Origin: an uncultured bacterium
Lineage (GTDB): Bacteria; Actinomycetota; Acidimicrobiia; Spongiisociales; UBA5794
NCBI GenBank assembly: GCA_963801165.1
Contig: CAWDDT010000006.1
Coordinates: forward strand, 480,001-544,000
Direction: 5' to 3'
Length of the DNA stretch: 64,000 nt
Position 1 is the first letter of the stretch; every line of letters begins with the position of its first letter. A model generated the notes under the pieces. That model did not search any database, was not told the origin of the DNA, and saw only the letters and a program-made list of their open reading frames with translations. Below, in pieces: positions 1-64,000 of the stretch. The position numbers and the translations under genes were made by a program.

Positions 1-1291
1 AATACTTGATCATGTCGCCGCGGTAGCGCTCGTCGAAGTCCATGTCGATGTCGGGCATCTCCTGGCGGCCCGGGTTGAGGAACCGCTCGAAGATCAACCC
101 GTACTCGAGAGGGTCGAGCTTGGTTATGCCGAGGCAGAACGCGACGATCGACCCGGCGGCGCTACCCCGACCCGGCCCGGTGCGGATGCCGTGCTCGGTG
201 GCGTAGCGAATCAGGTCCCACACGATCAGGAAGTACGCGGAGAACCCCATCTCGTCGATCACCCGGAGCTCGTACTCAATGCGCTCCAGGGCTTCGCGAG
301 GCAGCGGATCGCCGTAGCGCCGTTTTGCTCCGCCCAGCACCAACTCGGTCACATAGCTGTGCTCGGTGTGACGCTCCGGCACCGGGAATTGCGGCAACAG
401 CATCCTGCCGAATTCGAGCTCATGGTCGACCCGCTCGGCAATCCGAACCGTGTTCGAGCATGCGTCGGGGAAGGCGTCGTCCGGGAAGAGCGCGTGCATC
501 TCGGCGGCGCTCTTGATGTAGAACTCGCTGCCGTGGAACTTGAACCGGTCCTCGTCAGACTGGTTGGCCCCCGTCTGGATACAGAGCAGGACGTCGTGCG
601 TGTCGGCCTCGTGAGCGTACGTGTAGTGGCTATCGTTGGACGCGACCAATGGGGCACCGATGTCTCCGGCGATCCGGACGAGATCACCGAGCACCTTCTT
701 CTGAGCAGGAATGCCGTGGTCCTGGATCTCGATGAACCAGTTGTCCTTGCCGAAGATGTCCTGGTACATGCCGGCGGCGGCAACCGCGGCGTCGTAATCA
801 CGGACCTGCCCGACGTTGCCCTCCTCGCTGGAGACATCGGGTGCCAACATCTGCGCCACGTGACCACCAAGACACCCGGACAGGGCCACGATGCCCTCAT
901 GGTGCTCGACGAGCAGTTCCAGATCCATCCGCGGCTTGTAGTAGAAGCCTTCGAGGTACGCCCGCGACGCCAGTTTCATCAGGTTGCCGTACCCGATGTC
1001 GTTGCTCGCCAGCAATGTCATGTGATAGCGAATGTCGTCACGCCGGGGCGGACGATCGAATCGGGAGCCGGGGGTCACATACGCCTCGATCCCTATGATC
1101 GGCTTCACCCCCGCGGCACGTGCCGCCTTGGTGAAATCGACCGCGCCATACAGCACACCGTGATCTGTGATGGCCACGGCCGGCTGGTTGTCGGCGGCAA
1201 CCGCGACCACCAGATCGTCGACCCGTGCCGCGCCATCGAGCATGGAGAACTCGGTGTGGACGTGCAGGTGGGCAAACTGATCGGTGGGCAA
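1..1291 (-). CDS. dnaE: DNA polymerase III alpha subunit, N-terminal part (runs off the window edge)
   Basis: Manual minus-strand translation gives the PHP motifs [13 protein letters not shown] and AITDHG, plus [10 protein letters not shown] and [22 protein letters not shown] start preceded by GGAG. Confidence 0.95.
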
Positions 1292-1476
1292 GGGGTCTCC
1301 CGTTTCAGAACTACACCCATGTAAGCACGGTTGCGGGCGTCTCGCTACACCGCGAAAAGCCTCCCCGAGACCACGATTCGAACACCCGAACGAGCGGCCG
1401 CGCTTTGTTTCTGCACCATCCTCTCCCGCTACTATCTCCATACTCAGCGGCCTGCTCGATAATCGGAGGCAACAAC

Positions 1477-2625
1477 ATGCGTATCGGCATTCTCACCGGC
1501 GGTGGCGACGTACCGGGTCTCAACCCGTGCATCAAGGCCGTGGTCAACCGGGTCAGCGAGGCAGGTCACTCCGTCGTCGGTATCCGGCGCGGGTGGGGCG
1601 GTCTCCTCAACGCCAACCCGGAGGATCCGGAGAGCTGGAACGAGCACATGCTGGAGCTGACACCGCAGACCGTACGCACAGTCGACCGCTCCGGAGGCAC
1701 CTTCCTGCATACCTCGCGGACAAACCCGGGCCGGGTCAGGGTGGCCGACGTGCCCGATTTTCTCTCCGACCGCGCCGAGGGGGACGGGCCGTTCGACTTC
1801 ACCGACCACGCTCTCAAGGTCGTCGACAAGCTCGGCATCGACGTGCTCATCCCGATCGGCGGCGACGATACCCTCTCCTACGGGCTCAGGCTCCACCAGG
1901 AAGGGGTGCCGGTGATCGGCATCCCCAAGACGATGGACAACGATGTGCATGGGACCGACTACTGCATCGGGTTCTCGACGGCGGTGAGCCGGGGCGTTCA
2001 GTTCATCCACAATCTGCGCACCGCGACCGGCTCGCACGAGCGCATCGCCGTAGTCGAGCTGTTCGGCCGCTACAGCGGTGAGACCGCACTGATGACCGCA
2101 TACCTCGCGGGTGTCAAGCGAGCCCTCATCTCAGAGGTTCCCTTCAACATCGACCATCTCGCCGACCTCCTGATCGCCGACAAGGCCTCCAATCCCTCCA
2201 ACTACGCGATGGTCACCATCTCCGAAGGCGCCACGATCGAAGGTGGCGACATGGTGCTGTCCGGCAAGGAGGACGCATTCGGCCACCGCAAGCTCGGCGG
2301 CATAGGAGCTCACACCGGTGAGCTCCTCAAGGAACGCACCGGTGAGGGCATCATCTTCCAGCAGGTCGCCTACCTGATGCGCTCGGGAGCCCCCGACTCG
2401 TTGGACCTCATGGTCGCCCTCAACTATGCGGTGATGGCGGCGGACCTAGCCATGGAGGGCGCCAGCGGGCGCATGGTGGCGCTGCGAGGCGGCACCTACA
2501 CCAGCGTCCCGATCAGCGTCACCGGTGAAGGGGTCAAGCGGGTCGACGTATCCGAGCTATACGACATCGAGGGCTACCGGCCGAAGGTACGTCACGTCAC
2601 CGGCAAGCCGATGTTCCTCTATTAG
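1477..2625 (+). CDS. pfkA: 6-phosphofructokinase, PPi-type signature
   Basis: [30 protein letters not shown] motifs; GGAGG RBS before ATG 1477. Confidence 0.9.
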
Positions 2626-2655
2626 GGATGTTCCTCTATTAGGGATGTTCCTCTA
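2610..2655. repeat. 17-bp tandem repeat (GATGTTCCTCTATTAGG x2.7) duplicating the pfkA 3' end and stop codon
   Basis: Copies read directly at 2610, 2627 and a partial copy at 2644. Confidence 0.95.
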
Positions 2656-2681
2656 GTACGAGGGTGCGGCGCCGTTCGTTC

Positions 2682-3131
2682 TCAGGGCACCAACAACACC
2701 GGGCATTGTGCGTCGTGCACGATGCGGTTGGCCACCGACCCGAGCATGATTCTCTCGATCAGCCCGGCTCCCCGCCTTCCGATCACCATGACGTCGGCGT
2801 CGACCTGCTCGGCGTAGTCGAGCAGCATGCGCGCCGGGTCGCCCACGTCCTCGACCTGAACAACTTCCATCCCTTCCAGGTCCAGACTGCCGACCACCGA
2901 GTCGAGTATCTCACGCTGCGCCTCGCTGAGTGATTTACTCAGCGCCGACGGGGTAGGCGGCGACCCGACGATCCCCCACCATCCTTCGGGCGGGCGGACG
3001 ATGGTGACGAAGTGCAACACCGCGCCGTTCTTTCTTGCAAGATCGGCGCTCACCCTCGCGGCGTGGCGCGACTGATCAGAGCCGTCGATGCCCACGACAA
3101 CGTTCTGCACATCCCAATCAGGCACATCCAT
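2682..3131 (-). CDS. Universal stress protein (USP domain)
   Basis: VVVGIDGS and GRRGAG...LGSVANRIVHDAQCPVLLVP motifs. Confidence 0.93.
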   Translation of the reverse strand: MDVPDWDVQNVVVGIDGSDQSRHAARVSADLARKNGAVLHFVTIVRPPEGWWGIVGSPPTPSALSKSLSEAQREILDSVVGSLDLEGMEVVQVEDVGDPARMLLDYAEQVDADVMVIGRRGAGLIERIMLGSVANRIVHDAQCPVLLVP

Positions 3132-3255
3132 GACGTCTCCCTTTGCGGACACTCACAACCTACCGCCGGTGCGTCGATGCGGATAGGGTCATTGCTCCTC
3201 AAAACCGGCTGCGGACGGAAGCACTAACTTGGCATCGTTCGACCAGGAGATGCTC

Positions 3256-4284
3256 ATGCCGGTAATCGGAGTCCTCACCGCCGGAGGCGACTGCCCCGGT
3301 CTCAACGCCGTCATCCGCGGCGTCACCGTCCGTGCCATCAAGAGTCACGACGCCGAGGTCGTCGGGATTCGGAATGGCTGGGAAGGTCTCATGGAGGGCG
3401 ACACGATCGCCCTCGACCGGGATGCGGTGCGCGGCATCCTCGTTCGGGGCGGCACCATCCTCGGCTCGTCGCGCATGGACCCGTTCGTCCACGGCGACGG
3501 CTACGCCAGCTGCGTCGACACCATCGAGCAGAATGGCATAGACAGCCTGGTCGTCATCGGTGGTGACGGAACGTTGCGCTCGGCGCTGCGGCTCTCCAAG
3601 GAGGGGTTGGCGGTGATCGGGGTTCCCAAGACCATCGACAACGACATCAACGGGACCGACGTCACGTTCGGTTTCGACACGGCGGTGCAAGTGGCTACGG
3701 ATGCGATTGATCGGCTGGTGAGCACCGCCGAGTCGCATAACCGAGTCATCGTGGTCGAAGTGATGGGACGCACCAAGGGATGGATCGCCACCTACGCCGG
3801 GATTGCCGGTGGCGCCGACGCCATCCTCATTCCTGAGCTCCCGTACGAACTCGCGGAGGTAGCCGAGATCATTCGCCGCCGCCACCGACACGGGCAGCGG
3901 TACACGATCGTCGTTGTCGCCGAGGGTATTCCAACACCGCCCGGATCAGCCGCGGAGGAGGTCCGCAAGGACGCCTTCGGGTTCGAACGGCTCGGAGGGG
4001 TGAGCTACCAGGTGGCACGCGAGCTCGAGGAGCTGACCGGCTTCGAGACCCGGGTGTCGGTTCTCGGCTACATCCAGCGAGGTGGCACGCCCTCTGCCTT
4101 CGACCGGGTCCTGGCAACCCGGTTCGGTGTCGCGGCCGCCGATCTCGCGGTCGCAGGCAACACCGGTGTGATGGTGGCTGCGAGGGGCTTGGAGATCGTG
4201 GCCGTGCCGATCGAGGAGGCCTGCGCAAAGATCCGGGGGGTCCCCGACGACCTGTTCGACACCGCGGCGACCTTCTTCGAGTAA
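3256..4284 (+). CDS. pfkA: 6-phosphofructokinase, ATP-type signature
   Basis: TAGGDCPGLN, GGDGT, PKTIDND, EVMGR, LGYIQRGG motifs; AGGAG RBS. Confidence 0.92.
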   Translation: MPVIGVLTAGGDCPGLNAVIRGVTVRAIKSHDAEVVGIRNGWEGLMEGDTIALDRDAVRGILVRGGTILGSSRMDPFVHGDGYASCVDTIEQNGIDSLVVIGGDGTLRSALRLSKEGLAVIGVPKTIDNDINGTDVTFGFDTAVQVATDAIDRLVSTAESHNRVIVVEVMGRTKGWIATYAGIAGGADAILIPELPYELAEVAEIIRRRHRHGQRYTIVVVAEGIPTPPGSAAEEVRKDAFGFERLGGVSYQVARELEELTGFETRVSVLGYIQRGGTPSAFDRVLATRFGVAAADLAVAGNTGVMVAARGLEIVAVPIEEACAKIRGVPDDLFDTAATFFE

Positions 4285-4370
4285 CGCTACCTTCGAGTAA
4301 CGCTACCTTCGAGTAACGCTACCTTCGAGTAACGCTACCTTCGAGTAACGCTACTTTCGAGTAGTTCTAC
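4275..4370. repeat. 16-bp tandem repeat (CTTCGAGTAACGCTAC x5 plus 1 degenerate copy) filling the convergent pfkA / WS-DGAT junction
   Basis: Perfect copies at 4275, 4291, 4307, 4323, 4339; degenerate copy at 4355. Confidence 0.97.
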
Positions 4371-5854
4371 GCCTCGCCGCTCTTGTTGCTTGACCCCAGC
4401 GGCGGCCGCTTTCTCGGTTTCCCCTTCGGTGGTGGCGCCGCTGCGGTGAGTGCCGCGGCGTGGAGCTCATGGAACGCGGCGTCGATCGATGCGGCGAAGG
4501 CATCGACGTTCGGAACGATGTCGAAATCGGCGTTGAATCCCCAATACAGCTGCCCCGCATAGGAAAAGAGCGCAACACCGACCCCGTGCCCGTACCAGAG
4601 CGGGACCAGGGCGTACGACTCCAACATGCGCGAGCCGAGGAGGTAGAGCGGGAATTGAGGACCGGGTACGTTCGTCACGGTCATGTTGAACGGCCTCGCT
4701 CCGGTCACCAGCCGGCTCGCCATCGACACGAGCGTCGCCGGGGCGCCCGCCGAAAGACGCACCAGGGTCGCCGCCCCGAGAGCCTGGTTCGTGTCCTTGA
4801 GGCGCTGGGTGGCTATCGTCACGGCTTCGAGCCGGCGGAGCGGGTCCGGTTCGTTCACAGGGAGGTTCACCAGCCACATGGCGACCTGATTCCCGAGCGT
4901 GCCCTGCTGGTCGTGGCTGCGCACCGAAACCGGCGCCATCGCACGGAAGTCGAGGTTGTCGAACTCGTAACCACACTCCTCGATCAGGAATCTGCGCACG
5001 CCACCGGCTACGGTCGCCAGCACCACGTCGTTGACACTTCCACCGGCGTTCGTTTTGATCTCTTTGACCATGGCGAGCGGTGTCACCAGAGTGCCGAACA
5101 ACCGGTTCGGTCCCACCTCCCCGTTGAGAGGGGTATCCGACGCTTTGGTCATCCACCCGGACGCCAGCGAGTAGCCGGCAGCTCGAACCCGGTGTAGACC
5201 GTCATTGGCAATCTCGGCGGCGTCGTCGGCGAACTGGCGGAGCGACCGTGCTGCCTTGAGCGCCCGCCCGGCGCGGCGCGCCGTCTCCCGAATCAGCAAC
5301 TCGCTGCCCGACGGCGCCGGCCGCGCCAGAAACGGCCTTGGCTCACTGATGTCTTCGCTGGGGGCGAGGTTGAGCAGCACCGCCATCAGATCCACGCCGG
5401 CGATGCCGTCGATCATGCAGTGGTGGATCTTCGAAACCAGAGCGAATCGATCGCCATCGAGACCTTCTACGACGTTGAGCTCCCAAAGCGGTTTGGACCG
5501 ATCTAATTGCTGTGAGACGATGAGCCCGACCAGGTCCTTCAGCTGCCTGGTCGATCCCGGCCGGGGGAGGCTGTAGTGGCGAACGTGGTACTCGATGTTG
5601 AAATGCTCGTCGTCGACCCACACGGGATGCTTCTCGACGGGCACCCGGGCGAGCCGCTGTCGATAACGCGGGATCAGCTCAAGCTTCGATGCGATCATCT
5701 TGCGGATCCGGTCGGTGTCGATGCCCCCGTCGCTCGTCCGGAGCGGCCCTGCGTCGAACAGGGCGATGCTGCCGACGTGCATATGCGTCGACCGCGACTC
5801 GAGAGCGAGAAACGAGTTGTCGAGATATGACAAACGCTCGTAGTAGCCGGGCAT
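4367..5854 (-). CDS. Wax ester synthase / diacylglycerol acyltransferase (WS/DGAT)
   Basis: HHCMIDG catalytic motif, PLWE, TNVPGP; start taken at MPGYYERLS. Confidence 0.93.
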   Translation of the reverse strand: MPGYYERLSYLDNSFLALESRSTHMHVGSIALFDAGPLRTSDGGIDTDRIRKMIASKLELIPRYRQRLARVPVEKHPVWVDDEHFNIEYHVRHYSLPRPGSTRQLKDLVGLIVSQQLDRSKPLWELNVVEGLDGDRFALVSKIHHCMIDGIAGVDLMAVLLNLAPSEDISEPRPFLARPAPSGSELLIRETARRAGRALKAARSLRQFADDAAEIANDGLHRVRAAGYSLASGWMTKASDTPLNGEVGPNRLFGTLVTPLAMVKEIKTNAGGSVNDVVLATVAGGVRRFLIEECGYEFDNLDFRAMAPVSVRSHDQQGTLGNQVAMWLVNLPVNEPDPLRRLEAVTIATQRLKDTNQALGAATLVRLSAGAPATLVSMASRLVTGARPFNMTVTNVPGPQFPLYLLGSRMLESYALVPLWYGHGVGVALFSYAGQLYWGFNADFDIVPNVDAFAASIDAAFHELHAAALTAAAPPPKGKPRKRPPLGSSNKSGEA

Positions 5855-5926
5855 CGCAAACCCCCAGGTGGAACCGATCTGCGACAGACTAACCAACCCG
5901 TGCTCCACGAGGTGGAGCGAGACACC

Positions 5927-6850
5927 TCAGCGGGCGTCGTAATCGGGTGTCCCCAGTTCGGCCAGCGAGACCAGGAGGTCCTCGGGGAGACCGGACTCGA
6001 TCTCGTGGACGGTGCCGTCGGGCAGCGCAAAGCGCAGTTTCCTGGCATGTAACCACACCCGGCCGGGGTCGCCACGCCGCCTCTCGCCCGAGCCGTACGT
6101 CTGATCCCCGACGAGAACATGCTCGATCGACGAGAAGTGCACCCGGATCTGGTGGGTGCGCCCCGTCTCCAGCTGAACCTCGACGAGCGTGCAATCCGGC
6201 CACGTCGCCAACCGGCGGTAATGGGTCCGGGCGGGACGGCCGTCGTGGACAACGGCCCTCCTGGTTGGTCGAAGCGGGTCACGTCCGATCGGGGCCTCGA
6301 TCGTCCCGGTCGCCGCCGCGAGTTGTCCCGACACGAGCGCTGTGTAGATCCTGCCGATCTTGCGCTTCTTGAGCTCCTCCTGGAGAAACCGGTGTATCGC
6401 CGCGCTGCGAGCCACCAGGAGCAGACCCGACGTGTCGCGATCCAATCGGTGCACCAGACCCCAGCGGTACTCACTCCCGAGTGCTGCCAGCTCCGGGTAC
6501 CGGTACGCCAGGCCGTGCGCCAGAGTGCCTTCCTGGTTACCGGACCCGGGATGCACCACCAGCCCGGCCGGCTTGTCGATTACGAGCACGTCCGCCAACT
6601 CGGCGGCCACGGTGAAAGGCACGGGCTCCGGCACGAACATCGGCAACGTCTCCGGGATCGGATACTCGATCTCCTCGCCCGCGTGTGGCACGGTGGCCCG
6701 GTCGGCGGGCGCTCCTGCAACCAATACCCCACCCGACTCGATCGCCTGCCGCGATGCAGCCCGGCTGATGCCTGCGAGCACGGCAAGCGTGCGATCCAGC
6801 CTGACCCCGTCCAGCTCGTCGGTGACAACCACCACGACCCGCTCAGTCAT
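5927..6850 (-). CDS. rluD: RluA/RluD-family pseudouridine synthase
   Basis: S4-like N-terminus, KPAGLVVHP, VHRLDRDTSG, TGRTHQIRVH. Confidence 0.9.
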   Translation of the reverse strand: MTERVVVVVTDELDGVRLDRTLAVLAGISRAASRQAIESGGVLVAGAPADRATVPHAGEEIEYPIPETLPMFVPEPVPFTVAAELADVLVIDKPAGLVVHPGSGNQEGTLAHGLAYRYPELAALGSEYRWGLVHRLDRDTSGLLLVARSAAIHRFLQEELKKRKIGRIYTALVSGQLAAATGTIEAPIGRDPLRPTRRAVVHDGRPARTHYRRLATWPDCTLVEVQLETGRTHQIRVHFSSIEHVLVGDQTYGSGERRRGDPGRVWLHARKLRFALPDGTVHEIESGLPEDLLVSLAELGTPDYDAR

Positions 6851-7337
6851 GGGTGATGCCGACCACGACCATCGTCAGCAGCAGCAACGCGACACCGATG
6901 TTCAACGAGGCATCAGCGACATTGAAGGTCGGTATGAACCACCAGTCGATCCAATCAACGACGGCCCCGTCCAGAAAGCCCGCACCGCGAAAGACGCGGT
7001 CGGACAGATTGCCCAATGCCCCGCCGAGGATGAGCCCGAGGGCCAAAACATCGACTTGCCGGCTCGATCGCGACAACACGTAGAGCAGGAAAGCGACGAC
7101 GGCGATACCCACGATCCCGATCAGCCGGCCGGAACCCGTGAAGCTTGTGAAGGCGGCTCCGGGATTCCTCGTGTAAGTCACCCGCAACCAACTCCCGATC
7201 ACGTCGGTATGGCCGCCGGCAAAGTTGTCACGAGCCCAGTTCTTGGTGAGCTGGTCGATGAGAATCACCGCGCCGGCGGTTGAGAGGGCAAGATTGTGCG
7301 CGGTCTTCTTCGACAGATGCTTGGTGATAACGGACAT
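6843..7337 (-). CDS. lspA: Lipoprotein signal peptidase II
   Basis: DQLTK, NPGAAF, GALGNLSDR, VVDWI, FNVAD motifs. Confidence 0.95.
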   Translation of the reverse strand: MSVITKHLSKKTAHNLALSTAGAVILIDQLTKNWARDNFAGGHTDVIGSWLRVTYTRNPGAAFTSFTGSGRLIGIVGIAVVAFLLYVLSRSSRQVDVLALGLILGGALGNLSDRVFRGAGFLDGAVVDWIDWWFIPTFNVADASLNIGVALLLLTMVVVGITHD

Positions 7338-7352
7338 GGCCGACCCGGCAGG

Positions 7353-7724
7353 CTAAGCCTGGTCGGCATACTCCACACGGGTAGTGGCGTACGGAAGAGC
7401 TTCGAGACGCTCAACCGGGATCGCTTTGCCGCTCACCGCACAGGTGCCGTAGGTACCATCGTCCATGCGAGCCTTGGCGGCCTGGACCTTGACGAGGATC
7501 TCTCGAGCGTTCTCGAGAACCGAGAGATCCATCTCCAGCTCGAGGGCGAGCGAGCCACCATCGGCGCTGAGCAGATCGGCGCTGTGCTCGGAGCTCGTAG
7601 AGCCCATATTCGCCTCGCTGAAGACTTTGTCGAACTCCTCGACGATCTCTACCAGGCGCGCCTCCTCCTCGTCGAGCTTGCGGCGCAGCCGCTCCACCGT
7701 CGACTTGGCTAGATCTCGCGTCAA
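7353..7724 (-). CDS. TraR/DksA-family protein
   Basis: Coiled-coil N-terminus and GTYGTC...IPVERLEALPYA; usual position upstream of lspA. Confidence 0.85.
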   Translation of the reverse strand: MTRDLAKSTVERLRRKLDEEEARLVEIVEEFDKVFSEANMGSTSSEHSADLLSADGGSLALELEMDLSVLENAREILVKVQAAKARMDDGTYGTCAVSGKAIPVERLEALPYATTRVEYADQA

Positions 7725-7774
7725 AAGGACCTCCTTTGAGTGCCGGGACGATACCAGGAACTACGGCCTTGTCG

Positions 7775-8071
7775 TCAACTCCCCACTTTCTCGACACGAC
7801 GCTCGAGATCTTCAGCGCTGATCCCCACCGCAACGAGCCTCTTGCGACGTGACGACGCCCCGCTCGAGAGCCGGAGGCGGCAGCCGAGCTCCTGTTCCAA
7901 CAGGGCAATCACGGCCCGGTTTGCTTGCCCTTTTTCCGCGACTGCAGTGACCCGCACCCGGAGCGCGTCGCCGTGATATCCGACGATCTCGGTCTTCCTG
8001 GCACGCGGCACCACCCAAACGGTCAACAACGATCCGTTTGGGTGGCTGCGCACAACCTGATCGGCGGACAT
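7775..8071 (-). CDS. DUF167 (YggU-like) protein
   Basis: VWVVPRARKT...LRVRVTAVAEKGQAN...GASSRRK pattern. Confidence 0.85.
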   Translation of the reverse strand: MSADQVVRSHPNGSLLTVWVVPRARKTEIVGYHGDALRVRVTAVAEKGQANRAVIALLEQELGCRLRLSSGASSRRKRLVAVGISAEDLERRVEKVGS

Positions 8072-8103
8072 GCCGACAGCGTAGATCCGTTGTGACGACG
8101 GAC

Positions 8104-9087
8104 CTACTCGTGGATGGTCAGGTACACCAGGGTCTGGTTGAGGAGCTGGTAGGCCACCTCACCGAAGGTGATCGGCCCACCGATGTCCCCGGTCTTCTTG
8201 CCTTCGAGCTCCGAGTAGAGGAAGTTCAGTATGCAATTGCACGAGAACGCAGGAGCCGTCGAGCCGACGGGAAGCTGTGAGACGAACTCCGAGACGTAGT
8301 CACCGACCGGCGCCGCCAGCTTGTACTCGACCCCCTCGAACACGGGCGCATACAGAGCAACCGGCTCGTCACCGTCGGGCACGGCCTGGAACGAGACGTT
8401 CACCATGGCGCCGAAGTAGTCGGCGACCAGCGGGAGCCTCGTGTCGTGACCGATCTCGCGCAAGTAGTCGGCGAAGACGCAGGGGACCCCGTCCACGTTG
8501 ACCTTGCCCTGAGCAAACCCTGTGCCATCAAACGTGAGGGTGGCACCGTCGCCCTGGGTGAACAGGTTGACGATGTCCGCCGAAGCCAGGACGCCGTCGG
8601 GCAACTCGGCATGGAGCACTACTGCAACCGAATCTGATCCGGCGTCGCCGCTTCCGGCGAACACCCGGGGCGATACCGAACCGAGGTCGTCGAGATGCAC
8701 ACCGGAGACCCAGCCCACGACCGGGCGGTCGAACAGGTGCGGGAACTCGGGGGCTTCGGCGGCATAGCGGGCGTGGACCTCACTCGTTGCCGGGAGGATC
8801 ACGATGGTGAAGCCGTTCCCGAAACCATCGGCGGCAATGTTGACGAGGTCATCCGGCCCGTACGTCGCCACCTTCACATCGGTCACTTGCTCGGGGAGCT
8901 CGTCGACGTAGATCAGGTCGCGGGTAACGCAGCCACCCTGCGGCGCCATGAAGTACGGGATGGTTCCCGCGATCCAGTCTCCGGCCGGGAGCTGAGACAG
9001 GAGCGCCTCGTCACCGGCGAGCAGCAGCCTGTCTCCGGCACGGATTCTCTCCGCAGTCTCGTTTACGCTGAAAAGTCTTGTTGGCAT
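8104..9087 (-). CDS. DUF6976-type, FIST-like sensory protein
   Basis: LLLAGDE, WIAGTIPYFM, FSCNCILNFLY and GPITFGEVAYQLLNQT resemble this family; the FIST-like fold is inferred. Confidence 0.65.
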   Translation of the reverse strand: MPTRLFSVNETAERIRAGDRLLLAGDEALLSQLPAGDWIAGTIPYFMAPQGGCVTRDLIYVDELPEQVTDVKVATYGPDDLVNIAADGFGNGFTIVILPATSEVHARYAAEAPEFPHLFDRPVVGWVSGVHLDDLGSVSPRVFAGSGDAGSDSVAVVLHAELPDGVLASADIVNLFTQGDGATLTFDGTGFAQGKVNVDGVPCVFADYLREIGHDTRLPLVADYFGAMVNVSFQAVPDGDEPVALYAPVFEGVEYKLAAPVGDYVSEFVSQLPVGSTAPAFSCNCILNFLYSELEGKKTGDIGGPITFGEVAYQLLNQTLVYLTIHE

Positions 9088-9110
9088 GTCTTTCCTTTCG
9101 CGGTGGCGGC

Positions 9111-9332
9111 CTAGCCGAACAGGGCGGAAATGTCCTTGGACATGAGGCGCGTGTTCTTCTGGAAGAACCCGTAGACCTCGTCCACTACGGCGTCGCGTTC
9201 GGATGGCGTCATGCCCCCGCGTCCTTTTAGAGCGACTCTCTGCATCAAGATCTTGAGAGCCAAGAACTCGTAACTATGGGCATCGGGTCGCTCTACAAGT
9301 GTGATCCATCTGGGGTCAGTGCGAGGTGGCAA
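9111..9332 (-). CDS. Small hypothetical protein (73 aa), probably co-transcribed with the DUF6976-type gene
   Basis: Strong RBS (AAGGGAG), TTG start, 23-bp gap to the next gene. Confidence 0.7.
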
Positions 9333-9417
9333 AATTCGTCTCCCTTCACCTGCCTGATCGAATACATACTGTCTTTCGGAAGTCGAGCGGGGACAGCCCG
9401 GCTACTCCTTGGACCCA

Positions 9418-9444
9418 AAGTCGGCTGGACGCAGCGTCGGTTAA
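9418..9444 (-). promoter_or_regulatory. Putative sigma28 (FliA/WhiG)-type promoter
   Basis: TTAA-N15-GCCGACTT on the minus strand; consensus is TAAA-N15-GCCGATAA. Confidence 0.5.
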
Positions 9445-9480
9445 GCGTTTCGGGGCCGGGCGGGCGGATGAGGCGCCGGC

Positions 9481-11481
9481 TCACGCGTCGGTGAAGGGCT
9501 CGACCGAGCCAGAGGAGTCCCGTAGCGGGAGTCTGATCACGAACACCGCACCGGGATCGCCCTGCTCGACCTGGATCTCCCCACCATGCTTGTCGACCAC
9601 TACCGAGCGCGCGATCGACAAACCCTGCCCGCTGCCCTTGCCGACATCCTTGGTGGTGAAGAACGGATCGAAGATCCGGTCTACGATCGCCGGCGGGATT
9701 CCCGGCCCGTCGTCGGCGACACGAATCTCCACGAAGTCTCCCCGCAGAGAGGTGGCTACCCGGATCTTGCCCATACCGGATGCTTCGCCCCTCCCCTGAT
9801 CACGCAACGCTTGTGCGGAGTTGACGAACAGGATGAGCAGACTCTGTCCCAGCGGCCCGGCGAGCGCGGGGACCTGTGGGATCGTGTCGTCCAGATCGAG
9901 CTCCATCTCGGCGACGTATTTCCACTCGTTGCGCGAAATCTGTGCCGTGGTTTTAATGACATGGTTGATGTCGACCGAGCTCTTGGAGTCCCACCCGGGA
10001 TGGGCGAAGTCCTTCATGGCGCGCACGATCTCAGCAACGCGTCTCGCACCCTCTAGCGTCTCTGCGGCCGCGTCCGGGATCTCCTCAATCAAGAAAGCAC
10101 AGTTACTTGACTCCCAGAGCGCTTTGATCTCGGCTGCTTCGTCCGCCAGGTCCGGATATCCAGCGGCCATCTCCACGAAGGCCGAGCACGACCGGAACGC
10201 CTCCGCAAGAGGATCCATCGACTCTTGGATGAACGACGCGTTGTCCGACACGAACTGGATCGGCGTGTTGATCTCGTGTGCGATCCCCGCGGCCAGCGAT
10301 CCAATCGCCTCGAGTTTCTGCGATTGCAGCAGTTGTGTCTGGGTCTCCTCGAGCTCGTGGTGGGCCGCGTGGGCTTCGTCCCGGGAGCGGCGCAGCTCGC
10401 CGTACAACTCGGCGTTGTGGAGGCCGACTCCGGTCTGGGCTGCAATCATGCGAAGGAGAGACAAATCCACATCGAGGTAGCTGCGACCTGTCGAGCTGAT
10501 CGCGATGACGCTCCCGACAACCTTCTCGTCGAGGATGACAGGTGCTGCCGCTGCCGAAGCACCCGGCCGAAAGACTGCGGAGCGTTGGGCCGCGATCTCA
10601 CCGATCCGGTCGTCGTCTCCCAGGTCCGACACGATCGCCGCCTGATTGGTGTCTGCCAGCCAGCCGCACAGCCCATCCATCGCCTCGGCATACGACCACC
10701 CCTCGAGGACGCTGCCCGCAAGACCGCGCCCTACAACTGCCGTCACCTCCTCCTTGTCGAGATCGAACAGATGGACGATCGCTTGATCGGCGCCCACAAC
10801 CTTGCGGATGATCGTCACCACGAGCTGGAGGAGAACGTCGAGGTCGAAACTGGACGCCAGGCTCCGGCTCATGTCGATGAGAGCCTCCAGCCGGTGGGCG
10901 TGCTCCTCGATCTGTCGGGACGCCTCCATATGGACCCCGACGTCCTCGATGAGTAGCTCCATCTCGCGGGCTGCGACCATGTGTGCGGTGGTGTCGTGCA
11001 CCATGATGATCGCACTCGAGTAATCGGCGACACCATCGACGCAGGGCACGGCCCATTGGATCTTGCTGTCCGTATCGGGGCCACCGAGAACACGACCATT
11101 TATGTCGCGCTCGAACTCGGTGCCGCCCTCCCAGACGACAACTATCTGGTCGAGCATCCAGCGCAACGCGTCGTCGGACAGCCCCCGCGCCAGAACGCGC
11201 CCGAGCATCGCGGAGCGATCGGAGGCGCCGACAAAGGCGAGCGCCCTGGCGTTCGCTTCACGAACGACCACCTTGCCGATGACCGAGCGGAGCAATCCCT
11301 CATCGGCTTCGAGCGTTGCCCGCAAGTCGGTCACAGCAGCGGCCCGCATCTCGTCGCAGAACGTCGCAACCCCCGACCAATCCTCCAACCAAATCGGCGA
11401 CGGCGCATGGTCCAGCATGAAACTGGCGCGACCGCCCATCACCGATGTTTCGGACTGCGTCATCGTCCCACTCTCCATCAC
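9481..11481 (-). CDS. Cytoplasmic sensor histidine kinase (PAS-like, GAF, HisKA, HATPase)
   Basis: H-box [30 protein letters not shown]; no obvious TM segment. Confidence 0.92.
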
Positions 11482-11496
11482 GACTTCAGGACCGTC

Positions 11497-11523
11497 CCGT
11501 CGGCGAGCGCATCCCGATCATTA
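11497..11523 (-). promoter_or_regulatory. Putative sigma28-type promoter
   Basis: TAAT-N15-GCCGACGG on the minus strand just upstream of the kinase. Confidence 0.45.
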
Positions 11524-11582
11524 GCTACCGGCGAATTCCCGAAAGATATCCGCGAACACCCGAGAGTTGTCGGCGACCGCCC

Positions 11583-11606
11583 CAGACCGTCTCAGACCGT
11601 CTCAGA
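11583..11606. repeat. 10-bp tandem repeat (CAGACCGTCT x2.4) overlapping the response-regulator stop codon
   Basis: Read directly. Confidence 0.7.
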
Positions 11607-12720
11607 TGGGAACACGAACTTTGATCGGCTCCCGGATCCCAACGTGGTCTGCAAACTGGGCGATCCTCGTCTTTGCCGCCAGCGTCACCTCGGCACCCGC
11701 GGTGAGCAGGAGCCGCCCGTCGGCCGAATAGAGATCCTCCGCGAGCTTAAGGCCCGAAACCAGGTCGGCAGCCCGGAGAGCCTTGATTGCATACCCTCCG
11801 GCGGCGACGGCCAGTTGTTCGAGCCCGTCGAGAATCTCATTTGAGATCTCGGTATGTGAGGTGCGCATTCTGTGCGTTGCGGCGCCCTCCTTGAGGCCCG
11901 CCCGCAGATAGCCGTCATAGATGGTTGCCGCCCGAATCAGCTCTATGGCAAGCTGGACCCGCCGGTCCGACGAGGGTGGAGACGCCGGCGAGAGCGCTCC
12001 CAGGATCTCGGCAACAACCTCGAGGCGGGGAATCTTGGCTATCAGGTCTCGCGCTACCTGCGGCTGCCGATCAATCACAGCCTGTTCTTTGGCGCTCAGC
12101 TCGTCTCCGGCACGCCACCGATCGACGATGTCGCTGGGTACAAGGGCGTAACCGATCTCCGAGAGAGTGGCGGCGACCTCGATGTCCCAGGGATGCGCCA
12201 CGTCGAGAGCGCGCGCAAGGGCCCCGACGTGTCCGTGCAGCCGGCTACCCCGCGCCGCGGCAACCGGGTCGCGGATCGCCAGGATCTCAGCGAGAAGGGC
12301 AACGCTGCCGCGGATGGTCTCGTCGAGAAGCTCCCTCTCCGACCTGATGAGCCGGTTGTGCTCAACCGCCTCCTGCAGCGCCCCTTGGAGGATCTCGGGA
12401 GGACAGGGCTTGCTGAGGAATCTGAAGATGTTGCCGTCGTTGACCGCCGAGATCGCGTCATTGATGTCGGATTGCCCTGTCAGCAGCACCCGTACCGAGT
12501 CAGGGAATTCTGTTCGGACCGTCGCCAGCAACTGTGCGCCGCTCATCATCGGCATCCTCATGTCGGAAACGACGACCTGGAACGGATCCGAAGACCGCAT
12601 GATCTGCAACGCCTCTGTGCCACTCTCGGCAACCGTCAGATCGAATTCCCGCCCGAGACGGCGCTGGAGCCCCTTGAGGACTCGCGGCTCGTCGTCGATG
12701 CAGATGACCCGAGGTCTCAC
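11602..12720 (-). CDS. Response regulator with REC domain and degenerate HD-GYP-like output
   Basis: IDDE, SDMRMP, FLSKP receiver motifs; the HD position reads LSEIG. Confidence 0.85.
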   Translation of the reverse strand: MRPRVICIDDEPRVLKGLQRRLGREFDLTVAESGTEALQIMRSSDPFQVVVSDMRMPMMSGAQLLATVRTEFPDSVRVLLTGQSDINDAISAVNDGNIFRFLSKPCPPEILQGALQEAVEHNRLIRSERELLDETIRGSVALLAEILAIRDPVAAARGSRLHGHVGALARALDVAHPWDIEVAATLSEIGYALVPSDIVDRWRAGDELSAKEQAVIDRQPQVARDLIAKIPRLEVVAEILGALSPASPPSSDRRVQLAIELIRAATIYDGYLRAGLKEGAATHRMRTSHTEISNEILDGLEQLAVAAGGYAIKALRAADLVSGLKLAEDLYSADGRLLLTAGAEVTLAAKTRIAQFADHVGIREPIKVRVPI

Positions 12721-13916
12721 TGGTCGTGTCCTTCCGCGATGTGCTCAGCGAGGTAGCGCCAGTCCCCCAGCGACGCTTCGATGCCTTCTGCGGCTAGATA
12801 GTCGTGGTCGATCGGGGTGCCGACGACCCCGGGGAGGAGCGGCGGCGAGATCTCATCCGCCAGCCGGGACGCGACATGGGTGACTCCCACCAGCCTGCCC
12901 CCGAATCCGGTGACGACCCCGGGACAAAGATGTTGTGCGACCCCTTCGATGACATCGTGCGGCAGCCCCCACAGACTCAGCAGAGCGGCGCCGACCTGGC
13001 CGTGGTTGACACCGAGGACGAGCTCCTCGACCTCGAGCAGGCTGCGCTGGGCGGTACGAGCCTCTTCGACGATTCTGCTCCATTCGTCGGGGAGTTGGGA
13101 CGCCAGCACGAGTACGCCGATGCTGTGGAGGAGCCCGGCGGCATATGCGGCTTCCCTCTCGGCGACCGGCACCATTTCCGCCGCGATGCGCGCTGTGGTC
13201 ACCGCATGTTCTTGGAGAGCGTCGGGTTCGAGACCGTGGTCGGAGGCACTCAGATCCAGGTCGCGGAAGGCCTCCACGCTGAGCACCAGGGTACGCAAGG
13301 TCTTGGTGCCGATGAAGACCACCGCCTCCTTGATGCTCGCCGTCGGCCGGGGGAGACCGAAGAAGGCCGAGTTGACGAGTTGTAGAACCCGGGCGGCCAC
13401 GCTCGGGTTTTCCTCCACGATTACGGCGATCTCGTCGAGCCCGACGTCCTCGGACCGCACGGCCCGCATCAGCCGGGTGTAGACAGACGGCTGGCTGGGC
13501 AGGGCGCGCATTCGCGAGACGACACCGCGCAGAATCGGGTCTTCCAGGAGCCCCCGGAGATGGAGCGCACGATCCACGGCAGCCTGCAGCTCCTCGGGAG
13601 GACACGGCTTCGCCAGGAACTGATGGACGAGCCCGACCGCCTCGTAGGTCTGATCCTTCTTGACCTGACCGGTGAGCATGATCCGCGCCGTCTCCGGATA
13701 GCGCATCCGCACCAGTTGCAGCAGCGCAAGACCGTCCACGCCCGGCATCTGGGCATCACTGACGATCACGTCTGCGCCGGTGTCCTCGAGCTGGGCGAGA
13801 GCCGCTTCGCTGTCGGCGGCGAACGACATCTCCCAATCCGGGTGACTGGATCGCATAGTGCGGCGGATTCCTCGCAGAACCCGCTCGTCGTCGTCAACAA
13901 AAAGAACGTGGGTCAT
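12717..13916 (-). CDS. Response regulator with REC and HDOD domains
   Basis: VDDD, SDAQMP, LAKP; HDOD motifs LPSQP, LQLVNSAFFG, AGLLHSIG, LLSLWGLP. Confidence 0.9.
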   Translation of the reverse strand: MTHVLFVDDDERVLRGIRRTMRSSHPDWEMSFAADSEAALAQLEDTGADVIVSDAQMPGVDGLALLQLVRMRYPETARIMLTGQVKKDQTYEAVGLVHQFLAKPCPPEELQAAVDRALHLRGLLEDPILRGVVSRMRALPSQPSVYTRLMRAVRSEDVGLDEIAVIVEENPSVAARVLQLVNSAFFGLPRPTASIKEAVVFIGTKTLRTLVLSVEAFRDLDLSASDHGLEPDALQEHAVTTARIAAEMVPVAEREAAYAAGLLHSIGVLVLASQLPDEWSRIVEEARTAQRSLLEVEELVLGVNHGQVGAALLSLWGLPHDVIEGVAQHLCPGVVTGFGGRLVGVTHVASRLADEISPPLLPGVVGTPIDHDYLAAEGIEASLGDWRYLAEHIAEGHDQ

Positions 13917-13951
13917 GTCACACCTATCGGCCGTTGGTCCTATTGCTCACG

Positions 13952-13978
13952 CTGTCGGCGTCGTGCGACACAACTTAA
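13952..13978 (-). promoter_or_regulatory. Putative sigma28-type promoter
   Basis: TTAAG-N14-GCCGACAG on the minus strand; a second GCCGATAG lies at 13924-13931. Confidence 0.55.
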
Positions 13979-14040
13979 GTTGGATCCGGGCACCGGGCCC
14001 GTGACGTTCGCTCCCGCAACACGGACGTGTACTATTCCAC

Positions 14041-14102
14041 GACAACAGCGACGAAGACAACAGCGACGAAGACAACAGCGACGAAGACAACAGCGACGAA
14101 GA
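14041..14102 (+). repeat. 15-bp tandem repeat (GACAACAGCGACGAA x4) at the 5' end of the ileS leader
   Basis: Four perfect copies directly after a TACTAT -10-like hexamer (14030-14035). Confidence 0.97.
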
Positions 14103-14344
14103 GGACGCCCGGAAGCGAAACGGCGGCCCAGCGAGCCGGGGATGGTGTGAGCCCGGCGCCTCCGGCAACCGGGCCATCACCTCCGAGCTGCGGGAAGAGC
14201 CCGGGACCACCGGGGGTAGAACTCGCCGGACACCCCGCCGCATGGGGCAACTGAGAGGCCGGGCACATTCCGGCAAACCGGGTGGTACCGCGGGGAAGAC
14301 CCGTCCCGGTGAAGGACATACATATCTTCACCTAGGACCGGAAG
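14086..14344 (+). ncRNA. T-box riboswitch (Ile specifier, translational type) upstream of ileS
   Basis: AGCGA bulge 14130-14134, apical GGTGTGA 14144-14150, ATC specifier 14176-14178, T-box AAACCGGGTGGTACCGCG 14275-14292, hairpin GTCC-GGTGAAG/CTTCACC-GGAC covering the AGGA RBS, no U-tract. Confidence 0.9.
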
Positions 14345-17300
14345 ATGACCCCACAAACCACACCAGCAAACACGGGACCCACACCAGCAAACACGGGACC
14401 CACACCAGCAAACACGGGACCCACACCAGCAAACACGGGACCCACACCAGCAAACACGGGAACCACACCCGTAAACACGGGCTCATTTGCCCGCGCCGAC
14501 GCCCAACTCAACCTTCCGGCACTCGACGCCAACATCCTCGCCTACTGGAAGAGGACGGAGGCATTCGAGAAGTCGCAGCAGCTCCGGCCCGCGGATGCTG
14601 AATACACCTTCTACGACGGACCTCCCTTTGCGACGGGAAGCCCCCACTACGGCCACATCCTCCAGGGCGTCGTCAAGGACATAGTCCCACGCTATTGGAC
14701 GATGCGCGGCCATCGCGTCGAGCGACGGTTCGGCTGGGACGTCCACGGCCTCCCTGTCGAAATGGAGGTCGAGAAGCAGCTCGGCGTGTCGGGGCCGCGG
14801 CAGATCCTCGAGTACGGGGTCGGCGCCTTCAACGAAGCCTGCCGCGCCATGGTTGAGGCGACAACGGATGAGTGGGAGGTAATCACCAACCGGATCGGAC
14901 GCTGGGTCGATTTCGAGAACGACTACAAGACCATGGATGTCGATTTCATGGAGAGCGTCTGGTGGGTGTTCAAGTCCCTGTGGGACAAAGGTCTGGTCTA
15001 CAAGGACTTCAAGGTCCTCCCCTACTCGTTCGGGGCGACCACGCCGCTGTCCAATTTCGAGGCGAATCTCGATTACCGCGACGTCGACGACCCGGCAATC
15101 ACGTTGCGTCTCGAGGTGCTCGACGGTCGCGGTGCCGTCCAGCACGGTGATTACCTGCTCATCTGGACGACCACGCCGTGGACGCTCCCTGCAAACCTCG
15201 CGGTCGCCGCCGGCGCCGACATCGAGTACAGCCGCATCGCCGGATCTCTTGGTGGCTTGTCGGGGACCTACTGGCTTGCTTCCGACCTCGTGGACCAGTT
15301 CTTCGGATCCGACCGCGAGCTGCTCGACCGCATGCAAGGCCGTGATCTGGTCGGAGTGGCGTATCAGCCCCCGTTCGATTACTTCGGCGAGAAACGCGAC
15401 CACGGCGCTTTCCGTGTCATCGAGAGCACCGACGTCACTGTTGATGAGGGTACCGGTCTCGTGCATATGGCGCCCGCCTACGGCGAGGCTGACTTCTACG
15501 CTCTCAACGATGCCGGCCTCGACGTGCTGGTCGATCCGGTAGATGCCGAAGCGCGGTTCACCGACGAGGTACCCGAGGTCGCGGGCGTCAACGTCAAGGA
15601 CGCCGACGCCACACTGATCCGGATGCTCAAGGATCGGCAGCTGATCGTGCGCCACGAGCAGATCCGTCACTCGTATCCGTTCTGCTGGCGTACCGGCACA
15701 CCGTTGATCTACAAGGCGATCCCGACGTGGTTCGTTGCCGTCGAGTCGTTCCGCGACCGCATGGTCGAGGTGAACCAGAAGATCCACTGGGTGCCCGAGG
15801 CCGTAGGCGACAAGCGCTTTGGCAATTGGCTCGAGGGAGCCAGGGATTGGGCAATCAGCCGGAATCGCTATTGGGGAAGCTGCATCCCTGTCTGGGAATG
15901 CGCAGAATTCGAGCACAGGGTCTGTGTCGGCTCTCGCCAGGAGCTGCACGACCTCTCTGGTGTCTGGGTCGATGACTTGCACAAGCACTACGTCGACGAG
16001 GTGACGTTCCCGTGCCCGCAGTGCCGCGGGACGATGCAACGGGTGCCCGAGGTCCTCGACTGCTGGTTCGAGTCGGGTTCGATGCCGTATGCGCAGATCC
16101 ACTACCCGTTCGAGAACGAGGAGCGGTTCGCACACCGCTACCCGGCCGACTTCATCGCCGAGGGCCTGGACCAGACCCGTGGGTGGTTCTACACGCTGGT
16201 CGTCCTGGGTACGGCTCTATTCGATGACGCGCCTTTCCAGAACTGTGTCGTCACCGGGATGATCCTCGCCGAAGACGGGCGCAAGATGTCCAAGAGCCTG
16301 AAGAACTACCCGGATCCCACTCACGTTCTCGACGAGTTCGGGGCGGACGCCCTCCGCGCGTATCTGATCAACTCTCCTGTCGTCCGTGCCGACCCGCTCC
16401 GTTTCTCCGAGGCCGGAGTGAGAGAGGTGGTGCGAACGGTGCTGCTGCCGTTCTGGAACGCGTACTCCTTCTTCACGACCTACGCCGAGGCGGACGGGAT
16501 CACGCTCGCCGACTTGAAGGCGGCCGCGCCACCGTCGGCACGCGCCGAGATCGACCGTTGGATCTTGTCGGTGCTGCAGAGTCTCATCCGGCAGGTGAAC
16601 GTGGAGATGGAGGACTACCGGCTCTACAACGTCATCCCCCCCATCCTGGGGTTCATCGACGACCTCACCAACTGGTATATCCGCCGCTCCCGGCGCCGGT
16701 TCTGGTCACAGCGCGGCACCGGTGATGACGCCGACAAGCTTGCCGCATTCGCCACTCTCTACGAGGTGCTGGTCACCTTCGCCGGCGTGGCTGCCCCGGT
16801 CCTCCCCTTTATCTCCGAGGAGCTTTATCAACGCCTCGTCCACGACCTCGATGAGACGACGCCGGAGAGCGTCCATCACACCGACTACCCGCTCACCGAC
16901 GCCGAGAGGATCGACATGGACCTGGAGGCCGCGATGGCAACGGTCCGCACCATCGTCAATCTCGGCCATGGCCTCCGCAAGAGACACGAGGTGAGGGTGC
17001 GCCAGCCGCTTGCTGATCTGACGGTGGTCACTCGCGACCCCTCGGTTGCCGCTGCCGTAGCGTCGCACCAGTCGCTGATCGCCGAAGAGCTGAACGTGGC
17101 GTCGGTCACGGTCGACACGATCGAAGACCACATCGTGAGCTTGTCGGCACAGGCGAACTTCAAGGTGCTTGGTCCCCGCCTCGGACCTGCGACCAAAACC
17201 GTTGCCGCCGAGATCGCCGCGCTGCCCCACGACACGATCTCGTCGCTCCTCGACGGGGCACATCTCGAGATCGGCGGAGTTGAGATTTCACCGGATGACA

Positions 17301-17647
17301 TCGTCGTGCGACGCGAACCCCGCCCCGGTCTTGTAGTCGCCGCCGAGGGACCGCTCTCGGTCGCCCTCGACGTCACAGTGACCCCGGAACTCGCCCGCGA
17401 GGGCACCGCCCGCGAGATCGTCAGCGCCATTCAGGGGGTACGGCGCGAGCTCGGCTTCGAGGTCAGCGACCGCGTGTCACTGACCTGGAGCTCCGAGGAT
17501 GCCGCCATCGTCGATGCGCTGGAGGCATACCGCGACTTGATCGCAGGGGAGATCCTGGCGACGACGGTTGCTCGCACCGAGCAAGCCCAGGCGAACACGC
17601 TCGAGATCAATGGTGCGGAGATCTCCGTGACGCTGCAGAGGCAGTGA
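14345..17647 (+). CDS. ileS: Isoleucyl-tRNA synthetase, type 2
   Basis: DGPPFATGSPHYGH, WTTTPWTLPAN, DWAISRNRYWG, GLDQTRGWF, KMSKS. Confidence 0.97.
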   Translation: MTPQTTPANTGPTPANTGPTPANTGPTPANTGPTPANTGTTPVNTGSFARADAQLNLPALDANILAYWKRTEAFEKSQQLRPADAEYTFYDGPPFATGSPHYGHILQGVVKDIVPRYWTMRGHRVERRFGWDVHGLPVEMEVEKQLGVSGPRQILEYGVGAFNEACRAMVEATTDEWEVITNRIGRWVDFENDYKTMDVDFMESVWWVFKSLWDKGLVYKDFKVLPYSFGATTPLSNFEANLDYRDVDDPAITLRLEVLDGRGAVQHGDYLLIWTTTPWTLPANLAVAAGADIEYSRIAGSLGGLSGTYWLASDLVDQFFGSDRELLDRMQGRDLVGVAYQPPFDYFGEKRDHGAFRVIESTDVTVDEGTGLVHMAPAYGEADFYALNDAGLDVLVDPVDAEARFTDEVPEVAGVNVKDADATLIRMLKDRQLIVRHEQIRHSYPFCWRTGTPLIYKAIPTWFVAVESFRDRMVEVNQKIHWVPEAVGDKRFGNWLEGARDWAISRNRYWGSCIPVWECAEFEHRVCVGSRQELHDLSGVWVDDLHKHYVDEVTFPCPQCRGTMQRVPEVLDCWFESGSMPYAQIHYPFENEERFAHRYPADFIAEGLDQTRGWFYTLVVLGTALFDDAPFQNCVVTGMILAEDGRKMSKSLKNYPDPTHVLDEFGADALRAYLINSPVVRADPLRFSEAGVREVVRTVLLPFWNAYSFFTTYAEADGITLADLKAAAPPSARAEIDRWILSVLQSLIRQVNVEMEDYRLYNVIPPILGFIDDLTNWYIRRSRRRFWSQRGTGDDADKLAAFATLYEVLVTFAGVAAPVLPFISEELYQRLVHDLDETTPESVHHTDYPLTDAERIDMDLEAAMATVRTIVNLGHGLRKRHEVRVRQPLADLTVVTRDPSVAAAVASHQSLIAEELNVASVTVDTIEDHIVSLSAQANFKVLGPRLGPATKTVAAEIAALPHDTISSLLDGAHLEIGGVEISPDDIVVRREPRPGLVVAAEGPLSVALDVTVTPELAREGTAREIVSAIQGVRRELGFEVSDRVSLTWSSEDAAIVDALEAYRDLIAGEILATTVARTEQAQANTLEINGAEISVTLQRQ
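14358..14481 (+). repeat. 21-bp in-frame tandem repeat (about 6 copies) encoding TPANTGP at the IleS N-terminus
   Basis: CCACACCAGCAAACACGGGAC x4 perfect plus 2 degenerate copies. Confidence 0.97.
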
Positions 17648-17690
17648 CTTCGTGATTACAACTTCGGTGACTACAACCTCGGTGATTACT
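17647..17690. repeat. Imperfect 14-15-bp tandem repeat (ACTTCGGTGATTACA-like x3) filling the convergent ileS/divIVA junction
   Basis: acttcgtgattaca / acttcggtgactaca / acctcggtgattact. Confidence 0.85.
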
Positions 17691-18618
17691 GCGGCGGGTG
17701 ACCGCTCTGCTCGAGGCGCTCGCGCAAACCTGCCAACCGTCGCTGGTAGAAACCGATCTCGGGATTTCTGCCCGGCAGGCCCGGAGCCTCCGTGGCATCG
17801 GGTTCGTCGCTCGCTTCGACGTCGCCGGCGCCCAGCCCATCTTCGGTGAGATCGACCGAGGCTAGGAATACCTCGCGGCGCTGGGGTTCGGGCGGTGGTT
17901 CTGGCGACTTTGTGCCTGCGAGGTCCTCGTCGATGATCGCTTGCATCGTCCCCACCTCATTGGCCGCGGTCGCCGCCAGCCGGCGAAATCTCCCCTCGGC
18001 ATCGGCGAGCGCCGTGTGGAGGACCGCGATCCTCCGCTCCAACCGCTGGGTCTCGGCGGCGGCGGCCCTCCGTGTCTCGTCTGCCTTCTCGACCGCACGC
18101 CGGACGATCTCGGTGGCCTCGTCCTTGGCCTTCGTCGTCACATCCTCGACCTCGGCATCGGCGGCGTCGCGCGACGCTTGCAGCTCGTTCTGTAGTTCTG
18201 CCCGGAGACGTTTCCGCTCCGCTTCATGACCGGAGCGGATCTCGTCGCGCTCGGCTGTGGCCCCGGCGACGAGACGCCGGGCTTCCTCTCCCGCAAACGC
18301 CTTCTCCTCCTCTGCTTCGGCGCGCAGCATCGCAGCTTCCTGCCAGGTAGAGAGCGCGCCCACGCTGTCTCCCGATGCGCCGAACACGTCGCGCATCATG
18401 CGCTCGGTGAGCTCCACGGCCTGGTGTCTGGCCCGTTGCGCGGCCATCAGGTCGTCGCCCGACGGCGGATCGGGAACCGGTGCGGCCGAATCTGTCGACT
18501 CATGGGCGGCCAGCGCGTTCACTACCCGTTGCCGGAACGCTTCCACCTCTCGAGCGTCATACGAATGCTCGGTGCCGGAGAATTGTGTGCCTCTTGCCTC
18601 GTCGCTCGAAATATCCAC
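17686..18618 (-). CDS. divIVA: DivIVA-domain coiled-coil protein
   Basis: F...YDAREVEAF N-terminal motif, long coiled coil, position after sepF-yggT. Confidence 0.75.
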   Translation of the reverse strand: MDISSDEARGTQFSGTEHSYDAREVEAFRQRVVNALAAHESTDSAAPVPDPPSGDDLMAAQRARHQAVELTERMMRDVFGASGDSVGALSTWQEAAMLRAEAEEEKAFAGEEARRLVAGATAERDEIRSGHEAERKRLRAELQNELQASRDAADAEVEDVTTKAKDEATEIVRRAVEKADETRRAAAAETQRLERRIAVLHTALADAEGRFRRLAATAANEVGTMQAIIDEDLAGTKSPEPPPEPQRREVFLASVDLTEDGLGAGDVEASDEPDATEAPGLPGRNPEIGFYQRRLAGLRERLEQSGHPPQ

Positions 18619-18687
18619 AAGTCGATCGTAATCGCTATGACCGGTCCGCGGGTTCCGCGATAGCGATTTTCAGGTACGGGCCACCAG

Positions 18688-18951
18688 TTAACAAAGAAAG
18701 TTGCGCAGGATGATGATGGCGAGAAACAGGACCATGGGCGAGAGGTCGAGCCCCATACCGCCGACCCGCACCGGGGGCAGAATCCGGCGGATCGGTCTCA
18801 GAATCGGGTCGATGGCGCGCGACAGGAAGTCATAAATGGAGCGGACCGGGTGACCCCAGCCGAGACGACCAAAGTTGACTACATAGCTGAGCACTACCCA
18901 GGCGAGCAATAGCAACATCGCCAGATAGAGAACGTTGCACAGGAGGTTCAT
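18688..18951 (-). CDS. yggT: YggT-family membrane protein
   Basis: DPILRPIRRILPP...LDLSP. Confidence 0.9.
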   Translation of the reverse strand: MNLLCNVLYLAMLLLLAWVVLSYVVNFGRLGWGHPVRSIYDFLSRAIDPILRPIRRILPPVRVGGMGLDLSPMVLFLAIIILRNFLC

Positions 18952-19559
18952 CAGTCGTGTGCCAGGCTCGTGTCATAGAGGCCAAGCGAGGCCAGGCGGC
19001 GCCTCTCGTCCACGCCCACGGTGGTGCCTTCCGGAGTGACCAGTATCACACCGGTTGCGATCTTGGCCATCCTCCCGTCGAGTGCATAGGTCAGCCCGCT
19101 CGAGAAATCCACGAGACGTCTCACCATCGCAGTCTCGGTCTCACGTAGGTCGAGAACCACGGGCCGTCCCTCCCGGATGTGATCGGCCAGAGTCTGGGCG
19201 TCTGAGAGAGTCCTGGCCTCGATCACCACCGGCTCCGTGGAGCCGCGGGCATGGGCCCTATCCATGCCCCGCGGTGGCTTGGTGGTCCGGCCGCTGGTTA
19301 CGAGAACGCCTGCTTCGGCATGCTCTGCGTTTTCCGACACCCGCCGCCGCACCGGTGCCGGCGGCTCGATTCGCCGTCCGGCGATGGCACCCGTGGCACG
19401 ACCGATACGGAGATCAGACCGGTCTCTCCTGGCTGGCCGCGGTGGTTCGACGGTGCGCACCGCACCCTGTGAGTCTTCGACAGCCGCCTCGGCAGCCTCT
19501 ATCTCGTCGTCGTCCACTAGACCCAGATAGAACATCGTCTTCTGCCAGAGTGATGCCAT
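18951..19559 (-). CDS. sepF: Cell division protein SepF
   Basis: MASLWQKTMFYLGL, RRLVDFSSGLTYALDG. Confidence 0.92.
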   Translation of the reverse strand: MASLWQKTMFYLGLVDDDEIEAAEAAVEDSQGAVRTVEPPRPARRDRSDLRIGRATGAIAGRRIEPPAPVRRRVSENAEHAEAGVLVTSGRTTKPPRGMDRAHARGSTEPVVIEARTLSDAQTLADHIREGRPVVLDLRETETAMVRRLVDFSSGLTYALDGRMAKIATGVILVTPEGTTVGVDERRRLASLGLYDTSLAHD

Positions 19560-19570
19560 TTCGTCCTCAA

Positions 19571-20245
19571 TCAATCCTTGCCCGTGTCCCCGGGTTCACC
19601 AAAGATAGCCCGTCCAACGCGTATCAGCGTGGCACCTTCCTCGATCGCCACTTCATAATCATCCGTCATTCCCATCGATAAGTGTGTCAATTCAGGAAAA
19701 GTCGTGGACAACTCCCTGCGCATGTCCGCCAGGGCCTTGAACCACCTCCGGTTGTCCTCGGCCCGTTCCACCTGTGGCGGCATCGCCATGAGACCGACAC
19801 ATTCGACACCGACCGAACGGGCGTGCTCCAGAAGTGACCGAACTTCGTCAGGTGCGGCGCCGTGTTTTTGCGGCTCCGCCGCGATGTTGACCTGCAGCAG
19901 CGCCGGCGATCGATCGGGAATGCCGGCCCACGTGTCGATCAACCGCACCCGGTCGAGCGAGTGCAACAGATGAGTATGTGGTGCCGCGGTCTTCACCTGG
20001 CGTGTCTGGAGAGACCCAATGAAGTGCCACCGTATGTCATCGGGGAGCACGGCGGCCTTCTCGGCAAGCTCCTGAGCGCGGTTCTCGCCGAAGTCGCGCT
20101 GGCCCCGACCGTATGCCTCCAGGATCGCCTCGGGGAGCCGGCCTTTCGAGACTGCGACCAGGGTGATCTCCTCGAGCGGTCTGCCGGCCCGGGCGGCCGC
20201 AGCCGCCACGACGCTATGGATCTCCTCTAGCTGTCTGGCAACCAT
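19571..20245 (-). CDS. yggS: PLP homeostasis protein (YggS)
   Basis: LVAVSK, FGENRAQE, WHFIGSLQ, LSMGMTDD, IRVGRAIFG. Confidence 0.95.
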   Translation of the reverse strand: MVARQLEEIHSVVAAAAARAGRPLEEITLVAVSKGRLPEAILEAYGRGQRDFGENRAQELAEKAAVLPDDIRWHFIGSLQTRQVKTAAPHTHLLHSLDRVRLIDTWAGIPDRSPALLQVNIAAEPQKHGAAPDEVRSLLEHARSVGVECVGLMAMPPQVERAEDNRRWFKALADMRRELSTTFPELTHLSMGMTDDYEVAIEEGATLIRVGRAIFGEPGDTGKD

Positions 20246-20856
20246 GCCACCGTCACCTGTCTGTGTCGTGTCCCATCTCGACGCCACGAGTACATCCGCT
20301 CCGAAGTGTACGTGCACTCGCCGGACACCCACACCTCGAGACCGTGAAGCTGGCTCTCGAGATACGAGGGAATATCCACGCTTGGTGTCCCCCAGCTCGT
20401 CGTAGCCACGAACCCGGGGAACCGATCGGCCACCTCCGTACCCACCTCGTAGCAGCACGGACCGATGGCCGGCCCTATGGCCGCCCGCACGGGCTCATGG
20501 CCGGCCTTCGTCAACGCCCGAAGGGCCGCTGGCAATACCCCGGCGGCCGCTCCTCTCCACCCGGCGTGGACAACTGCGACCGCACCGTCTGCCTCGACGA
20601 CGACCGGAACACAGTCGGCCGTGGCCACAGCAATGGGAAGACCGGGTCGGAGGACGACCAGAGCATCACCGTCGCCCCTTCTGCCCGGCCCGTCCGCGGT
20701 GAGGACTGTCGCTCCATGAACCTGCTCTAGAAAAGCCCATTTCGCCGGGATACCGAGTTCCTTTGCCACCCGTTTGCGTGCCGACCCGTCTGAGCGCAGG
20801 TCGCTCTCGGCGGCGGTGCCGAATGCCGCACCGGCGAAACCCGGGGGCCGGATCAT
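20227..20856 (-). CDS. pgeF: YfiH/PgeF-family protein
   Basis: [29 protein letters not shown]. Confidence 0.92.
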
Positions 20857-21911
20857 TCGGTGACGAAGCCGGGTATGTCCAGATCGTCGAGCGGCTCTTC
20901 ACGGCTGGGCCGTGGAGTGAAGTCGGTGAAGCTCGGCCGGCTCATCGTGCGACGATCACGGTCGAATCCGGCCGCGATGACCGTCACCCTCATCTCGTTG
21001 CCGAGCGCATCGTCGACGACGGCACCGAAAATAATGTTGGCATCGCTGTCACAGTGGTCGGCGATGATGCCCGCCGCCGTCGAAATCTCGTGGAGGGTCA
21101 TGTCCTCCGGACCGGCGATCGACAGAAGCACGCCGCGGGCTCCTTCCATCGAGGTCTCCAGCAAAGGCGAGCTGATGGCCTTGTCGGCCGCCTGGGTAGC
21201 CCGGTTCTCACCCGTCGAGGCGCCGATGCCCATGACGGCCGAGCCTGCATCGACCATGATTGTCTTGACGTCGGCGAAGTCGACGTTTATCAAACCGGGG
21301 GTCGTGATCAGATCGGTGATGCCCCGGACTCCGCTCGACAGCACCAGATCTGCCATCCCGAATGCCTCGAGGACACCTGTGCGCTCGTCGGCGATTTCGA
21401 GCAGACGCTCGTTCGGAATGATGATCAGGGTGTCGACCGCATCCTTGAGAGTCTGGATGCCCTGCTCAGCCTGGACGGAGCGCCGCCGCCCCTCGAAGCC
21501 GAACGGGCGGGTGACCACGCCGACGGTCAGGGCACCGATCTCCTTGGCGATCTCGGCCACAACCGGAGCACCTCCGGTGCCGGTGCCACCGCCCTCGCCT
21601 GCGGTGATGAATACCATGTCGGCGCCCATGAGGGCGTCCTCGATCTCGTCCCGGTGTTCCTCTGCGGATTGCCGACCGATGTCGGGATCGGCACCTGCCC
21701 CCAAACCACGAGTGGAGGTGCGTCCGATGTCGAGCTTCACATCCGCATCAGACATGAGCAAAGCCTGGGCGTCGGTGTTGATCGCGATGAACTCGACCCC
21801 GCGGATACCGGCATCGATCATCCGGTTTACGGCGTTGACCCCGCCACCGCCAACACCCACCACCTTGATGACGGCAAGGTAATTCTGCAGGTTTGTTGCT
21901 TCGGTCACCAT
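20853..21911 (-). CDS. ftsZ: Cell division protein FtsZ
   Basis: GGGTGTG signature, INVDFADV, C-terminal DLDIPGF. Confidence 0.98.
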
Positions 21912-21938
21912 CTCCAAACTCCTATCTCAACCTGAACC

Positions 21939-22736
21939 TTAGCCTGAGTCCGTCGTTTCAGTAGTAACTTGCTGGGAACCCTCAACCTCTCCTTGAGGGT
22001 TGGTCACGGCCGGTCGTATCGGGGAAACGAGGTTGATCGACGCACCGTCGGCGATTCCTTGCTGGAGCAAGACGGCAAGCGTCACCGCCTTCTGCGCCAT
22101 GTCGACCGCAGAGCCGAGGATGACGTTGTGCCCCGACACCGTGGCCTTCAACTCCGAACCGGTGCTGGTCACCACCAATCCGTCCTTGAGCTCTACGGGG
22201 AGGGCGGAGACGAATTCGAGCGCGCCGAGCGCATCGGAGTTCTCGATGACATCCCCCGGATGGAGATCCCCGGCCTCTATGTCGATGAACGGATCGACCA
22301 GGCGCTGGCCTCGCGCCAGGACCGAGCCCTGCGTGGACGCCACCAGCCACGTATCGCCACTCTTGATACGGGCGATCGGGATGTACTCGACAACAGACAC
22401 CTCTATCGATCTCGGCCAGAGCACCCGGACCTGGGCCTCGGCAATCCAGGGGTCCTCACGTAGCTTGTCCTCGATCCTGCCGGCACGAACCGACACGATC
22501 GACACACCATCCTCGACTCCCGCCGCATTCAGGATCGAGGCGACATCGGCACGACTCGCCCCTTCGATTGTGATCGAGTCCACCGCAAACCAGGACGACT
22601 CGAAGACGGCAACGACCATTCCGGCGGCGACGGCCAGCACCAGCAGGCCGATTGTCCAGCGCAGCCGGCGGCGGGCACTCGCCTCCTGAACCTCGCGGCG
22701 GCGACGGGCCAAACGGGGATCGACGGTCTCGGTCAT
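21939..22736 (-). CDS. ftsQ: Cell division protein FtsQ/DivIB
   Basis: Single TM segment, POTRA-like domain (PWIAEAQVRVLWP), dcw position. Confidence 0.88.
   Translation of the reverse strand: MTETVDPRLARRRREVQEASARRRLRWTIGLLVLAVAAGMVVAVFESSWFAVDSITIEGASRADVASILNAAGVEDGVSIVSVRAGRIEDKLREDPWIAEAQVRVLWPRSIEVSVVEYIPIARIKSGDTWLVASTQGSVLARGQRLVDPFIDIEAGDLHPGDVIENSDALGALEFVSALPVELKDGLVVTSTGSELKATVSGHNVILGSAVDMAQKAVTLAVLLQQGIADGASINLVSPIRPAVTNPQGEVEGSQQVTTETTDSG
21977..22001. promoter_or_regulatory. 25-bp inverted repeat upstream of ftsZ, candidate FtsR (MerR-type) operator
   Basis: AACCCTCAA-N7-TTGAGGGTT perfect arms within the ftsQ 3' end; resembles the corynebacterial FtsR site as I recall it. 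Confidence 0.6.
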
Positions 22737-23629
22737 GATTCGTCACCGAAATCCCCGATGAACCTGATCTCGGGCTCGAGAAGCACGCCGGTGCGCGCCA
22801 ACACCAACCCGCGCACCTCGCTCACGAGGTCGTACACGTCCTGAGCGGTTGCGGTGTCGTCGGCAACGAAGAAATTGGCGTGGCGCTCAGACACAGATGC
22901 GCCGCGGACGGCGAAGCCCTTCAATCCGCACACATCGATGAGCCGGCCCGCAGAATCATCGGGAGGGTTCTTGAAGACGCTCCCGGCGTTGAAGGTTCCC
23001 CCTGGCTGATGCTCGCGGCGCCATGACGTGATCTCCCGCATCAGCGCCTCACACTCGTCTCTGTCTCGCTGCACGGTTCGGAAACGCGCCCGGAGCACCA
23101 CGTCGGCCCGGGTGAGGCGGCTATGCCGGTAGCTCAGCTCGAGCTCCTCCGGGGTCGACGAGGTGATCCGACCGGTCGCAGTGTCGAGCACGCCGGCCGT
23201 AGCGAGCCACTCCGCGGTATCGGAGCCGTGACCGCCGGCATTCATGACCACGGCCCCGCCGACGGAGCCGGGGATTCCGACATAAAACTCCAAGCCGCCC
23301 CGATTGGCCGCGGCACAGGTCCGGGCGAGGCGCGGCAGCGACACTCCAGCCCCCGCCTCCACCGTCTCCTCCCCCATTGCGACCTCGTTGAACTCGCCGG
23401 TGAGCTTGACGACCAGACCGTGATAGCCGCGGTCTGATATGACGACGTTCGAGCCCCTGCCCAAGACGACAAACGGCACATCGCTCGCGGCTAATGCTGC
23501 GGCGAGTTGGTCGACCGTTTCCGCCTCGGCGTACCAGGCAGCAGGACCACCGAACTTGTAGGTCGACATCCCGGCGAGAGGGTGATCTTTCGTGACCAGC
23601 CCTTGCCTCGCGAGATCGGCAAGGCTCAC
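22733..23629 (-). CDS. murB: UDP-N-acetylmuramate dehydrogenase
   Basis: GRGSN, GIPGSVGGAVVMNAG, GSVFKNP, HANF. Confidence 0.96.
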   Translation of the reverse strand: MSLADLARQGLVTKDHPLAGMSTYKFGGPAAWYAEAETVDQLAAALAASDVPFVVLGRGSNVVISDRGYHGLVVKLTGEFNEVAMGEETVEAGAGVSLPRLARTCAAANRGGLEFYVGIPGSVGGAVVMNAGGHGSDTAEWLATAGVLDTATGRITSSTPEELELSYRHSRLTRADVVLRARFRTVQRDRDECEALMREITSWRREHQPGGTFNAGSVFKNPPDDSAGRLIDVCGLKGFAVRGASVSERHANFFVADDTATAQDVYDLVSEVRGLVLARTGVLLEPEIRFIGDFGDES

Positions 23630-24999
23630 GACCGCTCACCAAGGGCAGCTGCGATGTCGTCGGCAATGCTGTTGACGTCACCGGCTCCGAGCAGCAGGAC
23701 GACGTCACCTTCGACCAACTCGGGAACGAGCGTCGCTGCCACGGAGTGAATCGAGGGGATGTAGACGACGTCCCCACCCGCCGCGGTCACCGCGTCGGCA
23801 ATGACCCGACCGGTGACACCGGGTTGGGGTGGCTCACCGGCCGAGTACACGTCGGTGACGATCACCTTGTCGGCCGTCGCCAGCGGAGCCCCGAAAGCCG
23901 GCCCGAGCGCCGCGGTGCGCGTGTAGCGGTGCGGCTGGAACACGGCCCAGACCCGGTTCCACCCGCCGAGACGCCCGGCGCTGATAGTCGCCCCGACCTC
24001 GGTGGGATGGTGGGCGTAGTCGTCGACGACCGTTATCCCTTCGATGCTGACCCGCGTCTCGAAGCGACGCCGGACACCACCAAAGGTGGCGATACCGGCA
24101 GCAGCCTGTTGCGGGTCGTAGCCGAGTTCGGCAAGGAGGGCGATCGCACCTGCGGCGTTGAGGGCAACGTGTACGCCCGGGCGGGGCACCCTGACCTCGA
24201 CTGTCGTGTCCGGGCCCTCGAGCCGGAACGCGACCTCGCCGATGCCGTGGGTGATATCGCAGACGCGCCACTGAGCAGCCGGGCTCTGGCCGTAGGTGAT
24301 CACCGCGGCGCGCTGGGCGAGCCGTTGCACACCGGCGTCGTCTATGCATCCCACCACCGGCCCGTCCGTGCGGTTGGCCACAAGCGCAAACGCCTCCTCG
24401 AGCGCGTATACGGTCTTGTAGTAGTCGAGGTGATCTGCTTCGACGTTGGTGACGAGCAAAGCGCGCATATGAAGATGGCGGAAGGTCCCAAACGCTTCGT
24501 CCGCTTCGAGCACGAAAACGTCGCGATCGCCGATGTGGGCGAACGTATTCTCGGTCACCAACTCACCCCCGACGAGGAATGTCGGGTCGAGACCCAGCCC
24601 GTGCAATGCCGCCACGACCAGCCCTGTAGTGGTGGTCTTGCCGTGAGTGCCGCTGATACCAATGGCGGGCATCTCCGCGGTGAAGGCGTCGAGCAGGGCG
24701 GGCCGCTCCCACACCGTGGCCCCCTGCCCCGCGGCGGCGACAAGCTCCGGGTCGTGCGGCGGAACCGCCGAAGACGCTACAACCAGATCTGGCTCGTCCA
24801 TCCGCTCGGGGCGATGACCTATCCAGGTCTCGATCCCGATGTCCTCTAGCGCATCGAGGATGCGGCTCGGCTTGAGGTCCGATCCGGTCACCCGATAGCC
24901 GAGGCCGGCGAGCAGCTTGGCCAACCCGCTCATCCCGGCACCCGCGGCACCGACCATGTGAATGCGCTCGTAGCCCTCCAGCGATCTCTGCTCAACCAT
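23626..24999 (-). CDS. murC: UDP-N-acetylmuramate--L-alanine ligase
   Basis: GAGMSGLA, GTHGKTTT, EADE, DDYAHHPTE, FQPHRYTRT. Confidence 0.96.
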   Translation of the reverse strand: MVEQRSLEGYERIHMVGAAGAGMSGLAKLLAGLGYRVTGSDLKPSRILDALEDIGIETWIGHRPERMDEPDLVVASSAVPPHDPELVAAAGQGATVWERPALLDAFTAEMPAIGISGTHGKTTTTGLVVAALHGLGLDPTFLVGGELVTENTFAHIGDRDVFVLEADEAFGTFRHLHMRALLVTNVEADHLDYYKTVYALEEAFALVANRTDGPVVGCIDDAGVQRLAQRAAVITYGQSPAAQWRVCDITHGIGEVAFRLEGPDTTVEVRVPRPGVHVALNAAGAIALLAELGYDPQQAAAGIATFGGVRRRFETRVSIEGITVVDDYAHHPTEVGATISAGRLGGWNRVWAVFQPHRYTRTAALGPAFGAPLATADKVIVTDVYSAGEPPQPGVTGRVIADAVTAAGGDVVYIPSIHSVAATLVPELVEGDVVLLLGAGDVNSIADDIAAALGERS

Positions 25000-26074
25000 C
25001 GACAACCTCACGCAATGCCTGGGCGATCACCTTTGCTGCGGCGGGACGGCCGTGCGCCGCCATGACGGCGCCCATCGACTCACGCCGGGCTCGATCCACG
25101 ATCAGCTGATCGATCACTACCGGTACCTGGTCTATCTGCGTTTGCTGAACCCGAACCAACCCTCCGGCCGATTCGAGCTCCAGAGCGTTTGCCGCCTGGT
25201 TGGTGCCCAACCCCAATGGAACCACAACTGCGGGCGTACCGGTGGCTGCGAGCTCGTTTATCGTCATTGCCCCGGCCCGCGACAGCACCAGATCCGAAAC
25301 AGCGTAAAAAAAGTCCATCCGGTCCTCGAAAGCAACCGGGATCCACTCTACGGCGGAGTGGCTCGAGGCCTCGGCGATGGTGTCGAAATGCGGCTTGCCG
25401 GTGAGGTGAACGATCGAGACGTGATCGGAATCGATCGACATGGCGAGGGCCTCGACGACATCGTTGAGTACCTGGGCTCCAAGACTGCCACCCAGGACAC
25501 CCAGCACGGGGAGCGGCCTGGTCACCCCGTAGTGGCGGCGCGCCTCGGCTCGCAGCAGATCGCGGTTGAAGTCGCCGAACTCGGGTCTGAGCGGGTTGCC
25601 GGTCACCTCGCCGCGTTTCAGTTGCCGTTGCGCCGCAGGGAACCCGAGAAACACACGCTTGGCCATACCCGCCACAAACCGGTTTGCCAGACCCGGTTTG
25701 GCGTTCTGCTCCTGGACAAAGATGCTGGCGCCCACCCGGCGTGCCGCCAGCGCCGCGGGTACCGACACGTAGCCGCCGAACACGATGCACGCCCTGGCCT
25801 CCCTGGCGCGCATCTCCTCCTGAATACGTCGGGTCGCCTGCCGCACCACCCTGGGTATTCCCAGGTTGTGCGGATCGAAAGACCGCTTCAGACCTCGCAG
25901 GTCGACGGCGACGAAGTCGTATCCCGCGGCAGGCACGGTGGTCGCCTCCATTCGGTCACCACCGAAGAACACGATGTCGCTGCTGTCGACACCCGACGCC
26001 ACAAGAGCGCCGGCGACGGCGAGAGCGGGAAACACATGACCACCCGTGCCGGCGGCCGCAAAGGCATAGGTCAC
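24992..26074 (-). CDS. murG: Lipid II GlcNAc transferase
   Basis: GTGGHVFPA, GGYVS, EQNA, GGSLGA, RAGA. Confidence 0.96.
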   Translation of the reverse strand: MTYAFAAAGTGGHVFPALAVAGALVASGVDSSDIVFFGGDRMEATTVPAAGYDFVAVDLRGLKRSFDPHNLGIPRVVRQATRRIQEEMRAREARACIVFGGYVSVPAALAARRVGASIFVQEQNAKPGLANRFVAGMAKRVFLGFPAAQRQLKRGEVTGNPLRPEFGDFNRDLLRAEARRHYGVTRPLPVLGVLGGSLGAQVLNDVVEALAMSIDSDHVSIVHLTGKPHFDTIAEASSHSAVEWIPVAFEDRMDFFYAVSDLVLSRAGAMTINELAATGTPAVVVPLGLGTNQAANALELESAGGLVRVQQTQIDQVPVVIDQLIVDRARRESMGAVMAAHGRPAAAKVIAQALREVVDG

Positions 26075-27243
26075 GTCGCCTCACCAGGCCCGGAGCGCGA
26101 TTTGCCGGCCAACCTAGCGATGTTCACCAGCACTCCGATCACGAACAGGTTGGCAATCATCGCACTCCCGCCCGCCGACAGGAACGGCAACGGGACACCG
26201 GTGATCGGGAGCACCTTTGTCACCCCGCCAATGTTGACGAGAGCCTGGAAGGTCAACCAGGAAACCAGGCCGACGGCGAGCAGACGACCAAACTCGTCGC
26301 GGGCGCGCAGCGCGATGGTCACGCCGACCAGGGCGACAACCACGAACAGAGCGATCACCGCGAGGGCGCCGGCGAGACCGGTCTCCTCACCGATGATGGC
26401 GAAGATGAAGTCGCTGTGGGCGTTGGGGAGAAAGGACCAGCGTGCCCGACTGGCCCCGAGCCCGACGCCGAACCAGCCGCCGGTGCCGAGAGCAACGAGG
26501 CTCTGGTGAGCGTGATAACCCACACCCAGCACATCTACGTTGGGGTCGAGGAAGCTCGTCAAGCGCTCCATCCGGTACGGAGCAGCCACCGCCAGCCCGG
26601 CGCCGGCAGCCGCGGCGATGACCATGAGGCCGATGATGTATCGAATCCGGGCGCTCGAGGCGAGGAGCACCGTGAACCCGGATGCGGCGATCAGCATCGT
26701 CGTCCCGAAGTCGGGCTGCAGCATGAGGAACGTCCCGATCGCCCCGAGCGAGAGCGCGACGGGCCAGAACACATGGGCAAACGTGTTCAGATAGGCGGCT
26801 TTGCGGGTGAGCACCGCGGCGAGCATCACAACGACGGCGAATTTGGCGAACTCAGATGGCTGCAACGTCACCGGTCCGAGCTGGATCCAGCGCTGCGACC
26901 CGTTGCGGACGTCACCGATGGCCATGGTCGCCAGGAGTCCGGCAATCGCCAACCCGTAAATCGGCACCGCCGCCCGCTGATAGAACCGGTAAGGGACCCG
27001 CGCTCCCACCACGAGTGCCACCAACCCGATGGCGGCGAAGATCGCTTGGCGCTTGAAGTAGTAGAGCTTGTCCCACCCTTCCCGGATGGCGAGCACGGAC
27101 GATGCAGAGAGCAACGCCCCGAGCCCGATGATGAGCAGCACCATCACCGGCAGCAGCAGCAGGACCGAGATGCGCCCCGCCAGCCCTTCGCGCCGCGAGG
27201 CGAACGAGCGGGCTTCGGTTATCGGCGTGACCCTAGTTGCCAT
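26071..27243 (-). CDS. ftsW: SEDS peptidoglycan polymerase FtsW
   Basis: QPSEFAK, QPDFG, HSDFIFAIIGEETG, GVPLPFLSAGGS. Confidence 0.96.
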   Translation of the reverse strand: MATRVTPITEARSFASRREGLAGRISVLLLLPVMVLLIIGLGALLSASSVLAIREGWDKLYYFKRQAIFAAIGLVALVVGARVPYRFYQRAAVPIYGLAIAGLLATMAIGDVRNGSQRWIQLGPVTLQPSEFAKFAVVVMLAAVLTRKAAYLNTFAHVFWPVALSLGAIGTFLMLQPDFGTTMLIAASGFTVLLASSARIRYIIGLMVIAAAAGAGLAVAAPYRMERLTSFLDPNVDVLGVGYHAHQSLVALGTGGWFGVGLGASRARWSFLPNAHSDFIFAIIGEETGLAGALAVIALFVVVALVGVTIALRARDEFGRLLAVGLVSWLTFQALVNIGGVTKVLPITGVPLPFLSAGGSAMIANLFVIGVLVNIARLAGKSRSGPGEAT

Positions 27244-28516
27244 TGCTTTCCCCCTTTGCAACGAGGACGAGGCGGCTGAACTCATTGCCGCGCTCGATGT
27301 AGGAACCAAACATGTCGAAGCTGGCACAGCCGGGGGCAAGGAGCACGGTGTCTCCGGAACGGGCAACCTGGTCGGCCATGGCTACGGCGTCGCTCAGATC
27401 GCGGGCATTCAGGAACCGCGCCGGGTCGGTGACCGCTTCCAACTCGGCTGCAGCCTCGCCGATGCCGATCACCTTGCGCACCGCAGGCGAAGCAACGATC
27501 GGCGCCAGGTCGAGACCTTTGTTGCGGCCCCCCGCGATCAGCACGACGGACTCATAGGCCGCTACCGAGGCGACGGCGGCATGCGGGTTGGTCGCCTTCG
27601 AGTCGTTCACCCAGGTGACCCCATCCCAGCTGCCTACCACAGTTCGCCTGTGCGTACCCGGGCGAAAGGTGGCGAGCGTATAGCCGATGCCCGTGCTGGT
27701 GGCACCGAGATTCGTGGCCAGCTCACCGGCGGCAATCAGATCCATGGTGTACGCCCGGTCGAGCGACGGTCGCGGATAGCTCTCCCCGGCAATGACGAGC
27801 GTGTCGCCTTCGACACCGCCACCCCCGCTGGGACGGGTGCTCCCGCTCACCGGAACAAGCCGTGACGGTGCTCCGGCGACCGCCGCGACCGCACCGGGGT
27901 CGTCGCTGTCGTAAACCAGGATGTCTGCCGCCGTCTGGTTCTCGAAGATCCGTTGTTTCGACGCGACATACTCGGCCATGTCCCGGTGCCAGTCGAGATG
28001 GTCGGGGGCAATGTTCAGGATCGCCGCGGCAACCGGATGGAAACTGTCGATGAAGCGCAGCTGGAAGCTGGACGCCTCGATCACCAGGAGCTCAGGCGTG
28101 TCGCCGACGGCCACGTCGGAGAGGGCGTTGCCGATGTTGCCCGCCGCCACCGCGTCGCGACCGGACGCTCGCAACATATCGGCGGCCACGGACGTGACCG
28201 TCGTCTTGCCGTTGGTTCCGGTCACAGCAGCGTAGGTGACGTCCATGGAGGCGACCGCGTACTCCATCTCACTGACGAGGGGGAGACCCGACGCCAGCAC
28301 CTCGGGAATGGCGCCGACGTGCTCGGGAAAGCCCGGGCTCGTCACTACGAGGTCGACCCCATCGAGGAAGGCCGTTCGCCACTCCCCCGTGTGTATCGTC
28401 AAATCCCCTGCGGGGACGCGACGCCGATCGTACAGAAGAACATCGTCGCCCCGGCTGACGGTGAGGCGCGCCGCGGCCAGGCCGCTAACGGCGGCACCGA
28501 GCACGAGCACCCTCAC
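27233..28516 (-). CDS. murD: UDP-MurNAc-L-Ala--D-Glu ligase
   Basis: GTNGKTT, GNIG, SSFQL, NDSKATN, PGCASFD; GTG start overlaps the mraY stop. Confidence 0.95.
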   Translation of the reverse strand: MRVLVLGAAVSGLAAARLTVSRGDDVLLYDRRRVPAGDLTIHTGEWRTAFLDGVDLVVTSPGFPEHVGAIPEVLASGLPLVSEMEYAVASMDVTYAAVTGTNGKTTVTSVAADMLRASGRDAVAAGNIGNALSDVAVGDTPELLVIEASSFQLRFIDSFHPVAAAILNIAPDHLDWHRDMAEYVASKQRIFENQTAADILVYDSDDPGAVAAVAGAPSRLVPVSGSTRPSGGGGVEGDTLVIAGESYPRPSLDRAYTMDLIAAGELATNLGATSTGIGYTLATFRPGTHRRTVVGSWDGVTWVNDSKATNPHAAVASVAAYESVVLIAGGRNKGLDLAPIVASPAVRKVIGIGEAAAELEAVTDPARFLNARDLSDAVAMADQVARSGDTVLLAPGCASFDMFGSYIERGNEFSRLVLVAKGESNGN

Positions 28517-29571
28517 GGCAAACCCCCTGTGGTCTTGATTAGGAAATCGGCGTAGAACACACCTACACCGATGGCGACGCCGAGCCCGGCAAGGATCCAG
28601 AAGCGGATGATGATGGTTGTCTCTGGCCACCCTTTCATCTCGAAGTGATGGTGGATCGGGGCGATCTTGAAGATTCGCTTGCCCCAGACCCGAAATGTGA
28701 AGATCTGGAGAATCACCGAGACCGCCTCCATGACATAGAGCCCCCCGAGCGGGATCAACAGCAGCTGGGTGTTGGTGAGCAGGGCCATCGCGGCCAGAGC
28801 TCCGCCGATGGCTTGCGAGCCGGTGTCTCCCATGATGATGCGAGCCGGCGCCGCATTCCACCACAGAAATCCGAGCACAGCGCCAACAACTGCTCCGGCC
28901 AACATGGCGAGGTCCTGAGCGCCGTCGACTTTGTAGAAGTTCAGGTTGCGGTATTGCCAGAACGCGATGAGCACATAGGCGCCAAATACCAGACCGGCGC
29001 TGCCGGCGACCAGCCCATCGAGCCCGTCGGTGAAGTTGACTGCGTTGGCGGCTCCGGTCAGTAGGAACAGGACCAGCAGGGCGTACAGCCACGGGCCGAG
29101 ATCGATACCGATACCGCGGGTAAATGAGAGCTCCGTGCTGGTGTCGAGCGCCACCGCACCCCAGGCGAAAAGGACGGCAACCACCAGCTGGCCGAGGAAT
29201 TTCCACCGTTTGGAGAGACCCATGTTCTGCTTGCGGGCGTGTTTGGCATAGTCGTCGAGGAAGCCAATCAGGCCCATCCCCACTAGAGCCATGAGGGCGA
29301 GAAGACCCTGACCGGGGAAGGCGAGAACCCGAAGGTTGAGACCGACACCCCACTCCCAGACGCGGATGTGGGCGAGCGTGAATCCGACGACAACGGCAAC
29401 GATGATCACCACACCACCCATGGTGGGCGTGCCCCTCTTGTGGTAGTGACCTTCGAGCTCTTGTTGGATGAACTGTCCGATGTTGCGGTCTCGCAGCACC
29501 CTGATCGCGACCGGGGTCGCGAAAAGTGAGATGACAAAGGCGATGGCGACCGCGATCAGGATCGATATCAC
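28513..29571 (-). CDS. mraY: Phospho-MurNAc-pentapeptide transferase
   Basis: TPTMGG, NAVNFTDGLDGL, MGDTGS, APIHHHFE. Confidence 0.97.
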   Translation of the reverse strand: MISILIAVAIAFVISLFATPVAIRVLRDRNIGQFIQQELEGHYHKRGTPTMGGVVIIVAVVVGFTLAHIRVWEWGVGLNLRVLAFPGQGLLALMALVGMGLIGFLDDYAKHARKQNMGLSKRWKFLGQLVVAVLFAWGAVALDTSTELSFTRGIGIDLGPWLYALLVLFLLTGAANAVNFTDGLDGLVAGSAGLVFGAYVLIAFWQYRNLNFYKVDGAQDLAMLAGAVVGAVLGFLWWNAAPARIIMGDTGSQAIGGALAAMALLTNTQLLLIPLGGLYVMEAVSVILQIFTFRVWGKRIFKIAPIHHHFEMKGWPETTIIIRFWILAGLGVAIGVGVFYADFLIKTTGGLP

Positions 29572-30896
29572 GCGTCCACCTCCGCCGCCAGGCGCAACGC
29601 CAGGCCCTCCAGACCGACAGCGCGGGACGCCTTGACCAGCACGACGTCTCCGTCGTCGACGAGCCCGGTCACAATTCTGTAGGCGGCATCCGGATCGGTG
29701 ACATTGCGCCCGATGGCGCCCGCTCCAGCAGCGATGCCCGGTTCGTCACCGATCGTGATCACATTGGCGAAGCCCAGGTCGGCGGCCAGCCGGCCGATCC
29801 GTTCGTGCTCGGTCCGTTCGATCGGGCCAAGCTCTGCCATGGTGCCGAGGACGGCGATGTGGCGTCCCGGCATCTCTGCCACTGTTCTCATCGCTGCTTC
29901 CACTGAATCCGGGTTTGCGTTGTAAGCATCATTGACCACGGTGAATCGTCCGCGGTGGATTTCCATCCGCCACTGGGAACCCGTGGCAGATTCGAGACCG
30001 GAACAGAGCGTGTCCAGATCGACCCCGACGGCGAGCCCTGCCCCCACCGCTGCCGCAGCGTTCAGGGCCTGGTGGGCACCGGCGATCCGCAGCCGGAGGG
30101 AAAGCGAACGGCCGCCTGCGGCCAGGTCGAACGTGGGATAGCCGTGATCGTCGACGACGACGTTGCCAACACGGACATCGGCGCCGTCCTCGATGCCAAA
30201 GGTCACGACGGGGCCACGACGATCACGGTGAAGGCGGGGCTCGGCTGCCGGAACGACAGCGGTTCCTGCCGGGTCGAGTGAGGCGATCAGCTCGTACTTG
30301 GCGTCCGCGAGGTCGTCGGTCGTGCCGAACGTCTCCAAATGGACGACGCCGAGGTTTGTGACTATTGCCACATCGGGACGCACCGCCGGCATGAGATATG
30401 TGATGTGCCCCCGTCCTCTCGAGCCGACTTCAACGACCAGATAGCGGGCATCCTTGGGGGCGCCCAGCACGGTGAGGGGTACCCCGACCTCGTTGTTGAA
30501 CGAGCGTGGCGACGCCCAGGCTCCGGGCAACGCCGCCGCCAGCAGGTCTTTCGTCGATGTCTTCCCGGACGAGCCGGTGACGGCGACCACGGGCACATCG
30601 ATGTCGCGGCGTGCGATGGCCGCGAGATCACGCAGAACCTGCAACGTATCGGCTGCGACGATCCGCGGTATCCCGGAAACGTCGGTCCGGCTGGTGACCA
30701 CAGCAACGGCGCCGGCCGCGACCGCGTCGGTGACGAAGGCGTTCCCGTCGAACGCCTCCCCGGCAATCGCTATGAAGAGGTCACCGGGAGCAACGGCGCG
30801 TGAATCGGTGGTGACCCGGGTGACCGTGACTCCCGAGTCGTCCCGGGCCTCGAGGCCCAGGTCTGCTGCAAGCGACGCCAGCAGGCGCGGGATCAT
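29568..30896 (-). CDS. murF: UDP-MurNAc-tripeptide--D-Ala-D-Ala ligase
   Basis: GSSGKTSTK, SFNNEVGVP, NDAYNANP, KASR. Confidence 0.96.
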   Translation of the reverse strand: MIPRLLASLAADLGLEARDDSGVTVTRVTTDSRAVAPGDLFIAIAGEAFDGNAFVTDAVAAGAVAVVTSRTDVSGIPRIVAADTLQVLRDLAAIARRDIDVPVVAVTGSSGKTSTKDLLAAALPGAWASPRSFNNEVGVPLTVLGAPKDARYLVVEVGSRGRGHITYLMPAVRPDVAIVTNLGVVHLETFGTTDDLADAKYELIASLDPAGTAVVPAAEPRLHRDRRGPVVTFGIEDGADVRVGNVVVDDHGYPTFDLAAGGRSLSLRLRIAGAHQALNAAAAVGAGLAVGVDLDTLCSGLESATGSQWRMEIHRGRFTVVNDAYNANPDSVEAAMRTVAEMPGRHIAVLGTMAELGPIERTEHERIGRLAADLGFANVITIGDEPGIAAGAGAIGRNVTDPDAAYRIVTGLVDDGDVVLVKASRAVGLEGLALRLAAEVDA

Positions 30897-32374
30897 GTGG
30901 CGTCTCCCTCGAGTCGAGCCAGCTCTTCCCTGGCTACAGCAGAGTCGTCAAACGGCAGCGTCCGGTCTGCGAACTCCTGGCCGGTTTCGTGGCCTTTACC
31001 GAGAATCAGCACGGCATCTCCCGGAACGGCCTGCTCGAGGGCGCCCTTGATGGCCAGCCGCCGGTCGGGCTCCACCGTCACGTCGATCCCGGCAGGGACA
31101 CCGGAAAGCATCTGCGCCTCGATGTCCTTCGGGTTCTCCGAGCGCGGGTTGTCGGTGGTCACAACGGCGACGTCGGCGACGGTGAGAGCGCGGCCCATCA
31201 GCGGGCGCTTCTCCCGATCACGGTCACCCCCGGCGCCGACGATGGCGATAACCCTGCCTTTGATCAGATTGCGTGTCTCGGCGATGACGCTGGCAATGGC
31301 GTCGGGGGTGTGGGCATAGTCGACGACGACCCAGATCCCGCGGTCGTTGGGGATGGTGTTGTATCTGCCGGGCACGGGCGGCATGGCGGCGAGGCGGGCA
31401 ACCGAACCATCGAGATCCCACCCCTGCAACCGGGCGCAGGTGAGCGCGACCGCGGCGTTGGCGACATTGAAACGACCGGCGAGAGCGATGATCACGTCGA
31501 CCGTCCTCGCGGCGATGTCCAGTGAGAACTCTGTGTGCTCCGGCGTCTCGCGGCCGAGGTGAACGGTCACGTCACAGGTGTCCTCGGTCCCTACCGTGAT
31601 GATCGGCAGTGCGGTCTCCTCCGAGAGGCGCTTGCCCCAGGCATTGTCGGTCCAGATGACCGCCTGCGGTGCCCACCGTCTGGCGAAAAGCTTCGCCTTG
31701 GCCGCGTAGTACTGCTCCATCGTGTGGTGGTAGTCGAGGTGGTCCTGAGAGAGATTGGTGAAGGCGACCAGATCGAACTCGGTCCCGTTGACACGACCGA
31801 GCTCCATGGCGTGTGACGACACTTCCATCGCAACGTCTGTGATTCGGCCTCGATCGAGCAAACTGCGGAAGATACGTTGCAGATCGCTCGACTCTGGCGT
31901 GGTTCGCGGCGAGACATCCAGATCGTCGAGGTTGGCGCTGACAGTGCCAATTACGGCCATCTCCCGGCCGGTGGCAGGCGCCATCGCCGCCAGCATGTGT
32001 GCCACGGTCGTCTTGCCGTTGGTCCCGGTGATCCCGACCACGTGCAGCTCACGCGCCGGCCATCGCTGGACCGCAGCCGCGGCCCAGCCAAGCGCCGCCC
32101 GGCTATCACCAACGAGCAAGAACGGCACGTTCTGCCGCGGGCGCTCCTCGACTACGACAGCGACGGCTCCCCTGTCGAGGGCGCTCTCGATGAAGTCATG
32201 GCCGTCGGCGCGAGCTCCGCGGATCGCGACGTAGAGGCTCCCCGGAGTGATGGCACGGCTGTCGAAATGGACATCTGAGACGGCGACGTCATCCCCATGC
32301 CGGGTCACGTCGAGGTGGTCGCCGATCGCTTCGGCTACCAGGGTTAGGCGAACGGGCTGATGGTCACTGGCCAT
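30893..32374 (-). CDS. murE: UDP-MurNAc-dipeptide--meso-DAP ligase
   Basis: GTNGKTT, MEVSSH, DYAHTPD; DNPR indicates meso-DAP specificity. Confidence 0.95.
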   Translation of the reverse strand: MASDHQPVRLTLVAEAIGDHLDVTRHGDDVAVSDVHFDSRAITPGSLYVAIRGARADGHDFIESALDRGAVAVVVEERPRQNVPFLLVGDSRAALGWAAAAVQRWPARELHVVGITGTNGKTTVAHMLAAMAPATGREMAVIGTVSANLDDLDVSPRTTPESSDLQRIFRSLLDRGRITDVAMEVSSHAMELGRVNGTEFDLVAFTNLSQDHLDYHHTMEQYYAAKAKLFARRWAPQAVIWTDNAWGKRLSEETALPIITVGTEDTCDVTVHLGRETPEHTEFSLDIAARTVDVIIALAGRFNVANAAVALTCARLQGWDLDGSVARLAAMPPVPGRYNTIPNDRGIWVVVDYAHTPDAIASVIAETRNLIKGRVIAIVGAGGDRDREKRPLMGRALTVADVAVVTTDNPRSENPKDIEAQMLSGVPAGIDVTVEPDRRLAIKGALEQAVPGDAVLILGKGHETGQEFADRTLPFDDSAVAREELARLEGDAT

Positions 32375-34115
32375 TTGGTGGAACTCCGAGTGCCTGGAGA
32401 GCCTTCTCGGCAACCTCAGCAAACACCGGAGCGGCCGAGACGCCACCGAACTTGTTCTCGACCATGCGCCCATCTTCCTCGACCGAACCTTGCGGCGAGT
32501 CGAGGACGACGGCTACAACTATCTGTGGGTTGTCGATCGGAGCGATCCCGATGAACGAGGCGATCCGGTCCTGGTCGCTGTATACGCCCTCATCGGGGAG
32601 GAACTTCTCGGTGGTACCGGTCTTACCACCGATCCTGTAGCCGGCGACGGTGGCCCTGCCTCCCGTGCCCTGGTCGACAACCGCGAACAGAAGCGCACGC
32701 ATCTCGGCGGCAGTGTCCTGGCGGAGCACGGGGCGTTGGCTGGGTACGGTCACTTCACGTGACCCGTCCGGGTTGATCATCTCGCTAACGACGTGCGGCT
32801 GGATCCAGATTCCGTCGTTGGCGATAGTGCCGAACACCGCGGCCATCTGTAGCGCGGTGACATCTACCCGGTAGCCGATGGCCGTCGAGGCGCCCGCGGT
32901 AGCCGATACCCAGTCCTCGACCGGATGCAGCAGACCGGGAACCTCACCAGGGATGGAGTCGCCTGCGACCTGGCCGAGACCGAAGGCCTGGAGGTACTGG
33001 TAATGAAGGGCGTTGCCGAGCTTCTCTTGAATCTGAATAGTGCCTACGTTCGACGAGTTGGTGAGGATCTCGGCCACACTCATGACCCGATTGTCGGTGC
33101 GGCCAACGTCGGTATATGGCTCGGACTTGCCGTCGACCTCGTATTCGGCAGGGACCAACCAACTGTCCTGTGGCGTGACGATCCCCTGGTCGAGGGCAGC
33201 CGAGACTGTGACGACCTTGAGCGTCGAGCCCGGCTCGTAGACATCGGTGACCGCCCGATCCCGAACCGCGTTCGGGTCGATGCTCGATCGATCGTTGGGG
33301 TCAAACGTCGGGTACGACGCCATCGCCAGGACCTCGCCGGTCCTCGGATTGAGCACCACGATCGTGGCCGCTTGGGCGCCGGTGTCGGCGACGGCGTTGG
33401 CAGCCGCCTGTTGCGCGACGTATTGGATCTCACGGTCGATAGTGGTCCGGATGTCATAGCCGGCAATTGCCGGTTCGATCTCGAGGTCCCCGAGCGGGAT
33501 GGGGACGCCGTCGGGATCACGTTCGAGTATGCGTGTGCCCGGGACGCCGGTCAGAAGCTCGTCGTACTGGGACTCGAGCCCCTCGAGACCGGTCTGAGAG
33601 TCCTGCTGGACGAAACCGACCAGTTGCGCGGCCAGATTCCCGGCGGGATACACACGGTAGGGCTCGTTCTGTATGTATATGCCGTCCAATTCGTTGTCCT
33701 GGATGGCGGAACGCACCTGATCGGCAACCGCAGGATCAACGTGTCGAGCCACGTAGGCGAATTTCGACTCGGGCTGATCGAATCGCTGGGTCAGCTGGGC
33801 CACGTCACCGTCTACCAACGGTGCCAGCACCTCGGCGGTTCCCGCGGGATCTGTGATCTGGGAAGGATCTGCGACAACGGTGGGCAGATCGACTGTGACC
33901 GCCAGTTCGATCCCGTCGCGGTCGAAGATCGTGCCCCGTTTGGCCGGGATGTCCTCGACGTGAATCCGCTGGTTCTCCCCATCGGCCATGAACTGCGCGG
34001 CCTCGACGACCTGAACCTGGAACAACCGGTATCCGATTCCGATCCAGGCGAGGATGAAGACAACTCCTACGACGACGACTCGTAGGTCGCGAATGCGCCA
34101 GGTCGGGCGCAGCAC
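32364..34115 (-). CDS. ftsI: Class B penicillin-binding protein FtsI
   Basis: RGTIFDR, YEPGSTLK (SxxK), SSN, KTGT; exact start uncertain. Confidence 0.93.
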   Translation of the reverse strand: MLRPTWRIRDLRVVVVGVVFILAWIGIGYRLFQVQVVEAAQFMADGENQRIHVEDIPAKRGTIFDRDGIELAVTVDLPTVVADPSQITDPAGTAEVLAPLVDGDVAQLTQRFDQPESKFAYVARHVDPAVADQVRSAIQDNELDGIYIQNEPYRVYPAGNLAAQLVGFVQQDSQTGLEGLESQYDELLTGVPGTRILERDPDGVPIPLGDLEIEPAIAGYDIRTTIDREIQYVAQQAAANAVADTGAQAATIVVLNPRTGEVLAMASYPTFDPNDRSSIDPNAVRDRAVTDVYEPGSTLKVVTVSAALDQGIVTPQDSWLVPAEYEVDGKSEPYTDVGRTDNRVMSVAEILTNSSNVGTIQIQEKLGNALHYQYLQAFGLGQVAGDSIPGEVPGLLHPVEDWVSATAGASTAIGYRVDVTALQMAAVFGTIANDGIWIQPHVVSEMINPDGSREVTVPSQRPVLRQDTAAEMRALLFAVVDQGTGGRATVAGYRIGGKTGTTEKFLPDEGVYSDQDRIASFIGIAPIDNPQIVVAVVLDSPQGSVEEDGRMVENKFGGVSAAPVFAEVAEKALQALGVPPNGQ

Positions 34116-34220
34116 GTCAGGACCCGGGCGGATCTGGGAGCCCGTTGCTTCCCAGGCCGCCAGCGATCGGCCGAATCAGGAACGCGTCATAGCACCGTCG
34201 GGTCATACCCGTTAGCCCGG

Positions 34221-34625
34221 TCATGGCTGTGCGCTCAGGATTGCCTTTAGTTGCGCCCACCGGTAGTCGGGGTCGAGCTCGTCGACACTGACTACAGGCA
34301 CCTGGAGCGCCACTCGTTCATCCGGGTAAACCATTCCGAGGTCGGCAATCTCCTGATCGAGGGCGGCGGGGTCCTCCATCTCGGCGAGCTGCATGCGAAG
34401 TTGAAAGTGCATTTGCTCCTGGGCTGTGATCTGATCGTCCAGCTTCTGAATCTCGAATGCCGAGTTGTCGAGCGAGATCCGCGAATAGATCAGGCCGAAG
34501 AACGCAACGGTGACCGCAAGCGCAAAGATGACCCAGTGGCTGATCTTGGTCCGGCGCGGGCGTGCCGAACCGGGAATGACTTCGAGGCCGGGGCGGGCTA
34601 CCGGGCGCGGCTGTACCAGCGTCAT
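34221..34625 (-). CDS. ftsL: Cell division protein FtsL-like
   Basis: TM segment plus coiled coil, located between rsmH and ftsI. Confidence 0.75.
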   Translation of the reverse strand: MTLVQPRPVARPGLEVIPGSARPRRTKISHWVIFALAVTVAFFGLIYSRISLDNSAFEIQKLDDQITAQEQMHFQLRMQLAEMEDPAALDQEIADLGMVYPDERVALQVPVVSVDELDPDYRWAQLKAILSAQP

Positions 34626-35560
34626 GACTTCACCTTCTCGACAACACGCATGAGCGCAGACCGGGCACGCGGATTGGCCGCGATCTCCGCCTGGCTGGGA
34701 CGCATGGGGTGGCGGACGGGAAGCTGTAGCTCTGCCGTCTTTCCGCAGATGCATACGGGGAAGTCGGGCGGGCATTCGCAACCGGTGCTGCCGGCGGCGA
34801 AGCGTCTCTTGACCATACGGTCCTCGAGAGAGTGGTAGGCGATCACCAGCACCCTCCCACCGGGACGCACCCAACGGATCGCTGCCTCAAGACCAAGCTC
34901 GAGCGCTCCCAGTTCATCGTTGACCGCGATCCTGATGGCCTGGAAAGTCCGTCGAGCGGGATGCTTGCGACGACGGAGCGCGGCAGGGACCGCGGCTGCG
35001 ACCACGCCGGCAAGCTGTTCGGTGTCCGTGATTGGGCGTGCGGCGACGATGGCTCGAGCGATCCGCCCAGCCATGCGCTCCTCGCCGTACCTTCTGAGGA
35101 CGTCAGCGAGGTCATCCACAGGCCACTCGTTGACGATTGTGTATGCCCCAAGTTCGGCGTCGCGGTCCATCCGCATATCGATTGGCCCGCGACGCCGATA
35201 AGAGAAACCTCGCTCGGCCTCGTCGAACTGATGGGAGGAGACTCCGAGGTCGAGTAGAAATCCATCGATGCAGGAACCGTCATCGGCGCCCCCCTTCTGA
35301 CAGATCTCGGACGCTATCGCGTCGAGAGATGCGAAATTGGCCCGGATCAGCCGTACGTCGCCCTCGACCCGGTCCCGTGCTATCGCGTCGGGATCCCGGT
35401 CGATCGCCACGACCCTTATCCCGGGGAACGCCTCCAGTAACGCTCGAGTGTGTCCCCCGCCGCCGTAGGTGGCGTCGACCACCAGGCGCGGTGAAACCGG
35501 TCGCAGCATCTCCACGACCTCGGTCACCATCACGGGTACGTGATATGGGTTCTGATCCAT
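34622..35560 (-). CDS. rsmH: 16S rRNA m4C1402 methyltransferase
   Basis: HVPVM, DATYGGGGH, DLGVSS, FQAIRIAVN, YHSLED, NPRARSA. Confidence 0.97.
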   Translation of the reverse strand: MDQNPYHVPVMVTEVVEMLRPVSPRLVVDATYGGGGHTRALLEAFPGIRVVAIDRDPDAIARDRVEGDVRLIRANFASLDAIASEICQKGGADDGSCIDGFLLDLGVSSHQFDEAERGFSYRRRGPIDMRMDRDAELGAYTIVNEWPVDDLADVLRRYGEERMAGRIARAIVAARPITDTEQLAGVVAAAVPAALRRRKHPARRTFQAIRIAVNDELGALELGLEAAIRWVRPGGRVLVIAYHSLEDRMVKRRFAAGSTGCECPPDFPVCICGKTAELQLPVRHPMRPSQAEIAANPRARSALMRVVEKVKS

Positions 35561-35563
35561 GGT

Positions 35564-35660
35564 CAGCCCCCCGGAGCGCTGGCGCCAAAGTGGAAGCGGG
35601 CGGAGTAAGGGGCCTCCCGATTGGCATCCGGGGGACTGGCCATGAGCCAGAACCTTTCTT
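35564..35660 (-). ncRNA. Structured cis-element between mraZ and rsmH, likely the actinobacterial mraW RNA motif
   Basis: 12-bp closing helix (CAGTCCCCCGGA / TCCGGGGGGCTG) covering the rsmH RBS, internal CTTCCAC segment, and the position expected for the mraW motif. Confidence 0.55.
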
Positions 35661-35713
35661 GTCTTCCGGCATTTCGTCTACCGGCATTTCGTGTTCTGTC
35701 AACTTGCGGTGGC

Positions 35714-36151
35714 TCATATCCGCTCGCCACCAAGACCGAGCACTTCCTCGATACCCGTGTAGTACTCGTCGGCTTCTGCTTCCTCGTTCCCCCAGACCTC
35801 GGTCGACCAGATCTCGATCCGATCCCCCGAGCCAACCACCGTGGCGTCCTTGACCATTCCTGCGAATTCCCGCAGTTTCTCCGGAATCGGAATACGACCC
35901 TGCTTGTCCAGAGAGACGTTGTTCGCACCCGCAAAGAAGGACCGCTTGAACTTGCGGGCTCGCCGGTCGGTGGTGGGAAGGCTGCTTACCCGCTCGTACT
36001 CCTGTTGCCAGGCTTCGGGTGGCCACACGTAGAGACAGCGTTCCTGCCCTTTGGTGATGACGCAGTCGTCGTTGAGGAGTTCCCGGAACTTGCGCGGCAT
36101 TACCAGACGCCCCTTTGCGTCCAGCGTGTGCTCGTACGTCCCCAGAAACAT
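35714..36151 (-). CDS. mraZ: Transcriptional regulator MraZ
   Basis: MFLGTYEHTLDAKGRL, LDKQGRI, RIEIW. Confidence 0.97.
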   Translation of the reverse strand: MFLGTYEHTLDAKGRLVMPRKFRELLNDDCVITKGQERCLYVWPPEAWQQEYERVSSLPTTDRRARKFKRSFFAGANNVSLDKQGRIPIPEKLREFAGMVKDATVVGSGDRIEIWSTEVWGNEEAEADEYYTGIEEVLGLGGERI

Positions 36152-36181
36152 GGAAATACGTCTCCATCTCTTGCATCATCT

Positions 36182-36216
36182 CCCACGGAGCCCCACCCTA
36201 TCCCACTACGCGCCAC
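36182..36216 (-). promoter_or_regulatory. MraZ operator: four GTGG(G) boxes at 10-bp period
   Basis: CCCAC at 36182, 36192, 36202 and GCCAC at 36212 (plus strand). Confidence 0.85.
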
Positions 36217-36335
36217 AATGCAACCCTTTTCAACCCCGGCGAACCACCTGATGACACATATGAGGCGTTCGACCCACCACCGGGTGTTTTCGGGTGTCGT
36301 CCGGTACGATTTGCGCCCCAGGAGCGGAGGTATCG

Positions 36336-37298
36336 ATGAGGCTTTGGCAGCAGGCAATGATCAGCCTGGCGCGGTCCGCACGAATCACCGACCTCGTCCA
36401 GAACCGCGGGGCGTTCAGCGGCCTGGCATCGAGATTCGTCGGTGGAGCGTCTGCAGACCGAGCGCTCGAGACCGCACACCGGCTCAATGGCCACGGCATC
36501 TCATCTTCTCTGTTCTATCTCGGGGAATATGTCGAGGATCCAGCCGTCATCGATGAGACGGTCCGGCAGCTCGACGCAGTGCTGGCGGGGCTGGCCGACG
36601 CGGGCCTCGACCTGCACGTCTCGGTGGATCCGACACAACTCGGGCTGCTCATCGATGAGGAGACCTGTGCCGCCAATGTGCGTCGCATCGCCGCGATGGT
36701 CTCCGACCGAGCCCCGGGAAAGCAACCTCGCCCCGGCCGGGATGCAGTGATGCTCGACATGGAGGATCATTCGGTAACCGAATTCACCCTGCGCCTCCAC
36801 GACCTATTGCGGACGGACGGGTTGCCTGTGGCCGTCACCGTGCAGAGCTATCTACATCGCGCCACGGACGACCTCAAAAGGCTGGCCGGACAAGGTGCGT
36901 TTGTGAGGCTGGTCAAGGGTGCGTTTGCCGAGTCGGCCGATGTTGCCGTCCGAACCAGAACGCAGATCGACAGCCGCTACCGCCGGGCCGCGGCCACGCT
37001 GCTGTCGCCTGCGTCGCGGGCGGCGGGGACGTATGTGTCTTTCGGGACACACGACGATGTCATCATCGAGGAGATCGCCCACATGGCCTCGGCCAACGGA
37101 TGGAGTCGCGATAGCTTCGAGTTCGAGATGTTGTTCGGTGTCCGCCCGGAGCTGCACAGCGATCTCGTGTCCCGGGGACTCCGGGTGCGGCTCTACGTTC
37201 CATTCGGGCGAGATTGGTTTCCTTATGCAATCCGCCGGGTCGGCGAGTCACCACGCAATCTCGGGTTTGCGGTTGGCGCACTCGCCCGGCGTAGCTAG
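36336..37298 (+). CDS. Monofunctional proline dehydrogenase
   Basis: LGE, LDMED, QSYL, RLVKGAF, GTHD, FEMLFGVR, LYVPFG, RRVGE. Confidence 0.88.
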   Translation: MRLWQQAMISLARSARITDLVQNRGAFSGLASRFVGGASADRALETAHRLNGHGISSSLFYLGEYVEDPAVIDETVRQLDAVLAGLADAGLDLHVSVDPTQLGLLIDEETCAANVRRIAAMVSDRAPGKQPRPGRDAVMLDMEDHSVTEFTLRLHDLLRTDGLPVAVTVQSYLHRATDDLKRLAGQGAFVRLVKGAFAESADVAVRTRTQIDSRYRRAAATLLSPASRAAGTYVSFGTHDDVIIEEIAHMASANGWSRDSFEFEMLFGVRPELHSDLVSRGLRVRLYVPFGRDWFPYAIRRVGESPRNLGFAVGALARRS

Positions 37299-37308
37299 GT
37301 TCACAGCC

Positions 37309-37860
37309 ATGCGACCTTTGCTCATCTGCCTCGGCATTCTCATACTCGGCCTGACGGCGTGCTCCGATCCGGCGGCCACGCCCACAACCACCGTCGAGAC
37401 GACGACGAAAGCACCACCCGAGACCACCACTACGGCGGCGCCGGAGAGCACCACTACGGCGGCGCCCGCAGCGACTACAACGACCACAACATCCGCAGCA
37501 CCCGAAACGACGACGACGGAACCAGCAGAGACCACCACGCTCCCCCCGTTTCCTCCGCCTCGCGAGTCGCTCGAGCACGGCGGTGAAGCCTGGGTCGTGA
37601 TCCTTGCCGGAGCAGGGGACTTCGACGACCCGGTGCTGGATGAAGCAGTCACGGCGGCCGCCGACGCCGGCTACACCACAGGCGCCACCGATTGCGATTC
37701 CGGCGCCGCGGAGGCGCTCGGTATGCCGGCGGACGAACACGTCGTCAGCGTCAGCGTGTACTTCGAGACCGCAGCCGATGCCGAGGCCGCCCTCGTCGCC
37801 TTCGAGGCCCGCGGTGTGAGCGGGACCGTCGCCACAGTCACGACCTACTGTCTCGACTAG
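37309..37860 (+). CDS. Thr-rich lipoprotein of unknown function
   Basis: Lipobox LTAC, Thr/Pro/Ala linker with a 24-bp duplication, small C-terminal domain with 2 Cys. Confidence 0.75.
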   Translation: MRPLLICLGILILGLTACSDPAATPTTTVETTTKAPPETTTTAAPESTTTAAPAATTTTTTSAAPETTTTEPAETTTLPPFPPPRESLEHGGEAWVVILAGAGDFDDPVLDEAVTAAADAGYTTGATDCDSGAAEALGMPADEHVVSVSVYFETAADAEAALVAFEARGVSGTVATVTTYCLD

Positions 37861-38167
37861 GCCGAGGGGCCGCTGTCAGTTGTCGTATCCGAGTTCGTTG
37901 AGAGCGTTGGCGACGACCTCAGCCCCCGCCGGGGACGATGACCATGAGGGTGACGGTACGGTTCTGTGCTCTTCCCAAGTACGACCGGTCGGGACGGCTC
38001 GCTGTCTCGTGTTCCCTTGATCCAGGTTTCGACCCGGTTTGTCTCGGCGGGGGAAACAGAAACTTGCGAGTGGAGACGAGCCCGAGCCAGGCCGGCAACG
38101 CCCGAGCCAAGCCGCCTGCCCGATCGCCGCTGCTGAGGGATAATGACGCCCGGGATGGAGGCAGGGC

Positions 38168-39688
38168 ATGAATCACGAGAGGCATATCGACGCTGTCCAA
38201 CGGCGTCGTGCGAGCCGGCCACGCGTTTCGCTTTGCTGGATTCTGGCAATCGCATTTTTGCTCGGTAGCTGCTCGGCCGACGAACCTGCGCCGCAATGGG
38301 GAACCAACGCCGATACCTTCTTCGCTGAATGGGACGCTGCCTGGTCTGGCGCTGATCCCTACGACATAGTGCGCTTCTATGACACCGACGTCGTCGTCGG
38401 GCTCATCCAGGACTACCGCTCATTGTCTCTTGGCGCCGGGTTCAGCGACACGGCCGTAACCGGAGACGGACGCGCCTGGCTGACGGATTGGATCGACAAA
38501 CAGATCGAGCCGCGGCAACGAGCCCTGGACCATGTGTACGTCGGTCGGTCCGAAGCGCTGGCGTTGGTCACGATCGATGAAGATGAGACGGCGGTCGCAG
38601 TGTCGATGACCGTCACCGACACATCGATCACTGCATCCACGGACATGAGATGGCGGGACGCTCATCTGCCCGGCGGCGCTCCCGACAATCGTCTCCAGTG
38701 GTTGGACGATTTGGCTACGACCTACGCGGCGGCCTGGACCACCGGTGACGAGAAACTGCGGGCGCTCTACCAGCCCGGGGCCACGATCGAGGCATTCTCT
38801 CAACCAGAGGTGGATTTGGATACCGCCCTGTCCATGGCCGACCTGAGGTATGGAGACGCTGTGGTCAGCGATGTGGCCACGGGCGAGCGCGCCGGTCCTG
38901 CACTCTTCATCGGACCCGACTCGGCCGCAATCGGTCTCGAAGCCAAGCGAGACGACGGTTGCCTGGTGCAGTCGGTGGTGCTTTTCACGCTCCAGGATCA
39001 GAAGATCGTGACGGAGAAGCGGCTACTCACCCCCGACTCGGTACGGCGGTGCTTCGGCAACGATGCACCCGCCCGGGGTTGGTGGAACGCCCTGGCTGTC
39101 CCCGTACCCGTCGATGAACAGGTCAGCGGATCCGTAACCGCAAACGACGGAACTGAGATCACGATCGTCAACGGCACGCCCGAGCTCGAGCGGCTTCTCG
39201 AGTGGGGTCTGGGTCGCTTCGAGGCAACCGGTCTTCCGGCACCACGGCTGGCGTCGGCGACCTTTGCGCCGGTTCCCGCGTGTGCATCCGCCCCGGGCCT
39301 GGTGACCGAGACAGTCAAGGACAAGGCAGATCTGATCCTGTGCACCGACGCCTACGAGGCCTGCCTGCCAGACCGAGCATCGTGCACGGACTTTCAACCC
39401 AGCGTCCGGCTCGGCATGCTCCACGAACTCGGCCATGCCTGGCTGCTCGAGAATCTCAGCGCAAAGACTGAATCAGAGTTCCTGGCCCTCAATGACCTGT
39501 CGTCGTGGGGAGACCCCGCCCAGCCCTGGCACCGGCGTGGCGCCGAGCAGGCTGCCGAGACCATGGCTTGGGGCCTGCTCGAACAGCCGATCAGCCTGTT
39601 CCGCATCGGCAATCCGCCCTGTGACACGATTGCGGCCGGGTTCGAGTTGCTGACGGGAACCGCATCGCTGCACGGATGCGAAGGCTGA
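38168..39688 (+). CDS. Putative lipoprotein with SnoaL/NTF2-like repeats and a C-terminal HExxH domain
   Basis: Lipobox-like LGSC; MLHELGH followed by EQAAE; fold assignments are inference. Confidence 0.6.
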   Translation: MNHERHIDAVQRRRASRPRVSLCWILAIAFLLGSCSADEPAPQWGTNADTFFAEWDAAWSGADPYDIVRFYDTDVVVGLIQDYRSLSLGAGFSDTAVTGDGRAWLTDWIDKQIEPRQRALDHVYVGRSEALALVTIDEDETAVAVSMTVTDTSITASTDMRWRDAHLPGGAPDNRLQWLDDLATTYAAAWTTGDEKLRALYQPGATIEAFSQPEVDLDTALSMADLRYGDAVVSDVATGERAGPALFIGPDSAAIGLEAKRDDGCLVQSVVLFTLQDQKIVTEKRLLTPDSVRRCFGNDAPARGWWNALAVPVPVDEQVSGSVTANDGTEITIVNGTPELERLLEWGLGRFEATGLPAPRLASATFAPVPACASAPGLVTETVKDKADLILCTDAYEACLPDRASCTDFQPSVRLGMLHELGHAWLLENLSAKTESEFLALNDLSSWGDPAQPWHRRGAEQAAETMAWGLLEQPISLFRIGNPPCDTIAAGFELLTGTASLHGCEG

Positions 39689-39767
39689 CCGAACGGGCGC
39701 GACAGAGCTGCCGCGTCCGTCGGCGGGTTTGGAATCTGGTGCGCACTGGGTTTGTTGGAGGCTCGTT

Positions 39768-40669
39768 CTATTGGTTTCCAGTCAGTTGTTTTGCTCGTTG
39801 TTGGGCATGGTAGGTGTCCTCGAATTCGGTCGGGGGGACGTCGTTGAGGTAGCTGTGGATCCGCTGGGTGTTATACCAATGGATCCAGCCCAAGGTAGCG
39901 AGTTCGACGTCTTCGATGCTGCGCCACGGGCCATGATCCGGTCCGTAGATCAGCTCGGCTTTGTAGAGACTGTTGACGGACTCGGCGAGTGCGTTGTCAT
40001 ACGAATCACCGACCGTCCCGATCGATGGCACCGCTCCGATCTCGTCAAGGCGTTCCCGTAGCGGATACTGGTGAATTGGCTGCCGGCATCGGAATGAGCA
40101 ACGAGCCCTTCAAGACGGGTGCCTCGGGCGAAACGGGCCATCTCTAAAGCGTCGAGGACCATCTGGGTTCTCATATTCGAAGCGACCCGCCACCCGACGA
40201 TGTGGCGGGAGAACGCATCGATGATGAAACACACATACCCAACACCTTGCCAGGTCGGGACATAGGTCAGGTCCGTCACCCACAGCCGGTTCGGCCGGTC
40301 GGCTGTGAAGTCCCGCTCCACCAGATCCGGGGATCTCTCAGCAGCAGGATCAGATTTGGTGGTGCGAACCCGGCGACGACGTGACACACCCTGAATATCG
40401 AGGGCTTTCATGAGACGTCCGACCTGGTCACGGCCAATCGTATGGCCGTCACGTAACGCAGCCTTCCACAGTTTGCGGACCCCATACACCGAGTAGTTCG
40501 CCTGAAACAGCGCCAACAAGACCGGCATCATCACCGCATCCCTGATCGCACGAGCCGACGGTATCCGAGACTTGTTCTCGTAATACGTTGACGGGGCCAC
40601 CTGCAACGTCGCACAGATAGGCTCGACCCCAAAGTCGTCACGATTCTCGTCAATGAACTGCACCATCAC
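39768..40669 (-). pseudogene. IS3 transposase OrfB (DDE), frameshifted near 40056
   Basis: WVTDLTYV, IDAFSR, HSDAGSQF in one frame, then GDSYDNALAES in another; one G appears missing in GGG(G)AACGC. Confidence 0.88.
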
Positions 40670-40699
40670 CTCTGTGGGCGGTCGAGCTAATGGCAGCAG

Positions 40700-40880
40700 T
40701 GAGCCGGCCTTTTGGGGCAGGATTCATCCGGCGGCCATCGGGTCAGCACTAGGTCGAGTGGCACTTTGAGTACTTGGCGGAGATCGTGCGCCCGGTGGCT
40801 GTCGAGAGACGTGGATGGCTGGTGGGATGACGTGCCATAGAGCACTGGGCCATTAGCGAGCCGCATCGTCTCTTGCGCCA
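40700..40880 (+). ncRNA. IS110 bridge RNA (5' hairpin, target-binding loop, donor-binding loop)
   Basis: Guide segments GGTCGAG 40752-40758, GGCGGAG 40776-40782, GGTGGGATGAC 40821-40831 and GCCATTAG 40849-40856 match the target and donor junctions and sit in two stem-flanked internal loops; exact RNA ends are approximate. Confidence 0.88.
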
Positions 40881-40903
40881 ACTTAACCGAACGGAGGAAG
40901 CCT

Positions 40904-42122
40904 ATGCGTTCAGTGTTCGTCGGTCACGATTGGGCCGAAGACCATCACGACATCCACATCGAGAACAGTGAAGGTGAGCGGCTTCATGCTTGCCGCCTCG
41001 ACGACGGGCTCGAAGGCGTCCGACGTCTGCATTCAGTACTCGCAGAACTCGCCGATGACCCGTCGCAGGTCGTGATTGCCACCGAGACCGACCGTGGGTT
41101 GTTCATCACCGCCATGATCGCCGCCGGCTATCAGGTGATCGCGATCAACCCCATGTCGACGGCCCGTTACCGACGAACGCCGGTCAACATCCGGTGCCAA
41201 GTCCGACCGAGGCGATGCGCAGACCCTCGCCGAGGTCGCACGCCTCGACAGCCACAACCACCGGCTCCTAGAACCCGACAGCGACCTTGCTGACGCGATC
41301 AAACACACCGCCAGGGCGCACCAGAACCTGATCTGGACTCGCCAACGCCAGCTCAACCAGCTCCGCTCGGTCCTACGCGAGTTTTTCCCCGCCGCGCTGG
41401 CGACCTTCCCCGAACTGGCACACAGCGACTGCCTCGCCACCCTTGCGGTCGCTCCTTCACCAGCAGCAGTCCACAGCCTGAGCACCGTCCGGATCGCAGC
41501 CGCGCTCCGCCGCGGGGGAACCAAACGCGGCGCCGATGCCAAAGCCGCGACGATCCGGCAAAACCTGCGAGCCGATCAGCTCCGAGCCCCCAAACAGCTC
41601 GAGGCAGCAATGAGCTCCCATGTCACCGCCCTTGTCGCTGTCGCCACCGAACTCTCCCAACAGATCAACCGGCTAGAAACCGAACTCACCGAACTACTCG
41701 ACCAGCACCCCCACGCCAAGATCCTCCAATCGATACCCGGGCTCGGCACCAAACTCGCCGCCCGGCTCCTCGGTGAGTTCGGAGACGCCCCCGACCGCTT
41801 CACCGACGCCCGCAGCCGCAAGAACTATGCCGGCACCTCACCCATCACCAAAGCATCAGGTCGCAGCCACATCGTCATCGCCCGTCGCATCCGCAACACC
41901 CGCCTCGCCGACGCCTGCCACCAATGGGCCTTCGCCAGCCTCTCCCACAGCCCCGGCGCCCGCACGTTCTATGACCAACGCCGAAACCGAGGAGACAGCC
42001 ACAACCGCGCACTAAGAGCCCTATCAAACCGGCTCGTCGGCATCGCTCACGGCTGCCTCACACACCAAACCCCCTACGACGAACACACCGCCTGGGGACA
42101 CCGCTACAACCTCGTCACTTGA
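40904..42122 (+). pseudogene. IS110 DEDD recombinase/transposase with a +1 frameshift near 41173
   Basis: VGHDW, ATETDRG, INP, then KSDRGDA in the shifted frame, SIPGLG, AGTSPITKASG; GGAGG RBS. Confidence 0.88.
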
Positions 42123-42144
42123 CTTTTCTCCGGGTGGGATGTCT

Positions 42145-42463
42145 CCGCCGCAAAGAAAGCCGAAGCCCGCTTCAAAATCTCGTTCGCTCGACGTAACTCC
42201 CGGTTCTCCTGCTCAAGCTTCTTCATCTTGACTCGCTCCGCAGAAGTGATGCCCGCAACACCCCCAGCATCAATCTCAGCTTGGGCCACCCAACGGCGCA
42301 CCGACTCAGAGCCGTAACCCAACTGGTCAGCGACCCGAACCACCGTCCCCTGCGACTCCCCAAGTTCCTCACGAAGCTGGAAAACAAGACGAACCGCCCC
42401 ATCCTTCTCCTCCTTCGTATACCGCCGTATGGTCGGCTTCCCCGGTGATAACTCTCTCGACAT
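42145..42463 (-). pseudogene. IS3 OrfA, split at its C-terminus by the IS110 (last codons at 40666-40686)
   Basis: RRYTKEEK...ESVRRWV...LEQENRELRRANEILKRASAFFAAE. Confidence 0.9.
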
Positions 42464-42516
42464 GGCTCTCATCCTTCCACACTCGAGAGTCTCCAAGAAT
42501 CCCAGGGCGAACCACA

Positions 42517-42755
42517 ACCCCCCACTCCAAATCCTTCGGATTGTCGCCCCTATCCGAGTGCCGATAGACATCTACCAGCCGATCCATCGACCAACACGAC
42601 GCAGCCTGATAATGCGCCACCTGGCGTCGCTGCGCTTTGAGTACCCGCACCAAATCAAACGGAGAAACATGCTCAAAATCCAACGACTCCAACACCCGAG
42701 CCAACACAGCCCCAGGCGTGACGTCCTCCAGATTCTCAGAAATAGAAACGAACAT
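42517..42755 (-). pseudogene. 5' remnant of a DUF222 (REP13E12-like) gene truncated by the IS3
   Basis: MFVSISENL...PGAVLARVL...LVRVLKAQRRQVAHYQA, with the SOS box overlapping the start as is typical of this family; family call is from recollection. Confidence 0.6.
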
Positions 42756-42784
42756 ACGTTCGATCATACCGGAGGCCACCGACA
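42749..42784 (-). promoter_or_regulatory. RecA-NDp (PafBC-type) promoter plus LexA SOS box
   Basis: TGTCGG-N10-TATGAT (42784-42763), directly followed by the palindrome CGAACGTATGTTCG (42762-42749). Confidence 0.85.
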
Positions 42785-42789
42785 AGAAC

Positions 42790-43038
42790 CAGACGATCGA
42801 CCCAACCGGGAAGGTCAGCGGCGGTGAGGGACGAAGGAAGCTCGTCCCACGCTGCTCCTCTAGCTCCCCACGATACGGGCACGTCCTTGCCACCCTCGGA
42901 TCGCCACGCCGGGTGAAGTAGGCGAACGTACGCATCGAACCCTTCGGGGACCACCGAGCCAACGTCTACACCGAAATCGTGAAACCGGTCGGCCACCCAC
43001 CGGGCCGGGCTCAGGTCGTTCTGCAGGTCGAAGCCCAT
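42790..43038 (-). pseudogene. Truncated hypothetical gene (5' part only)
   Basis: MGFDLQNDLSPARWV...VGSVVPEGFDAYVRLLHPA looks like a real N-terminus, then the frame runs into the DUF222 promoter. Confidence 0.45.
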
Positions 43039-43139
43039 TACTACCCCAGAAAGTCGGCGAGGTCGAACGACATCTACGCGCCGACGCATGCTGCGACGGC
43101 TGCAGACAACTCCCTGGATCCGTACGCTACCGTGCCCGC

Positions 43140-43919
43140 ATGGATTCCAAGAGACCCGCCGTCATAATCGGCATGGGAGAGATGGGCGGCTCATTCGCCC
43201 GCGGGTTGCTCGGCCTCGGCCACACCGTCGTTCCCGTACTTCGCAACACAAACCCGGACGATGTCGCCGCCGAGTACCGGCAGCCACTGCTCGCATTGGT
43301 AACCGTCGGCGAGGCCGATCTCGACGACGCCCTGGCTGAGCTCCCGGCGTCCTGGAAGGGCAATGCCGGGCTCGTGCAGAACGAGCTCCTCCCCCGCAGC
43401 TGGCGCCCCCACGACATCACAAACCCGACAGTGGCCGTCGTCTGGTTCGAAAAAAAGCCGGGCAAGGCGGAGTCCCCGATCATCCCGACGCCGATCTACG
43501 GACCACGCGCCGCAACGCTGGTCGCTGCGCTCGGCATCATCGACGTGCCTGCATTCCTGATCGACGACCATGCCGAGTTGCTGTATGAGCTGGTCCGCAA
43601 GAACGTCTACATCCTGACCGTGAACATCGGCGGTCTGATCTCGGGCGGCACGGTGCACGACCTCTGGTACAACCACAGGACGTTGGCCGAGCAAGTCGCC
43701 ACAGAGGTGATCGACGTACAGGAGTCGCTCGTCGCCGCTACGCTCGATCGCGACCGGCTCCTGGCCGGATTGGTCGAGGCAATCGATGCCGATCCGGGAC
43801 ACGGGTCGACGGGAAGGAGCGCCCCGGCTCGTCTTGCCCGAGCCATCACCCATGCCGAGCGGGCCGGACTCGGCGTTCCCCGGCTTCGGGAGATCGCTGC
43901 CGGGCGCCGGGACACATGA
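43140..43919 (+). CDS. Rossmann-fold protein of unknown function
   Basis: IIGMGEMG nucleotide-binding motif; QNELLP. Confidence 0.7.
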   Translation: MDSKRPAVIIGMGEMGGSFARGLLGLGHTVVPVLRNTNPDDVAAEYRQPLLALVTVGEADLDDALAELPASWKGNAGLVQNELLPRSWRPHDITNPTVAVVWFEKKPGKAESPIIPTPIYGPRAATLVAALGIIDVPAFLIDDHAELLYELVRKNVYILTVNIGGLISGGTVHDLWYNHRTLAEQVATEVIDVQESLVAATLDRDRLLAGLVEAIDADPGHGSTGRSAPARLARAITHAERAGLGVPRLREIAAGRRDT

Positions 43920-43922
43920 CGC

Positions 43923-44411
43923 TCAGCTCAGATACTTTTCCCAGGCGGGGTCGGGCTCCGTGCCGATCGCAACCAGGACCCACGAGTGGCGCCGGGGTAC
44001 CCCGGGTTTGCGGAGCAGGCTCATCCCGGCCTGTTCCGGAGTCCTGCCACCCTTCTTGGTGTTACATCGTCGGCAGCTGGCCACGACGTTCTCCCAGGTG
44101 TGGGTGCCACCCTGGGTCTTGGGAACGACGTGGTCGATGTTCTCTGCTGCCCTGTCGCAGTACTGGCAGCGGTTGGAGTCCCGCATGAAGACCGCCCGCC
44201 GGTTGAGGGGGACACGGCGGGCATAGGGAACTCTGACGAACTGGCGCAGCCTGATTACAGACGGCGACACCATGTCTATTCGCTCGCTCCGCCACACCTT
44301 GCCGTTCGACACGACCACGTCAGCGCGGTTGCGCAGCACCAGCACGACCGCTCTTCTCACCGGCACCACCGAGAGCGGCTCATACGAAGCATTGAGCACC
44401 AGCGCTTTCAT
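43923..44411 (-). CDS. HNH endonuclease (McrA-like, common actinobacterial type)
   Basis: LVLNASYEP, RD..RCQYC, IDHVVP, WENVVASCRRCN..KG. Confidence 0.92.
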   Translation of the reverse strand: MKALVLNASYEPLSVVPVRRAVVLVLRNRADVVVSNGKVWRSERIDMVSPSVIRLRQFVRVPYARRVPLNRRAVFMRDSNRCQYCDRAAENIDHVVPKTQGGTHTWENVVASCRRCNTKKGGRTPEQAGMSLLRKPGVPRRHSWVLVAIGTEPDPAWEKYLS

Positions 44412-44550
44412 GGACGGCAGGCTACCAGTGGCACCGACAAACGCCGCCATTGTGCGCAACGCCGCACGACCACCACCGCTTTCCGTGGGTCGTTGACCAC
44501 ATTGAGTGACCATGCCAAACTGACGAGAACGCGAAAACGAACACATCTAC

Positions 44551-45093
44551 TTGGAGAGGCATGTCTTGAGGGTCGTCGGATACATCCGCGAGGTGTCACC
44601 AACCGGGGAGCCCGCATTCGCCCAGCAGGAGAAGATCCGGCGCTGGGTGGGCGTGAACGGGCACCGGCTGGTTGCCCAATGTCAGGACGTCCAGACCCCG
44701 GGCCACCCGGTTGGCCGGGAAGGGCTCCAGTCAATCATCGGTATCATCTCGGCGGGTCAGGTCGACGCGGTGGTGGTGCCATCACTCGATACGTTCGCCA
44801 CCGACAAGATCGCCCAGGAGGTGATCATGTGGGAGCTGCGCTCCAGCGGGATCACCCTGCTCTCGACGGACACCCTTGACGTGAGCGAGCTGGCAGATCC
44901 GCCCGCCGACGATCTGCGTGCGCTCATCCGCCACGTTCTCGACAAGCAGGAGCGTTTCGAGTCGATCCTCAGCCTCCCCGTCGCCGAACGGGAACAGCCA
45001 AGTGTTGTCCGTATCGATGACGCCCGGGATGTCGTCGTCGAACTCATCCCGCCCGAAACGGCGCCGCCCAGCCTGGTACAGCCGGCTCGTTGA
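44551..45093 (+). CDS. Serine-resolvase-like catalytic-domain protein, probably inactive
   Basis: VVGYIRE, REGL, VDAVVVPSLD follow the resolvase pattern, but RVS and DRLxR are altered and there is no HTH. Confidence 0.65.
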   Translation: MERHVLRVVGYIREVSPTGEPAFAQQEKIRRWVGVNGHRLVAQCQDVQTPGHPVGREGLQSIIGIISAGQVDAVVVPSLDTFATDKIAQEVIMWELRSSGITLLSTDTLDVSELADPPADDLRALIRHVLDKQERFESILSLPVAEREQPSVVRIDDARDVVVELIPPETAPPSLVQPAR

Positions 45094-45186
45094 TCGACGC
45101 TAGGTCTCGCGCCGATTGGCGACGAGCTAATCGTTCGATCCGACATTCTGCAACCGCGGCTCGAGACGGCAACCGCGGACCAAGGA

Positions 45187-45807
45187 TCAGACGTGGTTTT
45201 CTAGGGCCTTCCATGTCGCCTGAGCCAGCGCGTAGGGTCTCCCACCGAGCTGGATCGCCGATCCGCTGGCCACGATCTCACCCGATCGCAACAGCACCGT
45301 AACCACGCGGTTGTCCTCGAAATTCGCCTCGGTGACGCCGAGCAGAGCCACCCCGGTCCGGCCGGCCAACTCGGCGACCGTCGCCACGAGCGCCTCGTCG
45401 ATGGCTCCAGCGCTGTCGGCGATGGTGCGAGTGGCATACGCCCCGCCCGCCGCCTTTACCTCCACGCGAATTTCGTTTGCGTTCTCCTCGACGGTCACAC
45501 TGTCGGGACGGCGTGCCCGCTCCACTACGCCTGCGGCTAGCTCCTCGGCGTACGAGCCTACGACCGGGAAGTCGACAACAGAACCCGCCCCCGGAGGTGG
45601 CGGCGGACCGCCGTGTTCCGAGTCCCGTTCTCCGGCAGTAGCCCGCATGCCGTGCTCGCGTAGGATCCTTCGCACCGCGGCTCCGACGGCCGAGGCGTCG
45701 GCTCCCTCGGCCAGTTGCACCCGCACACCGGCGATGCCGTGCTCGTCTTCGATCTCGGCACCCGCTATGCCCGGGACCGCAAGCAACTCCTGCTGTAGGG
45801 CGACCAT
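45187..45807 (-). CDS. Hypothetical protein
   Basis: Open frame with typical codon usage, coupled to the upstream gene by a TGATG overlap. Confidence 0.65.
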   Translation of the reverse strand: MVALQQELLAVPGIAGAEIEDEHGIAGVRVQLAEGADASAVGAAVRRILREHGMRATAGERDSEHGGPPPPPGAGSVVDFPVVGSYAEELAAGVVERARRPDSVTVEENANEIRVEVKAAGGAYATRTIADSAGAIDEALVATVAELAGRTGVALLGVTEANFEDNRVVTVLLRSGEIVASGSAIQLGGRPYALAQATWKALENHV

Positions 45808-46061
45808 CACAGCCTCCTCAACGCACGATGCTGCCGCTTCCTCCATTCGAGATAATGGATCAGCTCCTCGGGCCGCAGCGGGCTGGTCGACTCACCGTGA
45901 GCTGTGAAGAGACGCCAATCCGTGTAGGCGGGATCGGGAATCGGGACGAATGGGGGGTGTCGCCACCAACCGGAGCGGGCGACGGCGCCCATGGTACGCA
46001 ACGCCTCCGCCCACAGACCGGGTCGTCGGGCCACTGCCATGACCAGCTGCCACGAGATCAT
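45807..46061 (-). CDS. Small hypothetical protein
   Basis: Protein-like sequence (GWWRHPPFVPIPDPAY), coupled to the next gene. Confidence 0.65.
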   Translation of the reverse strand: MISWQLVMAVARRPGLWAEALRTMGAVARSGWWRHPPFVPIPDPAYTDWRLFTAHGESTSPLRPEELIHYLEWRKRQHRALRRL

Positions 46062-46106
46062 GGAACGATCGTAACCGGGTGCACGTTGTGAACAACGTAT
46101 TGCGAT

Positions 46107-46164
46107 ATACGTCTACGTTCACGAAATACATACTACGTCCACGAAATACATCTACGTTCACGAA
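46107..46164. repeat. Three imperfect 19-20-bp direct repeats (ATACATCTACGTTCACGAA) in a divergent promoter region
   Basis: Copies at 46107, 46126 and 46146. Confidence 0.9.
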
Positions 46165-46190
46165 ACATCGCACTCACTGATATTCTGCCA

Positions 46191-47189
46191 GTGCCGCTGC
46201 CGGAGGAAGGAAAACTAGTGACGGTATCTGCTGACGACCTGCAATGGTTCGGCAAGAATTTTGACGCGATCGTTGACAACATCGAGACCGTTATCCAGGG
46301 TAAGCGCCGAACCGTACAGCTGGCAACGATCTGCCTGCTCGCCAAGGGCCACGCCCTGATCGAAGACGTGCCTGGAGTCGGCAAGACACTGCTCGCTCGC
46401 TCGCTCGCCCGCTCGATCGACTGCAGCTTCCAGCGCATCCAGTTCACCCCCGACCTCCTTCCGTCAGATGTAACCGGGGTCTCGGTCTGGGATCGAGAGT
46501 CGGGGCATTTCGTATTCCGAGCCGGGCCCGTGTTCGCCAATGTGGTCCTGGGCGACGAGATCAACCGGGCAAGCCCTAAGACCCAGTCGGCGTTGCTCGA
46601 GGCAATGGAGGAACGGCAGGTGACCGTCGATGCGGTCACCCGTCCGCTCGAACCGCCCTTCATGGTGATCGCCACGCAGAACCCGATCGAGCACGAGGGC
46701 ACATACCCGCTTCCGGAGGCGCAGCTCGACAGGTTCATGATGCGGCTCGCCATGGGGTACCCGGCGCGGGACAAGGAGCTCGAAATGCTCGAGGCTCACG
46801 GCCAGCACTCCACCCTCGACGATCTCGAGCCTGTCGTCGATGCCGCAGACGTAACCCGGATGATCGACATCGCATCATCTGTATTCGTAGCCGACGCCAT
46901 CCGCTCCTACCTGGTCGATCTCGCCGACGCCACCCGCGGCGAGCCCGACCTACTGCTGGGGGCTTCGCCCCGGGCCACGCTGCACCTCCAACGCGCCGCG
47001 CGGACCGCCGCGGCAACCCAGGGCCGCGACTACGTAACCCCGGACGATGTCAAGACCATGCTGCATCCCGTCCTCAACCACCGTCTCATCCTCCAGCCGG
47101 AGGCACAGATGCGCGGCGCGGGTATCCAAGGCATCATCGATACGATCAGCGGCCGGGTCGGCGTCCCCGGTGCCCGCACCCCCGTCTGA
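46191..47189 (+). CDS. MoxR-family AAA+ ATPase
   Basis: EDVPGVGKT, RIQFTPDLLPSD, DEINRA, ATQNP, PLPEAQLDRF. Confidence 0.95.
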   Translation: MPLPEEGKLVTVSADDLQWFGKNFDAIVDNIETVIQGKRRTVQLATICLLAKGHALIEDVPGVGKTLLARSLARSIDCSFQRIQFTPDLLPSDVTGVSVWDRESGHFVFRAGPVFANVVLGDEINRASPKTQSALLEAMEERQVTVDAVTRPLEPPFMVIATQNPIEHEGTYPLPEAQLDRFMMRLAMGYPARDKELEMLEAHGQHSTLDDLEPVVDAADVTRMIDIASSVFVADAIRSYLVDLADATRGEPDLLLGASPRATLHLQRAARTAAATQGRDYVTPDDVKTMLHPVLNHRLILQPEAQMRGAGIQGIIDTISGRVGVPGARTPV

Positions 47190-48373
47190 TGCCGACACTG
47201 CGAGGCTGGGCAGCATTAGGAGCGGCCTTCGCTCTCACCGTGTTGTGGATCGGCTTTGGCGAGCAGCTCCTGATCGCCGCCGCTCTCTTCCTCCTTGTCG
47301 CCGTCGTGTTCGGGATCCTCTACGTCCGCAGCAGCGCACCGCGGGCACGACTCACCCGACGCATCGCGCCTCTTCAGGTCCACGATGGGGAGCGAGCCAT
47401 AGTCGAGCTGTCGCTCGTGTCCAGCCGCCGGCTCTATGCGGCCATCGTCGAAGACGTCGTCCACAGTCTCGGGACCGCCTCCTTCGTCGCCGAGCGGGTC
47501 GACGAGCAGGAGCCGATGACCGCACGCTACGAGGTTCTGTGCAAGCCACGAGGGGTGTACAAGGTGGGTCCGGCCGTGCTCCGGGTCCGTGACCCCATGG
47601 CCCTGGCGGAGTCGCTGAGCACCGGGAGACGAGCGGATCGGCTCGTCGTGTACCCGCAGGTCGAGGATCTGAGGGGCCTACCCGTGGTTCGGGGTCAGGA
47701 CCCAAACGTCAATTCGGCTCGGGCCAACTTCTCACACAGCCGGGGCGACGACTTTTTCACGCTGCGCGAGTACCAGCTCGGTGACGACCTGCGAAGGGTT
47801 CACTGGCCCGCATCGGCCCACCGCGACGAGCTGATGATCAAGCAGCTCGAGATGCCATGGCAGTCGCGGGCGCTCGTGCTTCTCGACGTCCGGGCTCAGG
47901 CGTACGCCACACCCGAGTCGTTCGAGCATGCGGTCCGGGGTGCTGCATCGGTCGTCCGCCACCTCTACCGCCAGGGCTTCAGCCCCACTCTGTGGAGCGG
48001 CCAGGCGCGCAGCGTCACGATATCCAACAGCCAGGCGTACGATCTGGGGATGGAGGGACTGGCGACGGTGCAGCCAAACCAGGAGATCGACCTCGCCGCA
48101 ACCATCGGCAGGCTGCGACGTGAGGGTATGGCCGGTGGGGCACTCGTTCTGGTGACCGGTGTCCTCGACTCCGGGGGTGTCTCTGTGTTCAAGACATTGG
48201 GCAGGGATTATTACAAGACGATCGTGATGACGGTCTCCGAGCGGGAAAACGATTCGCTCCACCAGGTGCAGCGCGCCGGGGCCGTGGCAGTCACGTCCGG
48301 GCCTGCGTCGAAGTGGGCACCGGCGTGGCGAGATGCAATGGAGAAGACGTGGTCTACCGCTTCAGCTGGTTAG
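47189..48373 (+). CDS. DUF58 domain protein
   Basis: LREYQLGDDLRRVHWPASA; follows moxR. Confidence 0.92.
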   Translation: MPTLRGWAALGAAFALTVLWIGFGEQLLIAAALFLLVAVVFGILYVRSSAPRARLTRRIAPLQVHDGERAIVELSLVSSRRLYAAIVEDVVHSLGTASFVAERVDEQEPMTARYEVLCKPRGVYKVGPAVLRVRDPMALAESLSTGRRADRLVVYPQVEDLRGLPVVRGQDPNVNSARANFSHSRGDDFFTLREYQLGDDLRRVHWPASAHRDELMIKQLEMPWQSRALVLLDVRAQAYATPESFEHAVRGAASVVRHLYRQGFSPTLWSGQARSVTISNSQAYDLGMEGLATVQPNQEIDLAATIGRLRREGMAGGALVLVTGVLDSGGVSVFKTLGRDYYKTIVMTVSERENDSLHQVQRAGAVAVTSGPASKWAPAWRDAMEKTWSTASAG

Positions 48374-50766
48374 CCGGCATCACGGCCATCGTCTTCGCCT
48401 TCACCGGCCTGAGCGGGTTGCTGCGCCCGACTCAGGAGGGCACGAGGTGGGAATACGTCGTGATCGCCGCCGTCGTACTCGGAGCGACGATCACCTGGAC
48501 CGCCCTCACCTATCGCGCCCACCCGATCATTGTCGTGGTCCTCAACCTGGTCGCCCTCGCGATCGCCATATCCCGGGTGGCGGCTCCCGAAACAATGAAC
48601 AGCCTCATACCGACCGGGCAGACCTTCACGACCGTCATGGACGAGCTCAACCGGGCGTTCACGCTCATCCACACCGGCATAGAACCGGTGCAACCGATCG
48701 CTGGCATCGTCGTGGTAGTCACGGTTGTCTTCTGGGTTACCGGCGTTCTGCTTGCGTGGGGATTGCTCCGCGGCCACCCCTACGTCGCTTTGATTCCTCC
48801 GCTCGTGCTCGCTCTCCAGTTCGCCACCATGGACCGCTCCCGGACCGGACTAGGTCGGATAATCGTCTTCCTGGCCGTCGTCGGCGGCTCGATCGTGGCC
48901 GTCACCACCGACGAGCGCGACCAGTCGGCGGGCCGAATGTCGGGCGGGACACGCCGGCCAACCGCGTTGAGCAAGCTGGCTCCGTCGGCGGCCGGCCTGC
49001 TCGGGGTGACCCTCGTCTTCAGCGTGATTGGCACCGGGTTCATGAACGGTTTAGTTCCCTATGACGGAATCCTTCCCTGGCGGAGCGCTACCGGTCTCAC
49101 ATCGGATTTCTACGGGGGTATTGCCTACAACCCGTTCATCGGCATAAAGCAGTCGCTGGTGTCGCAGTCGGATACACCGGTCTTCCTGGCGCATATCACC
49201 GGTGACGTTCCCGGCGACCAGGTCTACTTCCGGCTCGTCACCATGGAGGCCTACAACGGGGGTCAGTTCTTCGCCGACAAGCCCACCGTCGTCAACCTCG
49301 ACACACGGCCCTGGGAGTTGGGAGGGAACGTGTTCACCGGGCCCGTCGACCAGGTAGAGACCGATATTCAGATCGAACGTCTCCGGATGGATTGGCTGCC
49401 CGCTTCATACGTCCCGACATCGTTCTCGGCTTCCGCCGACATCCTCGAAACCACGAGGGTTCGCCAGTCGGACGGGTCGCTACGGCTCGAGGGCGACCTC
49501 TCCTATGAGGGTATGCAATACACAATCAATTCGTCTATCCCCCACCCCGACATCGCGGTCTTGGAGACCGATGAGGATGGCAACCTCTCCCCTGCGTTCG
49601 AGTTTGCCGCCAGCGAGCAGAACCTCCCCGACCCGGTGGAAGCGCAGGTCCGCGAGGATCCCGTCGGCGTCGATGCCTACCTCGACCTCCCAGAGGACCT
49701 CGACCCCGCCATCCAGAAGCTCGCCCGGCAACGAACCGCCAATCTGACGACCAACTACGAGATCGGCCTGGCGCTCGAGTCGTGGTTTCACTCGGACGCG
49801 TTTGCCTACTCAACCAACATCGAGCCCGGCCATGGTGCCACCGATCTTGCGGAGTGGCTCCTCGACGACCAGTCACCGAATTACCACATCGGCTACTGCG
49901 AGAACTTCGCCACGGCGATGGCTGTGATGGCACGCACTCTCGGCGTTCCGTCGCGGGTCGTCCTCGGCTTCACACCCGGCGAGCCCACGGGCCAGGAGGA
50001 CGTGTACGTGGTGCGTGACCGGAACGCCCACGCCTGGGTCGAACTGTGGATCCCGTCGCAGGGCTGGATGAGATTCGACCCGACCCCTCGCTCGGACGGG
50101 ATCAATCCCACCACCTACAGCGAAGCGGAAGCCGAGCTGGGGTTCGACCTGACCGCATACCTCGACGTCCCGGACAGCGAGCCGATCACGGTCCAGAACT
50201 CAGGGCTGCCGTTGCCCCAGCTCCCCAACGACATAGACCTTCCCCAATTCGGGGGAAGCAATGACGTCGGCTCCGGCGGCGGGATCCATCTACCCGGGTG
50301 GTTCGGGGCGGCGTTGCCGATCGTATTGCTGATAGTCCTGGCAGCGGGCGGCATCCCCATGATCAAATGGTGGCAGCGTCGCACACGGATGCGTCGTCTC
50401 GAGAGCGGCGACATCACCGCGGCCTGGGAGGACGTCGTCGCCCGGCTAACCGACCTGGGCGATGCTCCGTCGCCGGCAAATACCCCCCGACAGATAGCAG
50501 ACTCGGTCGACTCGGCGATGGTCCCGCTGGCCGTCGTCTACGGGAGGGCGGTATACGGGCCCGAGGCTACGGTGAGCCCGGAGAACGTCGCAACGGCTAG
50601 CGCCTCGCTCGATGCCACCAGGGCTCGGCTCGCCACCCGGCACAGCGTCCCGCAACGAGTAATTGCCGCCTATCGACCCGCCAGCATCATTCCCCCGGGC
50701 GCACGGCGTCTTCTCGATAAGGCCAAAGTCAACGGCCGCAACGGAAACCGACGCAACGGATCCTGA
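48349..50766 (+). CDS. Membrane transglutaminase-like protein (TgpA/DUF3488 type)
   Basis: Multiple TM segments; Cys-His-Asp triad GYCENFA, AHAWVE, FDPTP. Confidence 0.92.
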   Translation: MVYRFSWLAGITAIVFAFTGLSGLLRPTQEGTRWEYVVIAAVVLGATITWTALTYRAHPIIVVVLNLVALAIAISRVAAPETMNSLIPTGQTFTTVMDELNRAFTLIHTGIEPVQPIAGIVVVVTVVFWVTGVLLAWGLLRGHPYVALIPPLVLALQFATMDRSRTGLGRIIVFLAVVGGSIVAVTTDERDQSAGRMSGGTRRPTALSKLAPSAAGLLGVTLVFSVIGTGFMNGLVPYDGILPWRSATGLTSDFYGGIAYNPFIGIKQSLVSQSDTPVFLAHITGDVPGDQVYFRLVTMEAYNGGQFFADKPTVVNLDTRPWELGGNVFTGPVDQVETDIQIERLRMDWLPASYVPTSFSASADILETTRVRQSDGSLRLEGDLSYEGMQYTINSSIPHPDIAVLETDEDGNLSPAFEFAASEQNLPDPVEAQVREDPVGVDAYLDLPEDLDPAIQKLARQRTANLTTNYEIGLALESWFHSDAFAYSTNIEPGHGATDLAEWLLDDQSPNYHIGYCENFATAMAVMARTLGVPSRVVLGFTPGEPTGQEDVYVVRDRNAHAWVELWIPSQGWMRFDPTPRSDGINPTTYSEAEAELGFDLTAYLDVPDSEPITVQNSGLPLPQLPNDIDLPQFGGSNDVGSGGGIHLPGWFGAALPIVLLIVLAAGGIPMIKWWQRRTRMRRLESGDITAAWEDVVARLTDLGDAPSPANTPRQIADSVDSAMVPLAVVYGRAVYGPEATVSPENVATASASLDATRARLATRHSVPQRVIAAYRPASIIPPGARRLLDKAKVNGRNGNRRNGS

Positions 50767-50776
50767 CTGCGGCGGC

Positions 50777-51274
50777 TCAGCCTTGAGCCGCCCCCAGCTC
50801 TGACTTCACGTCGTCTTCGACACGACGCAACATGTCGAGGAAATGATCCCGGTCGAGCTCGAACTTGGTGATGTCTTCTTCAACGCTCTTGGTGATCTCG
50901 TTGATCGCTACGAAGAACGCAAGCTGGCCGTCGCGCAGCGCATCGAGCAGTTCCCCCTCGTTCTGGGCGACGTGAAAGATCGTCTGACCGTCGGTGACGA
51001 GCCTCACGGAGGCGAGATGCTCGTCCATCGAAGCGGTGCGACGCAGGTAATCCCAGGCCCGGCGCACCCGTTGCACCGACATCCCGTTGTCCAACAGGCT
51101 CTTGACGACCCGCAGCGCTACGAGGTCACGGAAGGAGTACAAGCGGCGCCGCCCCGGCCGGCCGTCGCTGCTCTGGATACTGGGTTCCACCAGGTCGACC
51201 TTGTCCCAATAACGAAGCTGGTGGGCGGTGCAGCCCGTGAGCGCTGATGCCTGCTGGGCAGTAAAAGAATCCAC
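50777..51274 (-). CDS. MerR-family regulator (Rv1830-like)
   Basis: QLRYWD...PS...RLYSFRDL..LRVVKSLLDNG. Confidence 0.88.
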   Translation of the reverse strand: MDSFTAQQASALTGCTAHQLRYWDKVDLVEPSIQSSDGRPGRRRLYSFRDLVALRVVKSLLDNGMSVQRVRRAWDYLRRTASMDEHLASVRLVTDGQTIFHVAQNEGELLDALRDGQLAFFVAINEITKSVEEDITKFELDRDHFLDMLRRVEDDVKSELGAAQG

Positions 51275-51379
51275 CTATCTCCTCCCACACCTGTGGTCCG
51301 CTGGCTCCATAGGACCCGTCAGCTCGGGTGTCGTCGTCGTCGTTGCGATGCAAATCCCCCCGCACGGGGAATGGTCACT

Positions 51380-51712
51380 CTAGCCGTTCCGAGACCATCT
51401 CTGTCGAGCTCGCTCGAGCCACTTTCCGAGCAGGTCGGACCCCCCGTCCGAGCCCCTGCGGAAGGTCATCGCAAGCCACCCAGCCGATGCCAGCATGAGG
51501 ATGAATCCCAGCGTGGCGAACCAGACGATCTTCAGCGAAACAACCATGACAACGAGACCTACGATGAATCCGAGGACCGCCAGGCGTCGATGCGGGCGGA
51601 GACGCGAACGCAACGAAGCGCTGGCCACCGAGTGCGCCAACTCCGGATCTTCCTCATAGAACTGACGCTCGATCTCTTCGAGAATGCGCTGTTCGTCTTC
51701 GTTGAGCGGCAT
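51380..51712 (-). CDS. DUF3040 membrane protein
   Basis: MPLNEDEQRILEEIERQFYEEDP plus 2 TM segments; follows dinB. Confidence 0.9.
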   Translation of the reverse strand: MPLNEDEQRILEEIERQFYEEDPELAHSVASASLRSRLRPHRRLAVLGFIVGLVVMVVSLKIVWFATLGFILMLASAGWLAMTFRRGSDGGSDLLGKWLERARQRWSRNG

Positions 51713-51762
51713 CTGTATTCGTCTCCGGGTCCTGAAGCCGAGTATACAAGTCCGGGGGTGTA

Positions 51763-52947
51763 TCAATAGCGGAGATTCTCCCGTTTTTGACCGATCATCG
51801 AGGCTCGCAATACGGCATCGTCCCCAAATCGGTCACGTACCTCTTCGGCTGCATCGGCAGCTGAGTCTCTGGTCCTGTCCCCGAGAGTCAGCTGGTGCGG
51901 ATTCGCCCCCGTCACCAAACCCGAGATTCCAACACCCAACAGACGTACACCACGCCCGCGGCGTTCCACCCGTTCCAGCAGACGGCGTGCCTCATCCCAC
52001 AGCGCGGTTGTGGCGGCTACTTCGCCGGCAACGGTCTCGGAGCGGGTAAGCGTCTCGAAGTCGCCAAAGCGGATCTTGAGGGTCACGACCCGCCCCGTGT
52101 AGCCGGACCGATGGAGACGGGAGGCCAACCGGTCGCATAGACGGAGCGTCGCCTGGTTGATGTCATCATCCTCGGTCAGATCCTCGTCGTAGGTCTCCTC
52201 CACCGACACCGACTTCGTCTCGCCGTCCGGCTCGACGCCACGCGGGTCGATAGCGGCGGCCAGTTGCGACAGGTGTGCGGCCAGGCTGGGGCCGAGCCGG
52301 CGTCGCAGCATCGTCTCGGGGACCGCTGCCAGATCGCCGATGGTCTCGACCCCCAGCGTTTCCAGGCTGGCGTGCGTGGCCGCACCGACGCCCCAAAGGG
52401 ATCGCACGGGCATCGGGTGGAGGAACTCGAGCTCGCGGCCCGCCCGCACTACCAGCATCCCATCCGGCTTGGCCGCATCGGAGGCGAGCTTGGAGATGAA
52501 CTTCACCGCCGAGATGCCGACCGAGGCGGGCAGGCCGAGCTCGGCCCGAATGGAGCTCCGCAATGCGGTGCCGACCGCCGCCGGCGAGTCATAGTGGAGG
52601 CGGAGACCGGAGATATCGATAAACGCCTCGTCGACCGACAGCCCTTCGACCAGCGGGCTGAAGCTGCGGAAGACCTCGAACACCTCCCGGGACACTGCGC
52701 CGTAGTCGCTGTGTGACGGCGGGATGAAGACACCGTGAGGGCAAAGACGGCGCGCCTCGCCGATCGGCATCGCGGAGTGCACACCACGCGCTCGGGCCTC
52801 GTAGGACGCGGACGCCACCACGCCACGTCTCCCCAGCCCACCGACGATCACCGGCTTACCGGCCAGGCCGGGATCACGCCGCCGTTCCACCTCCACGAAG
52901 AAGGCATCCATGTCGATGTGGAGAAACCGCTCGGTGAACCCGCTCAC
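51763..52947 (-). CDS. dinB: DNA polymerase IV
   Basis: HIDMDAFF, ASYEAR, SVDEAF, KLASD..KPDG, LWGVG. Confidence 0.95.
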   Translation of the reverse strand: MSGFTERFLHIDMDAFFVEVERRRDPGLAGKPVIVGGLGRRGVVASASYEARARGVHSAMPIGEARRLCPHGVFIPPSHSDYGAVSREVFEVFRSFSPLVEGLSVDEAFIDISGLRLHYDSPAAVGTALRSSIRAELGLPASVGISAVKFISKLASDAAKPDGMLVVRAGRELEFLHPMPVRSLWGVGAATHASLETLGVETIGDLAAVPETMLRRRLGPSLAAHLSQLAAAIDPRGVEPDGETKSVSVEETYDEDLTEDDDINQATLRLCDRLASRLHRSGYTGRVVTLKIRFGDFETLTRSETVAGEVAATTALWDEARRLLERVERRGRGVRLLGVGISGLVTGANPHQLTLGDRTRDSAADAAEEVRDRFGDDAVLRASMIGQKRENLRY

Positions 52948-52994
52948 GGCACCACGGTACTCGGCGATCCAGACCCTCGTGGCATACTCGCCTG

Positions 52995-53594
52995 ATGCAC
53001 ATACACCTGGTCAGGCACGGCGAAGTGGACAACCCACACGACGTCGTATACGCCGATGTCGCCGGCTTCTCGCTTTCGGCACACGGACGGGCGCAGGCGA
53101 GCGCAGCCGGCGCTCATCTGGGTACCCGGCCGCCGTTCCGGATCGTGTCATCGCCATTGGACAGGGCGCTCGCCACAGCCCGCCTGATCGCAGACGGCAC
53201 CGGCGCGTTCGTCGATGTCGACGATCGCCTGACGGAATGGGGGCTTGCCGTCAGATGGCGAGGGGCCACGTGGCACCGGCTCCCGATCGTTTTCCCCGGC
53301 GAGCTGGAGGCTTACCTCGACGACCCGGCCCATCTCGCTTTCTGCCCCGAGCCCCTCGATCAACTGTCAGCCCGGATGTGCGGAGCGATCCTCGAGTGGT
53401 GTGCAACAGTTCGAGGCGACCTCGTCTTCGTCTCGCACGAGGACCCCCTCCACGCGGCACGGCTGCGTCTTCTCGGGACGATGCCCACGGCTTTCCACAA
53501 AGACAAGCCCGGGCACGGCTCGGTAATCACGCTGGAACGAGCCGGTGACACCTGGCGAACCGTGGCAAGCTGGGTACCCCCGGCGATGCCATGA
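52995..53594 (+). CDS. Histidine phosphatase family protein
   Basis: LVRHG, SSPLDRA, LTE, VSH. Confidence 0.9.
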   Translation: MHIHLVRHGEVDNPHDVVYADVAGFSLSAHGRAQASAAGAHLGTRPPFRIVSSPLDRALATARLIADGTGAFVDVDDRLTEWGLAVRWRGATWHRLPIVFPGELEAYLDDPAHLAFCPEPLDQLSARMCGAILEWCATVRGDLVFVSHEDPLHAARLRLLGTMPTAFHKDKPGHGSVITLERAGDTWRTVASWVPPAMP

Positions 53595-53643
53595 CAGGCC
53601 CGGGTCGCACTACAATGTCGCGCCGACGACTTCGAGGAGAAAC

Positions 53644-54060
53644 GTGCGAACTCGCCTGGTCATCGTGACCGTCATCCTTGCCGCATTGCTTGGTGCCTGC
53701 TCCAGCGGTCCTTCCGAAGCAGCTCTCGCCGCCGACAGGCAGCCGACGACTACGACGACCACCGAGGCACCTCCCGAAGGCATCGCGGTTGTGACCATCG
53801 AGTCCGGGCGCTTCCGCCCCTCCAACCTGAAGCTCGATCTCAACGAGGAATGGATCGTCGAATGGCGCCAGGAGGACTCGGCGGATCGCGAGTATGTCGT
53901 GGTGTCGGGTGATGATTCCTTTGCGGACAGCCCGACGCTCAAGGCGGGCGACACCTTCCAGGTTGATTTCAGCCAGCTACCGCCGGGCATTTACCGCTAC
54001 TACGCCTACCTCGGCAACAACCGTATCCCTGGTTCTGTCGATACGCGCCCGTCTCAGTAG
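53644..54060 (+). CDS. Lipoprotein with cupredoxin-like fold
   Basis: Lipobox LGAC; FRPSNL, SPTLKAGDTF, PGIYRYY pattern, but no Cu ligands. Confidence 0.6.
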   Translation: MRTRLVIVTVILAALLGACSSGPSEAALAADRQPTTTTTTEAPPEGIAVVTIESGRFRPSNLKLDLNEEWIVEWRQEDSADREYVVVSGDDSFADSPTLKAGDTFQVDFSQLPPGIYRYYAYLGNNRIPGSVDTRPSQ

Positions 54061-54084
54061 CTAAGGCACGCGGCAGGAGACAAC

Positions 54085-54774
54085 GTGGCACGAATGCCGT
54101 TAACTATCGCGGTTCTGGTGATGGCCGCCGGTCTCGCCTGGACGATCCACCTGGTTGTCTCGCCTGCACCCTGGGCCGCTGACTCTGCGCTTACGATCGC
54201 TGTCGGCACGCTCGTGTTGAGCATCGCGGCAATGACGGCTCTGCTGCTGAGCCGGGGACGGTGGACCCGCTTCTTCGCCACCGGCCTGTTGATCGCCGAG
54301 ACGGCGATTGCCGTCGTTGCCGAGCTCGAGCCGTGGCTGGTCTTGGGCCTGGCGCTGACCGGGCTGGCGTTGACCGGGCTGTTCGGCCCCTGGCTGCGGG
54401 GATGGCTACGGGAACGCCCCGCCGCAGGATCGCCCGGTGTCGAGCCCATCTTGCTCGCAATCGGAGCGTTTGCGCTCGTCCCTCTTGTCGGAATCGCCTC
54501 GCCTGCGGGGCTCAGCATGGCCCACGGAGTGCTCGGCGGTGCCGGCATATTGCTCTCGTGGGGATATCTCAAAGGTCGTCTCTGGGCTTTCTACGGGCTT
54601 CGATTCGCTCTGCCGCCCCTCGTCGCCATCACGGCGGTATTCTCACCGCCTGGTGGCGCGTTTTTGCTAATCGTCGCGGGCGCGGGTCTCTCCTACCTCG
54701 CGTGGACCGCCCCCGCACGGCTCGCGGTAGACCCCGCCCCGCAGCTCCCCGCCCCGAGGAGACCCCGGCAATGA
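54085..54774 (+). CDS. Hypothetical integral membrane protein
   Basis: About 7-8 hydrophobic segments. Confidence 0.7.
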   Translation: MARMPLTIAVLVMAAGLAWTIHLVVSPAPWAADSALTIAVGTLVLSIAAMTALLLSRGRWTRFFATGLLIAETAIAVVAELEPWLVLGLALTGLALTGLFGPWLRGWLRERPAAGSPGVEPILLAIGAFALVPLVGIASPAGLSMAHGVLGGAGILLSWGYLKGRLWAFYGLRFALPPLVAITAVFSPPGGAFLLIVAGAGLSYLAWTAPARLAVDPAPQLPAPRRPRQ

Positions 54775-55202
54775 CCACGATGTCTCAGCCCACAAGGTGG
54801 GGATGGCTGGCACTCGCCGGCGGGCCGCTGCTGGGCGCCGGTGCGGGCCGGCTCGTGGGTTCCACCGCGACCTGGCTCGTCGTGGGAGCCGTCATTGGCC
54901 TCGGGGTTGCCGTGATGATCGTCGTGCTGGAGATGAGAATCCTGGTGGCCCTCCCGGTTGGAGCCGGAGCAGGCGTAGGCGCGTATCTCGGCGCCACCGT
55001 CGTCGGGGCCGTCTGCCAACCACGCGGGTGTCCGGCGTTCGAGACGGCCGCCGCGGTGACTACGGGTATCGGGGCGCTGGTAGGTGTGGGTCTGGTGGTC
55101 GCTCTGGTTGCCCGCTCCTTCGACGAATACCGGGACTCACAACGCCGGGGCACGCCTCCGGCGACCAGTAGCTGCAACGACGACGACGGGCCCTCAGATT
55201 GA
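54771..55202 (+). CDS. Hypothetical membrane protein
   Basis: ATGA overlap with the previous gene; Gly-rich TM segments, CQPRGC. Confidence 0.65.
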   Translation: MTTMSQPTRWGWLALAGGPLLGAGAGRLVGSTATWLVVGAVIGLGVAVMIVVLEMRILVALPVGAGAGVGAYLGATVVGAVCQPRGCPAFETAAAVTTGIGALVGVGLVVALVARSFDEYRDSQRRGTPPATSSCNDDDGPSD

Positions 55203-56438
55203 CTTGAACAGCAGCGACACGTTGTGGCCCCCGAAGCCGAACGAGTTCGACAGGACATAATCGACGTCCGCCTTGCGTGGCTCGTTGGGGACGTAGTCGA
55301 GATCGCATTCCGGATCAGGGGTGGCGTAGTTGATCGTGGGAGGGAGGATCCCCTCGTTGAGCACCTGGAGGGAGATCAACGCCTCGACGGCGCCGCCGCC
55401 TCCGAGCATGTGGCCGGTCATCGACTTCGTCGACGAGACGGGTATGTCGTATGCGGCACGACCAAAGACGGTCTTGATCGCCATGGTCTCGGTCACGTCG
55501 TTCGCCGGGGTGGAAGTGCCGTGGGCATTGATATACCCGACGGCATCGGGAGCGACGCCCGCGTCTGCGAGCGCCCCTTGCATGGCCCGGGCAGCGCCGC
55601 CGCCACCGGGCCTGGGCAGGGTGATGTGGTAAGCATCGGCCGACATGCCGTAGCCGACGAGCTCGGCGTAGACACTCGCTCCGCGGGCTCGGGCGTGCTC
55701 GTACTCCTCGAGGATGAGCGAGCCTGCCCCTTCGCCGAGCACGAACCCGTCGCGGTCCTTGTCGAAGGGACGGCTGGCCGCCTCGGGATCGTCGTTGCGT
55801 GCGCTCAACGCCTTCATCGAGCTGAACCCGCCCATAGCGAACTCGGTAACCGACGCCTCCATCCCGCCACCGACCATCACATCGGCGACGCCACGCCGGA
55901 TGATCTCAGCGGCGTCTCCAATTGCGTTCGCCGATGCGGCACAGGCGGTCACGGTGCAGGTACTGGGGCCTGCCAGGTGGAAACCGATCGAGATCGCACC
56001 CGCCGCCTGGTTGCTCATGATCATCGGGATGGCCAGCGGCGAGATCCGATCGGGACCGCGCTCGTTGAGAATCTCGATCTGGGTCTGGGTGGTACCGATC
56101 CCCCCGATGCCGGTTCCGCACACCACACCCACCCTCTCGGCGGCAGGGTCGCCGTCCTCGAAAGCGAGACCGGCGTCGGCCATCGCCTGGCTGGTGGCGC
56201 CCCAGAACAAGAGGGTGCTGCGATCCATCCGCCGCGACTCCTTGCGCGGCAGGTAGACATCCGGGTCGAAATCCTTGACCTCGGCCGCAAACCGCGTGTT
56301 CAAACGCGACGCATCGAACAAGGTGACCGGAGCTACCCCGGACCTTCCCTCGAGAAGTGCATCCCAGGTGTCGGTCAAATTGTGAGCAAGCGGATTGACT
56401 GTACCCACACCGGTTACCACCACGCGGCGACGTTCCAT
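55194..56438 (-). CDS. fabF: 3-oxoacyl-ACP synthase II
   Basis: TACAAS, NAHGTST, KSMTGHMLG, SNSFGFGG. Confidence 0.96.
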   Translation of the reverse strand: MERRRVVVTGVGTVNPLAHNLTDTWDALLEGRSGVAPVTLFDASRLNTRFAAEVKDFDPDVYLPRKESRRMDRSTLLFWGATSQAMADAGLAFEDGDPAAERVGVVCGTGIGGIGTTQTQIEILNERGPDRISPLAIPMIMSNQAAGAISIGFHLAGPSTCTVTACAASANAIGDAAEIIRRGVADVMVGGGMEASVTEFAMGGFSSMKALSARNDDPEAASRPFDKDRDGFVLGEGAGSLILEEYEHARARGASVYAELVGYGMSADAYHITLPRPGGGGAARAMQGALADAGVAPDAVGYINAHGTSTPANDVTETMAIKTVFGRAAYDIPVSSTKSMTGHMLGGGGAVEALISLQVLNEGILPPTINYATPDPECDLDYVPNEPRKADVDYVLSNSFGFGGHNVSLLFKSI

Positions 56439-56440
56439 GA

Positions 56441-56686
56441 TCAGGCGTTGAGTTTCTGGCTGACCAGATCGGCCGCTTCACCCACCGTCGTGATCTTTTC
56501 TGCTTCTTCATCGGGAATCTTGACATCGAAATTGTCTTCGAGAGCCATGAGAAGCTCGACGACACCGAGCGAGTCGACATCGAGGTCTTCTTCGAACCGG
56601 GCGTCCATGGTGATGTTGTCGCGCTCGAGCCCGAGCTCATCTACAAGCAGATCGACCAGCTTCGCCTCGATTTCGGATCTGTCCAT
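56441..56686 (-). CDS. acpP: Acyl carrier protein
   Basis: DLDVDSL phosphopantetheine site. Confidence 0.96.
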
Positions 56687-56703
56687 TGCTGTTGCCTTCC
56701 TGT

Positions 56704-57450
56704 TCAGATGGCCAGCCCACCATCGACAACGATGGTTTGGCCGGTGATGTACGACGCATCCTGGGAGGCAAGATAGCCAACCGCCGACGCGACTTCCTCG
56801 GGCCGGCCCAACCGGCCCAGGGTGATCTGCTTCGTTGCCGCCTCGGCCGCACCCTCGCCGAGCGCGGCCGTCATGTCCGTTGCGATGAACCCCGGGGCCA
56901 CCGCATTGACTGTGATCCCACGCGAGCCGATCTCCTTGGCCAGAGAGCGTGTGAAGCCGATGACGCCCGCCTTGGCCGCCGAGTAGTTGGCCTGCCCTGG
57001 GTTACCGTACACCCCCGCGACCGAGGAGATGTTGACGATCCTCCCCCACTTGGCGCGCAGCATGCCCCGGAGCGCCGCTTTGCTGCACAGGTACACCGAC
57101 TTGAGGTTGGTCTGTATGACATCGTCCCAGGCGTCGGCCGACATCCGCATGAGGAGATCGTCCCTCGCGATGCCGGCGTTGTTCACAAGGATCTCGACGG
57201 CACCCAACTCTGCGCCGACGTGCTCGACCATGCCGGCCACAGATGACTCGTCTCCGACATCTGCTTGCACCGGGATGGCGGTTCCACCGGAAGCCTCGAT
57301 CGCGGCGATGGTTTCCGCTGCCGCCGCCTCGTTTGCGACGTAGTTGACGGCCACCTTGTGACCCGCCGCGGCGAGCCGCAGCGCGACCGCACGGCCGATG
57401 CCGCGGGAGCCACCCGTGACCAGAGCCACCCGCGACGTGTCAGTGGGCAC
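56704..57450 (-). CDS. fabG: 3-oxoacyl-ACP reductase
   Basis: [17 protein letters not shown]. Confidence 0.95.
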
Positions 57451-58512
57451 TCAGATCCCCAGACCCTGGGTGCGTTCGGCGAGCAGCTCGAGACCGGTCT
57501 TATCGGTCCAGGGAATTCCGGAATCCGCTTCGCTCACCCGCTCGGTTCGGTCACCCCAGCGCACCACCGCGGCGCCCCACGTGAGACCACCGCCGAAGGC
57601 AACCATGGCGATCAACGCTCCCGGCTCGATGACGCCCTGATCGAGGGCTTCCGAGAGCGCGATCGGGATGCTGGCCGCCGACGTGTTCCCGTAGGCGTGG
57701 ATGTTGGTGTACACGTGGTCCGGATCGACGTTGAGCCGTTTGGCCATGGCATCGATGATCCGGATGTTCGCCTGATGTGAGATCAGAACGTCGATCTGAC
57801 CGATGTCGATGCCGGCATTCTCGATGGCAACGATCGCACCCTCCCCCATCCTGGTGACCGCATGCCGGAAGACCTCCCGACCCTCCATGTCGACGGTGGC
57901 CCTCGCGTCGTGATCGAACATGACCTCGGTGCCACCACCTCTGATTGCCAGAATGTCGGTCAGGGAGCCGTCGGAGTGGACGTTGGACGCAAGCAAACCC
58001 TCGGGTCCATCGGTCGCCTCGACTACGACGGCGCCGGCGCCGTCACCGAAAAGCACGGAGGTGGTGCGGTCCTGGAAGTCGAGGTAGGCCGAGAGCCGCT
58101 CGGATCCGATGATCAGCGCCCGGCTGATTGTCCCGGCGGCAATCATCCCATTGGCGACACTGAGCGCATAGATGAAACCGCTGCAGGCGGCGTTCAGATC
58201 CATGGTACCCGCCAGGCCACCGAGATTACGTTGCACGTATGCCGCAACCGAAGGAACGGCACGGTCTGCAGTACAGGTGGCAACAACGATCAGGTCCATA
58301 TCCGTCGCATCGAGACCAGCCGCCGCCAACGCCTTACGGCCGGCCGCGGTCGCCATCTCGGCGTTGGCCACGTGGCTGATACGGCGTTCCTTGATACCGG
58401 TCCGGGTGGTTATCCACTCGTCATTGGTATCGATCACAGACGCCAGATCCTGGTTGCTGAGCACAGCTGGAGGTGTGTATTCGCCCCAGCCGGTAATGGC
58501 TGCGTGCCGCAT
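57451..58512 (-). CDS. fabH: 3-oxoacyl-ACP synthase III
   Basis: AACSGF, HQAN, GNTSAAS. Confidence 0.95.
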   Translation of the reverse strand: MRHAAITGWGEYTPPAVLSNQDLASVIDTNDEWITTRTGIKERRISHVANAEMATAAGRKALAAAGLDATDMDLIVVATCTADRAVPSVAAYVQRNLGGLAGTMDLNAACSGFIYALSVANGMIAAGTISRALIIGSERLSAYLDFQDRTTSVLFGDGAGAVVVEATDGPEGLLASNVHSDGSLTDILAIRGGGTEVMFDHDARATVDMEGREVFRHAVTRMGEGAIVAIENAGIDIGQIDVLISHQANIRIIDAMAKRLNVDPDHVYTNIHAYGNTSAASIPIALSEALDQGVIEPGALIAMVAFGGGLTWGAAVVRWGDRTERVSEADSGIPWTDKTGLELLAERTQGLGI

Positions 58513-58529
58513 CGAACTCCCTTCAAATC

Positions 58530-59456
58530 TCATCCCGCGGTCAACTGCGCAACCGCCGCTTCGATGTGGTCGAGCGACGACACAGTAATGACAATCGCAT
58601 CTCTAATCGTGCGTTTCGCCAGGGCGGCCGTTACGTCGCCCGGGCCAATATGTACAAAAGCCTGCACCCCCGCCTGGGACATCGCTTCGAGCGACTCGGC
58701 GAACCTCACCGTGCCGGACAGTTGACCCGAGAGCGCGCGAGCCGGATCGGAGGTGGGCGCAGCCTTCAGATTCGACCATACCGGGAAATGGCCGGAGTAG
58801 AACGTGGTATCTGCGAGAGCGCGGTCTAGCTCGGCGCGTGCCGAAGCCATCAGTGGCGTATGGAATGCCCCCGATACGTTGATCGGAATCACCCGGCGCA
58901 GCCCGTATTCGCCTGCGTTCTCGCCGAGCCGTTCGACCGCTTCCGACGTGCCCCCGACGACCACCTGCCCCGGGGCGTTGACGTTGGCGACCCAGATAGC
59001 CTCACCCTGATTGCGCAGCCGGGCGACCACTTCCTCGATCGTGGCGATTTCGGCACCGATGACCGCAGCCATCGTTCCCGCCGTCTCCCCGGCGGCTTTT
59101 GCCATCGCTGCTCCTCTGGCGGCCACGAGCCGGAGTCCGGCAAGGTAGTCGAGCACCCCGGCGGCAGCGAGCGCGGCGTACTCACCCACCGAGTGACCGG
59201 CGGCTGCGATCGGCTGATGGCCCACCCGCACCGCAAAGGCCTCCCAAAGTGCGTAGGAGACACCGTAGAGTGCGGGCTGCGCCCGGTCGGTCCGCACCAA
59301 CTCCGCCTCGGGACCATCGCCGCATACGCCTGCGAGAGACCATCCGAGTATCTCGTCTGCCGCAGAACCGAGCAGGTCGGGGCGCGTGGCAAAGACGTCG
59401 GCGCCCATACCGACGTGCTGGCTGCCTTGTCCTGGGAAGAGAACTGCGTACCGCAT
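58530..59456 (-). CDS. fabD: Malonyl-CoA:ACP transacylase
   Basis: FPGQGSQ, GHSVGE, SGAFH. Confidence 0.95.
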   Translation of the reverse strand: MRYAVLFPGQGSQHVGMGADVFATRPDLLGSAADEILGWSLAGVCGDGPEAELVRTDRAQPALYGVSYALWEAFAVRVGHQPIAAAGHSVGEYAALAAAGVLDYLAGLRLVAARGAAMAKAAGETAGTMAAVIGAEIATIEEVVARLRNQGEAIWVANVNAPGQVVVGGTSEAVERLGENAGEYGLRRVIPINVSGAFHTPLMASARAELDRALADTTFYSGHFPVWSNLKAAPTSDPARALSGQLSGTVRFAESLEAMSQAGVQAFVHIGPGDVTAALAKRTIRDAIVITVSSLDHIEAAVAQLTAG

Positions 59457-59534
59457 TCGGGGTTCAGACTCGCACTGCCGTCAAACCGTTACCGCGACGT
59501 AAGGTTTCTCAGCGTCTCTGCCGATGCACCCAGC

Positions 59535-60221
59535 ATGCATCGCCTCATCCTCCTGATGATCGGATTCGGCGTCGGGCTGATCGCCTACATTCTCGTGGGC
59601 CCGCCGTCGCTGGGCGCCGATACGCCGGTGACCGTGCTCACCGCCGACCGGGTGGTGCTGCTGCTACCGGTGTCTCCCTCAGTTGATCGGATCATCCACG
59701 ATCTGCGTCTCGAGTTTCACAATGTCGCTGCGGCCGCTACCGACCCGAGAGTCGCCGCGGCTCTCGACCGGGTGGCACGCGACGACGATCTGCTCAGCAG
59801 CGTTGCCACGACTCCAGCCGACATGTTCAAGAGCGGGCAGGCCGCAGCATCTGCGACACCACTGTTTGAGGTCAGCCTGAGCAAAGAGCGGGTGGTTGTG
59901 ACCTCGATCACCGTTGAGCTCATTCCCGGGTACGGCAGCACCGCAGGTCTCAAGGATCACGAGGACGGTCATGCCCTGATCAACGAGCAAGTCGCCGGAC
60001 GGTGCGCTGGGGATGCCTTTCTGTACGGGATCGAGCACGGCGGCCGCGGGCAGGGGCTGGTCAACACCATGGTGTCGCTCCTCAACGCAGCATCGGCTCC
60101 CGTCCAGAACAGATACCACGGCTACGTGGGCAACGCCGCTTACGGGCAGCACATCGCGTACGCCGAGCAAGCGCTCGCCGAGGTTTCGGGATGCGCCTTC
60201 AGCCAGCCAGAGAGTCGATGA
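59535..60221 (+). CDS. Secreted or membrane-anchored hypothetical protein with HExxH
   Basis: N-terminal hydrophobic segment; LKDHEDGH. Confidence 0.6.
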
Positions 60222-61239
60222 CCGAGAGGACCCGGTCAACGTCGGCCGCATCGACGTTGTGATGGGTGCAGAACCTGATGACACCGGGGGTGATCAAACC
60301 GGTTCTCACGCCGGCCTTGTCGAGCTCATCGATGAGCACCCCGGCGCTCACCGGCAAACCTTCCTGGCGCACCACGACCATGTTGCTGGCCACAGCCGCT
60401 GCATCCGTGGCTTCCGGGTACCGCGCCGCGATTCCCTCGGCAAGACGGCGGGCGTTGGCGTGGTCTTCGGCGAGCCGGTCCCTGCTATCGAGAGCAACCT
60501 TGGCGGCAGCCGCCAGCACACCGGCTTGCCGCATCCCTCCCCCGAGCCGGGCCCGGATCCATCTCGCTTCGCCGATGAAGTCGGCTGCTCCGGCGAGGAT
60601 CGACCCGACCGGCGCACCAAGGCCCTTGGAGAAGCAGAACATGACGCTGTCGGCAGGCGCCGCGATTTCGGCGGCCGGTACCCCCGACGCGATCGAGGCG
60701 TTCCACAGACGGGCACCGTCGATGTGGACACGCAAACCGACGGAGTGGGCATAGTCGGACCCGGCCCGCAGCACGTCCTGGGGGATCACGGTGCCCCCGG
60801 AGACATTGTGGGTGTTCTCCCAGGCCAGAAGACCGACCCTGGGCAGGTGGTAGTCCGTGCCTGCTGCCGCCTGCCTGATCGCGTCGACAGACATCTCGCC
60901 GTTGCGGCTGGGTACCGTCCGGAATGAAACCCCAAAGTTGGCGGACGCTCCCCCATGCTCGTAGTTGCGCACGTGCGCCGTCTCCACACAGATGACCTCG
61001 TCACCGGGGTTCGTCTGGCTCCCGATGCCGAGCTGGTTGGCCATTGTCCCCGATGGAGTGAACAGGGCGGCTCTCTTGCCGAGGATGCCCGCCACCTCCT
61101 CCTCGAGAGCGTTGACCGTGGGATCCTCGCGGTAGACGTCGTCACCGACCGCGGCGTTCGCCATAGCGGTCCGCATCGCTGCGGTTGGGTGGGTGACCGT
61201 GTCGGAGCGGAAGTCGGCGATGCCGTTGGCAAACGGCAT
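60199..61239 (-). CDS. ltaE: Low-specificity L-threonine aldolase
   Basis: [39 protein letters not shown]. Confidence 0.93.
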
Positions 61240-62423
61240 CAGGCCACCGGGCTGAGACGATCGAGCGCCTTGCGGATCCCGCGCACAGCCTGGCTGGTCC
61301 TGTGCTCGTTCTCAACGAGGGCGAAGCGGACGTATCCCTCGCCGCTCGGTCCAAAGCCGATCCCCGGGCTGACCGCCACCTTGGCTTCGCGAAGCAGATG
61401 GAATGTGAAATCCAGCGAGCCCATCTCGGAGTACTCCTCGGGGATGGGAGCCCACACGAACATCGTGCCGAGCGGCTTCTCGATGCTCCAGCCCGCCCGA
61501 TTCAGCCCGTCGACGAGGATGTCGCGTCTCTTCTCGTAGATCGCTCGCACCGCAAGGACATGGTCGTCGCCGTCGTTGAGGGCGACGATCGAGGCGATCT
61601 GGATCGGCTGAAAAGTCCCGTAGTCGAGATACGACTTGAGCTTGGCGAGCGCCGCCACCATGTCGGCGTTGCCCACCACGAAGCCAACCCGCCATCCCGC
61701 CATCGAATGACCCTTGGTCAGCGTGTACAGCTCGACGCCAACCTCTTTCGCCCCCGGTACCTGGAGCATGCTCGGGGCCTCGTAGCCGTCGAATGTGATG
61801 TCGGCGTATGCGAAGTCGTGGACGAGCATCACGTCGTTGGCGCGGGCAAACGCCACCAGCCTCTCCCAGAACTCGAGTCCCACGGTCTTGGTGGTCGGGT
61901 TGTGCGGGAAGGAGGTCAGAATGACCCGGGGCCGTGGCCACGAGTCATGGAACGACTCGTGGAGATGCTCGAAGTAGTCGGTGCGGTGCAGCACCGGGAC
62001 CCTCCGCACCTCAGCCCCCGCCAGCACCGGGGCGTAGATGTGGATGGGGTACGACGGCTCGGGGACGAGCGCCACGTCGCCCGGCTGCACCAGCGTCCAC
62101 ATGAGGTGAGAGAGACCTTCCTTGGCGCCGATGGTGTTGATAGCCTCGGTCTCCGGATCGAGCTCGACACCGAACCGTCTGGCATACCGCTCGGTGATCG
62201 CCTTACGCAGATTCGGGATCCCGCGCGACGCCGAGTACCGGTGGTTGCGCTCGTTCCGGGCCGCCTCGGCGAGCTTTTCGACCACGAATCCCGGTGAAGG
62301 GATGTCCGGATTCCCGAAACCGAGATCCACGATGTCCTCACCGGCGCGCCTGGCCTCGAGCTTGAGCTGGTTGACCTGGGCAAAGACATACGGGGGGAGG
62401 TTGTTGATTCTGCGAAAGTCCAT
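61239..62423 (-). CDS. Class I/II PLP aminotransferase, AlaC-like
   Basis: [40 protein letters not shown]. Confidence 0.88.
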
Positions 62424-62478
62424 GTTTGTGGAGAGTAGCGGCGGTATTCGGATTGTTGCTCAACAGAACCCGGCGGGC

Positions 62479-62937
62479 TCAGTCGGCGTGGTAGGCCACC
62501 AGACGGCGTAGCCGGTCCGGCAGCACCTCCACACCCCAGGCGGCGATCCCCCTGACCAGCTCCAAGCCGTCCTCCGAACCGTCCCAGTGCTCGGCGATGA
62601 CCTCCTGGGAACACGACTCGAGCAGATAGTCGATGGCGAATGCCAGCACGAGCAGGTCGTCGATGCCACCTACGACCGGCACAAAATCGGGGATGAGATC
62701 TATCGGTGAGGCGATGTACAGACCGACGGCGCCCATCGCCAACCGGCGCCGCAGCGGCACCCGACGGTCCCGGAGCAGCCGGAGCAGCAGCTTGACGAGG
62801 TTGGGAACGAGCAGCAAAGCCTCCTTGAGCAGCTCCTGGCGGGTGCGGGCGGGAATCGGCTCGGTGGTGTCCAGGGGATGCTCGACGACGGCAAGTGCGG
62901 TCTCAGACTCTCGATCCTTCTTGGGACGATCCGGCAT
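62479..62937 (-). CDS. DUF1232 (YkvA) protein
   Basis: YIASPIDLIPDFVPVVGGIDD. Confidence 0.92.
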   Translation of the reverse strand: MPDRPKKDRESETALAVVEHPLDTTEPIPARTRQELLKEALLLVPNLVKLLLRLLRDRRVPLRRRLAMGAVGLYIASPIDLIPDFVPVVGGIDDLLVLAFAIDYLLESCSQEVIAEHWDGSEDGLELVRGIAAWGVEVLPDRLRRLVAYHAD

Positions 62938-62961
62938 GAGGGCGTGCCTCCTTTACCTCGC

Positions 62962-63882
62962 TCAGTTGAGACTACGTGCAGCCAGCAGGGCGGCCCCGAT
63001 CGCATTGGCCTCGGGGCCGAGTTCGGCGACCACTATGGGGGGCACCGGACGGTACGCGCCGCCATGAAGCGCATCGGCGGCCACCCGTCGCGCCGGGCCG
63101 AGCAGCGACTCGCCCACAGAACCAAGACCGCCACCCACCACGATGAGCTCAGGGTCGAACACGGCGATGAGGCTGCACAGACCATGACCAAGCGCTGCTC
63201 CCACCTGGCTCACCAACCCGCGGGCGGTCTCGTCGCCGGCATCGGCGGCCGCCGTCAGCGTTTCGGCGCTGAAGTCTTCCTTCTCGAGAATCCTCGCCAG
63301 CTGTCCCCCGGGATTGAGAGCATGGAACTCGCGGCCCAGACGAGCCAGCGCGGGACCGGAAGCCACGGTCTCCCAGCACCCCCGCTTGCCGCAGTCGCAC
63401 TGCAACCCGTTTGCCTGGTAGATCATGTGACCCCACTCACCGGCAAACGACCAGCCGCGGTAGACCTCGCCGTTGGCAATGACCGCCCCACCGATACCGG
63501 TGCCGAGAGTCACGAGCAGGGCATGGCTGCGACCCACGGCCGCCCCCGAGTGCAGCTCCGCCAGCGCTGCGGTGTTGGCGTCGTTGTCGACGGCGGCGGG
63601 GACTCCGAATTCCTTCTCCAGCAGCTCCCGGACCGAGATGTTGGCGCCCGACACGTGCGGGCCCCACACAAACACGCCCTCCGGATACCGGACGAGACCG
63701 GCGATCCCCGCTCCGACGGCGGCAACATCGTCCGTCCACATCTCTCTGATAGCGGCTATGGCCGACGCCATGAAGTCCTCGTCGGGGGTAGCGAACAGCT
63801 CGCGGTCAACGACTTCACCATCCTCGACCCGGACGGCCTGCAGCTTGGTGCCACCGAGATCTATCCCAACAGTTGCGACCAC
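62962..63882 (-). CDS. ROK-family sugar kinase (glucokinase-like)
   Basis: GIDLGGTK, DNDAN, TLGTGIGG, GEWGH, CDCGKRGCWE. Confidence 0.92.
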   Translation of the reverse strand: MVATVGIDLGGTKLQAVRVEDGEVVDRELFATPDEDFMASAIAAIREMWTDDVAAVGAGIAGLVRYPEGVFVWGPHVSGANISVRELLEKEFGVPAAVDNDANTAALAELHSGAAVGRSHALLVTLGTGIGGAVIANGEVYRGWSFAGEWGHMIYQANGLQCDCGKRGCWETVASGPALARLGREFHALNPGGQLARILEKEDFSAETLTAAADAGDETARGLVSQVGAALGHGLCSLIAVFDPELIVVGGGLGSVGESLLGPARRVAADALHGGAYRPVPPIVVAELGPEANAIGAALLAARSLN

Positions 63883-63892
63883 GGTGCTCCTC

Positions 63893-64000
63893 TCAATCCA
63901 ACTCTATGCGGATGGGACGGTCGTCTTCGGAACCCGGGTCCTCCTCATCGGGTCTCTTGCGAGCCTCGACAACCTCGGTGAGCAGCGCGCCCACCCCGGC
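63893..64000 (-). CDS. 3' end of a hypothetical gene entering from beyond the window
   Basis: Minus frame ...EDDRPIRIELD* ends just before the ROK gene RBS. Confidence 0.5.
   Translation of the reverse strand, partial: AGVGALLTEVVEARKRPDEEDPGSEDDRPIRIELD

What the first reader, a model, noticed from the sequence alone, without database searches (positions are those of the whole stretch)
40687..42144. IS110 bridge RNA programmed against an IS3 element: all four guides readable in the sequence
Seen: the element is bounded by a duplicated CT. The reconstructed empty target is GGTCGAG-CT-CCGCC and the circle (donor) junction is GGTGGGATGT-CT-AATGGC. The non-coding left end contains, in order: GGTCGAG(T) at 40752 (identical to the left target); GGCGGAG at 40776 (reverse complement of CT-CCGCC); GGTGGGATGAC at 40821 (10/11 with the left donor plus first core base); and GCCATTAG at 40849 (reverse complement of CT-AATGGC). 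The first pair lies in an internal loop closed by GCCATCGGG/CCCGGTGGC and GCAC/GTGC. The second pair lies in a loop closed by AGAGACG/CGTCTCT and GGCT/AGCC, with a central GTGC-CATAGA-GCAC hairpin. Established: this is the architecture of IS110 (IS621-type) bridge RNAs. Inference: the target is the AAELDRP-coding orfA/orfB junction, which is conserved in actinobacterial IS3 elements. This IS110 would therefore be an RNA-guided parasite of another IS, using it as a multicopy safe harbour and breaking its transposase. The right-hand guides (7-8 nt including core) look longer than the roughly 4-nt wild-type match I recall for IS621, which could mean higher specificity for genome engineering.
Basis: partly seen in the sequence, partly recalled or inferred. 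Interest (0 to 1): 0.92.

Follow-up and report, generated by a model that had tools for sequence, protein, structure and literature searches.

The report
RNA-guided IS110 inserted in IS3 hairpin
This is a small mobile element of the IS110 family whose own guide RNA is written to recognise the frameshift hairpin of another mobile element (IS3), a real and neat case of one jumping gene targeting another, but of a kind already described.

Summary
An IS110-family element lies at 40689-42142, bounded by CT, and splits an IS3 element (39737-42514, minus strand) between orfA and orfB.

The bridge-RNA reading holds up:
- Across about 75 homologous loci the scaffold is conserved, with compensatory stem changes.
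- The guide columns covary with the flanks. The left guide matches 4.57 of 7 positions against 2.12 when shuffled. The right guide matches 4.13 of 6 against 2.24. Both were reached in 0 of 10000 permutations.
- A public metagenome contig carries the same IS3 with exactly these 1456 nt missing.

Every element found with these guides sits at the same site, in diverged IS3 elements: five contexts, plus a sixth seen at one junction.

The target is the first hairpin of the Rfam ALIL frameshift pseudoknot. 15 of 30 sampled ALIL loci hold the exact 14-mer.

Caveats:
- The transposase frameshift is one extra A, absent from three metagenome runs.
- This genome holds only one copy and no free exact target.
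- Long right target guides and an IS110 member (ISEc21) that targets IS3 transposase genes are already published.

Verdict: a new member of a known kind, with a new target site.

The parts
39737..40686 (-). IS3-family host element, orfB half. Includes the terminal inverted repeat at 39737-39760. orfB carries HTH_21 and rve domains and lacks one base near 40055.
   Evidence: Pfam. The 20-of-24 inverted repeat with 42491-42514, and the end of similarity to uninterrupted IS3 relatives at 39734-39746. The missing base relative to 3 intact relatives.
40592..40705 (-). Remnant of the IS3 frameshift-stimulating ALIL pseudoknot (Rfam RF01497). Its 5' stem arm GGCGG has been displaced to 42145-42149 by the insertion.
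   Evidence: 48.5 bits, E 7e-11. The model consensus holds GGCGG.AGCUCGACCGCC, which is the reverse complement of the target.
40680..40688 (+). Left target GGTCGAG plus the left copy of the CT core.
   Evidence: The empty-site contig joins 40686 to 42143.
40689..42142 (+). IS110-family element, 1454 nt between the two CT cores.
   Evidence: A 99.86% identical copy lies in metagenome locus L123. A contig of run X5 skips exactly 1456 nt.
40689..40903 (+). Non-coding left end that encodes the bridge RNA. The structured core is about 40734-40873.
   Evidence: An HMM built from 22 homologues finds this region in 76 hits. Consensus fold. Pair counts.
40734..40799 (+). Target-binding loop. It is closed by GCCATCGGG/CCCGGTGGC and GCAC/GTGC.
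   Evidence: Helix 1: 98% of cells paired, and 5 of 9 pairs changed on both sides. Helix 2 is invariant.
40752..40760 (+). Left target guide GGTCGAG(TG). The 7 non-core bases equal the left target. The two core positions read TG, not CT.
   Evidence: Family-wide covariation.
40776..40782 (+). Right target guide GGCGGAG, the reverse complement of CT-CCGCC.
40805..40873 (+). Donor-binding loop. It is closed by AGAGACG/CGTCTCT, with the inner hairpin GTGC-CATAGA-GCAC at 40832-40845.
   Evidence: Helices 3 and 4 carry compensatory changes. Helix 6 is invariant. Helix 5 (GGCT/AGCC) is only 65% paired.
40821..40831 (+). Left donor guide GGTGGGATGAC. It matches 10 of 11 bases of the right end plus the first core base.
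40849..40856 (+). Right donor guide GCCATTAG, the reverse complement of CT-AATGGC (core plus left end).
   Evidence: In 3 relatives the core changes to CC together with the guides.
40904..42122 (+). DEDD/IS110 transposase (bridge recombinase) gene. The intact form is 405 aa. In the window it is split by one extra A at 41173.
   Evidence: PF01548 and PF02371. Indel. Contigs of X1, X2 and X3 lack that base. Matches to the IS621 and ISCro4 transposase structures, E 1e-13 and 4e-14.
42119..42144 (+). Right end. It holds TTGACT as a -35 hexamer (42119-42124), the left donor GGTGGGATGT (42133-42142) and the right copy of the CT core (42143-42144).
   Evidence: The circle junction would read TTGACT-17 nt-TCTAAT. 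TTGAC is kept at the same distance in 55 of 56 relatives.
42145..42514 (-). IS3 host element, orfA half. It begins with the right target CCGCC (42145-49) and ends with the terminal inverted repeat at 42491-42514. orfA carries HTH_Tnp_1.

Best explanation
Positions 40689-42142 are an IS110-family insertion sequence of the IS110-proper subgroup: a 405-aa DEDD recombinase with the non-coding region upstream. Its 215-nt left end encodes an IS621-type bridge RNA.

The first internal loop carries two target guides.
- The left target guide is identical to the 7 bases left of the insertion point, so it would pair with the bottom strand.
- The right target guide is complementary to CT plus 5 bases on the right, so it would pair with the top strand.

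The second loop carries the equivalent guides for the element's own joined ends.

The programmed target, GGTCGAG-CT-CCGCC, is the first hairpin (GGCGG-AGCUCGA-CCGCC on the IS3 coding strand) of the ALIL frameshift pseudoknot, which lies between orfA and orfB of IS3-family elements. The element inserted there by exchange at the CT core. This cut the hairpin and separated orfA from orfB, which should stop synthesis of the OrfAB transposase of that IS3 copy.

Shown: anatomy, guide-flank matches, family-wide covariation, repeated use of the same site in diverged IS3 elements, and an empty-site allele.

Inferred: that the RNA is made and bound by the recombinase, the circular intermediate with its junction promoter, and the loss of IS3 activity.
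For: Motifs and junctions.

Domains: PF01548 and PF02371. Sequence matches to the solved IS621 and ISCro4 transposases.

Scaffold: the bridge-RNA scaffold is conserved in 76 nhmmer hits over 80 homologous loci.

Structure: 87.9% of cells paired against 31-48% when partners are slid by 1-3 columns. 13 of 28 pairs changed on both sides. 0 of 500 shuffles reached the observed covariation score. RNAalifold found the same main stems.

Guide-flank covariation, one site per guide type:
- Left guide: 4.57 of 7 matches against 2.12 +/- 0.21 (35 types).
- Right guide: 4.13 of 6 matches against 2.24 +/- 0.21 (24 types).
- Both were reached in 0 of 10000 permutations, and both still hold without the window's clade.
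- Three relatives with a CC core have CC in both right-hand guides.

Same-guide elements all lie at GGTCGAG-CT-CCGCC in IS3:
- the window and L123
- L027
- L034 and L124
- L028
- L122
- a sixth left junction in contigs of runs X1 and X2

Independent insertions: the window and L027 elements are 81% identical over 1461 nt, but their IS3 flanks align over only 85-143 nt. The window's IS3 aligns over about 950 nt (73-74%) with uninterrupted IS3 copies.

Empty site: a contig of run X5 joins 40686 to 42143, with 4 differences in 395 flanking bases.

Target: it equals the ALIL consensus hairpin. 15 of 30 ALIL loci from other genomes hold the exact 14-mer and 9 more differ by one base.

Junction promoter: TTGACT-17-TCTAAT.
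Against: - No RNA evidence. No listed sequencing run is on record as RNA.
- No contig showed a circle junction.
- Rfam 15 has no family that matches the non-coding region, so there is no curated model to score it against.
- The left target guide does not match the CT core (TG instead). This departs from the IS621 model, in which all four guides include the core (PMC11208160).
- On its own the 215-nt region does not fold much better than shuffles (z = -1.9).
- In this genome the element is single-copy and no free exact target exists.
- Several natural left flanks of relatives match their guide at only 3-5 of 7 positions.
Confidence: 0.9

Rival explanations
1. There was one old insertion rather than targeting. 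An IS110 element entered an IS3 element once, and the nested pair was then inherited or moved as a unit. On this view the shared site says nothing about guide-directed choice.
For: For L028, the IS110 part and the IS3 flanks are about equally diverged from the window, at roughly 70% each. A dead IS3 would drift faster than a selected IS110, which weakens arguments from identity alone.
Against: - The IS3 hosts belong to different lineages. The window's IS3 scores 606, 532 and 513 bits with uninterrupted copies (L156, L142, L145), but only 90-99 bits with the hosts of L027 and L034.
- An empty allele of this very IS3 exists.
- A split IS3 could not make its OrfAB transposase to move the pair.
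- Guide-flank covariation across the family is independent of this clade.
Confidence: 0.04
2. The element is a generic sequence-targeting IS110, not an IS3 specialist. The bridge RNA directs insertion into any GGTCGAG-CT-CCGCC. IS3 is simply where insertions are tolerated and therefore survive.
For: - Exact 14-mers occur outside IS3 in these GC-rich genomes. Of 12 sampled exact sites in 12 other genomes, only 2 lie next to IS3 OrfB-like sequence, and 1 more has the full hairpin.
- The reversed control pattern is also commonly found. I did not sum its columns.
Against: - All 6 insertion contexts seen are in IS3.
- All share the complete hairpin GGCGG-TCGAGCT-CCGCC, which extends beyond the 14 guided bases.
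- A preprint reports that a target stem-loop adds specificity for another IS110 member, ISPpu10 (10.64898/2026.03.19.712850; abstract read).

This rival differs from the best explanation only in why IS3 is the observed host.
Confidence: 0.3
3. The window copy is a dead relic. It has a frameshifted recombinase and no free target in the genome, so nothing here functions any longer.
For: - An extra A at 41173 splits the ORF.
- The element is single-copy.
- There is no exact free target in the genome.
Against: - The extra base is absent from contigs of 3 of the 3 runs that cover it, and from the 99.86% identical copy L123. It is therefore a private mutation or an assembly indel.
- A presence/absence polymorphism at this site points to recent movement.
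- The IS3 relative on contig C9 offers a target with one mismatch, at the far end of the right guide.
Confidence: 0.25

Closest known systems
IS621 and its bridge RNA (Durrant et al. 2024, PMC11208160; Hiraizumi et al. 2024, PMC11208158)
   Same: - DEDD recombinase plus a Transposase_20 domain.
- Non-coding RNA upstream of the gene.
- Two internal loops, each with a 5' guide that pairs with the bottom strand and a 3' guide that pairs with the top strand.
- CT core.
- A promoter formed by the joined ends.
   Different: - The protein is distant: only the C-terminal domain aligns well (E 1e-13). It is 405 aa against 328 in the solved chain.
- The left target guide lacks core complementarity (TG).
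- The right target guide is contiguous, core plus 5 bases, against the four-base RTG used for IS621 in that paper's methods.
- The target is an IS3 hairpin. That IS621 targets REP sequences is recalled, not read here.
ISEc21 (IS110 family; Siddiquee et al. 2024, PMC11187229)
   Same: An IS110-type element with an upstream non-coding region. Its RNA-defined target is a conserved site inside IS3-family elements, and it forms a junction promoter (passages read).
   Different: [quoted passage not shown] This element targets the frameshift hairpin between orfA and orfB.
- The ISEc21 transposase is 358 aa and belongs to another size class.
- Its hosts are enterobacteria rather than Actinomycetota.
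IS4321/IS5075 (IS1111 group; Partridge and Hall 2003, seen only as a reference)
   Same: DEDD-transposase elements that insert at one fixed site inside another mobile element.
   Different: - They belong to the IS1111 group, with the non-coding region downstream and subterminal inverted repeats.
- Their target is the terminal inverted repeat of Tn21-family transposons.
ALIL pseudoknot, Rfam RF01497 (the target)
   Same: The window's IS3 matches the model over positions 1-117. The target 14-mer is the model's first hairpin. The uninterrupted relative on C9 scores 83.6 bits.
   Different: Here the hairpin is cut by the insertion, so the score falls to 48.5 bits, just under the 50-bit gathering score.

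Membership tests
IS110 family, IS110-type bridge-RNA element | N-terminal DEDD (RuvC-like) domain and C-terminal Transposase_20 domain | tested here: met
   PF01548 (46.8 and 58.9 bits on the two halves) and PF02371 (54.3 bits). Matches to the IS621 and ISCro4 transposase chains.
IS110 family, IS110-type bridge-RNA element | Long non-coding region upstream of the recombinase gene and no terminal inverted repeats | tested here: met
   215 nt lie between the left end and the ATG at 40904. None of the 11 inverted repeats found pairs the two ends of the element.
IS110 family, IS110-type bridge-RNA element | Two internal loops flanked by conserved stems, supported by compensatory changes | tested here: met
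   87.9% of cells paired against 31-48% when slid. 13 of 28 pairs changed on both sides. Also.
IS110 family, IS110-type bridge-RNA element | Target loop: the 5' guide equals the left target (top strand), and the 3' guide is complementary to the core plus the right target | tested here: met
   7 of 7 and 7 of 7 in the window. Family-wide, 0 of 10000 permutations reach the observed match. The core part of the left guide is not matched (TG against CT).
IS110 family, IS110-type bridge-RNA element | Donor loop: guides match the element's right end and left end across the core | tested here: met
   10 of 11 and 8 of 8 in the window. The ends are so conserved that covariation is limited to the CC-core relatives (3) and the TGGGGT variants.
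IS110 family, IS110-type bridge-RNA element | Scarless insertion at a 2-nt core, with an empty site that equals left target + core + right target | tested here: met
   A contig of run X5 skips 40687-42142 plus one core copy (1456 nt). The joint is ambiguous by 2 bases.
IS110 family, IS110-type bridge-RNA element | Circular intermediate whose junction forms a promoter | tested here: inconclusive
   The sequence would give TTGACT-17-TCTAAT, and the -35 hexamer is kept in 55 of 56 relatives. No circle junction was seen in the contigs.
IS110 family, IS110-type bridge-RNA element | The RNA is expressed, is bound by the recombinase and is needed for recombination | not testable with these tools
   No RNA run is listed. 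This needs bench work.
IS3 family (the host element) | orfA (HTH) and orfB (rve, DDE) in -1 frameshift arrangement, TG...CA inverted repeats, and a frameshift stimulator | tested here: met
   HTH_Tnp_1, HTH_21 and rve. ALIL hit. 20-of-24 terminal repeats starting with TG. IS3 is 1322 nt without the insert.
ISEc21-like IS110 elements that target IS3 | Target in the codons around the second D of the IS3 DDE motif | tested here: not met
   The site here is the orfA/orfB hairpin. It works like ISEc21 in choosing IS3, but at another site and with a different recombinase size class (PMC11187229).

The most novel reading that the evidence does not exclude
IS3-family elements are a regular, selected hunting ground for RNA-guided IS110 elements in Actinomycetota. 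On this reading, one clade has written its bridge RNA against the frameshift hairpin, which IS3 cannot change without losing its own transposase. The hairpin itself adds specificity beyond the 14 guided bases.

In the same genome, a second and unrelated IS110-family element sits in the other IS3 copy, at the conserved YDNA (catalytic E) codons. Such elements would then act as natural, sequence-programmed silencers of IS3.
Probability: 0.3. Interest if true: 0.6.

Novelty: new member of a known kind. Interest (0 to 1): 0.45.

Why it matters
This is a clean natural example in which all four bridge-RNA guides can be read directly and checked against an empty allele. It comes from a high-GC actinobacterial lineage far from IS621.

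The target is a functional RNA hairpin of another transposon, held in place by both coding and structure. That explains why one 14-mer can serve as a landing pad across many genomes.

The family alignment gives a ready scaffold: invariant stems, guide columns, a contiguous 6-7-nt right guide, and natural CC-core variants. People who mine bridge recombinases could use it.

It adds a second kind of IS3 site to the published ISEc21 case. It also raises a testable question: does the target hairpin contribute to recognition?

Tried and rejected
Rfam: the search at E up to 10 over 40300-42500 gave no family for the non-coding RNA. It returned the ALIL hit, a sub-threshold antisense Ms_AS-4 hit, and noise.

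Single-sequence folding was uninformative (z = -1.9). Its minimum-energy fold pairs the two target guides with each other.

Own genome: no second copy of the element. No exact free target; there were 22 one-mismatch sites against 24 for the reversed control.

The class-wide count of the exact 14-mer (98 of 301 genomes) is not evidence of IS3 abundance by itself, because the reversed control is also common. I did not sum the control columns. The tally includes the unpublished genomes G252 and G292, and nothing else here rests on them. Locus L005 from unpublished G050 was not used.

RNA evidence: no RNA holder is listed for this stretch.

Circle junction: none was seen in the contigs of four runs. 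Contigs drop rare forms.

Excision footprint: I asked whether the break in IS3 orfB is a footprint of the second IS110 type. It is not. The missing base lies near 40055, not at the 39996 site.

In one search my orfA query was translated in the wrong frame. Only the OrfB query counts there.

Supplementary files of the papers were not opened. Supplementary Fig. 11 of PMC11187229 and the target tables of PMC11208160 may list further IS110 targets inside IS3, including possibly this one.

No listed paper describes an IS110 target in the IS3 frameshift region. Only listings and the named passages were read.
Full report
**What is in the sequence**

The window holds a nested pair of insertion sequences.

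The outer element is an IS3-family element on the minus strand, from 39737 to 42514.
- Its 24-nt ends match at 20 of 24 positions and begin with TG.
- orfA (HTH_Tnp_1) lies at 42145-42465. orfB (HTH_21, rve) lies at 39768-40669.

The inner element runs from 40689 to 42142, between two copies of CT (40687-88 and 42143-44).
- It carries one gene on the plus strand, with the DEDD_Tnp_IS110 and Transposase_20 domains.

In 200000 composition-preserving shuffles of the 204-nt left end:
- the two target words occur together in 0.14% of shuffles;
- the donor 9-mer occurs in 0.32%;
- the donor 8-mer occurs in 0.20%.

**Is it a bridge RNA?**

A protein-seeded scan of one genome per species returned 80 loci with relatives of the recombinase, at 50-86% identity.

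*Scaffold.* An HMM built from 22 aligned left ends found the same non-coding region in 76 hits. Several scaffold words are invariant or nearly so:
- AGCAC before the left target guide
- A[TC]CGTGC after the right target guide
- TGGGAT in the left donor guide
- GAGCACTG
- CCATTAG

- 87.9% of cells are paired, against 31-48% when the 3' partners are slid by 1-3 columns.
- 13 of 28 pairs change on both sides.
- 0 of 500 shuffles reach the observed covariation score.
- The long stem that closes the target loop is the best supported: 98% paired, with 5 of 9 pairs compensatory.
- The two GCAC/GTGC stems never vary.
- The outer donor stem covaries.
- The GGCT/AGCC stem is weak, at 65% paired.
- RNAalifold finds the same main stems on its own.

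**Do the loops covary with the flanks?**

I read the guide columns from the HMM alignment. I read the flanks from the conserved ends: AATGG on the left and TGGG[AG]T[GA]T on the right. Taking one site per guide type:

| Guide | Observed matches | Flanks shuffled | Guide types | Permutations reaching observed |
|---|---|---|---|---|
| Left | 4.57 of 7 | 2.12 +/- 0.21 | 35 | 0 of 10000 |
| Right | 4.13 of 6 | 2.24 +/- 0.21 | 24 | 0 of 10000 |

- The result holds when the window's clade is left out.
- Match frequency falls with distance from the core. On the left it is 0.94, 0.89 and 0.83 next to the core, falling to 0.37 at the far end. On the right it is 0.92, 0.88, 0.79 and 0.83, then 0.50 and 0.21.
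- The effective right guide in this family is therefore the core plus 4-5 bases.
- Three relatives whose junctions read CC instead of CT also have CC in the right target guide and the right donor guide.

There is one departure. In the window's clade the two core positions of the left guide read TG (TT in L028), not CT. 20 of 35 guide types in the family have CT there.

**Is the site really IS3, and is it chosen repeatedly?**

Rfam places the ALIL frameshift pseudoknot (RF01497) at 40592-40705 on the minus strand, with 48.5 bits against a cut-off of 50.
- The model's first hairpin, GGCGG-AGCUCGA-CCGCC, is the reverse complement of the reconstructed target.
- Its 5' arm has been carried to 42145-49 by the insertion.

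Elements with the same guides were found without using the flanks as a query. They came from the protein scan and from a pattern taken from the target loop. All lie at GGTCGAG-CT-CCGCC, in the same orientation, inside IS3-like sequence:
1. The window and L123 (99.86% identical, same flanks).
2. L027, which is also L002, in a genome of the same genus.
3. L034 and L124.
4. L028.
5. L122.

Contigs of runs X1 and X2 show a sixth left junction: a diverged left end behind yet another IS3 flank.

Two copies are irregular.
- L034 has lost about seven bases at its right junction.
- L028 reads TT at the left core.

These are not one inherited insertion.
- The window and L027 elements are 81% identical over 1461 nt, while their IS3 flanks align over only 85-143 nt.
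- The window's IS3 aligns over about 950 nt with uninterrupted IS3 copies of other genomes.

The clearest evidence is a contig of run X5, a soil metagenome. It joins 40686 directly to 42143. It has 4 differences in 395 flanking bases and a 2-base ambiguity at the joint. That is the empty site GGTCGAG-CT-CCGCC in the same IS3.

**How good a landing pad is it?**

- Of 30 ALIL loci from 30 genomes of the class (one of them the window's own contig C9), 15 hold the exact 14-mer. A further 9 differ by one base, 2 by two and 4 by three.
- ALIL was found in 31 of 121 genomes searched.
- In the window's own genome the picture is poorer. There is one IS110 copy. There are two IS3 relatives, only 75% alike. 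There is no free exact target.
- The exact 14-mer also occurs by chance in these GC-rich genomes. Of 12 sampled exact sites, only 2 lie next to OrfB-like sequence and one more has the full hairpin.
- All six insertion contexts being in IS3 therefore points either to selection against insertions elsewhere or to a further determinant.
- All six share the whole hairpin. A preprint reports that a target stem-loop adds specificity for ISPpu10 (10.64898/2026.03.19.712850; abstract read). This was not tested here.

**Likely working**

Excision to a circle would join TTGACT (42119-24) to a -10 hexamer, TCTAAT. That hexamer is made of the last base of the right end, the core and the first three bases of the left end, with 17 nt between the two hexamers.
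- The integrated left junction scores only 6 of 12.
- TTGAC is kept at the same distance in 55 of 56 relatives.

The transcript would carry the bridge RNA followed by the recombinase message. The RNA would hold the donor junction in one loop and the IS3 hairpin in the other, and exchange would occur at CT. These steps are inferred from the IS621 and ISEc21 work (PMC11208160, PMC13626964, PMC11187229; passages read). They are not shown here.

Cutting the hairpin and separating orfA from orfB should abolish the OrfAB fusion. That is also an inference.

**State of this copy**

- The recombinase gene is split by one extra A at 41173.
- Five relatives lack it, including L123. So do contigs of X1, X2 and X3, which are the 3 of 4 laid runs that cover the place.
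- IS3 orfB also lacks one base near 40055, relative to three intact relatives.
- Both may be assembly indels.

**Comparison with what is known**

The element meets the sequence-level features of an IS110-type bridge-RNA element. RNA expression and the circle could not be tested.
- Its protein is far from IS621 (E 1e-13, mainly the C-terminal domain).
- At 405 aa it falls in the size class that Siddiquee et al. give for the subgroup containing IS110 itself.
- The idea that an IS110 member targets IS3 is published. [quoted passage not shown]
- Durrant et al. already note right guides longer than those of IS621.
- What is new here is the target (the frameshift hairpin), the lineage, and the missing core match in the left guide.
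- I found no paper describing this target in three searches. Supplements were closed.

**Verdict**

This is a new member of a known kind. Interest is moderate.

Noticed in passing
L109 about 1756-3110 (G000 contig C9:432247-433601), minus strand: The genome's other IS3 relative is also split by an IS110-family element, but a different one. Its transposase is 360 aa (PF01548 + PF02371). It sits inside orfB at the ...GDSYDNA... codons.

Its 247-nt upstream region holds:
- TTATGAC, like its left flank;
- GCGTTGA, the reverse complement of the right flank as it reads in the window's IS3;
- ATAGGAGC, like its right end.

The window's own IS3 carries the matching unoccupied site near 39996.
   Followed up: partly
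L035 2496-3950 and 3952-4074: A sibling element lies directly inside the right-target-guide region of another copy's bridge RNA. The guide AGGCCTAG contains its own target, CT-AGGCCT, which is a palindrome. The family can therefore land in itself.
   Followed up: no
window 41173 and about 40055: There are two single-base indels: an extra A in the IS110 recombinase gene and a missing base in IS3 orfB. The first is contradicted by contigs of three public runs, which suggests indel errors in this assembly.
   Followed up: partly
window 41737-41813, minus strand: Rfam Ms_AS-4 (an actinobacterial antisense sRNA) matches at 46.7 bits, below its 50-bit cut-off. The match is antisense to the Transposase_20 part of the recombinase gene. 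It is probably homology to an IS110-type gene in the family's seed sequences.
   Followed up: no
L034 about 3950-3960; L028 about 347-348: Two irregular siblings. L034 has lost about seven bases across its right junction and is probably immobilised. L028 reads TT at the left core and CT at the right, and its left guide ends in TT.
   Followed up: no
L051, L056, L093: Three relatives use a CC core instead of CT. CC appears at both junctions, in the right target guide and in the right donor guide. Their left guide still ends in CT.
   Followed up: partly
L147, L152 (ALIL loci of other genomes): Some IS3 elements keep the loop AGCTCGA but have changed both arms of the hairpin (GACCG...CGGTC). This is a compensatory change that would also escape this IS110's guides.
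   Followed up: no
window 40677-40781, contigs of runs X1 and X2: The same salt-marsh metagenomes hold a second, diverged copy of the left end (10 differences in 105 nt) behind a different IS3 flank. Several members of the clade therefore coexist in one habitat.
   Followed up: partly
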